Shown here in pieces: positions 1-64,000 of a stretch of 64,000 nucleotides of DNA (position 1 is the stretch's first letter; each line of letters starts with the position of its first letter). The notes below the pieces were generated by a model that was given only the letters and a program-made list of their open reading frames with translations, was not told where the DNA came from and did not search any database. Position numbers and translations under genes: made by a program. Location of the stretch: positions 64,001 through 128,000 of IMG/VR virus record IMGVR_UViG_3300046779_001735, one strand, 5' to 3'. The DNA comes from a virus.

Positions 1-2
1 AT

Positions 3-578
3 GAAACCAATATTGTAGGTACTCGTAACGTGTTGGATTTACGTAGTAAAAATTTTGTGCTTGCTAGTACAGGAGCAGCCGCAGGGCTTGGCAGTCCCTA
101 TGGTATTAGCAAGCGTGCAGCAGAAGACATAGTCACACAAGTGTGTAGAGAACGCGAACGCAGTTATACAATATTTAGATTTTATAATGTAATTGGGTCC
201 GATGGCGTTCCACCTACCAATCCTGATGGGCTCATGATGAACTTGATCAAGGCTCGTGAAACCGGCGAGTTTCAGCTCAACGGCGTTGATTATAATACAC
301 GGGATGGCACATGTTTGCGAGACTATGTACATGTGAATGAAATCTGTCATGCATTGATTAAAGCCATTGATCAGCCAGCTAATGGTCTAGAGAATCTTGG
401 GCATGGTGCAGGTATCACTGTGCAGGAAATGATAGACATGTTCAAACGTGTAAACAACTGCGATTTTCAAGTGCGTGTGGGACAGCGTCGTAGTGGTGAT
501 CTTGAAGCCAGTGTACTAGATAATCCCAGCGATTATTTGCCCAGACTTTACAATCTAGAAGATTTGCTTAAGATCTAA
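3..578 (+). CDS. NAD-dependent sugar epimerase/dehydratase (GalE-like extended SDR), 5' end outside window
   Basis: Frame is open from the window start (ETNIVGTRNVLD...). YxxxK catalytic motif (YGISK) plus the RFYNVIG and DGTCLRDYVHV motifs of UDP-glucose 4-epimerases. Confidence 0.85.
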   Translation, partial: ETNIVGTRNVLDLRSKNFVLASTGAAAGLGSPYGISKRAAEDIVTQVCRERERSYTIFRFYNVIGSDGVPPTNPDGLMMNLIKARETGEFQLNGVDYNTRDGTCLRDYVHVNEICHALIKAIDQPANGLENLGHGAGITVQEMIDMFKRVNNCDFQVRVGQRRSGDLEASVLDNPSDYLPRLYNLEDLLKI

Positions 579-584
579 ATTCTG

Positions 585-611
585 CGCCGATACGACTTAT
601 AAATATCGGCG
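585..611 (+). promoter_or_regulatory. T4-type late promoter TATAAATA (598-605) embedded in an 8-bp hairpin just before the ATG at 614
   Basis: CGCCGATA (585-592) pairs with TATCGGCG (604-611). TATAAATA matches the T4 gp55 late promoter consensus. Confidence 0.7.
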
Positions 612-613
612 TT

Positions 614-1300
614 ATGAAATCCATTCCTATTTTTATCGGGTTCGATCCCCGTGAAGCAGTGGCATATCATGTGTGCTCAAACAGCATCATACGTCACTCC
701 AAACATCCAGTATCAATTACCCCTTTGGCATTGAACAATCTTGGTGATTACACCGAGACTCATGCCGACGGTAGCAATCAATTTATCTACAGTAGATTTC
801 TTGCACCTTTTCTATCTGATTATCAAGGATGGGCGTTGTTTATTGATGGTGACATGCTGCTCCGAGCTGATATTCAAGAACTCTGGAATCTGTGCGACCA
901 ATCCAAGGCAGTCATGGTGGTCAAACACGATTATCAAACTCGCATGACCGAAAAGTATCTAGGCAGTAAAAATGAAAATTATCCAAGAAAAAACTGGAGC
1001 AGCGTGATATTATGGAACTGTGCACACCCAAAAAATCTTGTGCTCACCCCTCGTTGGATCCAGAATGCCACAGGGGCTCAATTACACAGATTTACCTGGC
1101 TAGATGACAGTGATATAGGCGAGCTACCACGAGAATGGAATTGGCTGCCAGATGAATACGGGGCCAATCCTGATGCTAAGTTATTGCACTACACGTTGGG
1201 CACACCATGCTTTCATGATTTCGCTCTGACTCCCATGGCAGATGAGTGGCATCGTGAGCGAATCTACACAGATTACAGCACCCAGCGAGGTCTAGATTAA
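614..1300 (+). CDS. GT-A fold glycosyltransferase (GT8-like)
   Basis: IFIGFDPRE, FIYSRFL, DxD (DGD), YPRKNWSSVILWN and LHYTLGTP motifs. Confidence 0.8.
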   Translation: MKSIPIFIGFDPREAVAYHVCSNSIIRHSKHPVSITPLALNNLGDYTETHADGSNQFIYSRFLAPFLSDYQGWALFIDGDMLLRADIQELWNLCDQSKAVMVVKHDYQTRMTEKYLGSKNENYPRKNWSSVILWNCAHPKNLVLTPRWIQNATGAQLHRFTWLDDSDIGELPREWNWLPDEYGANPDAKLLHYTLGTPCFHDFALTPMADEWHRERIYTDYSTQRGLD

Positions 1301-1301
1301 T

Positions 1302-2948
1302 ATGTGGAAAGTGTACATTGGATGGGATCCGGCACAACAAGAAGCAGCAGAAGTTTGTAGATACACACTGTTAAAACACAGCACTATTCCTTTGCAGGTT
1401 AGTTTTTTAAGATTAAAAGATCTTCAAGAGCAAAAAATAATTTGGGCAAAAGATTTAGAAGCTACCACAGAAACCACACTCTCTAGATTTCTTGTGCCGC
1501 ACCTAAGCCAATATCAGGGCTGGAGTTTGTATGTTGATCCTGACTATGTGTTTATGGGTGATGTAAGAGAACTGTTTCAAAGCATGGAGTCTAGATATGC
1601 TTGTTCAGTAGTAAAGGTACAGTACAAACCTCAACAAGAAACCAAACTAGACGGACGAACACAGGTCACATATCCAAGAAAGTGCTGGAGTAGTTTGATT
1701 TTATATAATAATTCACATGGAAAAATCAAGAGCCTTACTCCAGAATTTGTGAACCAATCCAAGCCAAGTTTCCTACATAGATTTGACTGGATAGCAGGCA
1801 ACGAACTTGGTGGATTAAATCTTGAATGGCAAGTGATTCCTGGGTACGCAGATGCCAGCATAGAAACATCCAAGATTAAAGCTCTACATTTTACCGCCGG
1901 CGGCCCTTGGCACCCACAAGCACGCAGTGTTGAATATGGGTGGTATTATAGTGAAGCACTTAATCAATTCAAACAGAGTCAGCAACTGCAACCTCCTCCC
2001 AAGTTGTTTGATGCATTGCCTCAATCAGTAACAGATGTATTCAACAAAATCATAAACTACAGACATGACCCTGCAGGTCATTATTATAAAGATTCAAGTT
2101 ACGAGCAAATAATCAAGGACTTAGCTATGTTAGACAACAAAGCCTGCGTAGCAGTTGAAGCCGATACTGAAGATGAAGCCAGCGACAAGCTAGAAGCCAA
2201 AGGACAAAACTATGATCCATTTCTAAAAAGTTTTATCATTGGATCTGGTGGACAAATTTCAGTATGGGATAAAACTAGCGAAAGCAAGGCGCCAGTGGTA
2301 GTACGAGGTGTGACCAAGCGCAAACAAATGGATGCTTGTAGAAAATCCGGACGAGATTTTTACTATATTGACACAGGGTATTTTGGTAATGGCAGAAAGA
2401 AAACCTATCACCGTGTTACCAAAAATAACATGCAGTATCTTGGAGAAGTCAAGCATCGGCCTAGAGATAGACTGTCAGCAACTGGTTGGCAAGTACGTAA
2501 ATTTCGGCCAGGAGCAAATATATTATTGGCACCACCAAGTCAAAAATTGCTGATGTGCTATGACATTGATCTAGATAAATGGCTAGAAGAAACAGTTGCA
2601 CAAATGAAGTTGTTTACTGACCGTGAGATAATCATTAGAAACAAAGCCAGTCGCAGTGTAAGACAAAGTACTGATACTATGGAAATGGCTCTAGAGAGAA
2701 ATGTTCATTGTTTAGTGACATTTAGTTCTATAGCTGCAATAGAAGCCATCTGTCTGGGCAAGCCAGCGATAGTGCTTGGTCCCAGTGCCGCAGCCCCAGT
2801 GTGTAGTCGGGCAGTCAAAGACATTGAAAATCCTTTCATTCCCACACTTGATGAAGTAGAGGAATGGTTAGCACATCTAGCTTACTGTCAATTCACAGAG
2901 GCTGAGATGCGCGACGGTACGGCCTGGCGGATTCTCAATGACAATTGA
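1302..2948 (+). CDS. Two-domain glycosyltransferase: GT-A domain plus a KpsC/KpsS-like GT-B domain
   Basis: The N-half is a paralog of 614..1300 (YIGWDP, SRFLVP, DPD, YPRKCWSS). The C-half (YYIDTGYFGN, ILLAPPS, VTFSSIAAIEAICLGKP) is a paralog of 10860..11663. Confidence 0.7.
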   Translation: MWKVYIGWDPAQQEAAEVCRYTLLKHSTIPLQVSFLRLKDLQEQKIIWAKDLEATTETTLSRFLVPHLSQYQGWSLYVDPDYVFMGDVRELFQSMESRYACSVVKVQYKPQQETKLDGRTQVTYPRKCWSSLILYNNSHGKIKSLTPEFVNQSKPSFLHRFDWIAGNELGGLNLEWQVIPGYADASIETSKIKALHFTAGGPWHPQARSVEYGWYYSEALNQFKQSQQLQPPPKLFDALPQSVTDVFNKIINYRHDPAGHYYKDSSYEQIIKDLAMLDNKACVAVEADTEDEASDKLEAKGQNYDPFLKSFIIGSGGQISVWDKTSESKAPVVVRGVTKRKQMDACRKSGRDFYYIDTGYFGNGRKKTYHRVTKNNMQYLGEVKHRPRDRLSATGWQVRKFRPGANILLAPPSQKLLMCYDIDLDKWLEETVAQMKLFTDREIIIRNKASRSVRQSTDTMEMALERNVHCLVTFSSIAAIEAICLGKPAIVLGPSAAAPVCSRAVKDIENPFIPTLDEVEEWLAHLAYCQFTEAEMRDGTAWRILNDN

Positions 2949-3837
2949 TGTTGTAGTTTATTTCAGTAGTCTGCAAAAACAAACACCCAGTCGCAAGATT
3001 GATGTGTTGCAGGCCTTTGCTGACGGCGCTCGAAGTCAAGGTGCATCAGTGGTGATAGAGAAAAGCTACAATATCAAACCGGCTAGGTTGGCTGTGATAT
3101 TGGGTTGGCCTAGTCCATTGCAAGATGGACCCAACATACGTCTTAGACATGCTGTGGTAAAAGAACAAAAAAGAACAAATAATCATGTCATGGCCATTGA
3201 TGCGAGTACATTTAAGTTTCATGACAGCACCGGCAAGTACCTACGCTATAGCTTAAATGGCGTGTTTTATGACACAGCAGAATACGCTAACCGTAATAGT
3301 GATGCTGCAAGATGGCTTACTATTAGTAAAGACCTAGGTCTACAACTTCAACCCTGGCGTTCAGGTGGTAATTATGTGCTGCTATTGATGCAGCGTGATG
3401 GCGGCTGGAGTATGAAAGGCCTTAATCCTATAGAATGGACACGCAACAAAATAGCCGATCTACGTCGCGTGACAGATTTACCTATCCTAGTAAGACCCCA
3501 TCCTGGTAAAAAAATTGATTTATCCGACCTTGCGAATCTCAATGTCATGATCAGTCCCAGCAAAATCAGATCATTAAATGATGACCTAGCTGATGCACAA
3601 TCAGCCTGCGTGTTTAATTCCAGTTCAGGAGTAGCATCTATTCTAGCAGGAGTTCCTTTGTTAGTTGATGATCGCAGCTCGGTTTGCTGGGACGTTTCTC
3701 ATCATGGCCTAGACGAACTAGCAGAGCCACGTTGGTTCCCTAGAGAACAGTGGATTTATGACCTAGCTGCATGCCACTGGAGCGACGAAGAAAGCCGTCG
3801 CGGGCTTGTATTCAACAAATTTTTGCCCTTCCTATAA
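2938..3837 (+). CDS. Capsule-biosynthesis (KpsC/KpsS-like) glycosyltransferase
   Basis: LLMQ...VRPHP...VFNSSSGVASILAGVP resembles the Q, HP and NS-x-G-x-EA motifs of the capsule-synthesis family. Confidence 0.6.
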   Translation: MTIDVVVYFSSLQKQTPSRKIDVLQAFADGARSQGASVVIEKSYNIKPARLAVILGWPSPLQDGPNIRLRHAVVKEQKRTNNHVMAIDASTFKFHDSTGKYLRYSLNGVFYDTAEYANRNSDAARWLTISKDLGLQLQPWRSGGNYVLLLMQRDGGWSMKGLNPIEWTRNKIADLRRVTDLPILVRPHPGKKIDLSDLANLNVMISPSKIRSLNDDLADAQSACVFNSSSGVASILAGVPLLVDDRSSVCWDVSHHGLDELAEPRWFPREQWIYDLAACHWSDEESRRGLVFNKFLPFL

Positions 3838-3880
3838 ATACCCTTGGGACGCAAGATCCCTATAACAATAATAATAAAAG
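3833..3880 (+). promoter_or_regulatory. Late promoter TATAAATA (3833-3840), small hairpin and (AAN)n A-rich leader
   Basis: TATAAATA overlaps the upstream stop. It is followed by GGGAC-GCAA-GATCCC and AACAATAATAATAAAAG. Confidence 0.6.
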
Positions 3881-3892
3881 GGAAAATGAGAA

Positions 3893-4675
3893 GTGGATCC
3901 ACTCACACTATTTGCACTGGCAAATGGTGCTGTCAAGCTTGTAAAAGAAGGATGTAAACTTTACAAGGACATCAAGGGAGCAGCCGGCGACATCAAGGAT
4001 GTTCTGCAGGATCTTGACGACCAATTCAATAAAAAATACAAAGATCACCCACCTACAGTAGCTGAACGTAATCAGTATGTTCAAGAAAAAAATCGCATCA
4101 TTGAACTCAACAAAAAAGATGGCGAAACTGTCAACATCTATCAAGAAATTGGCGATCAACTAGGCGCATACTTTGACAACTATTACAAGTGCATGGCGAT
4201 CTTTGAAGAGGAAGAACGTCGAGCTCATACCGAAGTATATGTAGGTGAAGACAGCATAGGTAAACGTGCTTTAAAACGTGTGCTGATGAAAAAGCAACTC
4301 ATACAAATGCAAGCCGAGCTTCGTGAAATTATGGTGTATCAAAGTCCTCCTGAACTAGGAGCACTTTATACAGAAGTAGAAGAAATGATGAAAGAGATGG
4401 GCAAAGAACAGGTAGTGTTAATTGCCGAGAAGATGCAAAAAGAAAGAGCAGCACTGATTGCCCGACGCCGTAGAATCAATCGTATACGATGCGATGCATG
4501 GAAATGGGGATTAACTTTGTTATTTGCAGGGTATATTGTTTGGTTGGCCTGGGCAGTGGTTCAAATACGTATTGAAGCGCGGCCTGAACTAGGAAGGTGT
4601 CTATTGCCCAAAGGCACTTTGTTTTATGAAAAATATAATAACCTTAAATGGATTGATTGCGAAATAAATGATTGA
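3893..4675 (+). CDS. Hypothetical coiled-coil protein with C-terminal transmembrane helix
   Basis: 260-aa ORF with a GTG start after a late promoter. Hydrophobic segment WGLTLLFAGYIVWLAWAVV. Confidence 0.75.
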   Translation: MDPLTLFALANGAVKLVKEGCKLYKDIKGAAGDIKDVLQDLDDQFNKKYKDHPPTVAERNQYVQEKNRIIELNKKDGETVNIYQEIGDQLGAYFDNYYKCMAIFEEEERRAHTEVYVGEDSIGKRALKRVLMKKQLIQMQAELREIMVYQSPPELGALYTEVEEMMKEMGKEQVVLIAEKMQKERAALIARRRRINRIRCDAWKWGLTLLFAGYIVWLAWAVVQIRIEARPELGRCLLPKGTLFYEKYNNLKWIDCEIND

Positions 4676-4865
4676 CGAACCAATAAAACCAAAAAAAGCC
4701 AAAAAAAAACTTGCTGTACCACCGGAGTTTCTTGAAAGTGCCAAGAGTTACGATGATAAACTCGTATTGGTCAAATACCTAGCAGAAAAAGAAAAAGGTC
4801 GATTTATGCTGTTGGTAAAAAAAATGTTGGAACCTGAACCTCCAAAAAAGCCTCCTAGGTCTTAG
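4668..4865 (+). CDS. Small Lys/Pro-rich hypothetical protein
   Basis: Overlaps the end of the upstream ORF and fills the gap to the convergent operon. Confidence 0.6.
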   Translation: MIDEPIKPKKAKKKLAVPPEFLESAKSYDDKLVLVKYLAEKEKGRFMLLVKKMLEPEPPKKPPRS

Positions 4866-5523
4866 GAGCTTTCAGCGTCCACCACGCCACAGCGGCATCA
4901 GCTTTTTTATACTGTGATACAAAATCATAGGTAATTTGCCACTCATCTGGATGCTGATAGTTACCTCGTATCAATGGCATGTGAGTTCTCACAGTATAGG
5001 CACGAGTTTCAGGAAGCATTAACAATCTAAATGTTCTATTGCCGCTTTTGAGTTTTTTTAGATTTTGACTTTCCCACAGCGGGGCATCAGTGGGTGATAT
5101 CTTTGCTCTATTGGCACAGATAACAAAATCTTGCACTTTGGGAAAGCCTTGTGCAGGAATACGGTTATAGTTTTCTGCAAAGTCTGTGACCAACTCCATG
5201 CCAATGTATGCAAGATCATTTTCGTTGTTGACAATCATTGACATTTCTTTTAAGATAACATCAACTGCGGCATCGCTGAGCCAGACATCAGTGCGCATTT
5301 TGATTATGTGCTTTTCTGTCATACGCGACAGAGCTTGATAGAAATCCCAAACTTGTATTACACCTGCCAAGTCGCTGGGACAATTTCTTGACCATGCTTT
5401 ATTCCAGGTATAATCATAGATTTGTATAGGCCAGTTTTCTCTTAACCGGTTCCATAATTTTTCATGATTTACACGACCAATGTCTGAGAATCTTGGTTCA
5501 CCAATATAAAATATACCTATCAT
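4855..5523 (-). CDS. Hypothetical protein, possible glycosyltransferase; paralog of 5520..6362
   Basis: Start revised to MIGIFYIG (ATGA overlap with the upstream stop). Shares FY.G..R, QVWDF, RTD.W, VQDFVI and SGN..FR with its neighbour. Confidence 0.65.
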   Translation of the reverse strand: MIGIFYIGEPRFSDIGRVNHEKLWNRLRENWPIQIYDYTWNKAWSRNCPSDLAGVIQVWDFYQALSRMTEKHIIKMRTDVWLSDAAVDVILKEMSMIVNNENDLAYIGMELVTDFAENYNRIPAQGFPKVQDFVICANRAKISPTDAPLWESQNLKKLKSGNRTFRLLMLPETRAYTVRTHMPLIRGNYQHPDEWQITYDFVSQYKKADAAVAWWTLKAPKT

Positions 5524-6362
5524 AATTTTTGCCAATCCCACCATTCATCAACTGTTATGTCTTTTGGCGCCCACTGTTGTTGTGATCGCCACCAATTCAC
5601 AGCATCCTGCATGGGATGCGGAATTGCTAGGTTTTTCTTGCCAGCTTTTGCTTTGTCGTCAACAATATAACTTTGGATGTAATCTCTCACAACAATGTTG
5701 TTATCTGGATATTCTTCATAGGTTTGTCGAACAAGCCAGATCTGACACAGGATTCTATGTGCTCTACTAACTTGATCTAGTCCATCCATCTTTAAAATGT
5801 ATCTAAAAAGTTTATTTCCGCTGCGGCGTTTGTTAGGGTTTAACAAATCAATATCAGTTATCACGGTGTTAAAATCTTTGAGACCATCGCGACGAGCTGC
5901 AATCACAAAATCTTGCACGTGGTGGTCGCGATGAATGTTTACTGGTAATTTTAAATTAATCATTCCAATAGCTTCGTTGAGCCAGTCACTGCCAAAATAT
6001 GCAACGTCAGTTTTGTTGTTTAACAACAGTTGTATTTCATCACAGATTACCTTTACACTTGATTCAGTAAACCAAAGATCCGTTCTCAATCTAATCACAA
6101 CGGGTTCTTGAGTGCGTTCTACACCACGCATAAAGTCCCAGACTTGCACAGCACCACCAAATCCACGGCGGTATTTGTTGTCTGGATCGGCTTGTCTGTG
6201 TGGAGGATCATAAGGACATTGTGTACGCTCAGGATCATCTCGTGTGAATCTATACACATTGACTTCGCAGAATTGACTCAGCTGATCAATCAGTAGTTTG
6301 TGATTGGCAGCAGCTATGTCTTGATTGTGACGAACGTCGCCTGTGTAAAATACTGCTATCAC
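5520..6362 (-). CDS. Hypothetical protein, possible glycosyltransferase (R-x-R-x-D motif)
   Basis: AVFYTGDVR...IRLRTDLWF. Lies inside the glycan operon. Confidence 0.65.
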   Translation of the reverse strand: MIAVFYTGDVRHNQDIAAANHKLLIDQLSQFCEVNVYRFTRDDPERTQCPYDPPHRQADPDNKYRRGFGGAVQVWDFMRGVERTQEPVVIRLRTDLWFTESSVKVICDEIQLLLNNKTDVAYFGSDWLNEAIGMINLKLPVNIHRDHHVQDFVIAARRDGLKDFNTVITDIDLLNPNKRRSGNKLFRYILKMDGLDQVSRAHRILCQIWLVRQTYEEYPDNNIVVRDYIQSYIVDDKAKAGKKNLAIPHPMQDAVNWWRSQQQWAPKDITVDEWWDWQKL

Positions 6363-7381
6363 AAAAAATCTCCTATGGTATCACTGTCTCGTGGTATGTT
6401 CACGGCTATGGCTCGTGGATAAGGATTGGCTGTGTTGTAATCGTTAATTAATATACGTTTGACATTCTTCAATCCAGTGATCAAAGTAAAATCTTTAAAC
6501 CCTAATGAGTCAAGCATAGCGTGGATTTCGTCATATCGCTCTGTGGGTCTTGCTGTGGTAAACACAAGCTGTGAACCTTGTGCAACCATGTCTTGTACTA
6601 GTTTGATATTTTTAACTAGCGGCACAGGTGGCTCACCAAATTCTTCTCTAGCCTGCGCATGTACAACAGTTCCATCAATATCACAAAAAATCACAGCCAG
6701 GTCATTGTAAGCGTGCCATTCTTCAGCAGTGCCAACATCAACATATTGGTCAACAAGCTGTGCAGAAAACACATGATCTTGTGCTAAACAATGTTTTATA
6801 ACATGGCTAACAAACACTTCGCCGCTGTGATGGCTCAGCTCATCATAGGCTTGAACAAATGTTGCAGCACTGCTAAATTTGTATCCACCCACACAAAACA
6901 ATTCACTTATAACTTGTTTTTCCGCAATGTCAGTAACGATATCATGTGTGTTGACACGTACAAAACTCTTGCTGGCCAGCCGTTTCAAAACTTCATGTTG
7001 AGCAATGTTGCTGACACATACGTAGTTGCCAGGTGGATTGTCATGGGAAAAGAAGCTATCACAGTCTTTGATTAGTATTTCACTGCCTAGATCAATGTTG
7101 GCTTGTGTAATTATTTCACGTACTGTGTGCGCCGGACCGGTTGTGATTTGTTCTAGGATTACAGGATTGACGTGATCGCTGTATTTTTCTTTGAGGTATC
7201 GCAGCACTGGATAGGATTCAACATGTTGTTTGAGTACGCCAATTGTAACACGATGTTGTCCTACGTATTGCTCAATAGCACGTTCAATCATCATTGCACC
7301 ACTGTGATCAGTCAGGGTGTATTTTGGTCTCATGCCCGGAAAGCGAGTGCTCAACCCAGCAGCTGGTACTATTATTTCCAT
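6359..7381 (-). CDS. Sugar-phosphate nucleotidyltransferase fused to a HAD phosphatase
   Basis: N-terminal IVPAAGLSTRF and DVGTAEE. C-terminal HAD motif FCDIDGT...FTTAR. Confidence 0.8.
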   Translation of the reverse strand: MEIIVPAAGLSTRFPGMRPKYTLTDHSGAMMIERAIEQYVGQHRVTIGVLKQHVESYPVLRYLKEKYSDHVNPVILEQITTGPAHTVREIITQANIDLGSEILIKDCDSFFSHDNPPGNYVCVSNIAQHEVLKRLASKSFVRVNTHDIVTDIAEKQVISELFCVGGYKFSSAATFVQAYDELSHHSGEVFVSHVIKHCLAQDHVFSAQLVDQYVDVGTAEEWHAYNDLAVIFCDIDGTVVHAQAREEFGEPPVPLVKNIKLVQDMVAQGSQLVFTTARPTERYDEIHAMLDSLGFKDFTLITGLKNVKRILINDYNTANPYPRAIAVNIPRDSDTIGDFL

Positions 7382-8124
7382 AAATTTTCAATTGCCTCTA
7401 CAATAAATTTTTGTTCTTCGCTGGCAGCATCACAGTAACGATAAACACGCAACAGCATTAAAGTTAGTAAAATAGAATTGTTAGCATCAGGCCATTGAGA
7501 CAGTAAGCCTTGCTCTAGATATTGTAATTTTTGATCAAGATCCGCTGGATTGTTTCTCAAAAACCAACCGCACTTGATGTCTTGTCTAAGTTTGCAAATA
7601 TCAAAGATATAACTATCCCAGATACCACTCTGTGCATCAATAAGATAAAAACCTTTAGTGGGGTGCCACAGTATGTTTTCAAGTGTTAGGTCGCCGTGAT
7701 AAGGACTCTTGGGTAATTTAGTGGGTATAGATTGTAAAATTTCCGCAGCGGCGAATGGCATACTATCAAGATCAATTATATCTAAAAAGTCCTCTGCTGT
7801 GGATTGATAGTTAACGGTTTCAATACACATAGTGAATTTTGTCAGCACTGACTTTAAAAAAATCAACAACGGTTCAGGATCATTATCAAGCAAATATGTA
7901 CGCATGTCAATGCCATCAACGTATTCCATGTCTATGGTATCATCAAACACATGGTATATTTCTGGCATTGGTACTGACGGAATTTGTTTTGATAATACAG
8001 TGTACCTGTCAAGATTCCTGGCAATGTTACCTTGTTTGCGTACAAACAAACGGCCGTGTTTGGTCATCAAGAAAATCTTGCTGCCACTGTGTCCGTGAAA
8101 CTGCTGTACGATACGTGCTGCCAT
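7372..8124 (-). CDS. APH/choline-kinase-like phosphotransferase
   Basis: GHSGS loop, VRK, Brenner motif HGDLTLENIL and LID. Confidence 0.75.
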   Translation of the reverse strand: MAARIVQQFHGHSGSKIFLMTKHGRLFVRKQGNIARNLDRYTVLSKQIPSVPMPEIYHVFDDTIDMEYVDGIDMRTYLLDNDPEPLLIFLKSVLTKFTMCIETVNYQSTAEDFLDIIDLDSMPFAAAEILQSIPTKLPKSPYHGDLTLENILWHPTKGFYLIDAQSGIWDSYIFDICKLRQDIKCGWFLRNNPADLDQKLQYLEQGLLSQWPDANNSILLTLMLLRVYRYCDAASEEQKFIVEAIENLWK

Positions 8125-8672
8125 TATTTTGTTGCCACCACTCTTGAGTCAATGCTACTTTTACCGTATTGGTTGGGTTGTATTTCTGTGCGAGAAAACC
8201 CTGCTTCTTGAAACATACGACACATGGCTTCAGCACTGTATCCCCATTTGTGTAACATTGTGGGATCAGGATAACGTGCTGAATCTCCGTAGATACCAGA
8301 TATTGTACGTTTGGTTAGACGCTTGTCAGTGGTCCAAAAGCAATCAGGATACTTGATTACTTCCTGGCACATTTTCAGCAGATCCGGCCACTCCATGGCA
8401 ACAGATCCTCCAGGGCGACATATTCTATAAAATTCACGGAACATAGGCATCACATATTGACGGCTGAGATGTTCTACTACATGCACAGTCAGTATTTCAT
8501 CTACTGTGTTGTCTGCCAGTGCAAATGGCTTGGTGATATCTTGTATTACAACGTCCGGATCATGCTGCATGTACTCACCATCTACGTTGATCCATCCTGC
8601 TAGTTTTACAGTGCCACAGCCAAGGTGCAAGCGCACGGGTCCAACACAGTTTTTTACAGTTTGTTCAAGCAT
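8124..8672 (-). CDS. Class I SAM-dependent methyltransferase
   Basis: LHLGCG...GWINVD...HVVEHL...PGG. Confidence 0.8.
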   Translation of the reverse strand: MLEQTVKNCVGPVRLHLGCGTVKLAGWINVDGEYMQHDPDVVIQDITKPFALADNTVDEILTVHVVEHLSRQYVMPMFREFYRICRPGGSVAMEWPDLLKMCQEVIKYPDCFWTTDKRLTKRTISGIYGDSARYPDPTMLHKWGYSAEAMCRMFQEAGFSRTEIQPNQYGKSSIDSRVVATK

Positions 8673-9276
8673 CTTTTTTAGTTCCTAACATCATAACCAA
8701 TAGGTAAGGCAAATATTTTTTTTGACTGCCATCATCATTAATATGTATCAAAGTCCATTTACTATCGCGTCCTATCTCGCCGCGGCTGACCCAGCGTATA
8801 TCTCCACCTTGTTCTCCGGCATAAGCAAAATTGTCCCAAGTAAAGTCAGGATACAACGTTTCAACGCCACGATGACTAAATCTAAAATAGTCGTCAGGAT
8901 AAGCATGATAACGCCAGGACCAAGGCACACTGATAAACAACTGTCCGCCTGGTTTGACTACTTCTGTGATTTTTTCTGCCATGATCCAGGGTTTTGTAAC
9001 ATGTTCCATGACACTGCAACATAGCACCAAATCAAATGTGTTTTTTGGCAGTGGATTTTCATCTGCGGTTAAATCGCAAACATAGTCAACGTCTGGTCCT
9101 TCTTCAAGGTCAGTGCCAAAATACTCAACTGTGTCAGTGTGTTGGCAATTGTCACAGGGTTCAGTAAAAAACTTTCTGAATCCAGTGGTGTTGAATCTTG
9201 CTCCAACTTCTAAGATTGACCCATTGATTTTACCCACGGTTTTCTTTATATACAACAAATCATTTGGACTACCCAC
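8665..9276 (-). CDS. Class I SAM-dependent methyltransferase
   Basis: ILEVGA...FDLVLCCSVMEHV...KPGG...YHAYPDDYFRF. Confidence 0.8.
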   Translation of the reverse strand: MGSPNDLLYIKKTVGKINGSILEVGARFNTTGFRKFFTEPCDNCQHTDTVEYFGTDLEEGPDVDYVCDLTADENPLPKNTFDLVLCCSVMEHVTKPWIMAEKITEVVKPGGQLFISVPWSWRYHAYPDDYFRFSHRGVETLYPDFTWDNFAYAGEQGGDIRWVSRGEIGRDSKWTLIHINDDGSQKKYLPYLLVMMLGTKKDA

Positions 9277-10210
9277 GTACTACTCCTAGCCATTGTTTTG
9301 CTATTGCTTGCGGACTATAATTATCAATAGTGTATTGTTGTCCGGATTGAATCTTTTGCAGAGTCTTACCAGGGTGTTCTTTTGCCCAGCGAATGCCTTG
9401 CATTGCATCCTGTTGCCAAGTCCAAGCATCAAACTCTAAATAACTGGCCAAGGGCGTTGTTATTACAAATCTACCACTCATCAAGCCATCAATTAATCGA
9501 TTGGCACTTTTAGTATCAGTTCTATAATTAGTATGTACCACCGGAATCAACACAATGTCTGTGTCTACTAGCAGTTGTCCTTGTAAATCCCAATTCCACT
9601 CTTGAAAATGCAGTCTATTAAAGTTCACGCCTGAAAAAACACCACGTTGTTGACGCTCCTGCATTTTGTGTTTGATACGATCAGCTTTGGCAGTGACCAT
9701 AGTGAATTGATAGTTTTTGATTTGTAATTCCAGTTGCTGCCAAAGTTCTACCCAAGGCACAAATTTTAAACTTGCACTGCTACCAAACCATAGCAAGTTA
9801 ATGTCGTTACCTGGAGCAAACTTTGGTTCTAACAGCGGGCGTTCAGCGGGATCGGGAATCACTGTGCTGTCACGTCCAGTGGTTTGACGAACACTTATTC
9901 CCATTTGTTCGCTATTGACTGTGATAGCATCGGCGGCAGCACAGCAAGGTTCGTATTCTTGTTTTTCATCAAACTTGTTGTCACATAGATCATAGATGGT
10001 ATGTGCACCAAGGCGCTTGGCTTCAAGGATGTCTGTGGGCTGCGAGTTTTTTAAGAATACAACAGTGGTGTCCGCATCAACTCCCTCAAGACTACGACCA
10101 CATGTGGCGTTGTATCCCATGCTAGCCAATGTGTTGGCCATAAGCTCACCACGCAGTCTATGGCTAGCACGTTTGTTCTTAAATCTACTGCTGAAAAATA
10201 CAATCTTCAT
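9269..10210 (-). CDS. GT-B glycosyltransferase (GT4-like)
   Basis: ASHRLR, YDLCD, LWFGS, DIVLIP and KSANRL...G..VITTP. Confidence 0.7.
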   Translation of the reverse strand: MKIVFFSSRFKNKRASHRLRGELMANTLASMGYNATCGRSLEGVDADTTVVFLKNSQPTDILEAKRLGAHTIYDLCDNKFDEKQEYEPCCAAADAITVNSEQMGISVRQTTGRDSTVIPDPAERPLLEPKFAPGNDINLLWFGSSASLKFVPWVELWQQLELQIKNYQFTMVTAKADRIKHKMQERQQRGVFSGVNFNRLHFQEWNWDLQGQLLVDTDIVLIPVVHTNYRTDTKSANRLIDGLMSGRFVITTPLASYLEFDAWTWQQDAMQGIRWAKEHPGKTLQKIQSGQQYTIDNYSPQAIAKQWLGVVRG

Positions 10211-10863
10211 TTAACGTTCCATCCCATAATCCAGTCATCTTTGACTTGATCTAGACGTACCATGCCCCATTCTTGTAGTAATCCAATAGCCGCATGTTGT
10301 TTGTATTGATCACTGTAGGCATCGTGCGGCTTTTGTTCTACAACCACAACAGGACGACATCTTAGAATAGTTTCTTTGGCGCCTTGTATAATACGATACT
10401 CAAACCCTTCGCAGTCCATCTTGATGTAATCAATGTTTTCATAGTTGTAATCGTCAAGTCTGCGTACCTCGGTATCACCGTTGCCAAAACTAGCAGGATC
10501 AATATGAGTATGACCCATGTTGTCCATGGTGATGTTCATGCGAGCAGTTGTGGCTTGATCGCCCAGCGCAATGGATTCAACTTGTAACTTGTTGCTGTTG
10601 ACATTTTTAGTCAAACAGTCACGAAATATCTCTACAGGTTCAAACGCAATTACTGATTGAAATCGTTCACATAGATCACGACTCCATAGCCCAACGTTGG
10701 CACCAATGTCCAAGGCCACTCTGAAATTTTTAACATACGTCAAACTGCGATCTCGCACTTGGTATTGATAACGTGCAGGGCCACCTTTGGCCACGCTTTT
10801 GTCTAGCATTTTTTGAAAATGTGTTTCACCTTCGGGAAACCACCAACCTCTGTGTTCTTTCAT
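10207..10863 (-). CDS. FkbM-family methyltransferase
   Basis: LDIGANVG, AFEP, IKMDCEGFE and RPVVVVE. Confidence 0.85.
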   Translation of the reverse strand: MKEHRGWWFPEGETHFQKMLDKSVAKGGPARYQYQVRDRSLTYVKNFRVALDIGANVGLWSRDLCERFQSVIAFEPVEIFRDCLTKNVNSNKLQVESIALGDQATTARMNITMDNMGHTHIDPASFGNGDTEVRRLDDYNYENIDYIKMDCEGFEYRIIQGAKETILRCRPVVVVEQKPHDAYSDQYKQHAAIGLLQEWGMVRLDQVKDDWIMGWNVK

Positions 10864-11663
10864 CTAGGCCACTCTTGTCTTATAATTGCTTCAGCAGTGC
10901 CATTGCCTAGTTCATTATTATGAAACTGTCCATAGGCAAGATGCCGACACCACTGTTGTACTAAATCCTCGTCTGGAAACCAAGGATCGTCAATTTTGGT
11001 AAAGTCTTTGTTGCTAACTGGCAGAGCAGCACTAACTGGCGCCCTTACAAATACTGGAACACCGGCCAGCACTGCTTCCACAGCAGCATTACTGTTATAG
11101 GTCACCACGGCGTGAACATCCGATAGCGCGGCACTGAAATCATTTACCAAACGTTTTTGCCGATTGGGATCACGTTGTCTAACTTCAATAGGTCGATCCG
11201 TGTGTGTTTTAATTGCACTGATAGTATCAGTTAGCCACTGTTCAAGTTCAATTCCGTATACCTGACAGGGTTTTACATCAGGTGCAGCTATTAATATTTT
11301 CTTGCCAGTTTTTTGGCGAGGATTTGGTTTTATGTTTAACCGTTCCCATCGGTCGCTTGGACGTTCAATTATTTCACTGTGTTGTATGTTGTCCGGGACC
11401 ACACGATGCCAGACTTTCCAGCCATGTGGATTCAGTGGATTGGGACGATTGCCAAAATAACCAGTGTCCATGTAAAGAAATGGTCTGGCATCTGTCCAGC
11501 AGCGTTTGTATATCTTGTGTTTAAGTATGCCGCGTAGAACCAACGGGTCTTGGTTACTATCGTAATTCCAACTTTCCAGCACAGTGGGAGCTTGTCTTGC
11601 GCCCTGGGCAAACAAATTGATATACTCGTCTACTCCACCTTTGCTAAGAAATATCCATTTCAT
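10860..11663 (-). CDS. KpsC/KpsS-like GT-B glycosyltransferase
   Basis: Start revised to MKWIFL (ATGA overlap). YMDTGYFGN and VTYNSNAAVEAVLAGVP. Paralog of the C-half of 1302..2948. Confidence 0.65.
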   Translation of the reverse strand: MKWIFLSKGGVDEYINLFAQGARQAPTVLESWNYDSNQDPLVLRGILKHKIYKRCWTDARPFLYMDTGYFGNRPNPLNPHGWKVWHRVVPDNIQHSEIIERPSDRWERLNIKPNPRQKTGKKILIAAPDVKPCQVYGIELEQWLTDTISAIKTHTDRPIEVRQRDPNRQKRLVNDFSAALSDVHAVVTYNSNAAVEAVLAGVPVFVRAPVSAALPVSNKDFTKIDDPWFPDEDLVQQWCRHLAYGQFHNNELGNGTAEAIIRQEWPR

Positions 11664-12505
11664 CGCAGATTCTGCCAATATGCTTCTGTTCGTTGAACTT
11701 TGATATCATGCTGTAGACTATGTCCGGCTTGCTTGCGATTGTCACCTTTGAGATGATCAAGATATGCACCCCATTCTGAGTTGATCAAGGGATGCCCTTC
11801 GCCTGGCGAATTAGCAGGACTACGACGTAGATCTCCCAGCCTTTCGCTCCAGTTCAATTCACGAAGCCCATCAATACGCTGGCGCACAGCATCAAACACA
11901 AAACTATCATGCCACTCGCCTAGAGTAAAAATTCCATTTTCAGCATCATTATACATGCGTTGGAATTCTTTTATGAATCTAGTGGTACCTTTGGTACCAA
12001 TCTGCATGGCATACAATCCGCATTCGCTAAACTTCCCAGGACGCCCAAGAAAACAAATATCTTTGTCTTCTGGGCACATTGTGTCTAAGAAAGTTTCATT
12101 TAACGAACTATGGCATACCATGTCAGCATCCATCCACAGTACCCATTGACTCTGAGCGTGCTTCACTGCATGAAACACCGCATAGACTTTGTGTGCAAAG
12201 CGCACAGCATCCCACTTGAATGATTTAGCATGATCTTTGCGTTGACCTCGTACAGGATCACCTGAGATATCTCCAGTGGCCTTGGGCACTGAACTCCAAC
12301 GATCTTTGAATGCCACTAAATCTGGGCAGGTTGATTCAAGATCCAGGATTTCTAGATTAGGTGCACGTTGTATGACCTCACAACGCTCCGCATACACCCG
12401 TAAACCTGTGCTCGAAGGCCAGGTAGCCAACCAGGTATCAATCATTCGATTGGCGTATAAGTTATATCCAGCTTGGTGGAAAGTGGTAATTACTTGATAT
12501 TTCAC
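11660..12505 (-). CDS. GT-A nucleotide-diphospho-sugar transferase
   Basis: Start revised to GTG at 12505, 5 nt after TAAATA. KWDAVRFAHKV, WMDAD (DxD), EWHDSFVFD and DHLKG. Confidence 0.7.
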   Translation of the reverse strand: MKYQVITTFHQAGYNLYANRMIDTWLATWPSSTGLRVYAERCEVIQRAPNLEILDLESTCPDLVAFKDRWSSVPKATGDISGDPVRGQRKDHAKSFKWDAVRFAHKVYAVFHAVKHAQSQWVLWMDADMVCHSSLNETFLDTMCPEDKDICFLGRPGKFSECGLYAMQIGTKGTTRFIKEFQRMYNDAENGIFTLGEWHDSFVFDAVRQRIDGLRELNWSERLGDLRRSPANSPGEGHPLINSEWGAYLDHLKGDNRKQAGHSLQHDIKVQRTEAYWQNLR

Positions 12506-12510
12506 AAGGA

Positions 12511-12516
12511 TATTTA
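12511..12516 (-). promoter_or_regulatory. Late promoter core TAAATA driving the leftward glycan operon
   Basis: Lies in the 11-bp gap between divergent genes, 5 nt before GTG 12505. Confidence 0.6.
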
Positions 12517-13362
12517 GTGATACGTACTCTTGCCTATTTTCAAAATCTCTGCGCTTTGAACAGTCGCGAGCCGTTGGCCGCTTTTCTACAGGGCGCACAA
12601 TCACATGGGATTCAGCCCTTGCCGGATAGCATGGATGCAGATGCGGCTGTGATATGGTCAGTCTTATGGTCTGGTCGTATGCGCGGTAACCGAGAAGTAT
12701 TTCAACATTATAGATCGCAGCTGAAACCTGTGATAGTGATAGATGTTGGTGCTCTGGTTAGAAACGTCACATGGAAGGTAGCGGTTAATCATGTAACTGC
12801 GCAGGGCGCCTACGGGCATACTCATACGCTTGATTTTGATAGACCAAAAAAACTTGGTATTGCACAACACAATGTTCAACCTGGATCACCTGCTGTTTTA
12901 ATATGCAGTCAGCATGCTCAAAGTCTGCAGATGCAAAACTTTGCCAAGATTGAAGACTGGGTAAATCTTGCTGTGGCTCGTGTCAAACAACACACTGATC
13001 GACCCGTGATTATCAGGCCACATCCAAGGAGTTTACTGCGTATGAATTTCCTCACGCCCGGAATTGATATACAAGATCCACATAAACTGCCAAACACCTA
13101 TGATAGTTTTGATCTTAGATTTAACTATCATGCTATTGTTAATCATAATTCTGGCCCCGGCATTCAAGCAGCAATTAGGGGATGCAGGCCTGTGGTTGAC
13201 AGCACAAGCCTAGCCTATCCAGTGAGTGTGCAACCGGAACAACTTGAGCAGCCCTATACAGTTGATCGTGATCAATGGCTGGTAGAAATCTGTCACACTG
13301 AATACACAGTGCCTGAACTACAAGCAGGAACCTGGGTAACTAGACTAGCTGAATTTTTATGA
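12517..13362 (+). CDS. KpsC/KpsS-like glycosyltransferase
   Basis: LICSQ...IRPHPR...VNHNSGPGIQAAIRG. Paralog of 2938..3837. Confidence 0.6.
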   Translation: MIRTLAYFQNLCALNSREPLAAFLQGAQSHGIQPLPDSMDADAAVIWSVLWSGRMRGNREVFQHYRSQLKPVIVIDVGALVRNVTWKVAVNHVTAQGAYGHTHTLDFDRPKKLGIAQHNVQPGSPAVLICSQHAQSLQMQNFAKIEDWVNLAVARVKQHTDRPVIIRPHPRSLLRMNFLTPGIDIQDPHKLPNTYDSFDLRFNYHAIVNHNSGPGIQAAIRGCRPVVDSTSLAYPVSVQPEQLEQPYTVDRDQWLVEICHTEYTVPELQAGTWVTRLAEFL

Positions 13363-14252
13363 CCGACAAACATGCAAAAAGACTAAGACGAGCAGTAGAG
13401 TATGAACTCCGACAACAGGATCAACAAAGAGAAGCTCGTGCGTTGCTCAAAGCACAAAAACGTTTGCAAAAAATACATGCACACAAAGAAAAAACACCAA
13501 CCCCGGCATTAGAGGAGCCCACACCAGCACCATTGATTGGTCCTCTACATGTGGCCTGCTTGATTCATGGGCAAGCCTATGACTGGATGTATGTAGAGCG
13601 ACTTTACAATTCTGTGCGTAGAAACACCACATACGAGATTGTGTTTCATGTGTTTACAGAATACTCACGTGAAGTGCCATCACACATGATTAAACACAAT
13701 TTGGTTGAATGGGCCGATGTACATGGCCCACGAAAGAGTTGGTGGTACAAAATGCAGATCTATAATCCAGCTCATCACAGCGGCCCATTGTTGTATTTTG
13801 ACCTAGACACAGTTATATTGAAAAATATTGACTGGATCGCTAAACTGCCCATACGATATTTTTGGGCTAGTAAGGATTTTAGGCATCTTTGGCGTCCAAA
13901 TCACAGAGGCATTAATAGTAGTGTGATGTGGTGGGACACGCAGCGATTTGATTGGATGTATCAAGAATTTGAAAAACGCAACATCTATCATCTCATGAAA
14001 CAATATCAAGGTGATCAAGACTATGCCAGCGAGCTGCTTACAGACCGAGATCTTCGCTATTTTCCGCCAAACTACACAGCCAGTTGGCGCTGGCAGTGTC
14101 TAGATGGTGGCATGGATTTTAGGACAAAAAAATACCGAGCGCCCAACACAGGCACACAGGTTGATCCCCAGACATCTATATTGATATTTCACGGATCACC
14201 CAAGCCCCATGAGCTATTGCATGATAGAGTGGTCAAGAACTTCTGGCAGTGA
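13359..14252 (+). CDS. GT-A (GT8-like) glycosyltransferase with a charged N-terminal extension
   Basis: WWYKMQ, YFDLDTVI, INSSVMWW, GDQDY and FHGSPKPH. Confidence 0.75.
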   Translation: MTDKHAKRLRRAVEYELRQQDQQREARALLKAQKRLQKIHAHKEKTPTPALEEPTPAPLIGPLHVACLIHGQAYDWMYVERLYNSVRRNTTYEIVFHVFTEYSREVPSHMIKHNLVEWADVHGPRKSWWYKMQIYNPAHHSGPLLYFDLDTVILKNIDWIAKLPIRYFWASKDFRHLWRPNHRGINSSVMWWDTQRFDWMYQEFEKRNIYHLMKQYQGDQDYASELLTDRDLRYFPPNYTASWRWQCLDGGMDFRTKKYRAPNTGTQVDPQTSILIFHGSPKPHELLHDRVVKNFWQ

Positions 14253-14275
14253 TAAATATACTAGATATTTCAAAT

Positions 14276-14908
14276 ATGCACACACGCACTCTAACATTTA
14301 CCGGGTACAAACTTGGAACTAACAATGCTGAAATTACAGTGAGTTTTGATGGTGAAACTGTGTTTTCTGGCAGTGTAACCAATGACAGTTTGGGAACCAT
14401 TTTTACTCATACCATCCCAGTTACAAGTGTAGATTTGGCAGATTTTTCAAATCCTGGATCTGCAAACATCATCCCCATAATTACTTCTAGTCACACTGTT
14501 AGAGTAACGTGTACTCAAGGAAGCATCGCGCTTGAAACTGTTACAAGTCCTGCGCTTAACGAGACAGATAACTTTAGTGTGATTCCTGATCCACTTTGGT
14601 TTGTTGAAACTTATTCTATAATTCATGGGCAGGAGCATGATAGAACAGCACCTTTGCCGCCGGCGCCACGTGAGGCCACTGTTGATCCAAAGTATCATGT
14701 AACTCTTGATGGATCTGCTGTAAATAATCAGGTAACGTCCAACGACAATGGGCTATATACTCAAACTATTCCCACTAATTCTACATTAGAATTTAAGATC
14801 ATGATCAGGAATCTAATTGCATTTAAAGAACCAGGTTTTATACCGCCAATGGTCCTGTGGCAGCAATTAGAAAAACCGCTTAGAGGAGAAACATATGGCG
14901 ACCAGTAG
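14276..14908 (+). CDS. Hypothetical beta-rich late protein, possibly structural
   Basis: TAAATA at 14253-14258. Start revised to MHTRTLTF. Tandem paralog of 14895..15401 (RTL.F.GYKLG...A.ITV). Confidence 0.7.
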   Translation: MHTRTLTFTGYKLGTNNAEITVSFDGETVFSGSVTNDSLGTIFTHTIPVTSVDLADFSNPGSANIIPIITSSHTVRVTCTQGSIALETVTSPALNETDNFSVIPDPLWFVETYSIIHGQEHDRTAPLPPAPREATVDPKYHVTLDGSAVNNQVTSNDNGLYTQTIPTNSTLEFKIMIRNLIAFKEPGFIPPMVLWQQLEKPLRGETYGDQ

Positions 14909-15401
14909 AACACTTTCATTTCGTGGATACAAATTAGGTTTAGACACAGCCACAATCACTGTTACAATCAATGGACAGCAGATATACTCTGGTCCTGTTA
15001 ACAATGACACAGACGCTGAAATTTTTAGCTACATTGTACCTGTTACCGAAATAACCTCTGCGCAGATTCCGCAGGAAATGACCAATGACATCATTCCAGT
15101 GATCACTACAGAATACGCCGTGGTGGTAGAATGCACAGCTGGAACCATGAGAGTAAGTGATGTTAGAACTCCAAGACTGGATGCATTTGATGAACTGCCT
15201 TTGATTCTGGATGGTGATAATTATGGATTTCCCGGACAGCCGGCCACTAATTTTGACAGCAAATATGATGTACATTTAAACCTACAACCAATCACTGTGG
15301 AACGTTTGGAACAGGCCACTGGTGGGTGGCATCATACTGTGGCAGCAGGCAACAGACTCAGCTTCAAAATCAGGGTGATGAATCACGTGCAAATTTCGTA
15401 A
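14895..15401 (+). CDS. Hypothetical beta-rich protein, paralog of the upstream gene
   Basis: AGGAG RBS. Shares N-terminal and IIP.IT motifs with the upstream gene. Confidence 0.75.
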   Translation: MATSRTLSFRGYKLGLDTATITVTINGQQIYSGPVNNDTDAEIFSYIVPVTEITSAQIPQEMTNDIIPVITTEYAVVVECTAGTMRVSDVRTPRLDAFDELPLILDGDNYGFPGQPATNFDSKYDVHLNLQPITVERLEQATGGWHHTVAAGNRLSFKIRVMNHVQIS

Positions 15402-15419
15402 CATTGTTGATTTGTTAAC

Positions 15420-15447
15420 AAAAACCCTGCTTTTGTGCAGGGTTTTT
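15420..15447. terminator. Intrinsic terminator, potentially bidirectional
   Basis: AAAAACCCTGC-TTTTGT-GCAGGGTTTTT. Confidence 0.85.
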
Positions 15448-15448
15448 C

Positions 15449-15481
15449 ATGGTTGACCAATAATACCCAATTCGCTATAAT
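15449..15481 (+). promoter_or_regulatory. Sigma70-type early promoter
   Basis: TTGACC (15453-58), 17-bp spacer, TATAAT (15476-81). ATGGTTGACCAATAA is identical to the promoter at 50941. Confidence 0.85.
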
Positions 15482-15512
15482 ACTGACATACTAACAAAAC
15501 GGAGCAAAAGCA

Positions 15513-16532
15513 ATGTCTACTATTTTAGTTCGCAGCGGTGTGTACCGCAATCAGCCTGTAGTCAACCAAATCTTTACGCTGGTAAAGGGTTTCCAAAGTG
15601 GTCGCAAGGGCGGCTATGTTACAGTAAAATCAGACGGCGTGTTTGGCCCAGAATTTGATGTTGTAAGAATTCGGGTAAACGGAATTGACAGTATTGAATA
15701 CACCGCAGGAGAACCCGTGAGTAGTAATGTATTGGAAATGCCCAAAAGCACCAAGGTAGAGACCGACGAAGAAGTCATGGATCGCATTGAACAGCGTTTC
15801 AATATCCTAGACGACATGACCAAGGCCGCGATAAACGGTGACATACGTGCTATGATTGTACAAGGTCCTCCAGGTGTTGGTAAATCTTATGGTGTTGAGT
15901 TCCAATTAGAAAAGGCCGGCTTATTTGACAAAATGAGCGGCCGCAAGATCAAGTACGAAGTGATCAAAGGCGCTATGACGCCAATTGGCCTGTATGCAAC
16001 ATTGTACCGACACAGTGACCCCAAGAATGTCTTGGTGTTTGATGACTGCGACAGTATTCTGCTTGATGACCTGGCGCTGAACATTCTCAAGGCTGCATTG
16101 GATTCGGGCAAAAAACGTCGTATCCACTGGAATGCTGACTCTGCTCTGCTGCGTCGTGAAGGCATACCAGACAGTTTTGACTTCAAAGGTTCGGTAATTT
16201 TTATTACTAATCTTAAGTTCAACAACATCAAGTCTAAGAAACTGCAAGACCATTTAGAGGCATTACAGAGTCGCTGTCACTTCCTGGATCTCACACTAGA
16301 CACAACACGTGACAAGATCCTGCGTATTAGACAGATCTTTCGCAAGGGCGACTTGTTCCAGGACTACAATTTGACATCCGAACAAGGTGAACAAATTGTG
16401 CAGTTTATGCAAGACAATCATGCTAGACTGCGCGAAATAAGTCTGCGCATGGCGCTGAAGCTTGCGGATCTTACCAAGATATCCAGCAACTGGCAACAGT
16501 TGGCTGAGAGCACTTGCATGCGTCACAGTTGA
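15513..16532 (+). CDS. AAA+/P-loop ATPase, early gene
   Basis: Walker A GPPGVGKS, Walker B VLVFDD, sensor IFITN and Arg finger ALQSR. RBS GGAG. Confidence 0.85.
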   Translation: MSTILVRSGVYRNQPVVNQIFTLVKGFQSGRKGGYVTVKSDGVFGPEFDVVRIRVNGIDSIEYTAGEPVSSNVLEMPKSTKVETDEEVMDRIEQRFNILDDMTKAAINGDIRAMIVQGPPGVGKSYGVEFQLEKAGLFDKMSGRKIKYEVIKGAMTPIGLYATLYRHSDPKNVLVFDDCDSILLDDLALNILKAALDSGKKRRIHWNADSALLRREGIPDSFDFKGSVIFITNLKFNNIKSKKLQDHLEALQSRCHFLDLTLDTTRDKILRIRQIFRKGDLFQDYNLTSEQGEQIVQFMQDNHARLREISLRMALKLADLTKISSNWQQLAESTCMRHS

Positions 16533-16590
16533 TTGCTCCGTGGGACTCCAGTCCCACATGATTGGGCCCTTGCTCCGGTCCAATCTTTTT
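16533..16590 (+). ncRNA. Structured 3'UTR or candidate sRNA with anti-SD (CUCC) motifs
   Basis: Hairpins GTGGGAC-TCCA-GTCCCAC and GATTGGGCC-CTTGCTCC-GGTCCAATC. TTGCTCCG occurs twice. Confidence 0.5.
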
Positions 16591-16619
16591 AATAGGCACT
16601 GAATGGTGCCTATTTTTTT
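16591..16619 (+). terminator. Intrinsic terminator
   Basis: AATAGGCAC-TGAATG-GTGCCTATT followed by a T run. Confidence 0.85.
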
Positions 16620-16646
16620 GACTTGTGTAAATAAGCGTCATACAAT
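16618..16646 (+). promoter_or_regulatory. Sigma70-type promoter positioned to give a leaderless uvsW mRNA; TAAATA in its spacer
   Basis: TTGACT, 17-bp spacer, TACAAT. ATG lies 6 nt after the -10 box. Confidence 0.7.
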
Positions 16647-16652
16647 AGCACA

Positions 16653-18119
16653 ATGCCACAAGCCAAACTAATCATACGCGACGAAGTTAATGTCAAGATT
16701 GAAGGACTAGAACTTGATGCAAAACGCACTCTAGTCAACAAATTCAAATACGATGTGCCCTATGCTAGATATTTGCCAGCTGTAAGGCTAGGACGCTGGG
16801 ACGGCAAGATTGCTTATTTTCAACTAGGCGGCAGTACCTATGTGAATCTACTGCCTGACATCATTCCTGTTCTTGATGAAATGGGTTATGATTTTGAACT
16901 TGATGATCAACGAGAGTATCGTAGAGATTTTGAGTTCGAACGAGTCAATGAAAACACATTTGCGGAATTGACATGGCCTCGCGGACACCCGCAAGCCGGA
17001 CAACCAATACTGCTGCGCGACTATCAAGTTAGTATTATCAATGATTTTTTAACCAATCCGCAGTGTTTGCAAGAAGTAGCCACTGGTGCAGGTAAAACTA
17101 TCATGACCGCGGCTCTGAGTTATTCTGTGTCACCGTATGGGCGCAGCATTATTATTGTGCCCAACAAAAGCCTGGTTACACAAACTGAAAAAGACTATGT
17201 AAATCTTGGACTAGACGTTGGTGTGTACTTTGGAGACCGTAAAGAATTTGGACGTCAACACACTATCTGTACATGGCAAAGTCTCAATGTGCTGTTTAAA
17301 AATACCAAGAACTCTGTAGGCGATGTTACTATACAAGAATTTATTGAAGATGTTGTGTGCGTTATTGTGGACGAAGTACACATGGCCAAAGCAGACGCAC
17401 TGAAAACTCTGCTCACAGGTGTTATGAGTCGCATACCCATACGCTGGGGACTCACAGGCACCATTCCCAAGGAACAGTTTGAAAGTCAAGCACTAAAAGT
17501 CAGTATTGGTCCTATTGTGAGTCACTTGGCTGCTGCTGAACTACAAGAACGTGGTGTGCTGGCACAGTGTCATGTTAACATTGTGCAATTAGTTGATCAT
17601 GTTGAGTACAACAATTATCAAAGCGAATTAAAATATTTGCTAGAAGAATCAGGAAGATTGAATGCTATTGCCAACTTGGTTGCACAGATCAAACAAACTG
17701 GCAACACTCTTATTCTTGTTGATCGCATCGCAGCAGGGCAGGAACTGGTAAATAGATTGCCCAATGCAGTTTTTATTTCAGGGTCCACCAAAGCCGGGGA
17801 CAGACAGGAACATTATGACGAAGTGGCAGAGGCAACAGACAAAATCATCGTCGCTACCTACGGCGTTGCTGCTGTTGGTATCAATATTCCCCGCATTTTT
17901 AATCTTGTTTTACTTGAGCCTGGTAAATCTTTTGTACGAGTTATACAAAGCATTGGGCGGGGAATACGTCGAGCAGAGGACAAAGACTTTGTACAGATCT
18001 GGGACATCACGTCCACCTGCAAGTTCGCCAAACGACATCTAACCAAGCGCAAGGCCTACTATAAGGATGCTCGCTATCCTTTCACACACGAAAAACACGA
18101 ATGGATGACAATAAAATGA
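16653..18119 (+). CDS. uvsW: UvsW-like SF2 DNA helicase
   Basis: LRDYQ, TGAGKT, DEVH, LTGT, GINIP and QSIGRGIR. Confidence 0.9.
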   Translation: MPQAKLIIRDEVNVKIEGLELDAKRTLVNKFKYDVPYARYLPAVRLGRWDGKIAYFQLGGSTYVNLLPDIIPVLDEMGYDFELDDQREYRRDFEFERVNENTFAELTWPRGHPQAGQPILLRDYQVSIINDFLTNPQCLQEVATGAGKTIMTAALSYSVSPYGRSIIIVPNKSLVTQTEKDYVNLGLDVGVYFGDRKEFGRQHTICTWQSLNVLFKNTKNSVGDVTIQEFIEDVVCVIVDEVHMAKADALKTLLTGVMSRIPIRWGLTGTIPKEQFESQALKVSIGPIVSHLAAAELQERGVLAQCHVNIVQLVDHVEYNNYQSELKYLLEESGRLNAIANLVAQIKQTGNTLILVDRIAAGQELVNRLPNAVFISGSTKAGDRQEHYDEVAEATDKIIVATYGVAAVGINIPRIFNLVLLEPGKSFVRVIQSIGRGIRRAEDKDFVQIWDITSTCKFAKRHLTKRKAYYKDARYPFTHEKHEWMTIK

Positions 18120-18955
18120 CAATTCAAGTTAAAGACTTCGCCATCGGTTCAGGGCAACCTTTGTGTGTAATTGCTGGACCCTGTCAAATTCAAAGCCTGG
18201 ATCATGCACTAATGATGGCCACAGCTTTGAAAAAACTCTGTGGAGAACTTGGAGTAAACTTTATATACAAGAGCAGTTTTGACAAAGCCAATCGCACAAG
18301 TATTACAACTCAGCGCGGAGTTGGTATAACTGAAGGATGTGAAATACTGTATGAAGTACAATCACAACTCAAGGTTCCTGTACTAACAGATATACATCTT
18401 CCTAGTCATGCTGACCGTTGTCAGTTCTGGGGTATTGACATGATACAGATACCTGCATTTCTATCCAGGCAAACCGACTTGCTGATAGCCGCAGGTGAAT
18501 CGGGTGCTGCGGTTAATATCAAAAAAGGCCAGTTTATGGCACCAAATGATATTAGCCGGGCAGCAGAAAAAGTTGCCAGCACTGGTAACAAAAGAATATT
18601 ACTTTGCGAACGAGGAGTTACACATGGATACAATAATCTTGTGGTTGACATGCGCAGTCTACCTATCATGGCACGCACTGGCTATCCCGTGGTATTTGAC
18701 TGCACACATAGTGTTCAACAACCAGGAGGACTGGGAACGAGTTCTGGCGGGGATCGCGGGATGGTACCCTACCTCGCCCGAGCAGCAGTGGCCACGGGAT
18801 CAGTAAATGCAGTGTTTATTGAAACACATGAAGATCCAGATTCAGCCCCTAGTGATGGACCAAACATGATTCCATTGAACAAGATGTATGAGTTAATTGC
18901 ACAACTCAAACAATTACACAGGTTGGTTGCAGAGTATGACAAAGGTATAGTATAA
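18116..18955 (+). CDS. kdsA: 3-deoxy-D-manno-octulosonate 8-phosphate (Kdo8P) synthase
   Basis: IAGPC, KSSFDKANRTS, QIPAFLSRQTDL, NIKKGQF, CERG, FDCTHSVQQPGG and ETH..PD.A.SDGPN. Confidence 0.95.
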   Translation: MTIQVKDFAIGSGQPLCVIAGPCQIQSLDHALMMATALKKLCGELGVNFIYKSSFDKANRTSITTQRGVGITEGCEILYEVQSQLKVPVLTDIHLPSHADRCQFWGIDMIQIPAFLSRQTDLLIAAGESGAAVNIKKGQFMAPNDISRAAEKVASTGNKRILLCERGVTHGYNNLVVDMRSLPIMARTGYPVVFDCTHSVQQPGGLGTSSGGDRGMVPYLARAAVATGSVNAVFIETHEDPDSAPSDGPNMIPLNKMYELIAQLKQLHRLVAEYDKGIV

Positions 18956-18956
18956 T
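18927..18956 (+). promoter_or_regulatory. Sigma70-type promoter, leaderless mRNA
   Basis: TTGCAG, 18-bp spacer, TATAAT (18951-56). ATG lies 6 nt downstream. Confidence 0.55.
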
Positions 18957-18962
18957 AGAGTT

Positions 18963-19463
18963 ATGAAAATACTAACCCTTGACAACCAGTCATACGACTT
19001 AAACACGCTGCCTGAGCAGGTAGATGATCTTAGATTTGCTATACTAGACAATAGTAATCCAAGCGATCCAGACTATCATTATATTCCTTTGATATTTTTG
19101 GAAAGCTTTAATTCACCATCGCTTGTGCTGCGTATAGGTGAACACAAGATCAAGATGCCTGTTGATTGGCAAGTGCTTATAGGTGAGCCAGACTTTGGTG
19201 ATCTTGAAGTGTTACCGCTTACATCAATCAACGATCGTGGATTTAATGTGTTTGAATTCAATCCACTTACCAGCTTTCGTCCTAGCTTTCCATCAATAGA
19301 AATCATTGATGTGTATCATGATGTAAATTGGTACTCGCCTAAGCTAAAAAATGGTCAATTACTAGCAGTACCACTAAATGATGATCCTGAACCGCCTTGT
19401 ATATATTTTGTTAAAGACATTTCTCGTAATTGTGAAATAGTAGATTATCGTAGAGCATGGTAG
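18963..19463 (+). CDS. Hypothetical protein
   Basis: 166-aa ORF with its own promoter in the replication region. Confidence 0.8.
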   Translation: MKILTLDNQSYDLNTLPEQVDDLRFAILDNSNPSDPDYHYIPLIFLESFNSPSLVLRIGEHKIKMPVDWQVLIGEPDFGDLEVLPLTSINDRGFNVFEFNPLTSFRPSFPSIEIIDVYHDVNWYSPKLKNGQLLAVPLNDDPEPPCIYFVKDISRNCEIVDYRRAW

Positions 19464-20332
19464 TATATCAACCGTGGCCTAGACTGCGAATTAATTTTGA
19501 TAACGACGGTGCTGTGTTTGTGCTCTACCCCTGGGGCGCCGGCGGCAAGTTTGTTATCAACAGTCTAGCTGTAAGTACTCGAGCTGTGCCACAGGATGCT
19601 AGCTTGGCCGAGCAGCAACTCAATAAAGAATTATCAACAGCACAAAAAAAGCAAATAATTCTTGACAGACTTGCAGCGGAAAAAAATCGCTGGCAAGATC
19701 TGCATTTCAGTGTAGACGCACTCACCGGAGTTAACGAACGCTGTTACATAATTGAACCACCTAGTACTGCACAGTATTGGCCATGGAATCATTTTATGTC
19801 ACAGCTATCGCGAACGGCTATAAAATGGTTTGCTGACATACACGACGCAGGTCACCTATCAGCTTATCTAACTGTATGGCCTAATGCTCGCGTGATTAAC
19901 ATGGTAAACAGCAAAGCATTTTTAGAATGGCGTAGAGTCAACTACAATCGTGATTTGGTACAAAAATTTTGGCAAACAATTCGTGATCCCTCTTGGCCTA
20001 TAGAGGCGCCAGAGACCTGGAATGAATTTATTACATTACCTAAAGATATTCAAAAAGAATTACTGTTTGTCCGACACGGTGATATTTTCCAATTCATCCA
20101 ACATCCTGAAGCACAAGATCAATATGAGCACGCCAGACTTAAACATATAGCTCAGGTGTGTGAGGGGCGCGAGGTGTTTGAATTTGACACACAATGTTTA
20201 TTAGATACTAGTCAGTATCTAGAAACCATTGCTAGATGTTATAGTTGGACTGGCTTATATGATTTTGACAAAACTTTTTTAGAATGTTATCATAAACAAT
20301 GGCTAGAAAAAATACAGCAAGTACCAATATAA
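19457..20332 (+). CDS. Hypothetical protein with a P-loop/sulfotransferase-like N-terminus
   Basis: VLYPWGAGGKF. Carries the IRDPSWP...LP..IQ module. Confidence 0.6.
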   Translation: MVVYQPWPRLRINFDNDGAVFVLYPWGAGGKFVINSLAVSTRAVPQDASLAEQQLNKELSTAQKKQIILDRLAAEKNRWQDLHFSVDALTGVNERCYIIEPPSTAQYWPWNHFMSQLSRTAIKWFADIHDAGHLSAYLTVWPNARVINMVNSKAFLEWRRVNYNRDLVQKFWQTIRDPSWPIEAPETWNEFITLPKDIQKELLFVRHGDIFQFIQHPEAQDQYEHARLKHIAQVCEGREVFEFDTQCLLDTSQYLETIARCYSWTGLYDFDKTFLECYHKQWLEKIQQVPI

Positions 20333-20793
20333 AAAGCGACAAGCTTTCCATTCAAAATGAAATGAATAGCTTTGATCTTAAGGATCGATCTTTTTATGAC
20401 AGCTTGACCGATGAAGAACGCAAAAAGTTTTCTCCTTATCTTATGATTCGTTGGGGTAGTGCTGTTGAAAGCGCACCCAATCGTCCGGCGTCGCCTGACA
20501 TGCAAAAATTCTACGTAATTGCTACCAATGAACGATTAAACAAACATTTTTTTGCTGTAAATCGTCATCCTAAACTACAATGGCTCATGGCTACATCTGT
20601 GAGTCCCGGATACGGAGTACTACGTCACAATTGGATAGCCCCCAAGAAAAAAGAAGGTAGCAACAGTGCCCGCAAAAAATTTCTTGCTGAAATTTACCCG
20701 CAATTTAAAATGTCGGACATTGAAACTTTGTCAGCAGTGATGACTGATCAAGAGTATACACAACTTCAACGAGACCACGGAGTAGAAAAGTGA
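20299..20793 (+). CDS. Hypothetical protein, possibly a gp62-like clamp-loader small subunit
   Basis: FSPYLMIRW...NERLN...KLQW...WI.PKKK recalls the gp62 motif order. Exact start uncertain. Confidence 0.45.
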   Translation: MARKNTASTNIKSDKLSIQNEMNSFDLKDRSFYDSLTDEERKKFSPYLMIRWGSAVESAPNRPASPDMQKFYVIATNERLNKHFFAVNRHPKLQWLMATSVSPGYGVLRHNWIAPKKKEGSNSARKKFLAEIYPQFKMSDIETLSAVMTDQEYTQLQRDHGVEK

Positions 20794-21485
20794 ACACAGA
20801 CACAGCAGCGTTTACCTGCTCGTTCTGTGACAAGACATTTCGTAGAGAAAGTAGTCTTGAAGTGCATCTGTGTGAATCCAAGCGACGCTGGCGCGAGCGC
20901 GATGAGCGCGGAGTACAACTGGGCCTCATGGCTTATCTAAAATTCTATGAATACCATCAAGGTAGTTCCAAGCTCAAAGGATTTGAAGATTTTGCAGCCA
21001 GCAATTACTATCGTGCGTTTGTCAAGTTTGGACGTTATTGTGTTGATACAAGAGTAATTAATCCTTTGTTGTTCATGGAATGGTTGTTGAAAAACAATCG
21101 ACGAATTGATTATTGGTGTCGTGATAGCTATTATGGAGAGTGGTTGAATGAATATATCCGTATTGAATCAGTGCAGGATGCTTTGGAACGAGCACTCCGA
21201 GAAATGCAAGACTATACTGATAGAAACAGTGGCCTGGCTATTTTTAGCCACTATTTTAGGTACGGTAATACTAATAGGATCTGTCATCATATTACCACTG
21301 GTCGTGTTAGTCCTTGGGTTATCTATAACTGTGGTAGTGGGCGTGACTGGCTTGAAAGTCTTAACCAAGATAGCATTGCCATTGTCCTTCCTGTTATTGA
21401 CCCTGATTTTTGGCATCGTAAGTTTGAAACTTTCCCTGCTGACGTAGAATGGTGTAAACATATTCTCAATGAGGCTGGACTTTGA
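20790..21485 (+). CDS. Hypothetical protein with an N-terminal C2H2-like zinc finger
   Basis: FTCSFCDKTFRRESSLEVHLC. Confidence 0.75.
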   Translation: MNTDTAAFTCSFCDKTFRRESSLEVHLCESKRRWRERDERGVQLGLMAYLKFYEYHQGSSKLKGFEDFAASNYYRAFVKFGRYCVDTRVINPLLFMEWLLKNNRRIDYWCRDSYYGEWLNEYIRIESVQDALERALREMQDYTDRNSGLAIFSHYFRYGNTNRICHHITTGRVSPWVIYNCGSGRDWLESLNQDSIAIVLPVIDPDFWHRKFETFPADVEWCKHILNEAGL

Positions 21486-21697
21486 CTTTGGTGCGTTTGA
21501 GTTTAGCAGGTTACTCAAACACTGCTCTAGGATGGCGTGCTCAGAAAGGAATAGAACTCAGTCACTGGTGTAGATCCCAAGGACTTGATCTTGGTTCGGA
21601 CTATGAATGGTCGTTTCAGCACAGCATGAATGAATTGCATTTTAAGTTTAAAGATCCTGTGATGGCAACTTTTTTCAATTTGAAGTGGGGGCAATAG
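21482..21697 (+). CDS. Small hypothetical protein
   Basis: Overlaps the upstream stop and fills the gap. Confidence 0.65.
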   Translation: MTLVRLSLAGYSNTALGWRAQKGIELSHWCRSQGLDLGSDYEWSFQHSMNELHFKFKDPVMATFFNLKWGQ

Positions 21698-21700
21698 TTC

Positions 21701-22855
21701 ATGAAGGTCCGTATTCAAGCAACAGATCAATACTTTTTTGGCCAGGATGTATTTGATTATTTCGTGGCTGAATATCAATGGCGTAGTGACTACAATGCCA
21801 CGCCGGATATTGTGTATGGTGAGCCAGAAGCAGATGCGGTAAACATCGCTTTTGTAAGTATGCCCGAACATGTAGATTCTGCGTTGACGTCAGCAGATAT
21901 TATTCTATTGGACAACATAGATGAACCCTTTGGGCGTGGCACGCAGGCACTATATGATATTTTTGAAACGTATCCCAATAGCTATCTAAGCTGTAATAGC
22001 TATCTAGCTTCTGACCATGTTTACTTTGATCAGGTCAACTCACGCATCATAAACACCATGATTGCCTGGACCTATCATAGACGTTTTTACACTGAGCCTG
22101 CGTTCCCTAGTAGTCTAGAATTTAGATCTCAACCCACTGATCCCGCCAGTATGGTGTGGATCAATGGAAAAAATCGCAGTTGGAGAGAGTATCTAAGTCA
22201 GTTAATTGCACAGCAGATACCCATGCTTTCACAACACAATGTAATTCATAATCAAACAGTAACGCCTACTGCTTATTGTTGGTACGAAGATATTCATGAT
22301 ACAAAATTTAGACAATGGTGTAATCAAACCTATGCCAATGATCTTGTTAATCTTGTACCACCTGACACTCGTTGGCCCGCATTACCCAGCGGTGTGAACG
22401 GAAGACATGGCCAAATTGAATGGCAGGATAGATTTGTTGATGCCATCCGTCATAATGCAGTGATTGTGTTCCCCGAAACCACATGGCAAAACAACGTGTT
22501 GGCCATGAATGAAAAGTGTTTGAAATGTTTCTTACACCTGCGTTGGGCAATGCCATTTGGTGGAGCCAATATACATCAGATGCTGGAACAACTTGGATTT
22601 ACCACAGCTCGAAGCCTGTTGCCTAGAGAATTGCAAGCATTTGATCAAGAGCTTGATCACTTAAAAAGATGGCAAGCGCAGTGTGAGGCCATTAAATGGT
22701 TGCAGCAAAATTCCCAGATATTTCACACAACAATGGCAAGACAAATGTTGCAGGAAAATCAGTCTCGCTGTATCATGCTATCAAGCTCAGCTGGAGCTCA
22801 ACTGTATTCTATAATTGAACAATGCCACAATGAAAAAACCCGACATCGACATTGA
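21701..22855 (+). CDS. Hypothetical protein with a GT10-like C-terminal motif
   Basis: VFPET...MNEK..K...LGF. Related to 58345..59586. Confidence 0.55.
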   Translation: MKVRIQATDQYFFGQDVFDYFVAEYQWRSDYNATPDIVYGEPEADAVNIAFVSMPEHVDSALTSADIILLDNIDEPFGRGTQALYDIFETYPNSYLSCNSYLASDHVYFDQVNSRIINTMIAWTYHRRFYTEPAFPSSLEFRSQPTDPASMVWINGKNRSWREYLSQLIAQQIPMLSQHNVIHNQTVTPTAYCWYEDIHDTKFRQWCNQTYANDLVNLVPPDTRWPALPSGVNGRHGQIEWQDRFVDAIRHNAVIVFPETTWQNNVLAMNEKCLKCFLHLRWAMPFGGANIHQMLEQLGFTTARSLLPRELQAFDQELDHLKRWQAQCEAIKWLQQNSQIFHTTMARQMLQENQSRCIMLSSSAGAQLYSIIEQCHNEKTRHRH

Positions 22856-23402
22856 TCTAGCAGATCGCAGTCAGGTCTTGGCCTTGATTCCGCACGTGGC
22901 TGCAACACAGATAGTTGATCAGCGATCACGCAAGCACAACTCTGGAGTGTATGTTACTAGCATACCCTACGATCCTGTACGTGACTGCGCGGCCATTGAA
23001 TACCGTGAAGCGGAACAGCGTGGCTACTTCAAGTTAGATCTGCTTAACATGACTGTGTATCAAGACATTCGTGATCAAGCACACTATGACTCACTATTAC
23101 AAAGTGCTCCGCCTTGGTCAAGACTGCAAGAGCCCAAGTTTGTTGAACGCATTGTGCACATCAATAATCATTATGATTTGTTGTGCAAGATGCCAGAGCC
23201 TGTGGATTCAGTGCCAAGAATGGCTATGTTTTTGGCTATAATTCGACCGGGTAAACGACATCTTGTGGGGCTGCCCTGGAATGAAGTAGCTACTACAGTA
23301 TGGGAAGCCACGGAAGATTCATATAGCTTTAAGAAATCGCATGCAATCAGCTACGCAGTATTGGTTACACTGCACATGAATCTAATCAACACGTCTGACT
23401 AG
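22830..23402 (+). CDS. dnaE: Miniature or split C-family DNA polymerase (DnaE palm/fingers fragment, about 190 aa)
   Basis: PDIDIDL, HNSGVYV, FKLDLL, AIIRPG and YSFKKSHAISYA appear in DnaE order. Confidence 0.8.
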   Translation: MKKPDIDIDLADRSQVLALIPHVAATQIVDQRSRKHNSGVYVTSIPYDPVRDCAAIEYREAEQRGYFKLDLLNMTVYQDIRDQAHYDSLLQSAPPWSRLQEPKFVERIVHINNHYDLLCKMPEPVDSVPRMAMFLAIIRPGKRHLVGLPWNEVATTVWEATEDSYSFKKSHAISYAVLVTLHMNLINTSD

Positions 23403-23759
23403 CGTGATACTCTTGCGCTTTGTGCGCTTTTTTGAAATATCATTCAAACTGCATACCGGACCATGAATTATGGTCAAATCCCGGTTCATAAACGTGCGCA
23501 GACAGTAACGAAATTCGTCCCAGTCCCCACGGAGAAAAATGTTTATGGGTATGCTGCGATTGCTTTCCCACCACCACACGTTGGCTAGTTCTATAAATCT
23601 TTGCTTTTGGTCCTGTGATACCAGTACACCAAAGTCATAGATAGTTGTAATAGTATCATCGCGATTTTGTACTATTCCTATGTATTCTAAATCAGCATAG
23701 ATGCACAGCGTGATAAATGGGTATTTTTCAGCCAATTTGTCAAAAAATTCTCTGCCCAT
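23382..23759 (-). CDS. Hypothetical protein
   Basis: 125-aa ORF containing WWWESNRSIPINIFL. Confidence 0.75.
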   Translation of the reverse strand: MGREFFDKLAEKYPFITLCIYADLEYIGIVQNRDDTITTIYDFGVLVSQDQKQRFIELANVWWWESNRSIPINIFLRGDWDEFRYCLRTFMNRDLTIIHGPVCSLNDISKKRTKRKSITLVRRVD

Positions 23760-23780
23760 AAATATTATTTGGAGATCCTT

Positions 23781-24791
23781 ATGTATTCAACCACAGCGTA
23801 CTTATACCAACAAAAAGCTCGTGTACTTTTGGTTGAAACCAATGGCAGCTATTTCACAGCGAGGTATGAACCCGTGTATGCAAAATCACTTACTTTAAAC
23901 CGTGGCGTTGACAACGTTCTACTGTTTGAGTTTATAAATCAAGATCAAAAACCTGTGAATATCACAGGCAGCACCTTTGTGTTTAGAATAATAAATCAAG
24001 ACGGCTTGGTAATGCTTCTAGAGAAGCCCATGCAAATCATAGCTCCTAGCCGTGGCAGAGTCAAGGTAGTAATAGATAGTTCAGATACAGATCGGTTGAT
24101 AGCACAACCTGCTAGCTACAGTATCCTACGCACTCAGGGAAACTACACAGAAGCAGTGTATGTTGATGATGCAGCAGGCGCCCGCGGTGATATCAACATT
24201 GTTGACAGTGTAGGGCCAAAGCCTTTGCCCAGCAAACATCTCACTATTCCTGATATCTATGGGCCTCCCGGAGATAGCCAAGGACAAGCCGAATACTTCA
24301 GTAGCGAAGTTTTGAATCCTTTGTTTACAACCACGTTTCAGTTGTATCTTGACACCTATACTGGCACTATTAAGTTTCAAGGCAAACAGGATGATGAGTT
24401 GGAATGGACTAATGCTAGTTACAGCTACGAATATCAAGCTGAGTCAGGTTGGAAAGTATATGAAGTCACGGGATATTATGATAGGCTACGTGTGGCTTTA
24501 GACAATAGACTGGGGTACAGCGCACAGGCCAATGTCACTGCTGCCAATGGGGTGATTACCAGCGCATCTGTAACCGCACCTGGCTATAACTACATTGCAC
24601 CTCCAAGAATTAGAATATTTGGCAATGGATCAGGAGCAGCAGCAACTAGCACACTGAATGGGGCAGGTGGAGTGGCTAGTATTACTATCACACAGGGCGG
24701 TAGTGGTTACACTCCCTTGGCCATTGGTGGCTCAACATGTGGCACTGTGGTAATTGATGGTGGCGGTGTGCTAGACATTTTATATAGGTAA
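23781..24791 (+). CDS. Putative virion structural protein (baseplate/tail-associated)
   Basis: TAAATA at 23759-64 and GGAG RBS before ATG 23781. Gly-rich ITxGGSGY repeats in the C-terminus. Confidence 0.65.
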   Translation: MYSTTAYLYQQKARVLLVETNGSYFTARYEPVYAKSLTLNRGVDNVLLFEFINQDQKPVNITGSTFVFRIINQDGLVMLLEKPMQIIAPSRGRVKVVIDSSDTDRLIAQPASYSILRTQGNYTEAVYVDDAAGARGDINIVDSVGPKPLPSKHLTIPDIYGPPGDSQGQAEYFSSEVLNPLFTTTFQLYLDTYTGTIKFQGKQDDELEWTNASYSYEYQAESGWKVYEVTGYYDRLRVALDNRLGYSAQANVTAANGVITSASVTAPGYNYIAPPRIRIFGNGSGAAATSTLNGAGGVASITITQGGSGYTPLAIGGSTCGTVVIDGGGVLDILYR

Positions 24792-24796
24792 ACAGC

Positions 24797-25177
24797 GTGG
24801 CTACTACAACCCTACTACAAAACATACAACAAGGTGTTCCCAGTGGAAACTATGATGGCAGCAGCAGCAGTTTCTATGGTAATGCCGGAAGATGTAACGG
24901 TTTCTATCTAGGTTACTCCGGCGTACAACAGGTTGAAATAAGAATTGAAAACTTCTATGGACGTGTGATCATACAAGGGACTCTGGGTAGCGTACCACTC
25001 ACAGCAGCCTGGGTTGATTTGACTAGTTTTGATTACAACGACAGTTCACTTAACACTCTTACTGCCAGTCAAATCGTACTGGGAGAATATGTGTTTATGC
25101 GAGCTTTGGTTACTGAATTTGAGTCTGGTAAAATAGACTATCTCAATACCACATTTGAGGTACGTGAAGACTATTAA
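24797..25177 (+). CDS. Hypothetical beta-rich protein, likely structural
   Basis: Co-oriented after the structural gene. F.G...IQGTL...W motif echoes the middle of the upstream protein. Confidence 0.65.
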   Translation: MATTTLLQNIQQGVPSGNYDGSSSSFYGNAGRCNGFYLGYSGVQQVEIRIENFYGRVIIQGTLGSVPLTAAWVDLTSFDYNDSSLNTLTASQIVLGEYVFMRALVTEFESGKIDYLNTTFEVREDY

Positions 25178-25877
25178 ACCATTCCGTAGGATCATTGCAT
25201 TTGGTGATTCTTTTGTCTGGGGCGACGAACTAGTTGATCCTAAGCTAGGTCATGATGTTACTGCTGCCACTGCAGAAAATACTGCTTACAGAGAACAACA
25301 CTGCTTTGTTGGCCAATTGGGCACACATTATGGTGTACCAACTGAGAATTTCTCTTGGCCCGGCAGCAGCCTTCAAAGTGCGATTTGGAACTACTGCTGG
25401 TGGCGCGAACGCACCCAGGATCTAGATCAATACCTAGTGATAGTGGGACTCACATCTGCTTATCGTACAAGTTTTTATAACCCTAACCATGTGATCTATG
25501 AAAACGATCCGCCTTGGCACAGATATGTGCACAGCACCTGGGTCAACCATAGTCAAATGATGTATGATCAGCCCTGGCAGGATCTAGTGAAGCTGCACAC
25601 TGTGTTGACCAACAGTGAACAGAGTCAAAAGCTAAATTATCTCCAAAGTGTTTATTTTTGGCAAGGAGTCCAGACATGCCATGCTGGTGTGTTACAGTTT
25701 CCTACCATGCCTGCTGTGACTCAAGTTCAAGCTGATAATTTAATCTGGGCAAACAGCAGTCTACGAGATTGGTTACACACACCGGATCTGACCTGCGCAC
25801 ATGGTCATCCAAATGAAAAAGGTCACCTAGAGATTTCTAATAAGTTGCAACACCTAATCAATCATGCTATACTCTAG
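25155..25877 (+). CDS. SGNH/GDSL-like hydrolase or acyltransferase
   Basis: AFGDSFVWG...HPNEKGH. The start may be at VKTIKP. Confidence 0.6.
   Translation: MRYVKTIKPFRRIIAFGDSFVWGDELVDPKLGHDVTAATAENTAYREQHCFVGQLGTHYGVPTENFSWPGSSLQSAIWNYCWWRERTQDLDQYLVIVGLTSAYRTSFYNPNHVIYENDPPWHRYVHSTWVNHSQMMYDQPWQDLVKLHTVLTNSEQSQKLNYLQSVYFWQGVQTCHAGVLQFPTMPAVTQVQADNLIWANSSLRDWLHTPDLTCAHGHPNEKGHLEISNKLQHLINHAIL
25845..25873 (+). promoter_or_regulatory. Sigma70-type promoter (extended -10), leaderless primase mRNA
   Basis: TTGCAA, 17-bp spacer ending TGc, then TATACT. GTG start lies 6 nt after. Confidence 0.65.
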
Positions 25878-25879
25878 CT

Positions 25880-26866
25880 GTGCTAGATATTAATCTTTAT
25901 TTGCCGGTTAAACGTAAGAATTCTGTGTCTGGGTGGACCAGTTTCAATGCGGTGTGCTGTGTGCACAATGGCCACAGTCAAGATCGTCGCGGACGCGGTG
26001 GCATCAAGACATCCGATCAAGGCTGGAGTTATCATTGTTTTAACTGTGGATACACAGCGAGTTTTACAATAGGACGTAATCTTTCATTCAAGTCACGCAG
26101 ATTCTTGACTTGGCTAGGTGTGCCTCCAGAAGAAATTGAACGAGTAAATCTTGAAAGTCTAAGACATCGTAGCATGGAGACGCTGTTGAATGATAGGCAG
26201 CGAGTGGTCGCAGTGCCGCAAGATATTCAATTTGAAGAACGCGAACTACCGCCAGCAGCTGAATTGGTCACACCCGAGCACGTGACCGAGTGGCAGTATC
26301 TAAGAGATCGTGGTGTGCCTGAAGATTTTCCTATCATGACTGTGAAAGTAAATGACACCGGGCACTGGGCACGACCACAGGTGATTGTGCCATTTACCTA
26401 TAACAATGACTTAGTGGGCTATAGTTGCCGCATGTTGGACAATCGCACGCCTAAGTATATACACAGCACACAACCTGGTTATGTGTTTGGCACAGATCTA
26501 CAGCACAGCTCATGGCAGCATGCAATTGTAGTTGAAGGTGTGTTTGATGCTCTAGCAATAAATGGCCTAGCAGTGCTCCATGCAGAGATCAATGATGCAC
26601 AGGCAAGATTGATACGCAGCCTAGAGCGTGAGATTACCCTGGTGCCTGATCAGGATCAATCAGGACTGGCCTTAATTGATAGAGCCATGGAACTCAACTG
26701 GGCAGTAAGTATGCCTGAATGGCCCGATGATGTGAAAGATGTCAATGATGCGGTAAAGAAGTTTGGAAAACTTGTGACCATGATACATATATTCCAAGCG
26801 AGAGAAACCAACAAGATTAAAATAGAACTAAGGAAAAAACGCCTTGCTCAACGACTACGGAAGTGA
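25880..26866 (+). CDS. DNA primase (T4 gp61/DnaG-like)
   Basis: Zn ribbon (CC...HCFNC), TOPRIM VVEGVFDA, PDQD and KDVND. Confidence 0.9.
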   Translation: MLDINLYLPVKRKNSVSGWTSFNAVCCVHNGHSQDRRGRGGIKTSDQGWSYHCFNCGYTASFTIGRNLSFKSRRFLTWLGVPPEEIERVNLESLRHRSMETLLNDRQRVVAVPQDIQFEERELPPAAELVTPEHVTEWQYLRDRGVPEDFPIMTVKVNDTGHWARPQVIVPFTYNNDLVGYSCRMLDNRTPKYIHSTQPGYVFGTDLQHSSWQHAIVVEGVFDALAINGLAVLHAEINDAQARLIRSLEREITLVPDQDQSGLALIDRAMELNWAVSMPEWPDDVKDVNDAVKKFGKLVTMIHIFQARETNKIKIELRKKRLAQRLRK

Positions 26867-28253
26867 TGTTCAAAAATTATTTTTGGAAATGATGCTGGAA
26901 GACGCACAGAGCTATGTGCGTGTACAGAATATCTACAATCCAGAAAACTTTGATCGCAATCTAAGATCCGCTGCTAAGTTTATCAAGGATCACTGCGACA
27001 ATCACAAGACCATGCCTGATCGTGCGCAGATCGCTGCGGCCACGGCCACACAGCTAAACAGTATTCCTGATTTAAACCAAGGCCACTTTGATTGGTTCAT
27101 GGAAGAGTTTGAACAGTTTACCAAGCAGAAAGAACTAGAACGTGCTATTCTCAAGGCAGCTGACTTGCTAGAAAAAGGCAACTTTGATCCTGTTGAAAAG
27201 TTGATCAAAGACGCTGTGCAGATTTCATTAACCAAGGACATGGGCACTGACTATTTTGCCGATCCGCGTGCTAGACTCATGGCCTTGAAAAGCAACAACG
27301 GACAGAACTCCACTGGTTGGCCTGCCCTGGACAAACTGTTATATGGTGGATTTAATCGCGGTGAGCTACAGATCTTTGCAGGTGGGTCAGGATCAGGCAA
27401 AAGCTTGTTCATGCAGAATCTTGCTGTGAACTGGGTCACAGCTGGCCTCAGTGGCGTCTATATCACATTAGAACTTGCAGAAGGACTGTGTTCTTATCGC
27501 ATAGACTCCATGATGACTAATACAGCGGCCAAGGACATTTTCCGTGACATTGACACAGTGGAAATGAAAGTGAAAATGCTGGCCAAGAAAGCAGGCAAGC
27601 TACAGGTCAAGTATATGCCTGCACAGAGTACAGTAAATGACATACGTGCATATCTCAAAGAGCTGCAGGTGCAAACAGGACTCAAGGCCGATTTCTTGTG
27701 CGTAGATTATCTGGATCTCTTGATGCCTGTAAGTGCCAAGGTATCTCCCAATGATTTGTTTGTGAAAGACAAATATGTTTCGGAAGAACTGCGTAACCTT
27801 GCTCGTGAACTCAACATACTGTTTGTCACAGCATCGCAGTTGAATCGTGGAGCTGTGGAAGAAATAGAATATGATCATAGTCACATATCTGGTGGTATCT
27901 CTAAAATCAACACAGCAGACAATGTGTTTGGTATCTTTACCAGTCGTGGCATGCGTGAAAAAGGACGCTATCAATTACAACTCATGAAAACACGCTCTAG
28001 TTCAGGTGTAGGACAAAAAGTAGAACTTGAGTTTGATGTAGAAAGTCTGCGTATACGTGATCTTGCTGAAGATACCGACTATCAAGAATTTAAAAAGCGT
28101 GCGCCTAGCATTTATGAAAGTATCAAGGCCACTGCTAAGTTGACAGACAGTGAGGACAATGCCACTGTGGCTGATGAGCCAGGCAAGATCACAGCCGATG
28201 TACAAAGTGCCAAGCTTAAACAACTGCTGGGTAAAATCAAACAGAGCTCATGA
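26844..28253 (+). CDS. Replicative helicase (T4 gp41/DnaB family)
   Basis: GGSGSGKS, ITLEL, VDYLDL, TASQLNR and KTR. Confidence 0.92.
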   Translation: MLNDYGSDVQKLFLEMMLEDAQSYVRVQNIYNPENFDRNLRSAAKFIKDHCDNHKTMPDRAQIAAATATQLNSIPDLNQGHFDWFMEEFEQFTKQKELERAILKAADLLEKGNFDPVEKLIKDAVQISLTKDMGTDYFADPRARLMALKSNNGQNSTGWPALDKLLYGGFNRGELQIFAGGSGSGKSLFMQNLAVNWVTAGLSGVYITLELAEGLCSYRIDSMMTNTAAKDIFRDIDTVEMKVKMLAKKAGKLQVKYMPAQSTVNDIRAYLKELQVQTGLKADFLCVDYLDLLMPVSAKVSPNDLFVKDKYVSEELRNLARELNILFVTASQLNRGAVEEIEYDHSHISGGISKINTADNVFGIFTSRGMREKGRYQLQLMKTRSSSGVGQKVELEFDVESLRIRDLAEDTDYQEFKKRAPSIYESIKATAKLTDSEDNATVADEPGKITADVQSAKLKQLLGKIKQSS

Positions 28254-29362
28254 ACGCTAACCACTGTGCCATGATCCACGGCGGGCTAAATCTAGTTCTC
28301 AAGGATGCTGAGCCTTGGATACAGAGTTGTTGCCTACGTACCGACTTTGTGCCCGTACAAGTGGGACAAAAATTCTGGCAACTTGAACCCTTGCAGCAAC
28401 TACGCACAGCAAATCAAAATGGTGTCTGGGATCCTGGTTGCTTTAATTGTGAGAGTCTAGAACAGTCAGGTATGCTGAGTTTTCGTCAAGGCATGAATCA
28501 CGGCTTGCGTACAGAGCCTGGCATGACGGGGCCTGCTCGTATTGACTTGATGTTTGATATCAGCTGCAACCTAGCCTGTAGAACCTGCGGCCCTGCACAT
28601 AGTACATACTGGCAAAAACATCTCAAGACTCTAGGCGAATGGTCTAGACCTATTTTCACACCAAGAACACAGGATCAAGTCATAGCGGCCTTGAGTGCTA
28701 TCAATCTTGATAATCTGCAGCAGGTGGTGTTCTGCGGTGGAGAGACGCTGCTAGGACAAGAGTACTGGGAGGTTGCAAAATGGTTGGCTCAACGAGTGCC
28801 CAATGCCAAGCAGCAGCTCACGCTGTGTTTTCAAACCAATGGCACACAGCCAATTCTTGAACACAATCATGCAGTGGTTGACAGTGTGCATTTGGTCAAA
28901 CTACATGTGAGTATTGATGGTACTGGCCAGCAGTTTGACTACCTACGTTGGCCTGCTACCTGGCGGGAGACAACTAATAATCTAGAAAATATTAGACAAA
29001 CTGTGCCTAGTAATGTGATGTTCTTGATAGAACAAACAGTAAGTGTGTTTAATGTGCTGAGTCTGAATCAGGTTGATCAATGGGCGCAGCGTGATTTTAG
29101 CATGAACCGTGAAGGTGATCCTGTAGAAGTAACCAGACACCTGGCCAATGGAATTTTTGGACTGCACAATATTAGTCAGGAACTTCGAGATCAGTTATTA
29201 GATCATGGACTTGGCCATTTTGTGCATCCTAATTGGCAGGAACGTAGCAGCGACATTCAACGTATGTGCTCAGAGATTCTAAGATTTGATTATCACAGAC
29301 AACAAAGCGTGGCTCAGGCATTTCCTGAGATGTGGCAACATTATCAAAGATTCATTAGTTGA
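28250..29362 (+). CDS. Radical SAM enzyme with an N-terminal Cys-rich (twitch/SPASM-like) segment
   Basis: CNLACRTC, GGET, TNGT and SIDG. N-terminal C...CC...C..C. Confidence 0.85.
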   Translation: MNANHCAMIHGGLNLVLKDAEPWIQSCCLRTDFVPVQVGQKFWQLEPLQQLRTANQNGVWDPGCFNCESLEQSGMLSFRQGMNHGLRTEPGMTGPARIDLMFDISCNLACRTCGPAHSTYWQKHLKTLGEWSRPIFTPRTQDQVIAALSAINLDNLQQVVFCGGETLLGQEYWEVAKWLAQRVPNAKQQLTLCFQTNGTQPILEHNHAVVDSVHLVKLHVSIDGTGQQFDYLRWPATWRETTNNLENIRQTVPSNVMFLIEQTVSVFNVLSLNQVDQWAQRDFSMNREGDPVEVTRHLANGIFGLHNISQELRDQLLDHGLGHFVHPNWQERSSDIQRMCSEILRFDYHRQQSVAQAFPEMWQHYQRFIS

Positions 29363-31058
29363 TTTCAAGATACTGTTGGATTGGCAGACTCTTGATATTG
29401 CCACGCTTGACCTGTAGAAATTGACTGCCATCTCTACTTTGTTTTTCGCCTTGTCCTACTATCACTGATCCTGCGTTGTACTTGATTGGATTGTCTATGA
29501 TTAGATCAACGTATTCGCCCTCATCCACGCCCAGTGTGATAAAGTGAATATATCGTTTACGATCTCTGCGAAACACACGAGAGTTGGCCACGATGCCTGC
29601 AAACTCAAACCGATCTAGATACACATTGCGCACCCCCATGTTGGGCAAGAAGCCAGGAGAGTTCCACGCACCGTGTTCAATAAAACTTTCCACAGGATCT
29701 TCTGTGACCCAGTTGCCAAACCCCAGTTCACGTAGATCCCAGCCCGCACGTTTGGCTTCGTTGCGATAGACCCAGCGTGCATAGGAACCTTGGCAGTGCA
29801 TGAGAGCTGCTCGCCAGAACTCGCGAGGATTGTGGGCTTTCTGATAAGCCAAGGCCCAGATCAGCCTGCCAAGATTTACTGCATGAGCACGACACAGGCC
29901 AAAACCTGCAAGACTCTGCATCTCCGCACGTATCTGTTCGCGTTCAGTATGATCACCCAAGCGTGCCATAAACTCCATGACCTTTTCTTCGTTGCGCTTG
30001 GCAAACGCACGTCGGTACATGTCAGCTTCGTATGCGTTGACACCAATCAACTTCATGATTTTTTCTATGGCGTCATCTTCGCACACTATAGCAGACTCTT
30101 GTACAGACTTCTTGGTCCAGTCATGAAAGAACGATGCTTTTTTACGTCCTTCTACAGCCACAGGACGTACCAGAGCAGTGGCAAACACACAGTCGTCAAC
30201 TGATGTGGGACGTATGGCACGAAATAGTCTACGCATAGCAGGTGATTCGCCTTGGGTAACACCCAGCACATCTCCGCGCTGCAAAAGGTCAGCTGTGAGT
30301 TCATCGGTCTTGGGATACTCGTGTATCATGCGTGTGGAATCAATTTCCATGAGCTGACTGAGCCCACGATTGGCTAGGATATCTACCTTAAGGTGTTCAA
30401 GATCTTCTACTTCGTTTTTGTCCAGTAGTATAAGATTGTCGTCGCGGAACAAACTCTGTGGCAACTTGCGATCAAACACTATAACTCCTCCGCAGTGTTT
30501 ACTCAAGCAGCGTTTCTTGCCCATGAGTTTCTTTTCAATGCGTTCAGCTTCTTCTACATCAATACCCAGTTTAGCATAATCAATGTCTTTTGGCAAACGT
30601 CCTTTGGCACCAAGTCGCTTGGCAGCTTCTCGTCGTGCTGACTTTTCCTTGTACATTACATAGTTTGATATGCGTGCGGTCTTGCCTGGCCAGGCATCAA
30701 ATATACGCTGCATAGCTAGTTCTTGTTTGTGATGCGGAACGTCAACGTCTACATCAGGTAGATCGTCTCGAAAAGGATTTAAAAAACGTGCCAATGGTAT
30801 GTGCCATTCTATGGGATCAACGTCAGTTATACCCATGAGATAACAAACCAAACTGGATCCTGCGGATCCGCGAGTCATGTGCGGAATGTCTTTGTTGAGA
30901 TCTAGTATTCTGCGTATTTTTAAAAAATATTCAGTGAATCTTTGATTGATTATTATACCAAATTCTTCTGTTAGTCGCTCTTGGTATTCTTCACCCTGGG
31001 GACAGGGCCTGCGAAATTGATCTAATAGTGCCTGTATTTGTTCTAGTTCAGTTGCCAT
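29355..31058 (-). CDS. dnaE: PHP-less C-family DNA polymerase III alpha (DnaE-like), 567 aa
   Basis: RGSAGSSLVCYLMGITDVDP, RFLNP.R..LPDVDVD, HCGGVIV, KVDIL, QGESP, ALVRP and AHA...AYQKAH.P.EF. Confidence 0.9.
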   Translation of the reverse strand: MATELEQIQALLDQFRRPCPQGEEYQERLTEEFGIIINQRFTEYFLKIRRILDLNKDIPHMTRGSAGSSLVCYLMGITDVDPIEWHIPLARFLNPFRDDLPDVDVDVPHHKQELAMQRIFDAWPGKTARISNYVMYKEKSARREAAKRLGAKGRLPKDIDYAKLGIDVEEAERIEKKLMGKKRCLSKHCGGVIVFDRKLPQSLFRDDNLILLDKNEVEDLEHLKVDILANRGLSQLMEIDSTRMIHEYPKTDELTADLLQRGDVLGVTQGESPAMRRLFRAIRPTSVDDCVFATALVRPVAVEGRKKASFFHDWTKKSVQESAIVCEDDAIEKIMKLIGVNAYEADMYRRAFAKRNEEKVMEFMARLGDHTEREQIRAEMQSLAGFGLCRAHAVNLGRLIWALAYQKAHNPREFWRAALMHCQGSYARWVYRNEAKRAGWDLRELGFGNWVTEDPVESFIEHGAWNSPGFLPNMGVRNVYLDRFEFAGIVANSRVFRRDRKRYIHFITLGVDEGEYVDLIIDNPIKYNAGSVIVGQGEKQSRDGSQFLQVKRGNIKSLPIQQYLEIN

Positions 31059-31082
31059 ATGTGCCTTTGTTTGCCTGTGTGA

Positions 31083-31116
31083 TATTTAATTTGAAGTTGC
31101 CTAGGGCCATTAAATA
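31083..31116. promoter_or_regulatory. Back-to-back late promoter cores
   Basis: TAAATA on the minus strand at 31083-88 (towards dnaE) and on the plus strand at 31111-16. Confidence 0.55.
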
Positions 31117-31124
31117 TTGCCAGC

Positions 31125-31781
31125 ATGAAATCAACCCAATATCTTGTGGCCTGTGGTGACAGTTTTTTATATGGCAGTGATTTATCATCCCCGGATCAAA
31201 CCTGGCCCTGTGTGGTAGCTCAACAACTAGAACTTGAATATCAATGTCGAGCTCGTCCTGGGGTAGGCAATGCCCAGATTCTACAACAGATTATTTCAGC
31301 TCAAGCTGAGTTTGGTCAACAGGCCGTGTACATAATCAATTGGACCTGGATAGATCGTTTTGATTATGTGAATATTCAAGACAACACCTGGCATACTACA
31401 AGGCCAGTATTAGATGACCCCGAGCGAGATCCTGTGTATTATAGATATTTCCACAGTGAGCTCGCAGACAAATTCCATAATTTAGTGTATATTAACACTG
31501 CTATCAACACACTTAAACATCATGACTCAATAATGACCTACATGGACTATCTATTGTTAGATCAACGCTGGCACGCACCTGATTACATACAGATTCTACA
31601 GCAACAGATTGGTCCCTGCTTGGAGAATTTCAACAAATTAAATTTTCTAGATTGGAGTCGCGAACAGCAATTTCCCATTAGTGATCGCTGGCATCCCTTG
31701 GAACACGCACATCAAGCGGCCGCTGCATGGTGGTATCCCCAAGTAAGCAGATTAATTCAAACCCAAAATTCCAATAAATAA
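31125..31781 (+). CDS. SGNH-like hydrolase or acyltransferase
   Basis: ACGDSFLYG, G.GN, WTWIDR and HPLEHAH. Confidence 0.6.
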   Translation: MKSTQYLVACGDSFLYGSDLSSPDQTWPCVVAQQLELEYQCRARPGVGNAQILQQIISAQAEFGQQAVYIINWTWIDRFDYVNIQDNTWHTTRPVLDDPERDPVYYRYFHSELADKFHNLVYINTAINTLKHHDSIMTYMDYLLLDQRWHAPDYIQILQQQIGPCLENFNKLNFLDWSREQQFPISDRWHPLEHAHQAAAAWWYPQVSRLIQTQNSNK

Positions 31782-31800
31782 AGCATCAGGACGCAGAAAA

Positions 31801-32049
31801 ATGCAAAAAAAGACACGTAGCATCCTTGAAGAACTAGAATCAATGTACACTGAGCGCGATCAGCGCCATGTGGTTGAAAGTCGCGCCAACAATATCATTG
31901 CATCGGCTATTAGACTCATGGAACAAATTGATGAGAGTTTTCCTGGCGAGCAAGCAGAAAATCTGCAGCGCAAGTTTTTAAATGCAATAAAATTCCGCGA
32001 CCCTACAAAATTCACAAGAACTGTTAGAAAAACTGATGAAACTATTTGA
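31801..32049 (+). CDS. Hypothetical late protein
   Basis: TAAATA at 31775-80 and an AGGA RBS. Confidence 0.8.
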   Translation: MQKKTRSILEELESMYTERDQRHVVESRANNIIASAIRLMEQIDESFPGEQAENLQRKFLNAIKFRDPTKFTRTVRKTDETI

Positions 32050-32716
32050 AATTACTCAGACTGTAAACGAAGTTAATTGGGGAGCAATACCTGGAGCTCT
32101 GGGTGGCATAGCCAAACAGGCCATGGGAATAGAACCCGCTCCTGCGCTACCCGGGCAAGAACGTAGAGCAGCAAAGCAACTTGCCGCTCCTTTGACCAAG
32201 CAACAAGCAGACAGCATGAAAAAAACCTGGGCCGCAGCGGTTCAAGCTGAAATGGCTGCTCGCAATGTAAACGATATTCGCCTATTACCGGCTAATCGAT
32301 TGCGTCAAATAATGACCAGTTATATTGAAAATAGATTGTTTGATGGACGCATGCGAATTGCCGATCTCAATTCTCCGTTTCCCACTAGGATAAATCAAGT
32401 AACCCAAAGTATTATCAACAACAGTGCAGATCTAAGCGATCCTTCACTGGATCAAAGTTTTCAAGAACTGGCCAAATATATTCAAAATGCCATGGCCAGT
32501 GACGTTTTCACACGTGGCAGGCGTGGTGTGGCAGGCGCACCGGCAGCAGGTGGTGTCGCAGGTGCCAGTGACCCTGAAATACAACAAATACAACAACAAT
32601 TTGCCCGAGAGATTCAAACAATGCAGTCCTTGGGACGTAGGTATAATCAACCTATACGACCCACACAGAACAAATTGATCAATGCCATTGCTGGCGGACT
32701 TGGATTGTTACCATGA
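32036..32716 (+). CDS. Putative head/internal protein
   Basis: N-terminus MKLFEI..VNE resembles T4 gp21 protease (L/I-x-E) processing sites. Confidence 0.6.
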   Translation: MKLFEITQTVNEVNWGAIPGALGGIAKQAMGIEPAPALPGQERRAAKQLAAPLTKQQADSMKKTWAAAVQAEMAARNVNDIRLLPANRLRQIMTSYIENRLFDGRMRIADLNSPFPTRINQVTQSIINNSADLSDPSLDQSFQELAKYIQNAMASDVFTRGRRGVAGAPAAGGVAGASDPEIQQIQQQFAREIQTMQSLGRRYNQPIRPTQNKLINAIAGGLGLLP

Positions 32717-34590
32717 CCTATCATGTGATCACAGAAGGCGGTAATGTTTTCAAGGATGGCGATGGTAATCCATTGACACAGCGTATCAATCAAACAGATG
32801 TTAAAACCACTATAGCCTGGCTGGAGCAACTGCTGCCTGGGCTTGATCTACAGAACAACACACTGGGTACCACAGGACTCAAGCCCACGTCAGGTGATCT
32901 TGATCTTGCGATTGACGCTGCACAGATCACAAAAGATCAACTGGCCACTGCGTTGTCAAACTGGGCCACAGGTCATAAACAAGATCCCAAGAGCTGGGTC
33001 AAGAAGTCAGGTATTAGTGTGCATTTCAGAACACCTATCAATGGCAAGCCTGCACTGGGTTTTGTGCAAACAGACTTCATGTTTGTTAACAATCTAGACT
33101 GGGCCAAGTTTATGCTAGCAGGGTCTCCACCGGATAGTCAATACAAAGGTGCAGACCGTAACATACTCATGAACAGCATTGCTAAGAGCATGGGCTACAA
33201 AGTAAATCAAAATGTGGGCATAGTAGATCGTGCCACGAACGATCTGATATCCAATGACCCAGACAAAATAGCCAAGCTCCTATTGAATCCCAGAGCCACT
33301 CGTGACAATCTGGTAAGTGTAGAAAGTATTGTGTCTGCCCTGGAAAAAGATCCTAAACGTGATGCTAAACTAGCAGATGCCCGTGAACACTTTGCTAGAG
33401 AAGGTGTGCCGTTTTTTGAAGATCGCTCCGAAGAAACCGAAGTCTACTTCTTGGCCAGACTGCGTGACCGTATTGTTAACCAAGGATATTCTCCCTTGAT
33501 AGAACAGCGTGTGCTTACCGAAGCAGAAGCACGCATACCTCACATCGAAGACATGGTGTTTGATGCAGGCACCAAAGGAGCACAACAGGCTCTACAGATC
33601 ATTCTAGCCGGTGCACAAGACACCGCAGGCACTACCACAGTTAAATGGGATGGCAAGCCTGCTATTATCTGGGGTCGTAAACCCACTGGTGAGTTTGTGC
33701 TTACAGACAAATCCGGATTTGGTGCCAAGGGATATGATGGCAAGGCCACGAGTCCTGCAATGTTGGCTGATATCATGCGCCAACGCAGTGGCGACCGTGA
33801 AGAACTAATTGCCATGTATCAGCAGCTATGGCCTGCATTGGAACAGGCCACACCTCAAAGCCTACGTGGCTATCTGCAGGGCGATTTGTTGTATACTCAG
33901 ACACCGCCTGAAGTAGCAGGTGCCTATGAGTTTACACCTAACACAGTGCAGTATCGTATTCCTGTAAACAGCGCACTGGGTCAACAGATTGCTCGCAGCG
34001 ACATAGGCATCGCTGTGCATACGCAGTATGCAGATGCCACTGCTGCACCTCAAGCTATTAAAGAACTGCCTGCTAGAAACGTACAGGGTCTACTGCTAAT
34101 CCCGCCCACGGTGAAAGACATTCAAAGCGTAAAGCCTAGTGCTAAGATGATCAAGGAAATTCGCAGTGTGTTGAGCGCACATGGCAAAAAAATAGATCAG
34201 CTGTTCCGTCCAGATCTACTGCGTGCTTCAAGAATCACAGACCTGCCTGAGCTGTGCAAACGTTATATCAACTCTAGAATTTTCACAGATTTTGACAATC
34301 TATTACAGGGATTTGGGCCATGGCTAGAAAACGCAGTCACGCCCAGCAAGTACCGTAATATCATAGAATACCTGCAGAGTCCCAAAGATAATACCGCTGG
34401 GCTGAGCGCAGCATTTGTGATATTTTCGCTGCTGCATGAACTCAAAATGGATGTGCTGCAACAGCTGGATCGTCAACAGCCCGGACAAGAAGGTTGGGTT
34501 ATGGCAACAGATGCAGGCCGTGCAAAGCTTGTTAATCGCTTTGCTTTCAGCGCGGCTAATAGACTTAAAAACAATCCAGAACTTGCCTAG
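32713..34590 (+). CDS. Pol-beta-type nucleotidyltransferase fused to an ATP-dependent ligase-like (DUF6267-like) domain
   Basis: LGTTG..TSGDLDL...QTDF in the N-domain. KWDG, QGDL, EGWV and AKLV (covalent NTase motifs I, III, IV, V) in the C-domain. Confidence 0.65.
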   Translation: MTYHVITEGGNVFKDGDGNPLTQRINQTDVKTTIAWLEQLLPGLDLQNNTLGTTGLKPTSGDLDLAIDAAQITKDQLATALSNWATGHKQDPKSWVKKSGISVHFRTPINGKPALGFVQTDFMFVNNLDWAKFMLAGSPPDSQYKGADRNILMNSIAKSMGYKVNQNVGIVDRATNDLISNDPDKIAKLLLNPRATRDNLVSVESIVSALEKDPKRDAKLADAREHFAREGVPFFEDRSEETEVYFLARLRDRIVNQGYSPLIEQRVLTEAEARIPHIEDMVFDAGTKGAQQALQIILAGAQDTAGTTTVKWDGKPAIIWGRKPTGEFVLTDKSGFGAKGYDGKATSPAMLADIMRQRSGDREELIAMYQQLWPALEQATPQSLRGYLQGDLLYTQTPPEVAGAYEFTPNTVQYRIPVNSALGQQIARSDIGIAVHTQYADATAAPQAIKELPARNVQGLLLIPPTVKDIQSVKPSAKMIKEIRSVLSAHGKKIDQLFRPDLLRASRITDLPELCKRYINSRIFTDFDNLLQGFGPWLENAVTPSKYRNIIEYLQSPKDNTAGLSAAFVIFSLLHELKMDVLQQLDRQQPGQEGWVMATDAGRAKLVNRFAFSAANRLKNNPELA

Positions 34591-34615
34591 CACAACAGGT
34601 TTTTTTCAAATTGGC

Positions 34616-34661
34616 TAAATAAAAGTAGGACCAATGAGTCCACATATCAAGGAGATTAGAA
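34616..34661 (+). promoter_or_regulatory. Late promoter, leader hairpin and strong RBS
   Basis: TAAATA at 34616-21, GGAC-CAATGA-GTCC and AAGGAG. Confidence 0.65.
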
Positions 34662-35120
34662 ATGCCTACATTATTCCGTCCCAATGGTGACGCACAATCA
34701 GTATTTGCGCTTGACGTCGCAAATGGCCACCCAACTGGTAACATCGGTTCAACCGACGCACTGGTGCAGATGCAAGGTCCTAAACTGGACTTTTTCGCAG
34801 TGATCATTGAAAATGGTTCAAACCAAGCAATTGACCTGCGTAACGAGTGCGGTAACGTAACCGATCCTGGTGTAGTTCAAACTATCAACCAGACTATTCA
34901 GGAAAAAGCAACCATTGCTATCTATCAGGTAGAAGGTGCTTCCACTGGTCAGATCAGCTATGCACTGTATCCTACTGGTGCATGGACAACTGCAACTCTA
35001 GACACAGCTATTACTGGTCTAGGCAACGTGCAAATCACCAACAACAGCGGTCAAGTTCGCGGTGTAAACGTTAGTGGTTCACAGACAACCAACGTTGGCT
35101 TCAAACTAGCTACATCGTAA
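34662..35120 (+). CDS. Putative abundant virion protein (decoration-like)
   Basis: Has its own late promoter, strong SD and own terminator. Beta-rich Gly/Thr/Asn composition. Confidence 0.6.
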   Translation: MPTLFRPNGDAQSVFALDVANGHPTGNIGSTDALVQMQGPKLDFFAVIIENGSNQAIDLRNECGNVTDPGVVQTINQTIQEKATIAIYQVEGASTGQISYALYPTGAWTTATLDTAITGLGNVQITNNSGQVRGVNVSGSQTTNVGFKLATS

Positions 35121-35165
35121 TCTATTACGATGTATCACAACCCGGCAAAAATTGCCGGGTTTTTT
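35111..35165 (+). terminator. Tandem hairpin plus intrinsic terminator
   Basis: TACATCGTAA-TCTA-TTACGATGTA over the stop codon, then AACCCGGCAA-AAA-TTGCCGGGTT-TTTT. Confidence 0.85.
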
Positions 35166-35183
35166 GTTGCCTGTAAATACTAG

Positions 35184-35819
35184 ATGCAACCTATTCAAGC
35201 CTGGACAGTGCCTATGTTTTTGTTTAACTGGGACCGTCACTCAGAATTTCAAGATCAATTAACACAAGTTTGTTATCAACATCAAGCACGATCCAGCACC
35301 AGTGGTGTGGCTACCACGGTCAAGGCCGGACTGTATGAAAGTGACTTTGACTTCTTACAGGATCCTGATTCCTCTGTGCAAACATTTTTAGAATGGGCTC
35401 GAAGCAGTGTATTTCAAGCTGCGAAAACTGTCAATCAAGAACGCTGGGCAGCAGGAACTCGCATAGGAATTGACATACATGAATCATGGTGCCATATTAC
35501 CCAACAGGGTGGTTACCATGACATGCATATTCATCCTAACAGTTCGTGGAGCGCAATTTATTATGTTAGCATTGGTGAAAGTGATGCGATCAAACGCAGT
35601 GGAGTTAATAGATTTTATTCACCATGGAACGTGTCGTACACTGACATAGGCAGCCGCTATGTGAGTGAAACTTCTAGCATAGATATCCCACCCAGTGACG
35701 GCAGCATGGTAGTGTTTCCCAGTTGGCTGAGTCATGCTGCTACGCCTTATCAAGGAAACACTCCCAGAGTGATCATAGCTTTTAATTGTCGTTTTGTGGA
35801 TGGCGGTGTAAATGTCTAA
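35184..35819 (+). CDS. 2OG-Fe(II) oxygenase (TIGR02466-like)
   Basis: SW...HDMHIHPNSSWSAIYYV...FPSWLSH...RVIIAFN. TAAATA at 35174-79. Confidence 0.85.
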   Translation: MQPIQAWTVPMFLFNWDRHSEFQDQLTQVCYQHQARSSTSGVATTVKAGLYESDFDFLQDPDSSVQTFLEWARSSVFQAAKTVNQERWAAGTRIGIDIHESWCHITQQGGYHDMHIHPNSSWSAIYYVSIGESDAIKRSGVNRFYSPWNVSYTDIGSRYVSETSSIDIPPSDGSMVVFPSWLSHAATPYQGNTPRVIIAFNCRFVDGGVNV

Positions 35820-36045
35820 ACCTAATTATATTTTTGAAAGTCCAGATGGTGGTAAAACCATATATCGCCGTACCAGTGGAAATCCACATAGAGAACTTCA
35901 TTATGAATCAAATGAGATAGTTACTCTGCGCGACGAAGTCAAAGAAACACAGTTGTGGCATGATATTCGTCAAGCAGCTTGTAATGATCCTGTACTGGGT
36001 GAAATGCTAGATAAAATCAAAATGTATTGGTTCTTACAAAAGTGA
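35812..36045 (+). CDS. Small hypothetical protein
   Basis: IFESPDGGKTIYRR. Coupled ORF. Confidence 0.75.
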   Translation: MSKPNYIFESPDGGKTIYRRTSGNPHRELHYESNEIVTLRDEVKETQLWHDIRQAACNDPVLGEMLDKIKMYWFLQK

Positions 36046-36446
36046 AAATTCTAATTAGCACATTATTTGACTGCACCACCACAGGAGTAGTAGGGCGATA
36101 TCGGGAAGAACGTGGGCGCTTTCAAGACAATGCAGGCCAATGGATTGAAAGCCAGGAACATTGGGAGCGAGCACGCAATCAACAACGCAATTATGAGACC
36201 CTGGTGCAGGTTCTGAGTCTGCGTACTCAATTAGATAACGTCACTGTTGCTCGGCATGACAACAACACCTGGAGTTTCAGTGTAGTCACCGATCGTGAAG
36301 GTGTGTTTGGGCCTGATTTTGCTGCTCTGCTAGATGATTGTGATAATGTGCCCATGATTCCAGGCCTGCTGGCTCAGGGCAAATTACCTGCTTGTTTACA
36401 AGGCACCGGTGAAAACCCGAATGTTTGGTTTCAGCAGATAGACTAA
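36042..36446 (+). CDS. Hypothetical protein
   Basis: Start revised to GTG 36042 (GTGA overlap). Confidence 0.75.
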   Translation: MKILISTLFDCTTTGVVGRYREERGRFQDNAGQWIESQEHWERARNQQRNYETLVQVLSLRTQLDNVTVARHDNNTWSFSVVTDREGVFGPDFAALLDDCDNVPMIPGLLAQGKLPACLQGTGENPNVWFQQID

Positions 36447-36456
36447 ATATTCTACT

Positions 36457-36720
36457 ATGAGCGATACCTCCGATATTGAAAAAAAGAGTCTTGAAGCACA
36501 CGTTGAGCTGTGTGCGCAACGCTACAGATTTCTTGAATCTCGTCTTGAAGACGTAGACAGCAAAATTGGATCTCTTGACTCATTGGTAAGAGAAGTGCAC
36601 GACATGGTACAAAAAATGGCAGAAAAGCGCAACGATCAACTGGTAAAGTGGGGTATAGGTATTATCTCAATGTTAACTGGTTTAGTAGGCTGGTTGGTTT
36701 CTCGTGTTTTCCTGCAATGA
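36457..36720 (+). CDS. Small coiled-coil protein with a C-terminal TM helix (XhlA/holin-like architecture)
   Basis: TAAATA at 36444-49. Heptads followed by WGIGIISMLTGLVGWLV. Confidence 0.65.
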   Translation: MSDTSDIEKKSLEAHVELCAQRYRFLESRLEDVDSKIGSLDSLVREVHDMVQKMAEKRNDQLVKWGIGIISMLTGLVGWLVSRVFLQ

Positions 36721-37211
36721 CGCTAGAGCAAAAATTATTTGATATAGCTCAAAAAGAACTGACCCGTATTCAGTCTAATATTATCATGAAGTTCGCCCAA
36801 GGTTATAAAGCCTTTGGCACATTTGATATACAGCAACAAGACAATTTATTTTCAGTGTATCGTCAAGGTAATCACTGCGGTGATTTTTCCAGTGCAAAAG
36901 TGGCCCTGAGTTACTGCATTGCTGAAAAATCTCATCAATTTAATCTTGGAATAAAAATTCAGCAGCTAGACCAGCATGTAGCCAGTGCTCGTCAAAGCGT
37001 GATCAGCAGAAAAAACATGCTTGAGCGATTCCGAGATAAACCTGCAAAAGAAATAATATATACCAAAATTCAACACCGCAGACAACAACAACACGAACTT
37101 GAAAATCAACTTGAAGATTGTGTAAAACAGGCTAAATATTTGTATCTAAGAGGATTGAACAATGAAACTCAACGAATTAGCAGCGCAGCGCCCGCTAGAT
37201 CAAGTCGCTAA
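36717..37211 (+). CDS. Hypothetical protein
   Basis: Start revised to MTLEQK (ATGA overlap). Confidence 0.7.
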   Translation: MTLEQKLFDIAQKELTRIQSNIIMKFAQGYKAFGTFDIQQQDNLFSVYRQGNHCGDFSSAKVALSYCIAEKSHQFNLGIKIQQLDQHVASARQSVISRKNMLERFRDKPAKEIIYTKIQHRRQQQHELENQLEDCVKQAKYLYLRGLNNETQRISSAAPARSSR

Positions 37212-37839
37212 AGTATTTGAAAATTATTCCGGCACTGCTGCTAGATTTGACTCCCTAAATCGTGCACAGACTCGCCATATGCTGGCACGTGTGCGCACTG
37301 TGATCAACGAAACACGTCATAGTCCAAAACTGCATCAAAGCGAACGAGATCCTGGCTATCTCAAGCTTATGATGATAGAGCAAGGCCTAAATCTGCGCTT
37401 ACAAGAGCTACAAGAAAGCGAAGTACAACAAGCACAGGTTGTATTGGCAGCGCAGGATCTCGTGGACAGTGTGCAGAGTATGCTGGAAGATGTCAGTGAA
37501 ATGCAGTTCAAAGAACTTCCTGCTCTAGTAGACAGCATTCGTAATCAAGTAGGCACAGCACAAGCAGATCAATTCAACACTGATGCCACTGCGGCTCTAC
37601 AGGGCATGCTACAAAATCTACAGGGCGGCAAGCAGCAACTAGAAACCGCGCTGGCAGTTGTAACTGGCCAGGGTCCTGCTATGCCCGCGATACCCGGTGC
37701 AGACATGAGCGCTGCTCCAATGCCTGGTGCCGAACCTGGAGCTGACAACGTGATTGGCGTGGATGCTGAGGCCGATCTTGACCTTGACGTTGATGACGAC
37801 AGCGGCCCTGAACAAACACTGGGTCGTGCGAGACGCTGA
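37162..37839 (+). CDS. Putative prohead core/scaffold-like or internal protein
   Basis: TAAATA at 37133-38 and GAGGA RBS. MKLNEL, LQELQES and an acidic Pro/Gly tail ending LGRARR. Confidence 0.6.
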   Translation: MKLNELAAQRPLDQVAKVFENYSGTAARFDSLNRAQTRHMLARVRTVINETRHSPKLHQSERDPGYLKLMMIEQGLNLRLQELQESEVQQAQVVLAAQDLVDSVQSMLEDVSEMQFKELPALVDSIRNQVGTAQADQFNTDATAALQGMLQNLQGGKQQLETALAVVTGQGPAMPAIPGADMSAAPMPGAEPGADNVIGVDAEADLDLDVDDDSGPEQTLGRARR

Positions 37840-38169
37840 TGCTGATACAAGAAGTTGAAGGTATGGATAATGGAAAACTGGCAGCATTGGCCAGTTTTCT
37901 TATGAATCGTGCCAAGGATGCAAATGTTGATAAAACCTTTCCTCTTGATAGCTTCGTTAAATTAGGGTGTGGCCGTTGATCCAGAATCTGTGCGTGATCT
38001 CAGTCAACGCCCTCCACTGAACAACTTGATTTCTAATGTCACTGACAGTGAAGTTGTTTTCAAAGGAGCAGACGTTGCTCAAGCAGGTGTTCCACCCATG
38101 GGTGTAGATCAAGCACAGGCCACAGTAGATCGCATGGCCAAACGTGCAGCATCAAAAAAAGGCCTTTAG
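37839..38169 (+). pseudogene. Frameshifted late gene (46-codon ORF 37839-37979 continuing in the +1 frame to 38169)
   Basis: MLIQEVEG...SFVKL is coupled to the upstream stop (TGATG). The +1 frame opens at AAA TTA G GGT GTG and reads GVAVDPES...KKGL. Confidence 0.6.
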
Positions 38170-38207
38170 TCGGGGCCTGACTCAATCTTTGCAGGTATAA
38201 TACGGTT

Positions 38208-38618
38208 ATGGCTTATTCAGATCAAGTAGTTGATCATTACGAAAATCCACGCAACGTAGGTAAATTGGATAAAAACGATCCCACAGTGGGTACTGGTTTA
38301 GTAGGTGCTCCTGCCTGTGGGGATGTGCTGCAACTTCAAATCAAAGTAGAAAATGATATTATTACGGATGCGAAATTCAAGACCTACGGCTGCGGCTCGG
38401 CGATTGCGTCATCGTCGCTTGTTACGGAATGGCTTCGTGGGAAAACTCTTGAACAAGCAGGCGAAATTAAGAACACTGAAATTGCGCAAGAACTCGCGCT
38501 ACCACCTGTTAAAATACATTGCTCAATTCTTGCCGAGGATGCTATCAAAGCAGCACTAGCGGATTACACTAACAAGCAGAACGAATCTCAGCCAGTCGTA
38601 GACCTGACAGGATCTTGA
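38208..38618 (+). CDS. iscU: Fe-S cluster scaffold IscU
   Basis: DHYENPRNVG, APACGD, TYGCGSA and LPPVKIHCS. TATAAT lies 6 nt before the ATG. Confidence 0.95.
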   Translation: MAYSDQVVDHYENPRNVGKLDKNDPTVGTGLVGAPACGDVLQLQIKVENDIITDAKFKTYGCGSAIASSSLVTEWLRGKTLEQAGEIKNTEIAQELALPPVKIHCSILAEDAIKAALADYTNKQNESQPVVDLTGS

Positions 38619-39279
38619 TCCACATCCACCCTTCGTCAAACTCGTACCATTTCAATGAAAGCCTGGCACTAGCAGGTGATAAATGGTGATTATTATGCAG
38701 CTCTTCACCGCCAATAACAATACCCCAAGGAAGAATATTTCTAGATTGATCTCGTGTTGTTCCATTTTTATACCCCCACCAGTGTCCTAGACCGTTGATA
38801 ACTCCCGCTGCCCAAAATGGTATCCATAGCATTTGAATACCCCATACCAGTAATCCCCACCAACTAAAGAACGCTAGATCAATCAATAACATCACGATGA
38901 TGCCTAAACCGCTGTGTGGCGTATAAAGGTTGGCTTCTATCCAGTCGTTGGGTGTTCCTACACCATAATTGTCAATCATGGCAGTGTCTTTGCCCGCTTC
39001 AGCATACAACAATGCTCCACCAAACAGCACACGCCATATACCAAACACATGTGGGCTGTGCGGGTCTCCGGGCTGATCATCGTGTTGATGATGTTTACGG
39101 TGTATAGCTACCCATTGTTTAGTGACCATACCTGTGGTCAACCAAAGCCAAAAACGCATGAAATGAGCAATCACAGGGTGAAAAACAACAGCTCGATGAG
39201 CCTGGCTACGATGTAGATACATTGTAACCGAAAGAATGGTAATGTGTGTCATTACCAAAAGTGAGATTAGTTCTAGCAT
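38569..39279 (-). CDS. Membrane delta-9 fatty acid desaturase (DesA-like)
   Basis: His boxes HRSQAH, HRKHH and HNNHH, with TM segments. TAAATA at 39286-91, 6 nt before the ATG. Confidence 0.9.
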   Translation of the reverse strand: MLELISLLVMTHITILSVTMYLHRSQAHRAVVFHPVIAHFMRFWLWLTTGMVTKQWVAIHRKHHQHDDQPGDPHSPHVFGIWRVLFGGALLYAEAGKDTAMIDNYGVGTPNDWIEANLYTPHSGLGIIVMLLIDLAFFSWWGLLVWGIQMLWIPFWAAGVINGLGHWWGYKNGTTRDQSRNILPWGIVIGGEELHNNHHLSPASARLSLKWYEFDEGWMWIKILSGLRLAEIRSAC

Positions 39280-39359
39280 TGGTGATATTTAGCTTGAAAA
39301 AGCTAGCTAGGTATGTTATCATAAGTAGTTGTGTCTCACCTAACTTACTTTTACCTACT

Positions 39360-39494
39360 ATGATACTTGAAATTATGACCTGGGGTTTTTTCAGCGCCTG
39401 GGGCTGGTTTGGCGCCAACTATATTAAAGATCAAATCTGGCCTGAAAAACCTCCTATAGTTGTCCAAGAGCCCGAGCGGAAGGACAAACAGTAA
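39360..39494 (+). CDS. 44-aa membrane peptide
   Basis: Start revised to MILEIMTWGFFSAWGWFG, because the longer start would overlap the divergent desaturase. Confidence 0.55.
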   Translation: MILEIMTWGFFSAWGWFGANYIKDQIWPEKPPIVVQEPERKDKQ

Positions 39495-39498
39495 CATC

Positions 39499-40140
39499 AT
39501 GCCCAGCTGTATTGCGTTGTTTGCTCACCAACCAAGATGTTCAGTACAAAGCATAAACGGGGTAATGCGTGCCCTGGGCACCAATTACCGTTACAAAATA
39601 TTCACCCGTCATAACCTAGAGTCCGACTTTTTTGATGACGTGGATATGGTGTGTTTTCCCGGAGGCATCGGCGACAGCGACAGTTGGGACTGGTTAATGA
39701 GAGAGCATCGCACACGAGTACGTAATTTTGTTCGACGAGGCGGTGCTTACCTAGGAATCTGTATGGGTGCTTATTGGGCTGATTCAGACTACTTTGATAT
39801 CCTGGATGGTGTGCGAGTGCAGCAGTACATACGCAGGCCCGGCACTTGTACCCGTAGACCTCATGCCAAGCACATGCCTATAACCTGGCGCGGAAAACCG
39901 GATCATATGTATTTTTATGACGGTTGTAGCTATGCTGTGTCAAGCACGGTTGATGTGGTAGCACGTTACAGCAACGGCGATCCCATGGCAATCATGCAAG
40001 GCAGAATAGGTTTGATAGGTTGTCATCCTGAAGCCGAACATCATTGGTATCAGGACTACAGCTGGATGCGAAAGCGTTGGGCTGGCACACGATATCATTA
40101 CCTGCGTGAGTTTGTTGATGAACTAGGATCAAGAACATGA
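39499..40140 (+). CDS. Class I glutamine amidotransferase-like protein (BPL_N type), standalone
   Basis: FPGG, GGAYLGICMGAY (nucleophile elbow) and HPE. Confidence 0.75.
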   Translation: MPSCIALFAHQPRCSVQSINGVMRALGTNYRYKIFTRHNLESDFFDDVDMVCFPGGIGDSDSWDWLMREHRTRVRNFVRRGGAYLGICMGAYWADSDYFDILDGVRVQQYIRRPGTCTRRPHAKHMPITWRGKPDHMYFYDGCSYAVSSTVDVVARYSNGDPMAIMQGRIGLIGCHPEAEHHWYQDYSWMRKRWAGTRYHYLREFVDELGSRT

Positions 40141-40463
40141 TTAATTTAACTGAAACAGCAGCTAAAAAAGTACAACAGCAATTAACACGACGTGGCAAAG
40201 GTCATGGAATCATGATCGGCGTGCGTACCACAGGTTGCTCGGGGTTGGCGTATAAATTGGAATATGTAGACAGTCCGCCTGTTACTCGCGATTGGTTCAA
40301 GTATCAAAGCAACGGAGTTGACGTCTGGGTAAATGGCAAAGATTTACCCTATGTTGATGGTATGACCATGGACTGGCGCAGACAAGGTCTAAACGAAGGA
40401 TTTGATTTTATCAACCCACAAGAACGTGACCGCTGTGGTTGCGGAGAAAGTTTTAGAGTTTGA
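40137..40463 (+). CDS. iscA: A-type Fe-S carrier IscA
   Basis: GCSGLAY...GLNEGF.F.NP...CGCGESF. Confidence 0.93.
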   Translation: MINLTETAAKKVQQQLTRRGKGHGIMIGVRTTGCSGLAYKLEYVDSPPVTRDWFKYQSNGVDVWVNGKDLPYVDGMTMDWRRQGLNEGFDFINPQERDRCGCGESFRV

Positions 40464-41071
40464 ATAATAAAAGATGGCTTGTGAGCGGGCCACCTAGAAC
40501 TGGTGGACATTTATTGTTAGGTATAATACAAAGTGCAGGTGTGTTAGCTCTACATACTCACAATCCAAGATACAAAACTTGCAATGACCGACTAGCCACC
40601 TTGATCAAGCTACGCAGGCGAGATATTTTTGCAGCCTTGATGTCAAATTGTCTGGTATGGCACACAGGACAAAGCACAGATTATACCAAGCTTGACATAG
40701 AACCGTTTTCAGTACCACTCAGTCAGTTTGAATTTCATTACGCAGGGCATTTGTATCATCATGCAATTGATGTCAAGGAGGCAAGATTTGGCACTGTGGT
40801 TGATATGTATTTTGAAGATTTTGTCAACAACCACGACCATGCAATGAAATTGCTTGATCTAAAATTGAACGTACTTAAAACTCACAATCAATCAGTAAAA
40901 AAATTAGTGCAAAATAAATCTCCTTATAATTATCGTGACATTGTGTTGAACTACAAAGAGCTGCTGGAGTATTTCACCTGGATGCAATGCCAGGACATAA
41001 CTACGTTGAATCTTGTAAATCCGTTTGATCAGCCCATTGGGCGATCTCAAAAAAAACAAACTTTCTCTTGA
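40460..41071 (+). CDS. Sulfotransferase-like protein (Stf0-type motifs)
   Basis: PRTGG..L (5'-PSB), RRD...S (3'-PB), YFEDF and NY.EL. Confidence 0.55.
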   Translation: MNNKRWLVSGPPRTGGHLLLGIIQSAGVLALHTHNPRYKTCNDRLATLIKLRRRDIFAALMSNCLVWHTGQSTDYTKLDIEPFSVPLSQFEFHYAGHLYHHAIDVKEARFGTVVDMYFEDFVNNHDHAMKLLDLKLNVLKTHNQSVKKLVQNKSPYNYRDIVLNYKELLEYFTWMQCQDITTLNLVNPFDQPIGRSQKKQTFS

Positions 41072-41077
41072 ATCATA

Positions 41078-41779
41078 ATGAAAATCATTGTAGGCGACAG
41101 CTGGGGTGTAGGTGAGTGGGGTACCACACACGGCAATTACGCAATCACCGGTCCAGGATTTGCACAGTATCTCAGTCTTAGAGATCAGGTATGTAATCTA
41201 TCTGTAGGCGGCGCCAGCAATGCTGATTGTGTGGCACGCTTAGAAAGTTTCCTACAAAGATACCATTTAGCGCCATCTGATCAGGTGTTTTTTGTAGTCA
41301 CTGATCCCAAAAGACAACTGTTGCAACCGGCCTTGATATCCTGGGTACAAAATGTCACAGGCACCCTGCATGAACAAATTGCACACATGCTGCAGAATCA
41401 ATTACAGATTATTGATGATCTTGCAGCACACTACAAGATAAAAATAAATCTAATTGCTGGATTTATTGATCTTGTAGGTCTTGATTGGAATCAATATGCA
41501 AATCTCAATGTTTTCGTGGACAGTTGGATAAGGCTACATGTACCAACTTATCAGCCTAGTATTCTAAACAAGACTTGGTGGCCAGAGATAGGTGAGATCA
41601 TAAAGCATCATAGGCCTGACTTATTAGAGGAATGGATTGAGCTTGGCAATCAAATTAGCAAACGGTGGACTGCTATGAGCTCAAGTTTATTGTTTCAAGA
41701 ACAAAACATTACCACACGTACCGACGGCTTGCACCCCACACGGTATTCACATCAACAGCTGGCTTTGTTATTAGACTAA
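41078..41779 (+). CDS. SGNH-like hydrolase or acyltransferase
   Basis: VGDSWG, NLSVGGASN and DGLHP...H. Confidence 0.65.
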   Translation: MKIIVGDSWGVGEWGTTHGNYAITGPGFAQYLSLRDQVCNLSVGGASNADCVARLESFLQRYHLAPSDQVFFVVTDPKRQLLQPALISWVQNVTGTLHEQIAHMLQNQLQIIDDLAAHYKIKINLIAGFIDLVGLDWNQYANLNVFVDSWIRLHVPTYQPSILNKTWWPEIGEIIKHHRPDLLEEWIELGNQISKRWTAMSSSLLFQEQNITTRTDGLHPTRYSHQQLALLLD

Positions 41780-42498
41780 TGTATAATCCCAACAAGTATC
41801 AATACCAACCATTGAGTAGACACAGTGACGATGGCAAGCGTGTGTATCAAACTCCTGATGGCAGTCGAGTACCCAGTGTTACAACTGTGCTGGATCGTAC
41901 CAAACCTGAAGAAGCTCGACAAGCTCTACAAAATTGGCGCAATTGTGTAGGCCATCAACAGGCACAGCAGATCACGACCGAAGCTGCCAATCGTGGCACA
42001 AAGATGCATGCCTATCTTGAAAACTACATCAAGGCCGATATGCTGGTAGAAATCCCAGCTAATCCATTCAGCTGGGCAAGTCACGCCATGGCCCGGACTG
42101 TGATTGATCAAGGATTCACTGATCGGATCTCCGAAGTTTATGGTGTAGAAATTCCACTGTATTTCCCCCGACTCTACGCAGGAACCACAGACGGCATAGG
42201 CCTACACCTAGGCGAAGAAGCCATATTGGACTACAAGCAAACCAACAAACCCAAAAAGCGTGAGTGGATTGGGGATTATTTTCTACAGCTCACAGCCTAT
42301 GCCCTAGCACACAACGAAGTCTATGGTTCCAAAATCAATAAAGGCGTAGTTTTGATGTGTGTGAAGCCCGAGCAAGATTCTCAGCTTAATATCACAAAGC
42401 CTGCACAATATCAAGAATTCATACTAGAAGGGGCGGAATTTGATCATTATTGTAACGAGTGGTGGAAGAGGTTGGAGCTCTACTACTTGACCAGCTAA
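41779..42498 (+). CDS. PD-(D/E)XK exonuclease (Cas4/RecB-like fold)
   Basis: Start revised to MYNPNK. PSVTTVL, RGT..H, E, AGTTD, DYKQ and QLTAYA. Confidence 0.85.
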   Translation: MYNPNKYQYQPLSRHSDDGKRVYQTPDGSRVPSVTTVLDRTKPEEARQALQNWRNCVGHQQAQQITTEAANRGTKMHAYLENYIKADMLVEIPANPFSWASHAMARTVIDQGFTDRISEVYGVEIPLYFPRLYAGTTDGIGLHLGEEAILDYKQTNKPKKREWIGDYFLQLTAYALAHNEVYGSKINKGVVLMCVKPEQDSQLNITKPAQYQEFILEGAEFDHYCNEWWKRLELYYLTS

Positions 42499-42523
42499 AT
42501 ACAGTCATAACGGGTAAAAACAC

Positions 42524-44134
42524 ATGGCTATTGTACAGATTTCACGAATAACTCAACGCAAGGGTCTTGCTACAGATCTACCGCAGCTCAGCGGAGCCGA
42601 ACTTGGCTATGCTATAGACGAACGCAGGCTGTTTATTGGCAACGGTACTCTTGAGGAAGGGGCGCCGGTAATTGGTAATACTGAAATCCTCACTGAATTT
42701 TCAAACATTTTTGGTTTACAGGGCACCTATACCTATCAAGGCGAAGCTGGCGGATATGTAGTACAAACTGGACCAAGTGCAGGAGCACCGGTTTCTCAGA
42801 GCCTACAGGCCAGACTTGATAGTTTTGCTGTGGTAACTGACTTTGGCGCAGTGGGCGATGGTGTTACAGACGACACCGTGGCCATTCAAAGAGCTATGTT
42901 TCAGTTGTACTGCAGAAGCAGTGCTGTAAGTGCTCGCCGCGGTTTGTTTTTCCCTGCTGGTGTATATCTGATATCGGAAACCATTGTGGTTCCACCATTT
43001 GCCTATATCTATGGTGAAGGCCCTGCTAGCACCATAATTCGTATGGATTTGCAAAGTGACGTAAGCAGTCTCAATGCCTATGTGGTACGCACTGGAGACA
43101 GTTTATTACAGACCGGAGCGCAGATTGGTAACAATGGCGCTGTTAGACCACAGCAAATAACCATGGCCAACATGGGCTTTGACAGTTTGCAGGCCATTGA
43201 CATTGCCTTAGTTGACTGTGCCGAAGGAGTAAGTTTCCAAAACTGTGCGTTCACTGGGCCTATTACTAGAACCCTATTAAGTACTGGATTTCAAAACAAT
43301 ATATCAGGCATGACCTTTAACTCTGCTGGTAGTTTTGTAACCAATGATATTACTATACATGAATGCAGATTTTTTCAAACCACACATGGTATAAAGTGCA
43401 CCGATGCCACAGAAGCAGTTTCAGTGGACAGTTGCAACTTTAATACACTGTATGAAGGCATCTACCTAGATACCCTTAACCCAGGAGTGGGTGGCCCTCA
43501 GGGTTTCAAAATCACAAACAATAACTTTGATGTGGTTTTCCGCAGAGGCATCTTTATCTCTGATGACACCTCAATGTGCGGATCAGTGCACAATAGTTTT
43601 TTTGACGTAGCAACAAGTTTTTCAGGTACACCCACTGATCCTGTCATCAGTTTCAACGCTGTGACCAATTGTAGTCTAGGTGATCTATTTGAGCGAACCA
43701 CGGTAGCCGTACAAGCCACTGGATTTCCAAGAATACAAAACAACAATCTTGCGATAGTTTCTATTGACAATGGCCAGGTGCTGAGCCTGGGTAACTATCA
43801 ACTAGAAGCCGCAGTTGTTACCAGTATCCAGGACAATCAAACCAATACCACATTGTTTACCACGGCCTCTGGAGCCAGTGGCAGTGCAATCACAGGCCAA
43901 TTCAAGGCATTCAATGTGAACTATACTTTCAAACGTGGAACTGCGTACAGAACGGGTGTGCTCACCGTGGTGAGTGATCCTTCAATTACCTATAGCGAAG
44001 ATTACACCGAAAACGCCGCAACTGGCTTGACTTTTTCAGCAGTACAGGCTGGCAGCACTGTTACAGTGCGATATTCTACCACAAGCACAGGCACAGGTGG
44101 TAGCTTGACATACAATATTGAACATTTGGCTTGA
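42524..44134 (+). CDS. Tail-associated protein with a pectate-lyase-like beta-helix (tailspike-like)
   Basis: TAAATA at 42496-501. N-terminal ELGYAIDERRLFIGNG and VTDFGAVGDGVTDDT...FFPAGVY. Confidence 0.8.
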   Translation: MAIVQISRITQRKGLATDLPQLSGAELGYAIDERRLFIGNGTLEEGAPVIGNTEILTEFSNIFGLQGTYTYQGEAGGYVVQTGPSAGAPVSQSLQARLDSFAVVTDFGAVGDGVTDDTVAIQRAMFQLYCRSSAVSARRGLFFPAGVYLISETIVVPPFAYIYGEGPASTIIRMDLQSDVSSLNAYVVRTGDSLLQTGAQIGNNGAVRPQQITMANMGFDSLQAIDIALVDCAEGVSFQNCAFTGPITRTLLSTGFQNNISGMTFNSAGSFVTNDITIHECRFFQTTHGIKCTDATEAVSVDSCNFNTLYEGIYLDTLNPGVGGPQGFKITNNNFDVVFRRGIFISDDTSMCGSVHNSFFDVATSFSGTPTDPVISFNAVTNCSLGDLFERTTVAVQATGFPRIQNNNLAIVSIDNGQVLSLGNYQLEAAVVTSIQDNQTNTTLFTTASGASGSAITGQFKAFNVNYTFKRGTAYRTGVLTVVSDPSITYSEDYTENAATGLTFSAVQAGSTVTVRYSTTSTGTGGSLTYNIEHLA

Positions 44135-44565
44135 AGCAAACAGACGTTTTTGAATCTAGGTTGCAGTCTTGGGCAGATCTTCGCACAAGACTGCGGCAAG
44201 ACAGCATCTCCACTGCATTACAATCTCTTAACTCATGGTGGTTTGAAATTGCCTGGTGCCCGTATCTATTGCACTGGGATGACCAATCTTCTTGGCCTGA
44301 TCCTTGGGAACTCTTAGAACAACAGGCACTATGTGATGTTGCTCGTGGACTGGGAATCATGTATACTATAGCGATGTTAGATCGCGAAGATCTAGGTGAT
44401 TTTGTGTTGTTTGAGGAAACAGAACACAATTTAGTCCTAGTGCGCAGTGAAAAATATATATTGAATTATTCATCAAATGACATCTTAAATACCAGCCTTG
44501 AAATTGGTAAAACAAAAAAACGCCGTAGTCAAACACTGGCGGACATTAAAACTCGAATAAAGTAA
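44131..44565 (+). CDS. Hypothetical protein
   Basis: Coupled ORF containing WPDPWELL...C. Confidence 0.7.
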   Translation: MKQTDVFESRLQSWADLRTRLRQDSISTALQSLNSWWFEIAWCPYLLHWDDQSSWPDPWELLEQQALCDVARGLGIMYTIAMLDREDLGDFVLFEETEHNLVLVRSEKYILNYSSNDILNTSLEIGKTKKRRSQTLADIKTRIK

Positions 44566-44568
44566 AAC

Positions 44569-54862: not shown

Positions 54863-56059
54863 ATGCTTCAAGATTATGCTTCATCCTGCTCGTTCTGTGG
54901 CAAGCACAAGGACGCAGTTAAAAAACTCATAGTTGGAGACAAGGTTGGTATCTGCAACGAATGTGTGCACCTATGTGATGATCTGCTGGAACAAGAATCA
55001 CCTCTTGACAGTGAAGTGTTACAAACCCCTGAACTTGATCCTAAACAGATAAAACAATTTCTTGATCAATATGTAATAGGCCAAGATCAAGCCAAGATCA
55101 TGTTGAGTGTTGCTATTGTTAATCATTATAAGCGCATCAACAATCCAGACCCCGGGGTGGAAATTGACAAAAGCAATGTGCTTTTGCTAGGTCCCACAGG
55201 ATCAGGAAAAACACTCTTGGCTAAAAGTGTGGCTCGATATCTTGATGTGCCTTTTGCTATTGCAGATGCTACTAGTCTAACCGAAGCAGGTTATGTTGGC
55301 GATGATGTGGAAAGTTTAATTAGCCGATTGTACATAGAAAGCAAAGGAGACATTGAAAAAACTCAACGCGGCATTGTGTTTATTGACGAGATTGATAAAA
55401 TAGCCCGCAAAAGTGAAAGTACCAGCATCACACGAGATGTATCAGGCGAAGGTGTGCAACAGGCGCTGCTCAAACTAGTAGAAGGTACTCGTTGTAGAAT
55501 CGCTCCTAGTCTTGGAAGAAAGAATCCCAATCAAGAATTCATTGAAATTGATACCACTAATATTTTGTTTGTTGCAGGCGGCGCATTTGAAGGGTTACAA
55601 GACATCATACAGACCCGTGTGCAAGGTACTGCCATGGGATTCTCTGCTCAGATCAGCAACAAACAGGATCAAAATTTCCTCAGCCAACTCAATCCTGATG
55701 ACCTTGTGAAATTTGGCTTAATTCCGGAGTTTGTAGGAAGATTCACTAATTGGGTGGCTTTGCAAGAACTTGACATTACACAGCTAGTCAGTATCATGTG
55801 CGATGTAAAAAATAATTGGATAAGTCAGTACCAATGGATTTTTGCACAAGACAAAGTAGAGTTAGAGTTCACTGAACAGGCTCTGCTATTAATAGCGCAA
55901 CGAGCCAAGACCACACGAACCGGAGCGCGAGCATTACACAGCGAGCTAGAACGCATCCTGATGCCACACATGTATCATCTGCGCGATTACCATCGTGACC
56001 AGATTCAAACAGTCAATATAGGCATAGATTTGGTAAATAACCCTACACATTTACAGTGA
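54863..56059 (+). CDS. clpX: ATP-dependent Clp protease ATPase ClpX
   Basis: CSFC..CNEC Zn domain, [37 protein letters not shown] loop and TGAR. Confidence 0.95.
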
Positions 56060-56286
56060 GGAGTTCAGTGAGAAAAGGTAAAACAGTAGTGGTACACGAT
56101 GGCAATGTAGAAAAAGCTCTGCGCAAACTCAAGAAAAAAGTTCAAGAGGACCGCTTGCTGATTAACCTACGTGAACGAGAACAGTATACCAAACCCACAA
56201 CACAGCGCAAACTCAAGGCCAATGCTGCCCGTAACCGTTGGCGCAAATATCTGGCAAGTCAGAAATTGCCTGCCAAAAGATATTGA
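56056..56286 (+). CDS. rpsU: Ribosomal protein bS21
   Basis: [16 protein letters not shown]...[19 protein letters not shown] at 56034-39. An alternative start is GTG 56068 after GAGGAG. Confidence 0.85.
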
Positions 56287-56374
56287 CCAATCCTTAAAAA
56301 TCCTGTATAAATACACTTGTAGCGCCGAAGTCGGGCTACTTAATGTCATTCTTGCTTAATGAAAGGAGAAAACA
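56283..56374 (+). promoter_or_regulatory. hsp20 promoter (sigma70 plus late) and ROSE-like RNA thermometer
   Basis: TTGACC, 17-bp spacer, TATAAA(TA). Hairpin at 56319-39. TTCTT-G-CTT (56349-57) pairs with AAGGAGAA (56363-70), leaving a bulged G. Confidence 0.7.
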
Positions 56375-56815
56375 ATGACTAAAATCACATCTTTTGACCT
56401 TACCCCGTTCTATCGCAACACAGTTGGCATTGATCGATTGTTTGATCGCATCACTGCACAGATTGATGCAACTGCCACAGGTAACTATCCTCCCTATGAT
56501 ATCCTACGCACCGGCGATGATCATTATGAGATTCGCGTAGCTGCTGCGGGCTTTAGTCAGGGAGAAATTGACGTGGAGTTTCATGAAGGCAAACTTACCA
56601 TTCGTGGACAGCATGCTCAAACACTAGACGATCAAACGGTTGAATATCTGCATCATGGCATCAGTAATCGTACTTTTGTACGCAGTTTTACCTTGGCTGA
56701 CTACGTGGAAGTCAAGGGTGCTGTTATGAAAGATGGTATTTTAACTGTGCAGTTGGAACGTGTAATACCTGAGAGTCAAAAGCCAAAATCTATTGCAATC
56801 ACATACGCTGGTTGA
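56375..56815 (+). CDS. ibpA: Small heat shock protein Hsp20 (IbpA-like)
   Basis: GIDRLFD, NYPPYDI, AAGF, YLHHGIS.R.F.RSFTLA, DGILTV and I.I C-terminus. Confidence 0.93.
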   Translation: MTKITSFDLTPFYRNTVGIDRLFDRITAQIDATATGNYPPYDILRTGDDHYEIRVAAAGFSQGEIDVEFHEGKLTIRGQHAQTLDDQTVEYLHHGISNRTFVRSFTLADYVEVKGAVMKDGILTVQLERVIPESQKPKSIAITYAG

Positions 56816-56822
56816 TATTGTG

Positions 56823-56848
56823 TAAATACAGGGGGAGGCAACTCCCCC
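56823..56848 (+). promoter_or_regulatory. Late promoter followed by a GNRA-capped hairpin
   Basis: TAAATA at 56823-28, then GGGGGAG-GCAA-CTCCCCC. Confidence 0.6.
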
Positions 56849-56867
56849 ATTATTCAAGGAACGTAAA

Positions 56868-57179
56868 ATGTCTAATGCTGAAGCTGCTACAGAGACCAAA
56901 ACAAATATCAACGCAGAACTCAAAGAACCGCCAATGTTTAAGGTGATCTATCTCAATGACAATCAAACTTCCATGGAGTTTGTGGTCGCAAGTCTAGTTG
57001 AATTTTTTGATTATAGCGAAGAAACAGCAGCCTCTATTACTCTTGACATCCATAATCTAGGCGCTGCTACTGTTGCAGTGCTGCCCTATGAAATCGCTGA
57101 ACAAAAGGGAGTGGAAGTTACTATGAGTGCCAGGGCTAATAACTATCCGTTGCAACTACGTCTGGAAGCCGACGCCTAG
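56868..57179 (+). CDS. clpS: N-degron adaptor ClpS
   Basis: EPPMFKVIYLNDNQTSMEFV...IH..G.A.V...YEIAEQK...YPL. Confidence 0.93.
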   Translation: MSNAEAATETKTNINAELKEPPMFKVIYLNDNQTSMEFVVASLVEFFDYSEETAASITLDIHNLGAATVAVLPYEIAEQKGVEVTMSARANNYPLQLRLEADA

Positions 57180-57967
57180 GCTATCTGAATCCGTTTGGGA
57201 TAATACACCGACTGTTTGAAGTCGGTGTTTCCTCGTCCTCTACAGTTGTTTACGTAGCGCACATTGTCAATCATGCGATCCACGGGCAAATGATAATGGC
57301 CAAAACACCAGGTGTGTAGTTTGTTTTCAAGATCGTTTGTTAATGCGAGATTCATTAAGGAGTTAACCATGCAGTTAAATCTATAATTGCCGTTCAAATC
57401 TATGTCGTGATCAATTAGATCGCTTCTTGGTACTGTGTGCGTGATCACTACAATGTGTTTGACATCTTGATGTACCTGTAATCGTTGAACGCTGCGTATG
57501 ATATAGGCAGCATCTGTTCTACTAAGTTCTTTGATTAGATGGCTATCTGCATCATAACCATCCTTGAACATTTTTTGCATCCACCAATGATGAGTTTGAT
57601 CCTCATCAATTGACTGGTCCGCATCAAATCCCCACCAGCCATTGGTGGCCAAGAAAGCAACATTGTTCATTACTACAACGTTTTCTTGCAGATACACTAC
57701 ATTTTTTAAACGTTTGATATCGTTAGTAAGAGTCTTATAACTATAGGCTAAATCGGACATGTATAATTTGTGTTCGTCATTACCATCTATGTAAAATACC
57801 ATATGATAACATGCGGCCAGATGTTCCAGAGTCTTGATAAGGATATCTCTATCAACTGCTAGATCACCGGCTACTACAGCAAAGGGACTGGTGGCCTGTC
57901 CAGTCCAATCAAACTGATCCCAGGTTTCGTGATGTACGTCAGAAATTAAATCGAATGACAAAGGCAT
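57176..57967 (-). CDS. Calcineurin-like metallophosphoesterase
   Basis: SDVH, AGDL, GNDE, THT and FGHYH. TAAATA at 57974-79. Confidence 0.8.
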   Translation of the reverse strand: MPLSFDLISDVHHETWDQFDWTGQATSPFAVVAGDLAVDRDILIKTLEHLAACYHMVFYIDGNDEHKLYMSDLAYSYKTLTNDIKRLKNVVYLQENVVVMNNVAFLATNGWWGFDADQSIDEDQTHHWWMQKMFKDGYDADSHLIKELSRTDAAYIIRSVQRLQVHQDVKHIVVITHTVPRSDLIDHDIDLNGNYRFNCMVNSLMNLALTNDLENKLHTWCFGHYHLPVDRMIDNVRYVNNCRGRGNTDFKQSVYYPKRIQIA

Positions 57968-57991
57968 AATACATATTTAAAAGGAAATGCA

Positions 57992-58348
57992 ATGCACATT
58001 ATATTTGATGAAGCTGCTAGAAGCGAACTGTCAGACAAGCACGTAGTACTAGAACTAGACACAGTGCGGGTGAATGACAAGTTTGTAACTGCATACTGCG
58101 TAGTTGAACACATACCATTTCAAGATCTTGGCCGAATAGGTCAGCTCTACGATCATCATCATGAAATGTTGCTGCTTTATAAAAATAGAAACTGGATTGA
58201 AGCTTTAGACATTGCTTCAAGCCTGCTAGGCCAATGGGGCGGCCGAGTAGACAGCTTCTATGAAATCATGAAACAGCGTTTAGAAGATCTAATGCTTAAT
58301 GATCCAGGGCCTGATTGGCAACCTGTGATTGATCGTACACCTGTTTAG
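57992..58348 (+). CDS. Hypothetical protein resembling the C-terminal tail of class III adenylate cyclases
   Basis: ELDTVRV...YKNRNW..A...D..Y....R...P..DW..V. AAGGA RBS. Confidence 0.5.
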   Translation: MHIIFDEAARSELSDKHVVLELDTVRVNDKFVTAYCVVEHIPFQDLGRIGQLYDHHHEMLLLYKNRNWIEALDIASSLLGQWGGRVDSFYEIMKQRLEDLMLNDPGPDWQPVIDRTPV

Positions 58349-59586
58349 AAACATTGCATCACTGCTGACTGTACCTGCCACAGTGGCATGGCATCATTAT
58401 GAGTTTTGTAGTCAGGATATTGATCATACAATGCAAGATGTTGATGCCATTCGGTACCTTGTCTGCTGTTTAATGTATTCCGTATGGCCTGTTGCATATT
58501 GACCATGTATTCATTAACAACCTGAGAAAAGAAAACTTGGCTGAAAAAATGTTGTTGGTTACGTTCTGCAATTCGTCTAAGAGCCTGATGTAATTGAATT
58601 TTTTTCGCTTGCGGCATACGCGAGATTCTTTGCATTTCTTGAGCAATACATCTTAGGCGTTGCACTGGGTCAACTTCTTGGTCATAGCTTTCATCTATCA
58701 ATGTGTCAAAGGTTTCAAATCCATAGTTTTGCAAATAGCGCAGACTGCCCGCGGGAGCAACCAGTATAAACGGTTGAGCACATGCTAGAGGCCTAAGAGT
58801 TTTTTCGGTCAAATATATACGTGATTCATCAAATATGGTTTCAAGTACAACGTCAATAGCACAAGAGGTGTAATGATCTGCGTCATAGGTGGCACTATTG
58901 TGACTACTAACTTGAGTATTACCAAATAGATTTTCAAGGTCCAGGTTGTGGATGTCAAATCTTGGGTTAACAAACTTATGATCAAGATAACACCCTTGAT
59001 CCTGCGTGCTAAATGTTACCCTGCAATGATGTGCAATGTCTGACAACATTGATAACAACAACAGTCTATACTCTCTTGATCCTGACCAAGCTCTGGCATA
59101 GATATTAAAATCATATGTCAAAGTATTATGCTGCTGAAGTCTTGGATCAACCATGGCATACCTATACCAATCACGAGCTAATAATGCATGACTCCATACA
59201 TACACCGGTTCAAATCCATTTGCATGATACTGTTCAACCTGACTGCTGTTATATTCACTGTGAGTTAGAATACATCGATCATGAATGTTTATTTCACAGG
59301 CACTGCGCAGATTACGGGCAAACCAAAACTGTCTAAACTGTTCTGGCCAGTCCTTAAACCATGTGACATCATTAAGATTATTAGCACCATATAGATCCCA
59401 GTTCAGTGGTTCTTGATCATGGCATATCATAATAGGTCGCGTAACACAGTCAAACATTGTATAATCACGCTTGGGTGTGAGATGTTCTAGGTTTTTGGAA
59501 CCATGAGGCCAAAAGCGATAAATTACAAGGTCCTGTTTGATTACATCATCAAGGTAATCATATAGAGTATCCAATGGAACAAACAT
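58345..59586 (-). CDS. Hypothetical protein with a GT10-like C-terminal domain
   Basis: VVLET...YLTEKTLRPL...PFI...YLQNYGFETF..IDESYD. Confidence 0.6.
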   Translation of the reverse strand: MFVPLDTLYDYLDDVIKQDLVIYRFWPHGSKNLEHLTPKRDYTMFDCVTRPIMICHDQEPLNWDLYGANNLNDVTWFKDWPEQFRQFWFARNLRSACEINIHDRCILTHSEYNSSQVEQYHANGFEPVYVWSHALLARDWYRYAMVDPRLQQHNTLTYDFNIYARAWSGSREYRLLLLSMLSDIAHHCRVTFSTQDQGCYLDHKFVNPRFDIHNLDLENLFGNTQVSSHNSATYDADHYTSCAIDVVLETIFDESRIYLTEKTLRPLACAQPFILVAPAGSLRYLQNYGFETFDTLIDESYDQEVDPVQRLRCIAQEMQRISRMPQAKKIQLHQALRRIAERNQQHFFSQVFFSQVVNEYMVNMQQAIRNTLNSRQGTEWHQHLALYDQYPDYKTHNDAMPLWQVQSAVMQCF

Positions 59587-59608
59587 AAACCTACTTATAG
59601 GAACACTA

Positions 59609-60823
59609 ATGAAACTACAAGTTTATCAACACTGGGATCCGTTAAAAGTTTGTATTGTGGGTGCTTGTTGGCCACCAGAAGCATTTGCTTATATCAAGGA
59701 TGCTAAGTTACGATCAATATTTGAACGCATAGCAATTGAAACCGAAGAAGACCTTGGTACACTTTGTAGGTTTTTAGAACAACGAGGCGTCACAGTTCTT
59801 CGACCTGATGTCAATCGTTGGCAGGAACTTGATTTGCAAGGGGAAATGCCCATGCCTCCGGTCACACCAAGAGATTATCATATCATGATCGGTGATACGT
59901 TTTATTACGCAGGAACCTGGAAGCGTGTGGTATATGCTGATCATTTTGATGAATGGCCCGGATGGAATAGATTTTATCGTGATATTAAACAGCCAGACTG
60001 GCCTAGCTGTCAAAACGAACGCGACTTTGTTAACCTACCCACACGAGTTCAAGACCTAGTATATAATTGCGGATATCTGCGTATACGAAACAGCGAATGG
60101 TATCGCATGGCCGAAAAGCATACCAATCCTGTGGGTGTGTTTGATTCAATATACCGTTACATAGATCAACGCGGAAACGATCGTAGATATACCACACATC
60201 ATGAGTTTGTTAATGGTAGCATGGTTACGAGAGTAGGCCGTGATTTGTTTTTTGCAACAGAGTGGTATGGTGGCATGACCAACGGTTTGAGTATGCTTGC
60301 TGGAAAAATTGCAGGCAAACAGTTTCGCCCACATGTGATTGACACCGGTGGTCATAGTGATGGAACATTTTGTCCTGTGGCCCCGGGTCTAATTATCAGC
60401 TATCATGATCAAACCACATATGAAAAAAGTTTTCCAGGTTGGGAAGTAGTGTATGGCAGTGATCGTAGTTTTCTTGAAACCGTAGCTGACTGGAGAGAAC
60501 TGCGTAAGTGGGGATATGGACGATACTACTTACAGGGACAAGAACAAAGCTCACAGCTCAAAGACTTCCTTGATACCTATATGCGGCATTGGACAGGTAA
60601 TGCAGTGGAAACCAAATTTTTTGTAAACATCTTAATGGTTGATCCCAAGACAGCAGTTGTGAGTCAGTATGATGAAAATGTTGTACGTGCCATGGAACGT
60701 TATGGCATTACATGCCATGTGTTACCAATGCGCCATCAGTTTTTCTGGGACGCTGGCACACATTGTCATACTTGTGATCTAGATCGGGCGGGTGATATGC
60801 AAGATTTTTTTAAAAAGGCCTAG
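59609..60823 (+). CDS. Amidinotransferase-family (pentein) enzyme
   Basis: WDPLKVCIVG, V.RP, PRD, HSDG..P..PGL, VNIL and GTHCHTCDL.R. Confidence 0.75.
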   Translation: MKLQVYQHWDPLKVCIVGACWPPEAFAYIKDAKLRSIFERIAIETEEDLGTLCRFLEQRGVTVLRPDVNRWQELDLQGEMPMPPVTPRDYHIMIGDTFYYAGTWKRVVYADHFDEWPGWNRFYRDIKQPDWPSCQNERDFVNLPTRVQDLVYNCGYLRIRNSEWYRMAEKHTNPVGVFDSIYRYIDQRGNDRRYTTHHEFVNGSMVTRVGRDLFFATEWYGGMTNGLSMLAGKIAGKQFRPHVIDTGGHSDGTFCPVAPGLIISYHDQTTYEKSFPGWEVVYGSDRSFLETVADWRELRKWGYGRYYLQGQEQSSQLKDFLDTYMRHWTGNAVETKFFVNILMVDPKTAVVSQYDENVVRAMERYGITCHVLPMRHQFFWDAGTHCHTCDLDRAGDMQDFFKKA

Positions 60824-61608
60824 CGCCATAAATTACGCCAACTGTCTTCGATTAATGTAGATATGGCACTATGTTCTAAATTTATTACAATACCCACGCG
60901 ATCCCGCTGGCTTCGATTATGCACCCAATGGGGATGATTAAATGTATCAATTAGTCCAACCCAATCTTGTTTAATAGGTACCATGCCAAATCCCGCTATA
61001 CCAAAGTCGTTTCCTTCATCCCACTGTGCTCCCCAAAAAATACTGCTTAGGCCAATCTTCATGCCTTGGTTATAGTCCATGTGAGGATCAAGATACTCTG
61101 TGGGAGGTAACATAAACGCTGTAACTGAATAAAGATTATGCTCTTGTACCAAATTTTGAACAAACAACCTTATGGGATGATTTGCATCCAAGGCCCATGC
61201 ACACTGCATCTTATTCCTAAATCTTCGAGCCATTGTATATTCAACATAAAGTGTGCCTGTATATGTTTCGGTTAGCCAATCTTCTGGACCAAAAAGAATT
61301 CTTCCTTGCCATAGGCGCTGTTCTGGTTCAGACTCTAACCTTTGCGTGGTGTTATGTCCTACCCAGTTAGATTGAGTAAACGCAGTATTTTGTAACGAAT
61401 CAATGGTCAGACCTTCAGGATAAAACCATTTTTTTATGTCTGCTTCGAACTCATTTGCATCTAACTTTGGCGGGTTGACAGACAAAGGCAACCAAGGAAT
61501 GCCTGAAAATATTATTTTGTTAAAATCAACATCTTGGCGATCAATGTGTGCTTGACGCAAGCGTTGCACTAGCGGAAACTGATCATGAAATATCTCTGTT
61601 TGATTCAT
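60820..61608 (-). CDS. Asp/Asn beta-hydroxylase-like 2OG-Fe(II) oxygenase
   Basis: LPP..YLDPHMD...D...PHWVHN.S..DR. Start uncertain. Confidence 0.6.
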   Translation of the reverse strand: MNQTEIFHDQFPLVQRLRQAHIDRQDVDFNKIIFSGIPWLPLSVNPPKLDANEFEADIKKWFYPEGLTIDSLQNTAFTQSNWVGHNTTQRLESEPEQRLWQGRILFGPEDWLTETYTGTLYVEYTMARRFRNKMQCAWALDANHPIRLFVQNLVQEHNLYSVTAFMLPPTEYLDPHMDYNQGMKIGLSSIFWGAQWDEGNDFGIAGFGMVPIKQDWVGLIDTFNHPHWVHNRSQRDRVGIVINLEHSAISTLIEDSWRNLWR

Positions 61609-62077
61609 AAAGCGACTTTCTGTATGGAGTGAGTTTGGCGAAAGCATACAATGCCCAACGCCAAATTGGGGTTTCTATATCTAGAGTGTATAATCCAGGA
61701 TAATCAAAATGCGTGCCAGGCTCATAGTATTCAACTGGATTTTGATGATTGAACAAGGTATGATCGGGGTATTGTTTGCCTAAATGAATATCGTGTGGAT
61801 TGAGATCAATACCGTCTGCGATGATTCCTTTAATTTGCACTCGGTTATCAATAATCCAAAGATTATTCAAATCTCCTACATGTATCTGAAGTTGGTCAAA
61901 CCTACCTAGTGTAAGTTCTTGTTCAAGCATGTTTAAGCCATTGCTCAGTAATTGAGTTGTGGTGTTTTGATCAAACCTTGATGAAATTTTAATAGGCACT
62001 GCATCCAGGGTACTAAGTTCTGAGTAAAACCATACTTGTATCTTGGTAATTTTTTTGTCTTGGTGTGTCATATGCAA
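61583..62077 (-). CDS. Hypothetical protein
   Basis: 164-aa ORF co-oriented with the downstream oxygenase. Confidence 0.65.
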   Translation of the reverse strand: MHMTHQDKKITKIQVWFYSELSTLDAVPIKISSRFDQNTTTQLLSNGLNMLEQELTLGRFDQLQIHVGDLNNLWIIDNRVQIKGIIADGIDLNPHDIHLGKQYPDHTLFNHQNPVEYYEPGTHFDYPGLYTLDIETPIWRWALYAFAKLTPYRKSLYESNRDIS

Positions 62078-62110
62078 TAATTATTGATAACCTTTACATC
62101 GGGAGAATTT

Positions 62111-63364
62111 ATGAACAAAATTGGTTTTATAGGACTAGGCAAGCTAGGGCTTGATTGCGCTGAGGTTTTCGCTGAAAAATATCAAACTTCAGGTTATGAT
62201 ATTTATCCACGATCAAGCCATTCTGTGCAAGTGTACACAGACATAGGTGAGATGATCAACACCAGCGATTGGATATTCATTGCTGTGCCTACACCGCATG
62301 CCGAAGGCTATGACGGATCAGTGCCTAGTTCGCACATGGAGCCTAAAGACTTTGGGCATGATGCTGTGATAGATGCGATCAACAACATCAATGCTCATGC
62401 TACATCGCCAAAAAAGGTAGTTTTAATTTCAACGGTGTTGCCCGGAACCACACGACGCAAATTTATTAGTTTACTTGATCCCATGCACTCGTTTTTGTAC
62501 AACCCATATTTGATTGCCATGGGGTCGGTTAAGTGGGACATGTCTAACCCTGAAATGGTAATCATTGGTACTGAAGACGGCAGTGTCACAGGTGTTGCGG
62601 GCGAGCTAATTGAGCTTTATCGTGGCATCATGAAAAACGATCCAAGATACGAAGTAGGTACCTGGGATGAATGTGAAGCAATCAAGATCTTTTACAACAC
62701 ATTTATTTCGGCCAAGGTTGGCTTGGCCAACATGATACAGGACTTTGCTCTAAGGATCGGTAATATTAATGTGGATGTTGTAACAAATGCTTTAGCTCGC
62801 AGCAACATGCGTATCATGGGACCTAAGTACATGACCGCAGGCATGGGCGATGCTGGTGCTTGCCATCCACGTGACAACATAGCACTGCGTTGGTTAGCGC
62901 AAGAATATGATATTGGCTATGACTTGTTTGACACCATCATGCATGCTCGTGAAATACAGGCACGTAATCTTGCTGAGTTTTTAGTGAAACAATCTTATGG
63001 TGCACTAGATGGCAAAGACTTACCCATTGCCATACACGGCAAAGCCTATAAGCCTGATGTTGAATATTGTATTGGCAGTTATTCAACATTGGTTGGACAT
63101 TATGTCAAGCAAATGGGCTACAAGGTCAAGTACATTGATCCCTTGGCTGACGATACCACTGATGTTGTTACAGATCTTGGTGATGTTCCACATGTGGTGT
63201 TATGGGCACACAATCGCAAGATCACATACGAATACACAGGTGATCAACAAGACACACAACCTTACTGCGCAATACCGCAAGGCTCAATTATTGTAGATCC
63301 GTGGCGCAAACTAAAACCAACAGCAAAGCACACTGTGATTCATTATGGTAATACCAGACACTAA
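62111..63364 (+). CDS. ugd: UDP-glucose/GDP-mannose 6-dehydrogenase family protein
   Basis: IGLGKLG, IAVPTP, STVLPGT, E..K..YN.F...K, GACHPRD and AYKP. GGAG RBS before ATG 62111. Confidence 0.88.
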   Translation: MNKIGFIGLGKLGLDCAEVFAEKYQTSGYDIYPRSSHSVQVYTDIGEMINTSDWIFIAVPTPHAEGYDGSVPSSHMEPKDFGHDAVIDAINNINAHATSPKKVVLISTVLPGTTRRKFISLLDPMHSFLYNPYLIAMGSVKWDMSNPEMVIIGTEDGSVTGVAGELIELYRGIMKNDPRYEVGTWDECEAIKIFYNTFISAKVGLANMIQDFALRIGNINVDVVTNALARSNMRIMGPKYMTAGMGDAGACHPRDNIALRWLAQEYDIGYDLFDTIMHAREIQARNLAEFLVKQSYGALDGKDLPIAIHGKAYKPDVEYCIGSYSTLVGHYVKQMGYKVKYIDPLADDTTDVVTDLGDVPHVVLWAHNRKITYEYTGDQQDTQPYCAIPQGSIIVDPWRKLKPTAKHTVIHYGNTRH

Positions 63365-63365
63365 C

Positions 63366-63863
63366 ATGTGGGCCCAAGGGTCTATTTCAGATCCTTGGTG
63401 GGGCACACAACATCGAAGTCTTGATTACATCAATGAACCTTTTAATAATTTAGACTCAGTCGCTCGCTGGCGCGAACTTGGTTACACACAGACCAAATTC
63501 ACAGGCGATATGTATGACATGCGTCAACCAGAACCTGTTTGGATATCTGGATTTCGCGAAATGTTTCCGTTGCGATATTTCAGTTGGAGTGTGTATCGTA
63601 TGACTCCGGGTTGTACCCTCCCGGAACATGGAGACACCTATGCGTTTTTCAAGAAAAAGCACAGGCTGGCAGAAGATACCACAATCGTTCGCATAATAGT
63701 GTTCTTAGAAGAATGGCAAAGCGGTCACTATCTTGAAATGAACAAACGTCCTGTGATAAAATGGGACAAGGGAGATTGGGTATGCTGGGGCAACCAATTT
63801 TTGCATCTTGCTGCCAATGTTGGGCAAACCAACCGTTACACTCTACAAATCACAGGAATCTAA
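63366..63863 (+). CDS. 2OG-Fe(II) oxygenase-like protein
   Basis: PG..LPEHGD...H.AAN.G...RY.LQITG. Confidence 0.65.
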   Translation: MWAQGSISDPWWGTQHRSLDYINEPFNNLDSVARWRELGYTQTKFTGDMYDMRQPEPVWISGFREMFPLRYFSWSVYRMTPGCTLPEHGDTYAFFKKKHRLAEDTTIVRIIVFLEEWQSGHYLEMNKRPVIKWDKGDWVCWGNQFLHLAANVGQTNRYTLQITGI

Positions 63864-63864
63864 T

Positions 63865-64000
63865 ATGACTGTTTACAGCCGCAACGAATGGGATCCACTC
63901 AAACGAATTCTTGTGGGATCAGCTACCAATGCAAATTGGCCTAGCGCAGATCCGGTATTCGCCGAGGAATCTAGCCGTACCAAATGGACCAAAACTCCAG
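63865..64000 (+). CDS. Second amidinotransferase-family gene, truncated by the window end
   Basis: MTVYSRNEWDPLKRILVGSA is the typical amidinotransferase N-terminus. Not in the supplied ORF track. Confidence 0.7.
   Translation, partial: MTVYSRNEWDPLKRILVGSATNANWPSADPVFAEESSRTKWTKTP

Follow-up and report, generated by a model that had tools for sequence, protein, structure and literature searches.

A 3′ tail co-varying with the ribosome-binding site of its own ATPase gene in uncultured freshwater jumbo phages

Results

The ATPase gene and its transcription unit

The window, i.e. the whole stretch of 64 000 nucleotides that was analysed, corresponds to bases 64001–128000 of an IMG/VR virus record of 156.6 kb, estimated to be 45% complete. 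Related records are up to 315–345 kb long. DNA of this phage was seen in freshwater and lake metagenomes (public sequencing runs), and the carriers of the element described here are a family of uncultured freshwater jumbo phages. A near-identity DNA search of a phage collection gave no match. Among cultured phages, the closest relatives of the ATPase studied here are less than 40% identical, and a PDB sequence search with this protein returned no solved relative.

The features of the locus are listed in Table 1. Transcript ends were taken from consensus scans. The promoter lies 5′ of the Shine–Dalgarno (SD) sequence and the ATPase unit is bounded by terminators on both sides (sequence scan). 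The upstream terminator-like hairpin, at which Rfam gave only sub-threshold matches to terminator-type sRNAs, ends the preceding unit, so the ATPase unit looks monocistronic. Transcription is predicted to start near 15488. A TATAAT-like box was found at an equal distance in nearly all homologous loci. At the other end of the unit, the T run of the terminator continues into the −35 box of the promoter that follows.

Table 1. Position of the features of the ATPase unit in the window
Feature	Position	Strand	Evidence or remark
Terminator-like hairpin of the preceding unit (A5, CCCTGC/GCAGGG, T5)	15420–15447	+	Sequence reading
Sigma-70-type promoter (TTGACC-17-TATAAT)	15453–15481	+	11/12 consensus matches
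Putative 5′UTR, ~25 nt, A-rich, unstructured	15488–15512	+	Sequence and fold
RBS ACGGAGCAA (SD core GGAG, C and flanks), 5′ pairing partner	15499–15507	+	Sequence
AAA-type ATPase gene, 339 aa	15513–16532 (ATG at 15513, TGA stop 16530–16532)	+	phrog_1250, homolog of T4-like nrdC.10; function unknown
Anti-RBS copy 1 TTGCTCCGT, from the first base after the stop codon	16533–16541	+	Exact 9-nt reverse complement of the RBS
Hairpin 1, 7 bp, loop TCCA	16540–16557	+	Stem conserved, loop variable
Hairpin 2, 9 bp including one G-U, 8-nt loop CTTGCTCC, then T5	16560–16585	+	Fold
Anti-RBS copy 2 TTGCTCCG, in the loop of hairpin 2	16570–16577	+	Back-up partner
Intrinsic terminator, 10-bp stem, 4-nt loop, T7 run	16591–16620 (hairpin 16591–16614)	+	Scan and fold

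GGAG is present upstream of 26% of the crude genes and the promoters are sigma-70-like; GGAG was therefore treated as a working SD. Because the phage encodes a homolog of bS21, the infected cell may use SD sequences in an unusual way. Freshwater huge phages whose predicted hosts are Bacteroidetes also encode a bS21 (PMC9723584). Host inference through KdsA was uninformative, this protein being ~50% identical to those of many phyla.

The tail of the ATPase mRNA

The tail of the ATPase unit is 85 nt long before the terminator. A 92-nt tail folds into exactly three hairpins, with an MFE of −39.5 kcal/mol (z = −5.5 compared with shuffles). In the isolated tail, copy 1 of the anti-RBS is single-stranded and abuts hairpin 1; the predicted helix formed by the SD and the anti-RBS is flush against this hairpin. 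A cmscan of positions 14000–18000 with Rfam, at E values up to 10, gave no match over the tail (16533–16620).

This layout had been described in a sequence-only reading of the same DNA. Its positions for the RBS, both anti-RBS copies, the hairpins and the terminator were all found to be correct. The RBS and the nucleotides directly after the stop codon are indeed perfect 9-nt reverse complements, and the second copy does lie inside the loop of a 9-bp hairpin. That reading also counted a third CTCC capping the 7-bp hairpin. It is present at the loop of hairpin 1, where even the nearest relatives fail to keep it, the loops reading TCCA, GCTA and TTCG. As judged from these loops, the CUCC of hairpin 1 is incidental.

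The chance level was estimated within this genome. CGGAGCAA was observed three times in the window (1.16 expected), a number reached in 7 of 100 shuffles. In cross-pairings, an RBS/3′UTR complement of at least 9 nt has a P of ~0.009 per gene. Such a complement was found in one of 196 crude genes, which is about the chance rate. By duplex energy, the ATPase gene ranks second of the 196 (−17.1 kcal/mol vs a mean of −9.0, sd 3.2). Within a single genome, the match barely rises above chance and is not clearly beyond it; its significance therefore rests on the relatives of this phage.

Homologous loci

ATPase homologs with 58–95% identity were collected in three scans of viral metagenome contigs. 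The sample consisted of 129 distinct leader/tail combinations, hereafter called loci. A terminator T run was found within 110 nt in 101 of them. Upstream of this T run, 78 of the 101 loci contained a perfect complement of at least 7 nt to their own RBS region, and GGAG was included in the complement in 72 of the 78. When the reversed RBS was used as a control, the number fell to nine. The arrangement is that of the icaR type: a 3′UTR anti-SD motif complementary to the SD of its own gene.

The element is not found everywhere. A GGAGC RBS was kept without the tail element in L014, L074/83, L048/49 and L058. The element was also absent, with the GGAGC RBS kept, where the next gene abuts the stop codon. 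As several lineages keep the RBS without the tail, the element is dispensable. Among cultured phages, Acj9 and Ci1 have a next gene that abuts or overlaps the stop codon and hence no tail, and the homolog of Vibrio D506 has no complement. In PA5oct there is a complement of 8 nt, which leaves the SD core uncovered and can be taken only as a weak lead. Nothing useful on variation at the motifs came from four DNA contig sets.

Covariation of the RBS and the tail

The core pairing GGAGC/GCUCC is nearly invariant. The flanking pairs differ among clades yet stay complementary, giving about 13 different matched helices across the loci (Table 2). All four Watson–Crick pair types were found at position +1, and three each at positions −1 and −2. 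In the large E-type clade, the helix contains a bulged N on the RBS side which is free to vary (C, A or G); in the L046 group, the bulge is shifted to the tail side. In L081, GGAGC was lost from the RBS and GCUCC from the tail, and 12 bp remain (−19.3 kcal/mol).

Table 2. States of the RBS and of the tail in homologous loci
Clade or locus	RBS	Tail
Window clade	ACGGAGCAA	UUGCUCCGU
L012	GGAGCGAA	UUCGCUCC
L013	CAGGAGCA	UGCUCCUG
L015/16	AGGAGCAUUC	GAAUGCUCCU
Large clade (E-type), at least 30 loci	UAGGAGC-N-UAGAC	GUCUAGCUCCUA
L046 group	UAGGAGCAGACUA	UAGUCU-A-GCUCCUA
Second large clade	AGGAGCUA(A)	
Further RBS-side states	CAGGAGCUA, AGGAGCUAUA, UAGGAGCUAA, AGGAGCCAACC (11 nt), UGGAGCAACA	

An exact permutation test was performed with trimmed tails and one representative for each of eight clades (40320 permutations). 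The match length of the own pairs was reached by only 4–16 of the permutations and their duplex energy by only 2–15, P values that are approximate since the clades are related. The argument is carried by the number of independent matched states (~13). The extension of the match into the flanks, calculated on 55 unique combinations, was 154 with own pairs and 97 ± 7 with permuted ones. The pairing is specific to its register: of the right-flank cells, 74% pair in register in loci other than the E-type (8–59% when the register is slid), and for the E-type loci the figure is 70% in the one-base-bulge register (9–45% when slid). With whole tails, RNAduplex barely separated own from cross pairs (−16.3 vs −15.3 kcal/mol, 68 unique loci). 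This comparison is weak because the shared core and pairings between the U-tract and the A-rich leader dominate it, and trimmed tails and clade representatives were used instead.

Co-variation of the RBS and 3′UTR motifs among homologs of the ATPase, which the sequence-only reading had put forward as a check of its proposal, was thus found, both in the ~13 matched helices and in the clade permutations. On the basis of this natural covariation, the RBS/tail pairing is considered to be real.

Two architectures presenting the motif

The complementary block is presented in two ways. In the stop-adjacent type (30 distinct loci), it starts no more than 10 nt past the stop codon, flush with a hairpin that shows compensatory changes in four of its six pairs. 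In the loop type (43 distinct loci), its start is 21–45 nt past the stop codon and it takes up the 3′ half of a ~20-nt loop closed by a 9-bp stem; eight of the nine pairs of this stem are compensated, and GCUCCUAG is invariant in the loop. G-U pairs are far more numerous than A-C mismatches in the tail hairpins, which are therefore sense-strand RNA structures. A second helix in the loop type, in which the 5′ arm of the hairpin would pair with the first codons, was inconsistent across loci and is not claimed.

The window clade carries both types together. In its sister clade (L125, L144 and L150), the RBS and copy 1 are as in the window and the loop copy has decayed to UUCGCUCUGG, which suggests turnover between the two architectures. 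Copy 2 is conserved in the closest clade only. Conservation of the CUCC loops in related phages, on which the original proposal had staked itself, holds accordingly in part: the loop of hairpin 1 and, in the sister clade, copy 2 are not preserved, and the core GCUCC is nearly invariant.

One target per genome

In five related records (95–344 kb), TAGCTCCTAG was found once per record, in the ATPase tail, and related genomes of 190–340 kb have a single copy of the motif pair. In related genomes, GGAGCNTAGA is essentially the RBS of the ATPase gene only. Extra copies of the motif in related genomes, including those of the second clade, lie inside coding sequences and were discarded as chance hits. 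Early promoter-leader cassettes that end in AACAAGGAG(C/T) form a family in the genome of the window; an anti-RBS tail is lacking in all its other members, as it is in the other GGAGC-led early genes of this genome. Motif and target being essentially single-copy, and the flanks of the motif tracking their own RBS, the data point to self-regulation of one gene and not to a broad anti-SD regulator.

One of the two functions initially proposed for the tail, a general anti-SD sRNA silencing GGAG-led early or host mRNAs, is not supported by these findings. The likeness drawn with RNAIII and RsaE and their multiple C-rich loops fails, as the loop of hairpin 1 is not conserved, copy 2 is degenerate in the sister clade and there is one target of the extended motif per genome. 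The analogy with type I toxin mRNAs does not hold either, since the product is a 339-aa AAA ATPase and the locus has no conserved antisense ORF.

Predicted folding of the mRNA

In the window, the RBS is predicted to pair with the 16S tail at −5.8 kcal/mol vs −17.1 kcal/mol with its own 3′UTR. Across loci, the values are −6 to −8 kcal/mol with the conserved 16S tail and −13.5 to −21 kcal/mol with the own tail. The helix between the RBS and its own tail is 7–13 bp long and two to three times stronger than the SD/16S helix.

The full-length putative mRNA (~1.1 kb) was then considered, in MFE folds that ignore ribosomes and folding kinetics. For the mRNA of the window, the probability that the SD pairs with the 3′UTR was 0.94. 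It was ~1.0 in 11 of 12 clade representatives. The exception was L015, whose SD pairs elsewhere in the full-length fold despite a 10-nt complement. When the tail was replaced by those of motif-less lineages, the probability fell to 0.01–0.08. Mutation of copy 1 lowered the value for the window to 0.47 and mutation of both copies to 0.10; loss of copy 2 left it at 0.94. The SD is predicted to pair mainly with copy 1, and in the fold the leader is single-stranded over its first 12 nt.

Discussion

A predicted fold-back of the tail on its own RBS

The covariation among clades and the folds of full-length mRNAs strongly support the other function initially proposed for the tail, an autorepressive fold-back on its own RBS. 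We consider it probable that the SD and the tail pair within the same mRNA; this pairing is predicted to block initiation and so to cap the output of each transcript. The ATPase would be produced from a short monocistronic early mRNA consisting of a leader of 25 nt, the SD, the ORF and a tail of 85 nt, between a promoter and a terminator. The anti-RBS, made of GCUCC and clade-specific flanks, would be kept single-stranded, either directly after the stop codon, flush with a hairpin, or within a large hairpin loop, in its 3′ half. Once transcribed, the tail would pair with the SD of its own mRNA and binding of the 30S subunit would be blocked. The life of the mRNA would probably be shortened too, as the analogous cases of icaR and of synthetic anti-RBS 8-mers suggest (see below). 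As the tail is transcribed last, ribosomes would load only during transcription, which would take roughly 20 s. Loading being limited to this period, the output per transcript would be capped and synthesis of the ATPase would be tied to early transcription. Pairing in vivo, its repressive direction, the size of the effect and the timer logic are what we infer from the sequences and folds.

Other readings of the complementarity

It is possible, though on balance unlikely, that the tail acts as an autoregulatory 3′UTR-derived sRNA similar to OppZ and CarZ. A stable fragment of 60–90 nt, released by cleavage or accumulating, would pair in trans with the RBS of newly made copies of its parent mRNA and exert a negative feedback, and the putative fragment may also act weakly on other early mRNAs sharing the AACAAGGAGC leader; a few other early leaders of the genome do carry GGAGCA(A). 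The tail has the succession of seed, hairpin, Rho-independent terminator and U tail that is typical of many 3′-derived sRNAs, its seed is directed against the RBS of the parent unit and its terminator is intrinsic. The covariation is equally compatible with a self-targeting sRNA and with the fold-back. However, proximity favours intramolecular pairing. In 30 loci the seed starts at most 10 nt from the stop codon, and a processing site would hardly fit in between; there is no evident internal promoter, and the extended seed is without a second target in related genomes.

Rather unlikely is a coupling of the pairing to termination of translation, in which the stop-adjacent helix would be melted by each terminating ribosome and the freed SD handed to the next initiation event. 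Ribosomes would load during transcription and the relay would then sustain itself, whereas an mRNA that has run empty would shut irreversibly. In the RNA phage MS2, a long-range RBS pairing is opened by translation. The start of the complementary block is bimodal, and at 10 nt or less after the stop codon (30 loci, with 43 at 21–45 nt) it is within reach of the terminating ribosome; in the stop-adjacent type the helix is, in addition, flush with the hairpin. Against this proposal, over half of the loci hold the motif in a loop 21–45 nt downstream, beyond the terminating ribosome, and in some lineages the stop codon has moved ~24 nt upstream and the motif has stayed in place. The proposal is purely inferential. 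If true, 9 nt would serve as a timer or memory of translation.

A stabilising role of the pairing is very unlikely. T4 RegB cuts GGAG in early SD sites, and an end-to-end helix comparable to that of hbs could shield the transcript or its GGAG from a host or phage endonuclease, for instance one of this kind. In Bacillus subtilis, pairing of the 5′- and 3′-UTRs of hbs modulates the access of ribonucleases (PMC5737220). Here the SD itself lies within the helix, which is much stronger than the SD/16S helix and must therefore compete with ribosomes, and the first 12 nt of the leader remain single-stranded.

That no RNA pairing takes place, the complement being due to chance, to a DNA-level inverted repeat of a mobile cassette or to the SD of an antisense gene, is highly improbable: the match is near chance in a single genome and, on the minus strand of the window, both copies precede in-frame starts of an antisense ORF of 76–95 aa, but chance is excluded by conservation and covariation (clade permutations), the hairpins co-vary as G-U-tolerant sense-strand structures, and a repeat that overlaps the SD is only 7–13 nt long. 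Of 89 distinct contexts, 66 have an antisense ORF shorter than 30 aa, and its start is not consistent; the antisense gene was rejected.

Comparison with known systems

The proposed fold-back of the tail on its own RBS is close to the regulation of icaR in Staphylococcus aureus, in which the SD is bound by a UCCCCUG motif of the 3′UTR, so that initiation is blocked and a site for RNase III arises (PMC3868564). In both cases, a pyrimidine-rich anti-SD motif of the 3′UTR faces the SD of its own gene; blocked initiation is predicted for the phage mRNA, and its helix, flush with a hairpin, could form an RNase III-type substrate. Unlike the ~390-nt 3′UTR of icaR, the phage tail is 60–90 nt long and carries the motif either next to the stop codon or within the loop of a hairpin. 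The phage gene is an early gene of a dsDNA phage without sequence homology to icaR, and its support comes from covariation, whereas that of icaR comes from experiment.

OppZ and CarZ of Vibrio cholerae are processed, Hfq-bound sRNAs which act in trans and cause Rho termination within their operon (PMC7398697). They share with the phage tail an mRNA 3′ end containing a seed for the RBS of its own unit followed by a terminator hairpin. In contrast to these operons, the ATPase unit looks monocistronic, and any processed fragment of it is putative.

In B. subtilis reporters, synthetic anti-RBS 8-mers placed in the coding sequence or in a 3′UTR ~830 nt downstream make the RBS less accessible and repress both the mRNA level and translation, and anti-RBS sequences are depleted from natural genes (PMC12697547). 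The phage element is likewise a complement of ~8 nt to the RBS located hundreds of nucleotides downstream, at a kind of position (the 3′UTR) that was among those used for the synthetic sites. Unlike the 8-mers, the phage anti-RBS is natural, conserved and co-evolving, which implies that it is selected for. It would be a case of an anti-RBS retained against the general selection reported against such sequences. The helix is short and could be tested with a handful of point mutations. The system would be a good one in which to ask how the phage benefits, whether by limiting the burst of an early protein or by shutting it off sharply and early, and it offers a compact and portable design for limiting the protein output per transcript.

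Long-range pairing also closes the RBS of hok, until 3′ processing, and that of MS2, until the upstream region is translated. A long-range closure of the RBS is predicted here as well. The present product, a 339-aa ATPase, is not a small toxin, a reading of the sequence shows no evident antisense RNA partner, the 3′ partner pairs with the SD itself, and opening by a terminating ribosome is here a hypothesis.

The tail is a new RNA element, without an Rfam match, whose mechanism would be of a known kind. No earlier example from a dsDNA phage was found in the literature searched. To our knowledge, very few natural bacterial 3′UTRs close their own RBS, namely that of icaR and, in part, that of hbs, and both are known from experiments in single species. 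Compared with these single-species precedents, the phage element adds deep phylogenetic covariation over more than 100 phage genomes and two interchangeable architectures.

Transcription signals around the ATPase gene

The UvsW-like helicase gene, which follows the ATPase gene, has a −10 box (TACAAT) 6 nt ahead of its ATG at window position 16653, and it lacks an SD. Because of this spacing and the missing SD, the transcript from the gene's own promoter should be leaderless. The 5–7-nt gap between −10 box and ATG is repeated in the related loci and also occurs at three further strong promoters of the window's genome (window 20265; positions 36012 and 153649 of the whole phage record, G000). 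The T run of the ATPase terminator leads without a gap into the next promoter's −35 box (TTTTTTTGACTT, window 16608–16623), a fusion kept in most related loci.

Outside the window, near-identical early cassettes form a family in the same record. They consist of TTGACC-17-TATAAT, about 14 nt, AACAAGGAG(C/T), about 7 nt and ATG, and drive small ORFs of 59–109 aa. The ATPase leader, which carries AAAACGGAGC, is a diverged member of this family.

Long ORFs lie antisense to the ATPase gene. Conservation of the one beginning past the reverse-complemented anti-RBS was checked in relatives and was not found.

Locations of the features described
Feature	Location	Strand	Details
Early cassettes	G000:C1, about 140045, 150189, 153832, 154224, 154670		outside window
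Antisense ORFs overlapping ATPase gene	window 15887–16583	–	95–114 aa
UvsW-like helicase promoter region	window 16618–16655		ATG at 16653
Short-spaced strong promoter region	window 20265–20301		
bS21 homolog	window 56083–56241	+	PF01165, 52.8 bits; open frame 81 aa
ATPase homolog L299, Pseudomonas phage PA5oct	MK797984.1, 248735–249933		38% identical

Comparison with known phages

In the cultured jumbo phage PA5oct, the spacer downstream of the ATPase homolog is 43 nt long and contains a hairpin, the 3′ arm of which is complemented by an 8-nt stretch immediately past the SD (AGTAGCAT). This match may be due to chance; PA5oct would nevertheless be a tractable test system.

The window also encodes a homolog of ribosomal protein bS21. 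In the ribosome, bS21 adjoins the 16S anti-SD, and SD use may therefore change late in infection. The homolog links the phage to the freshwater huge phages encoding bS21 that are described in PMC9723584.
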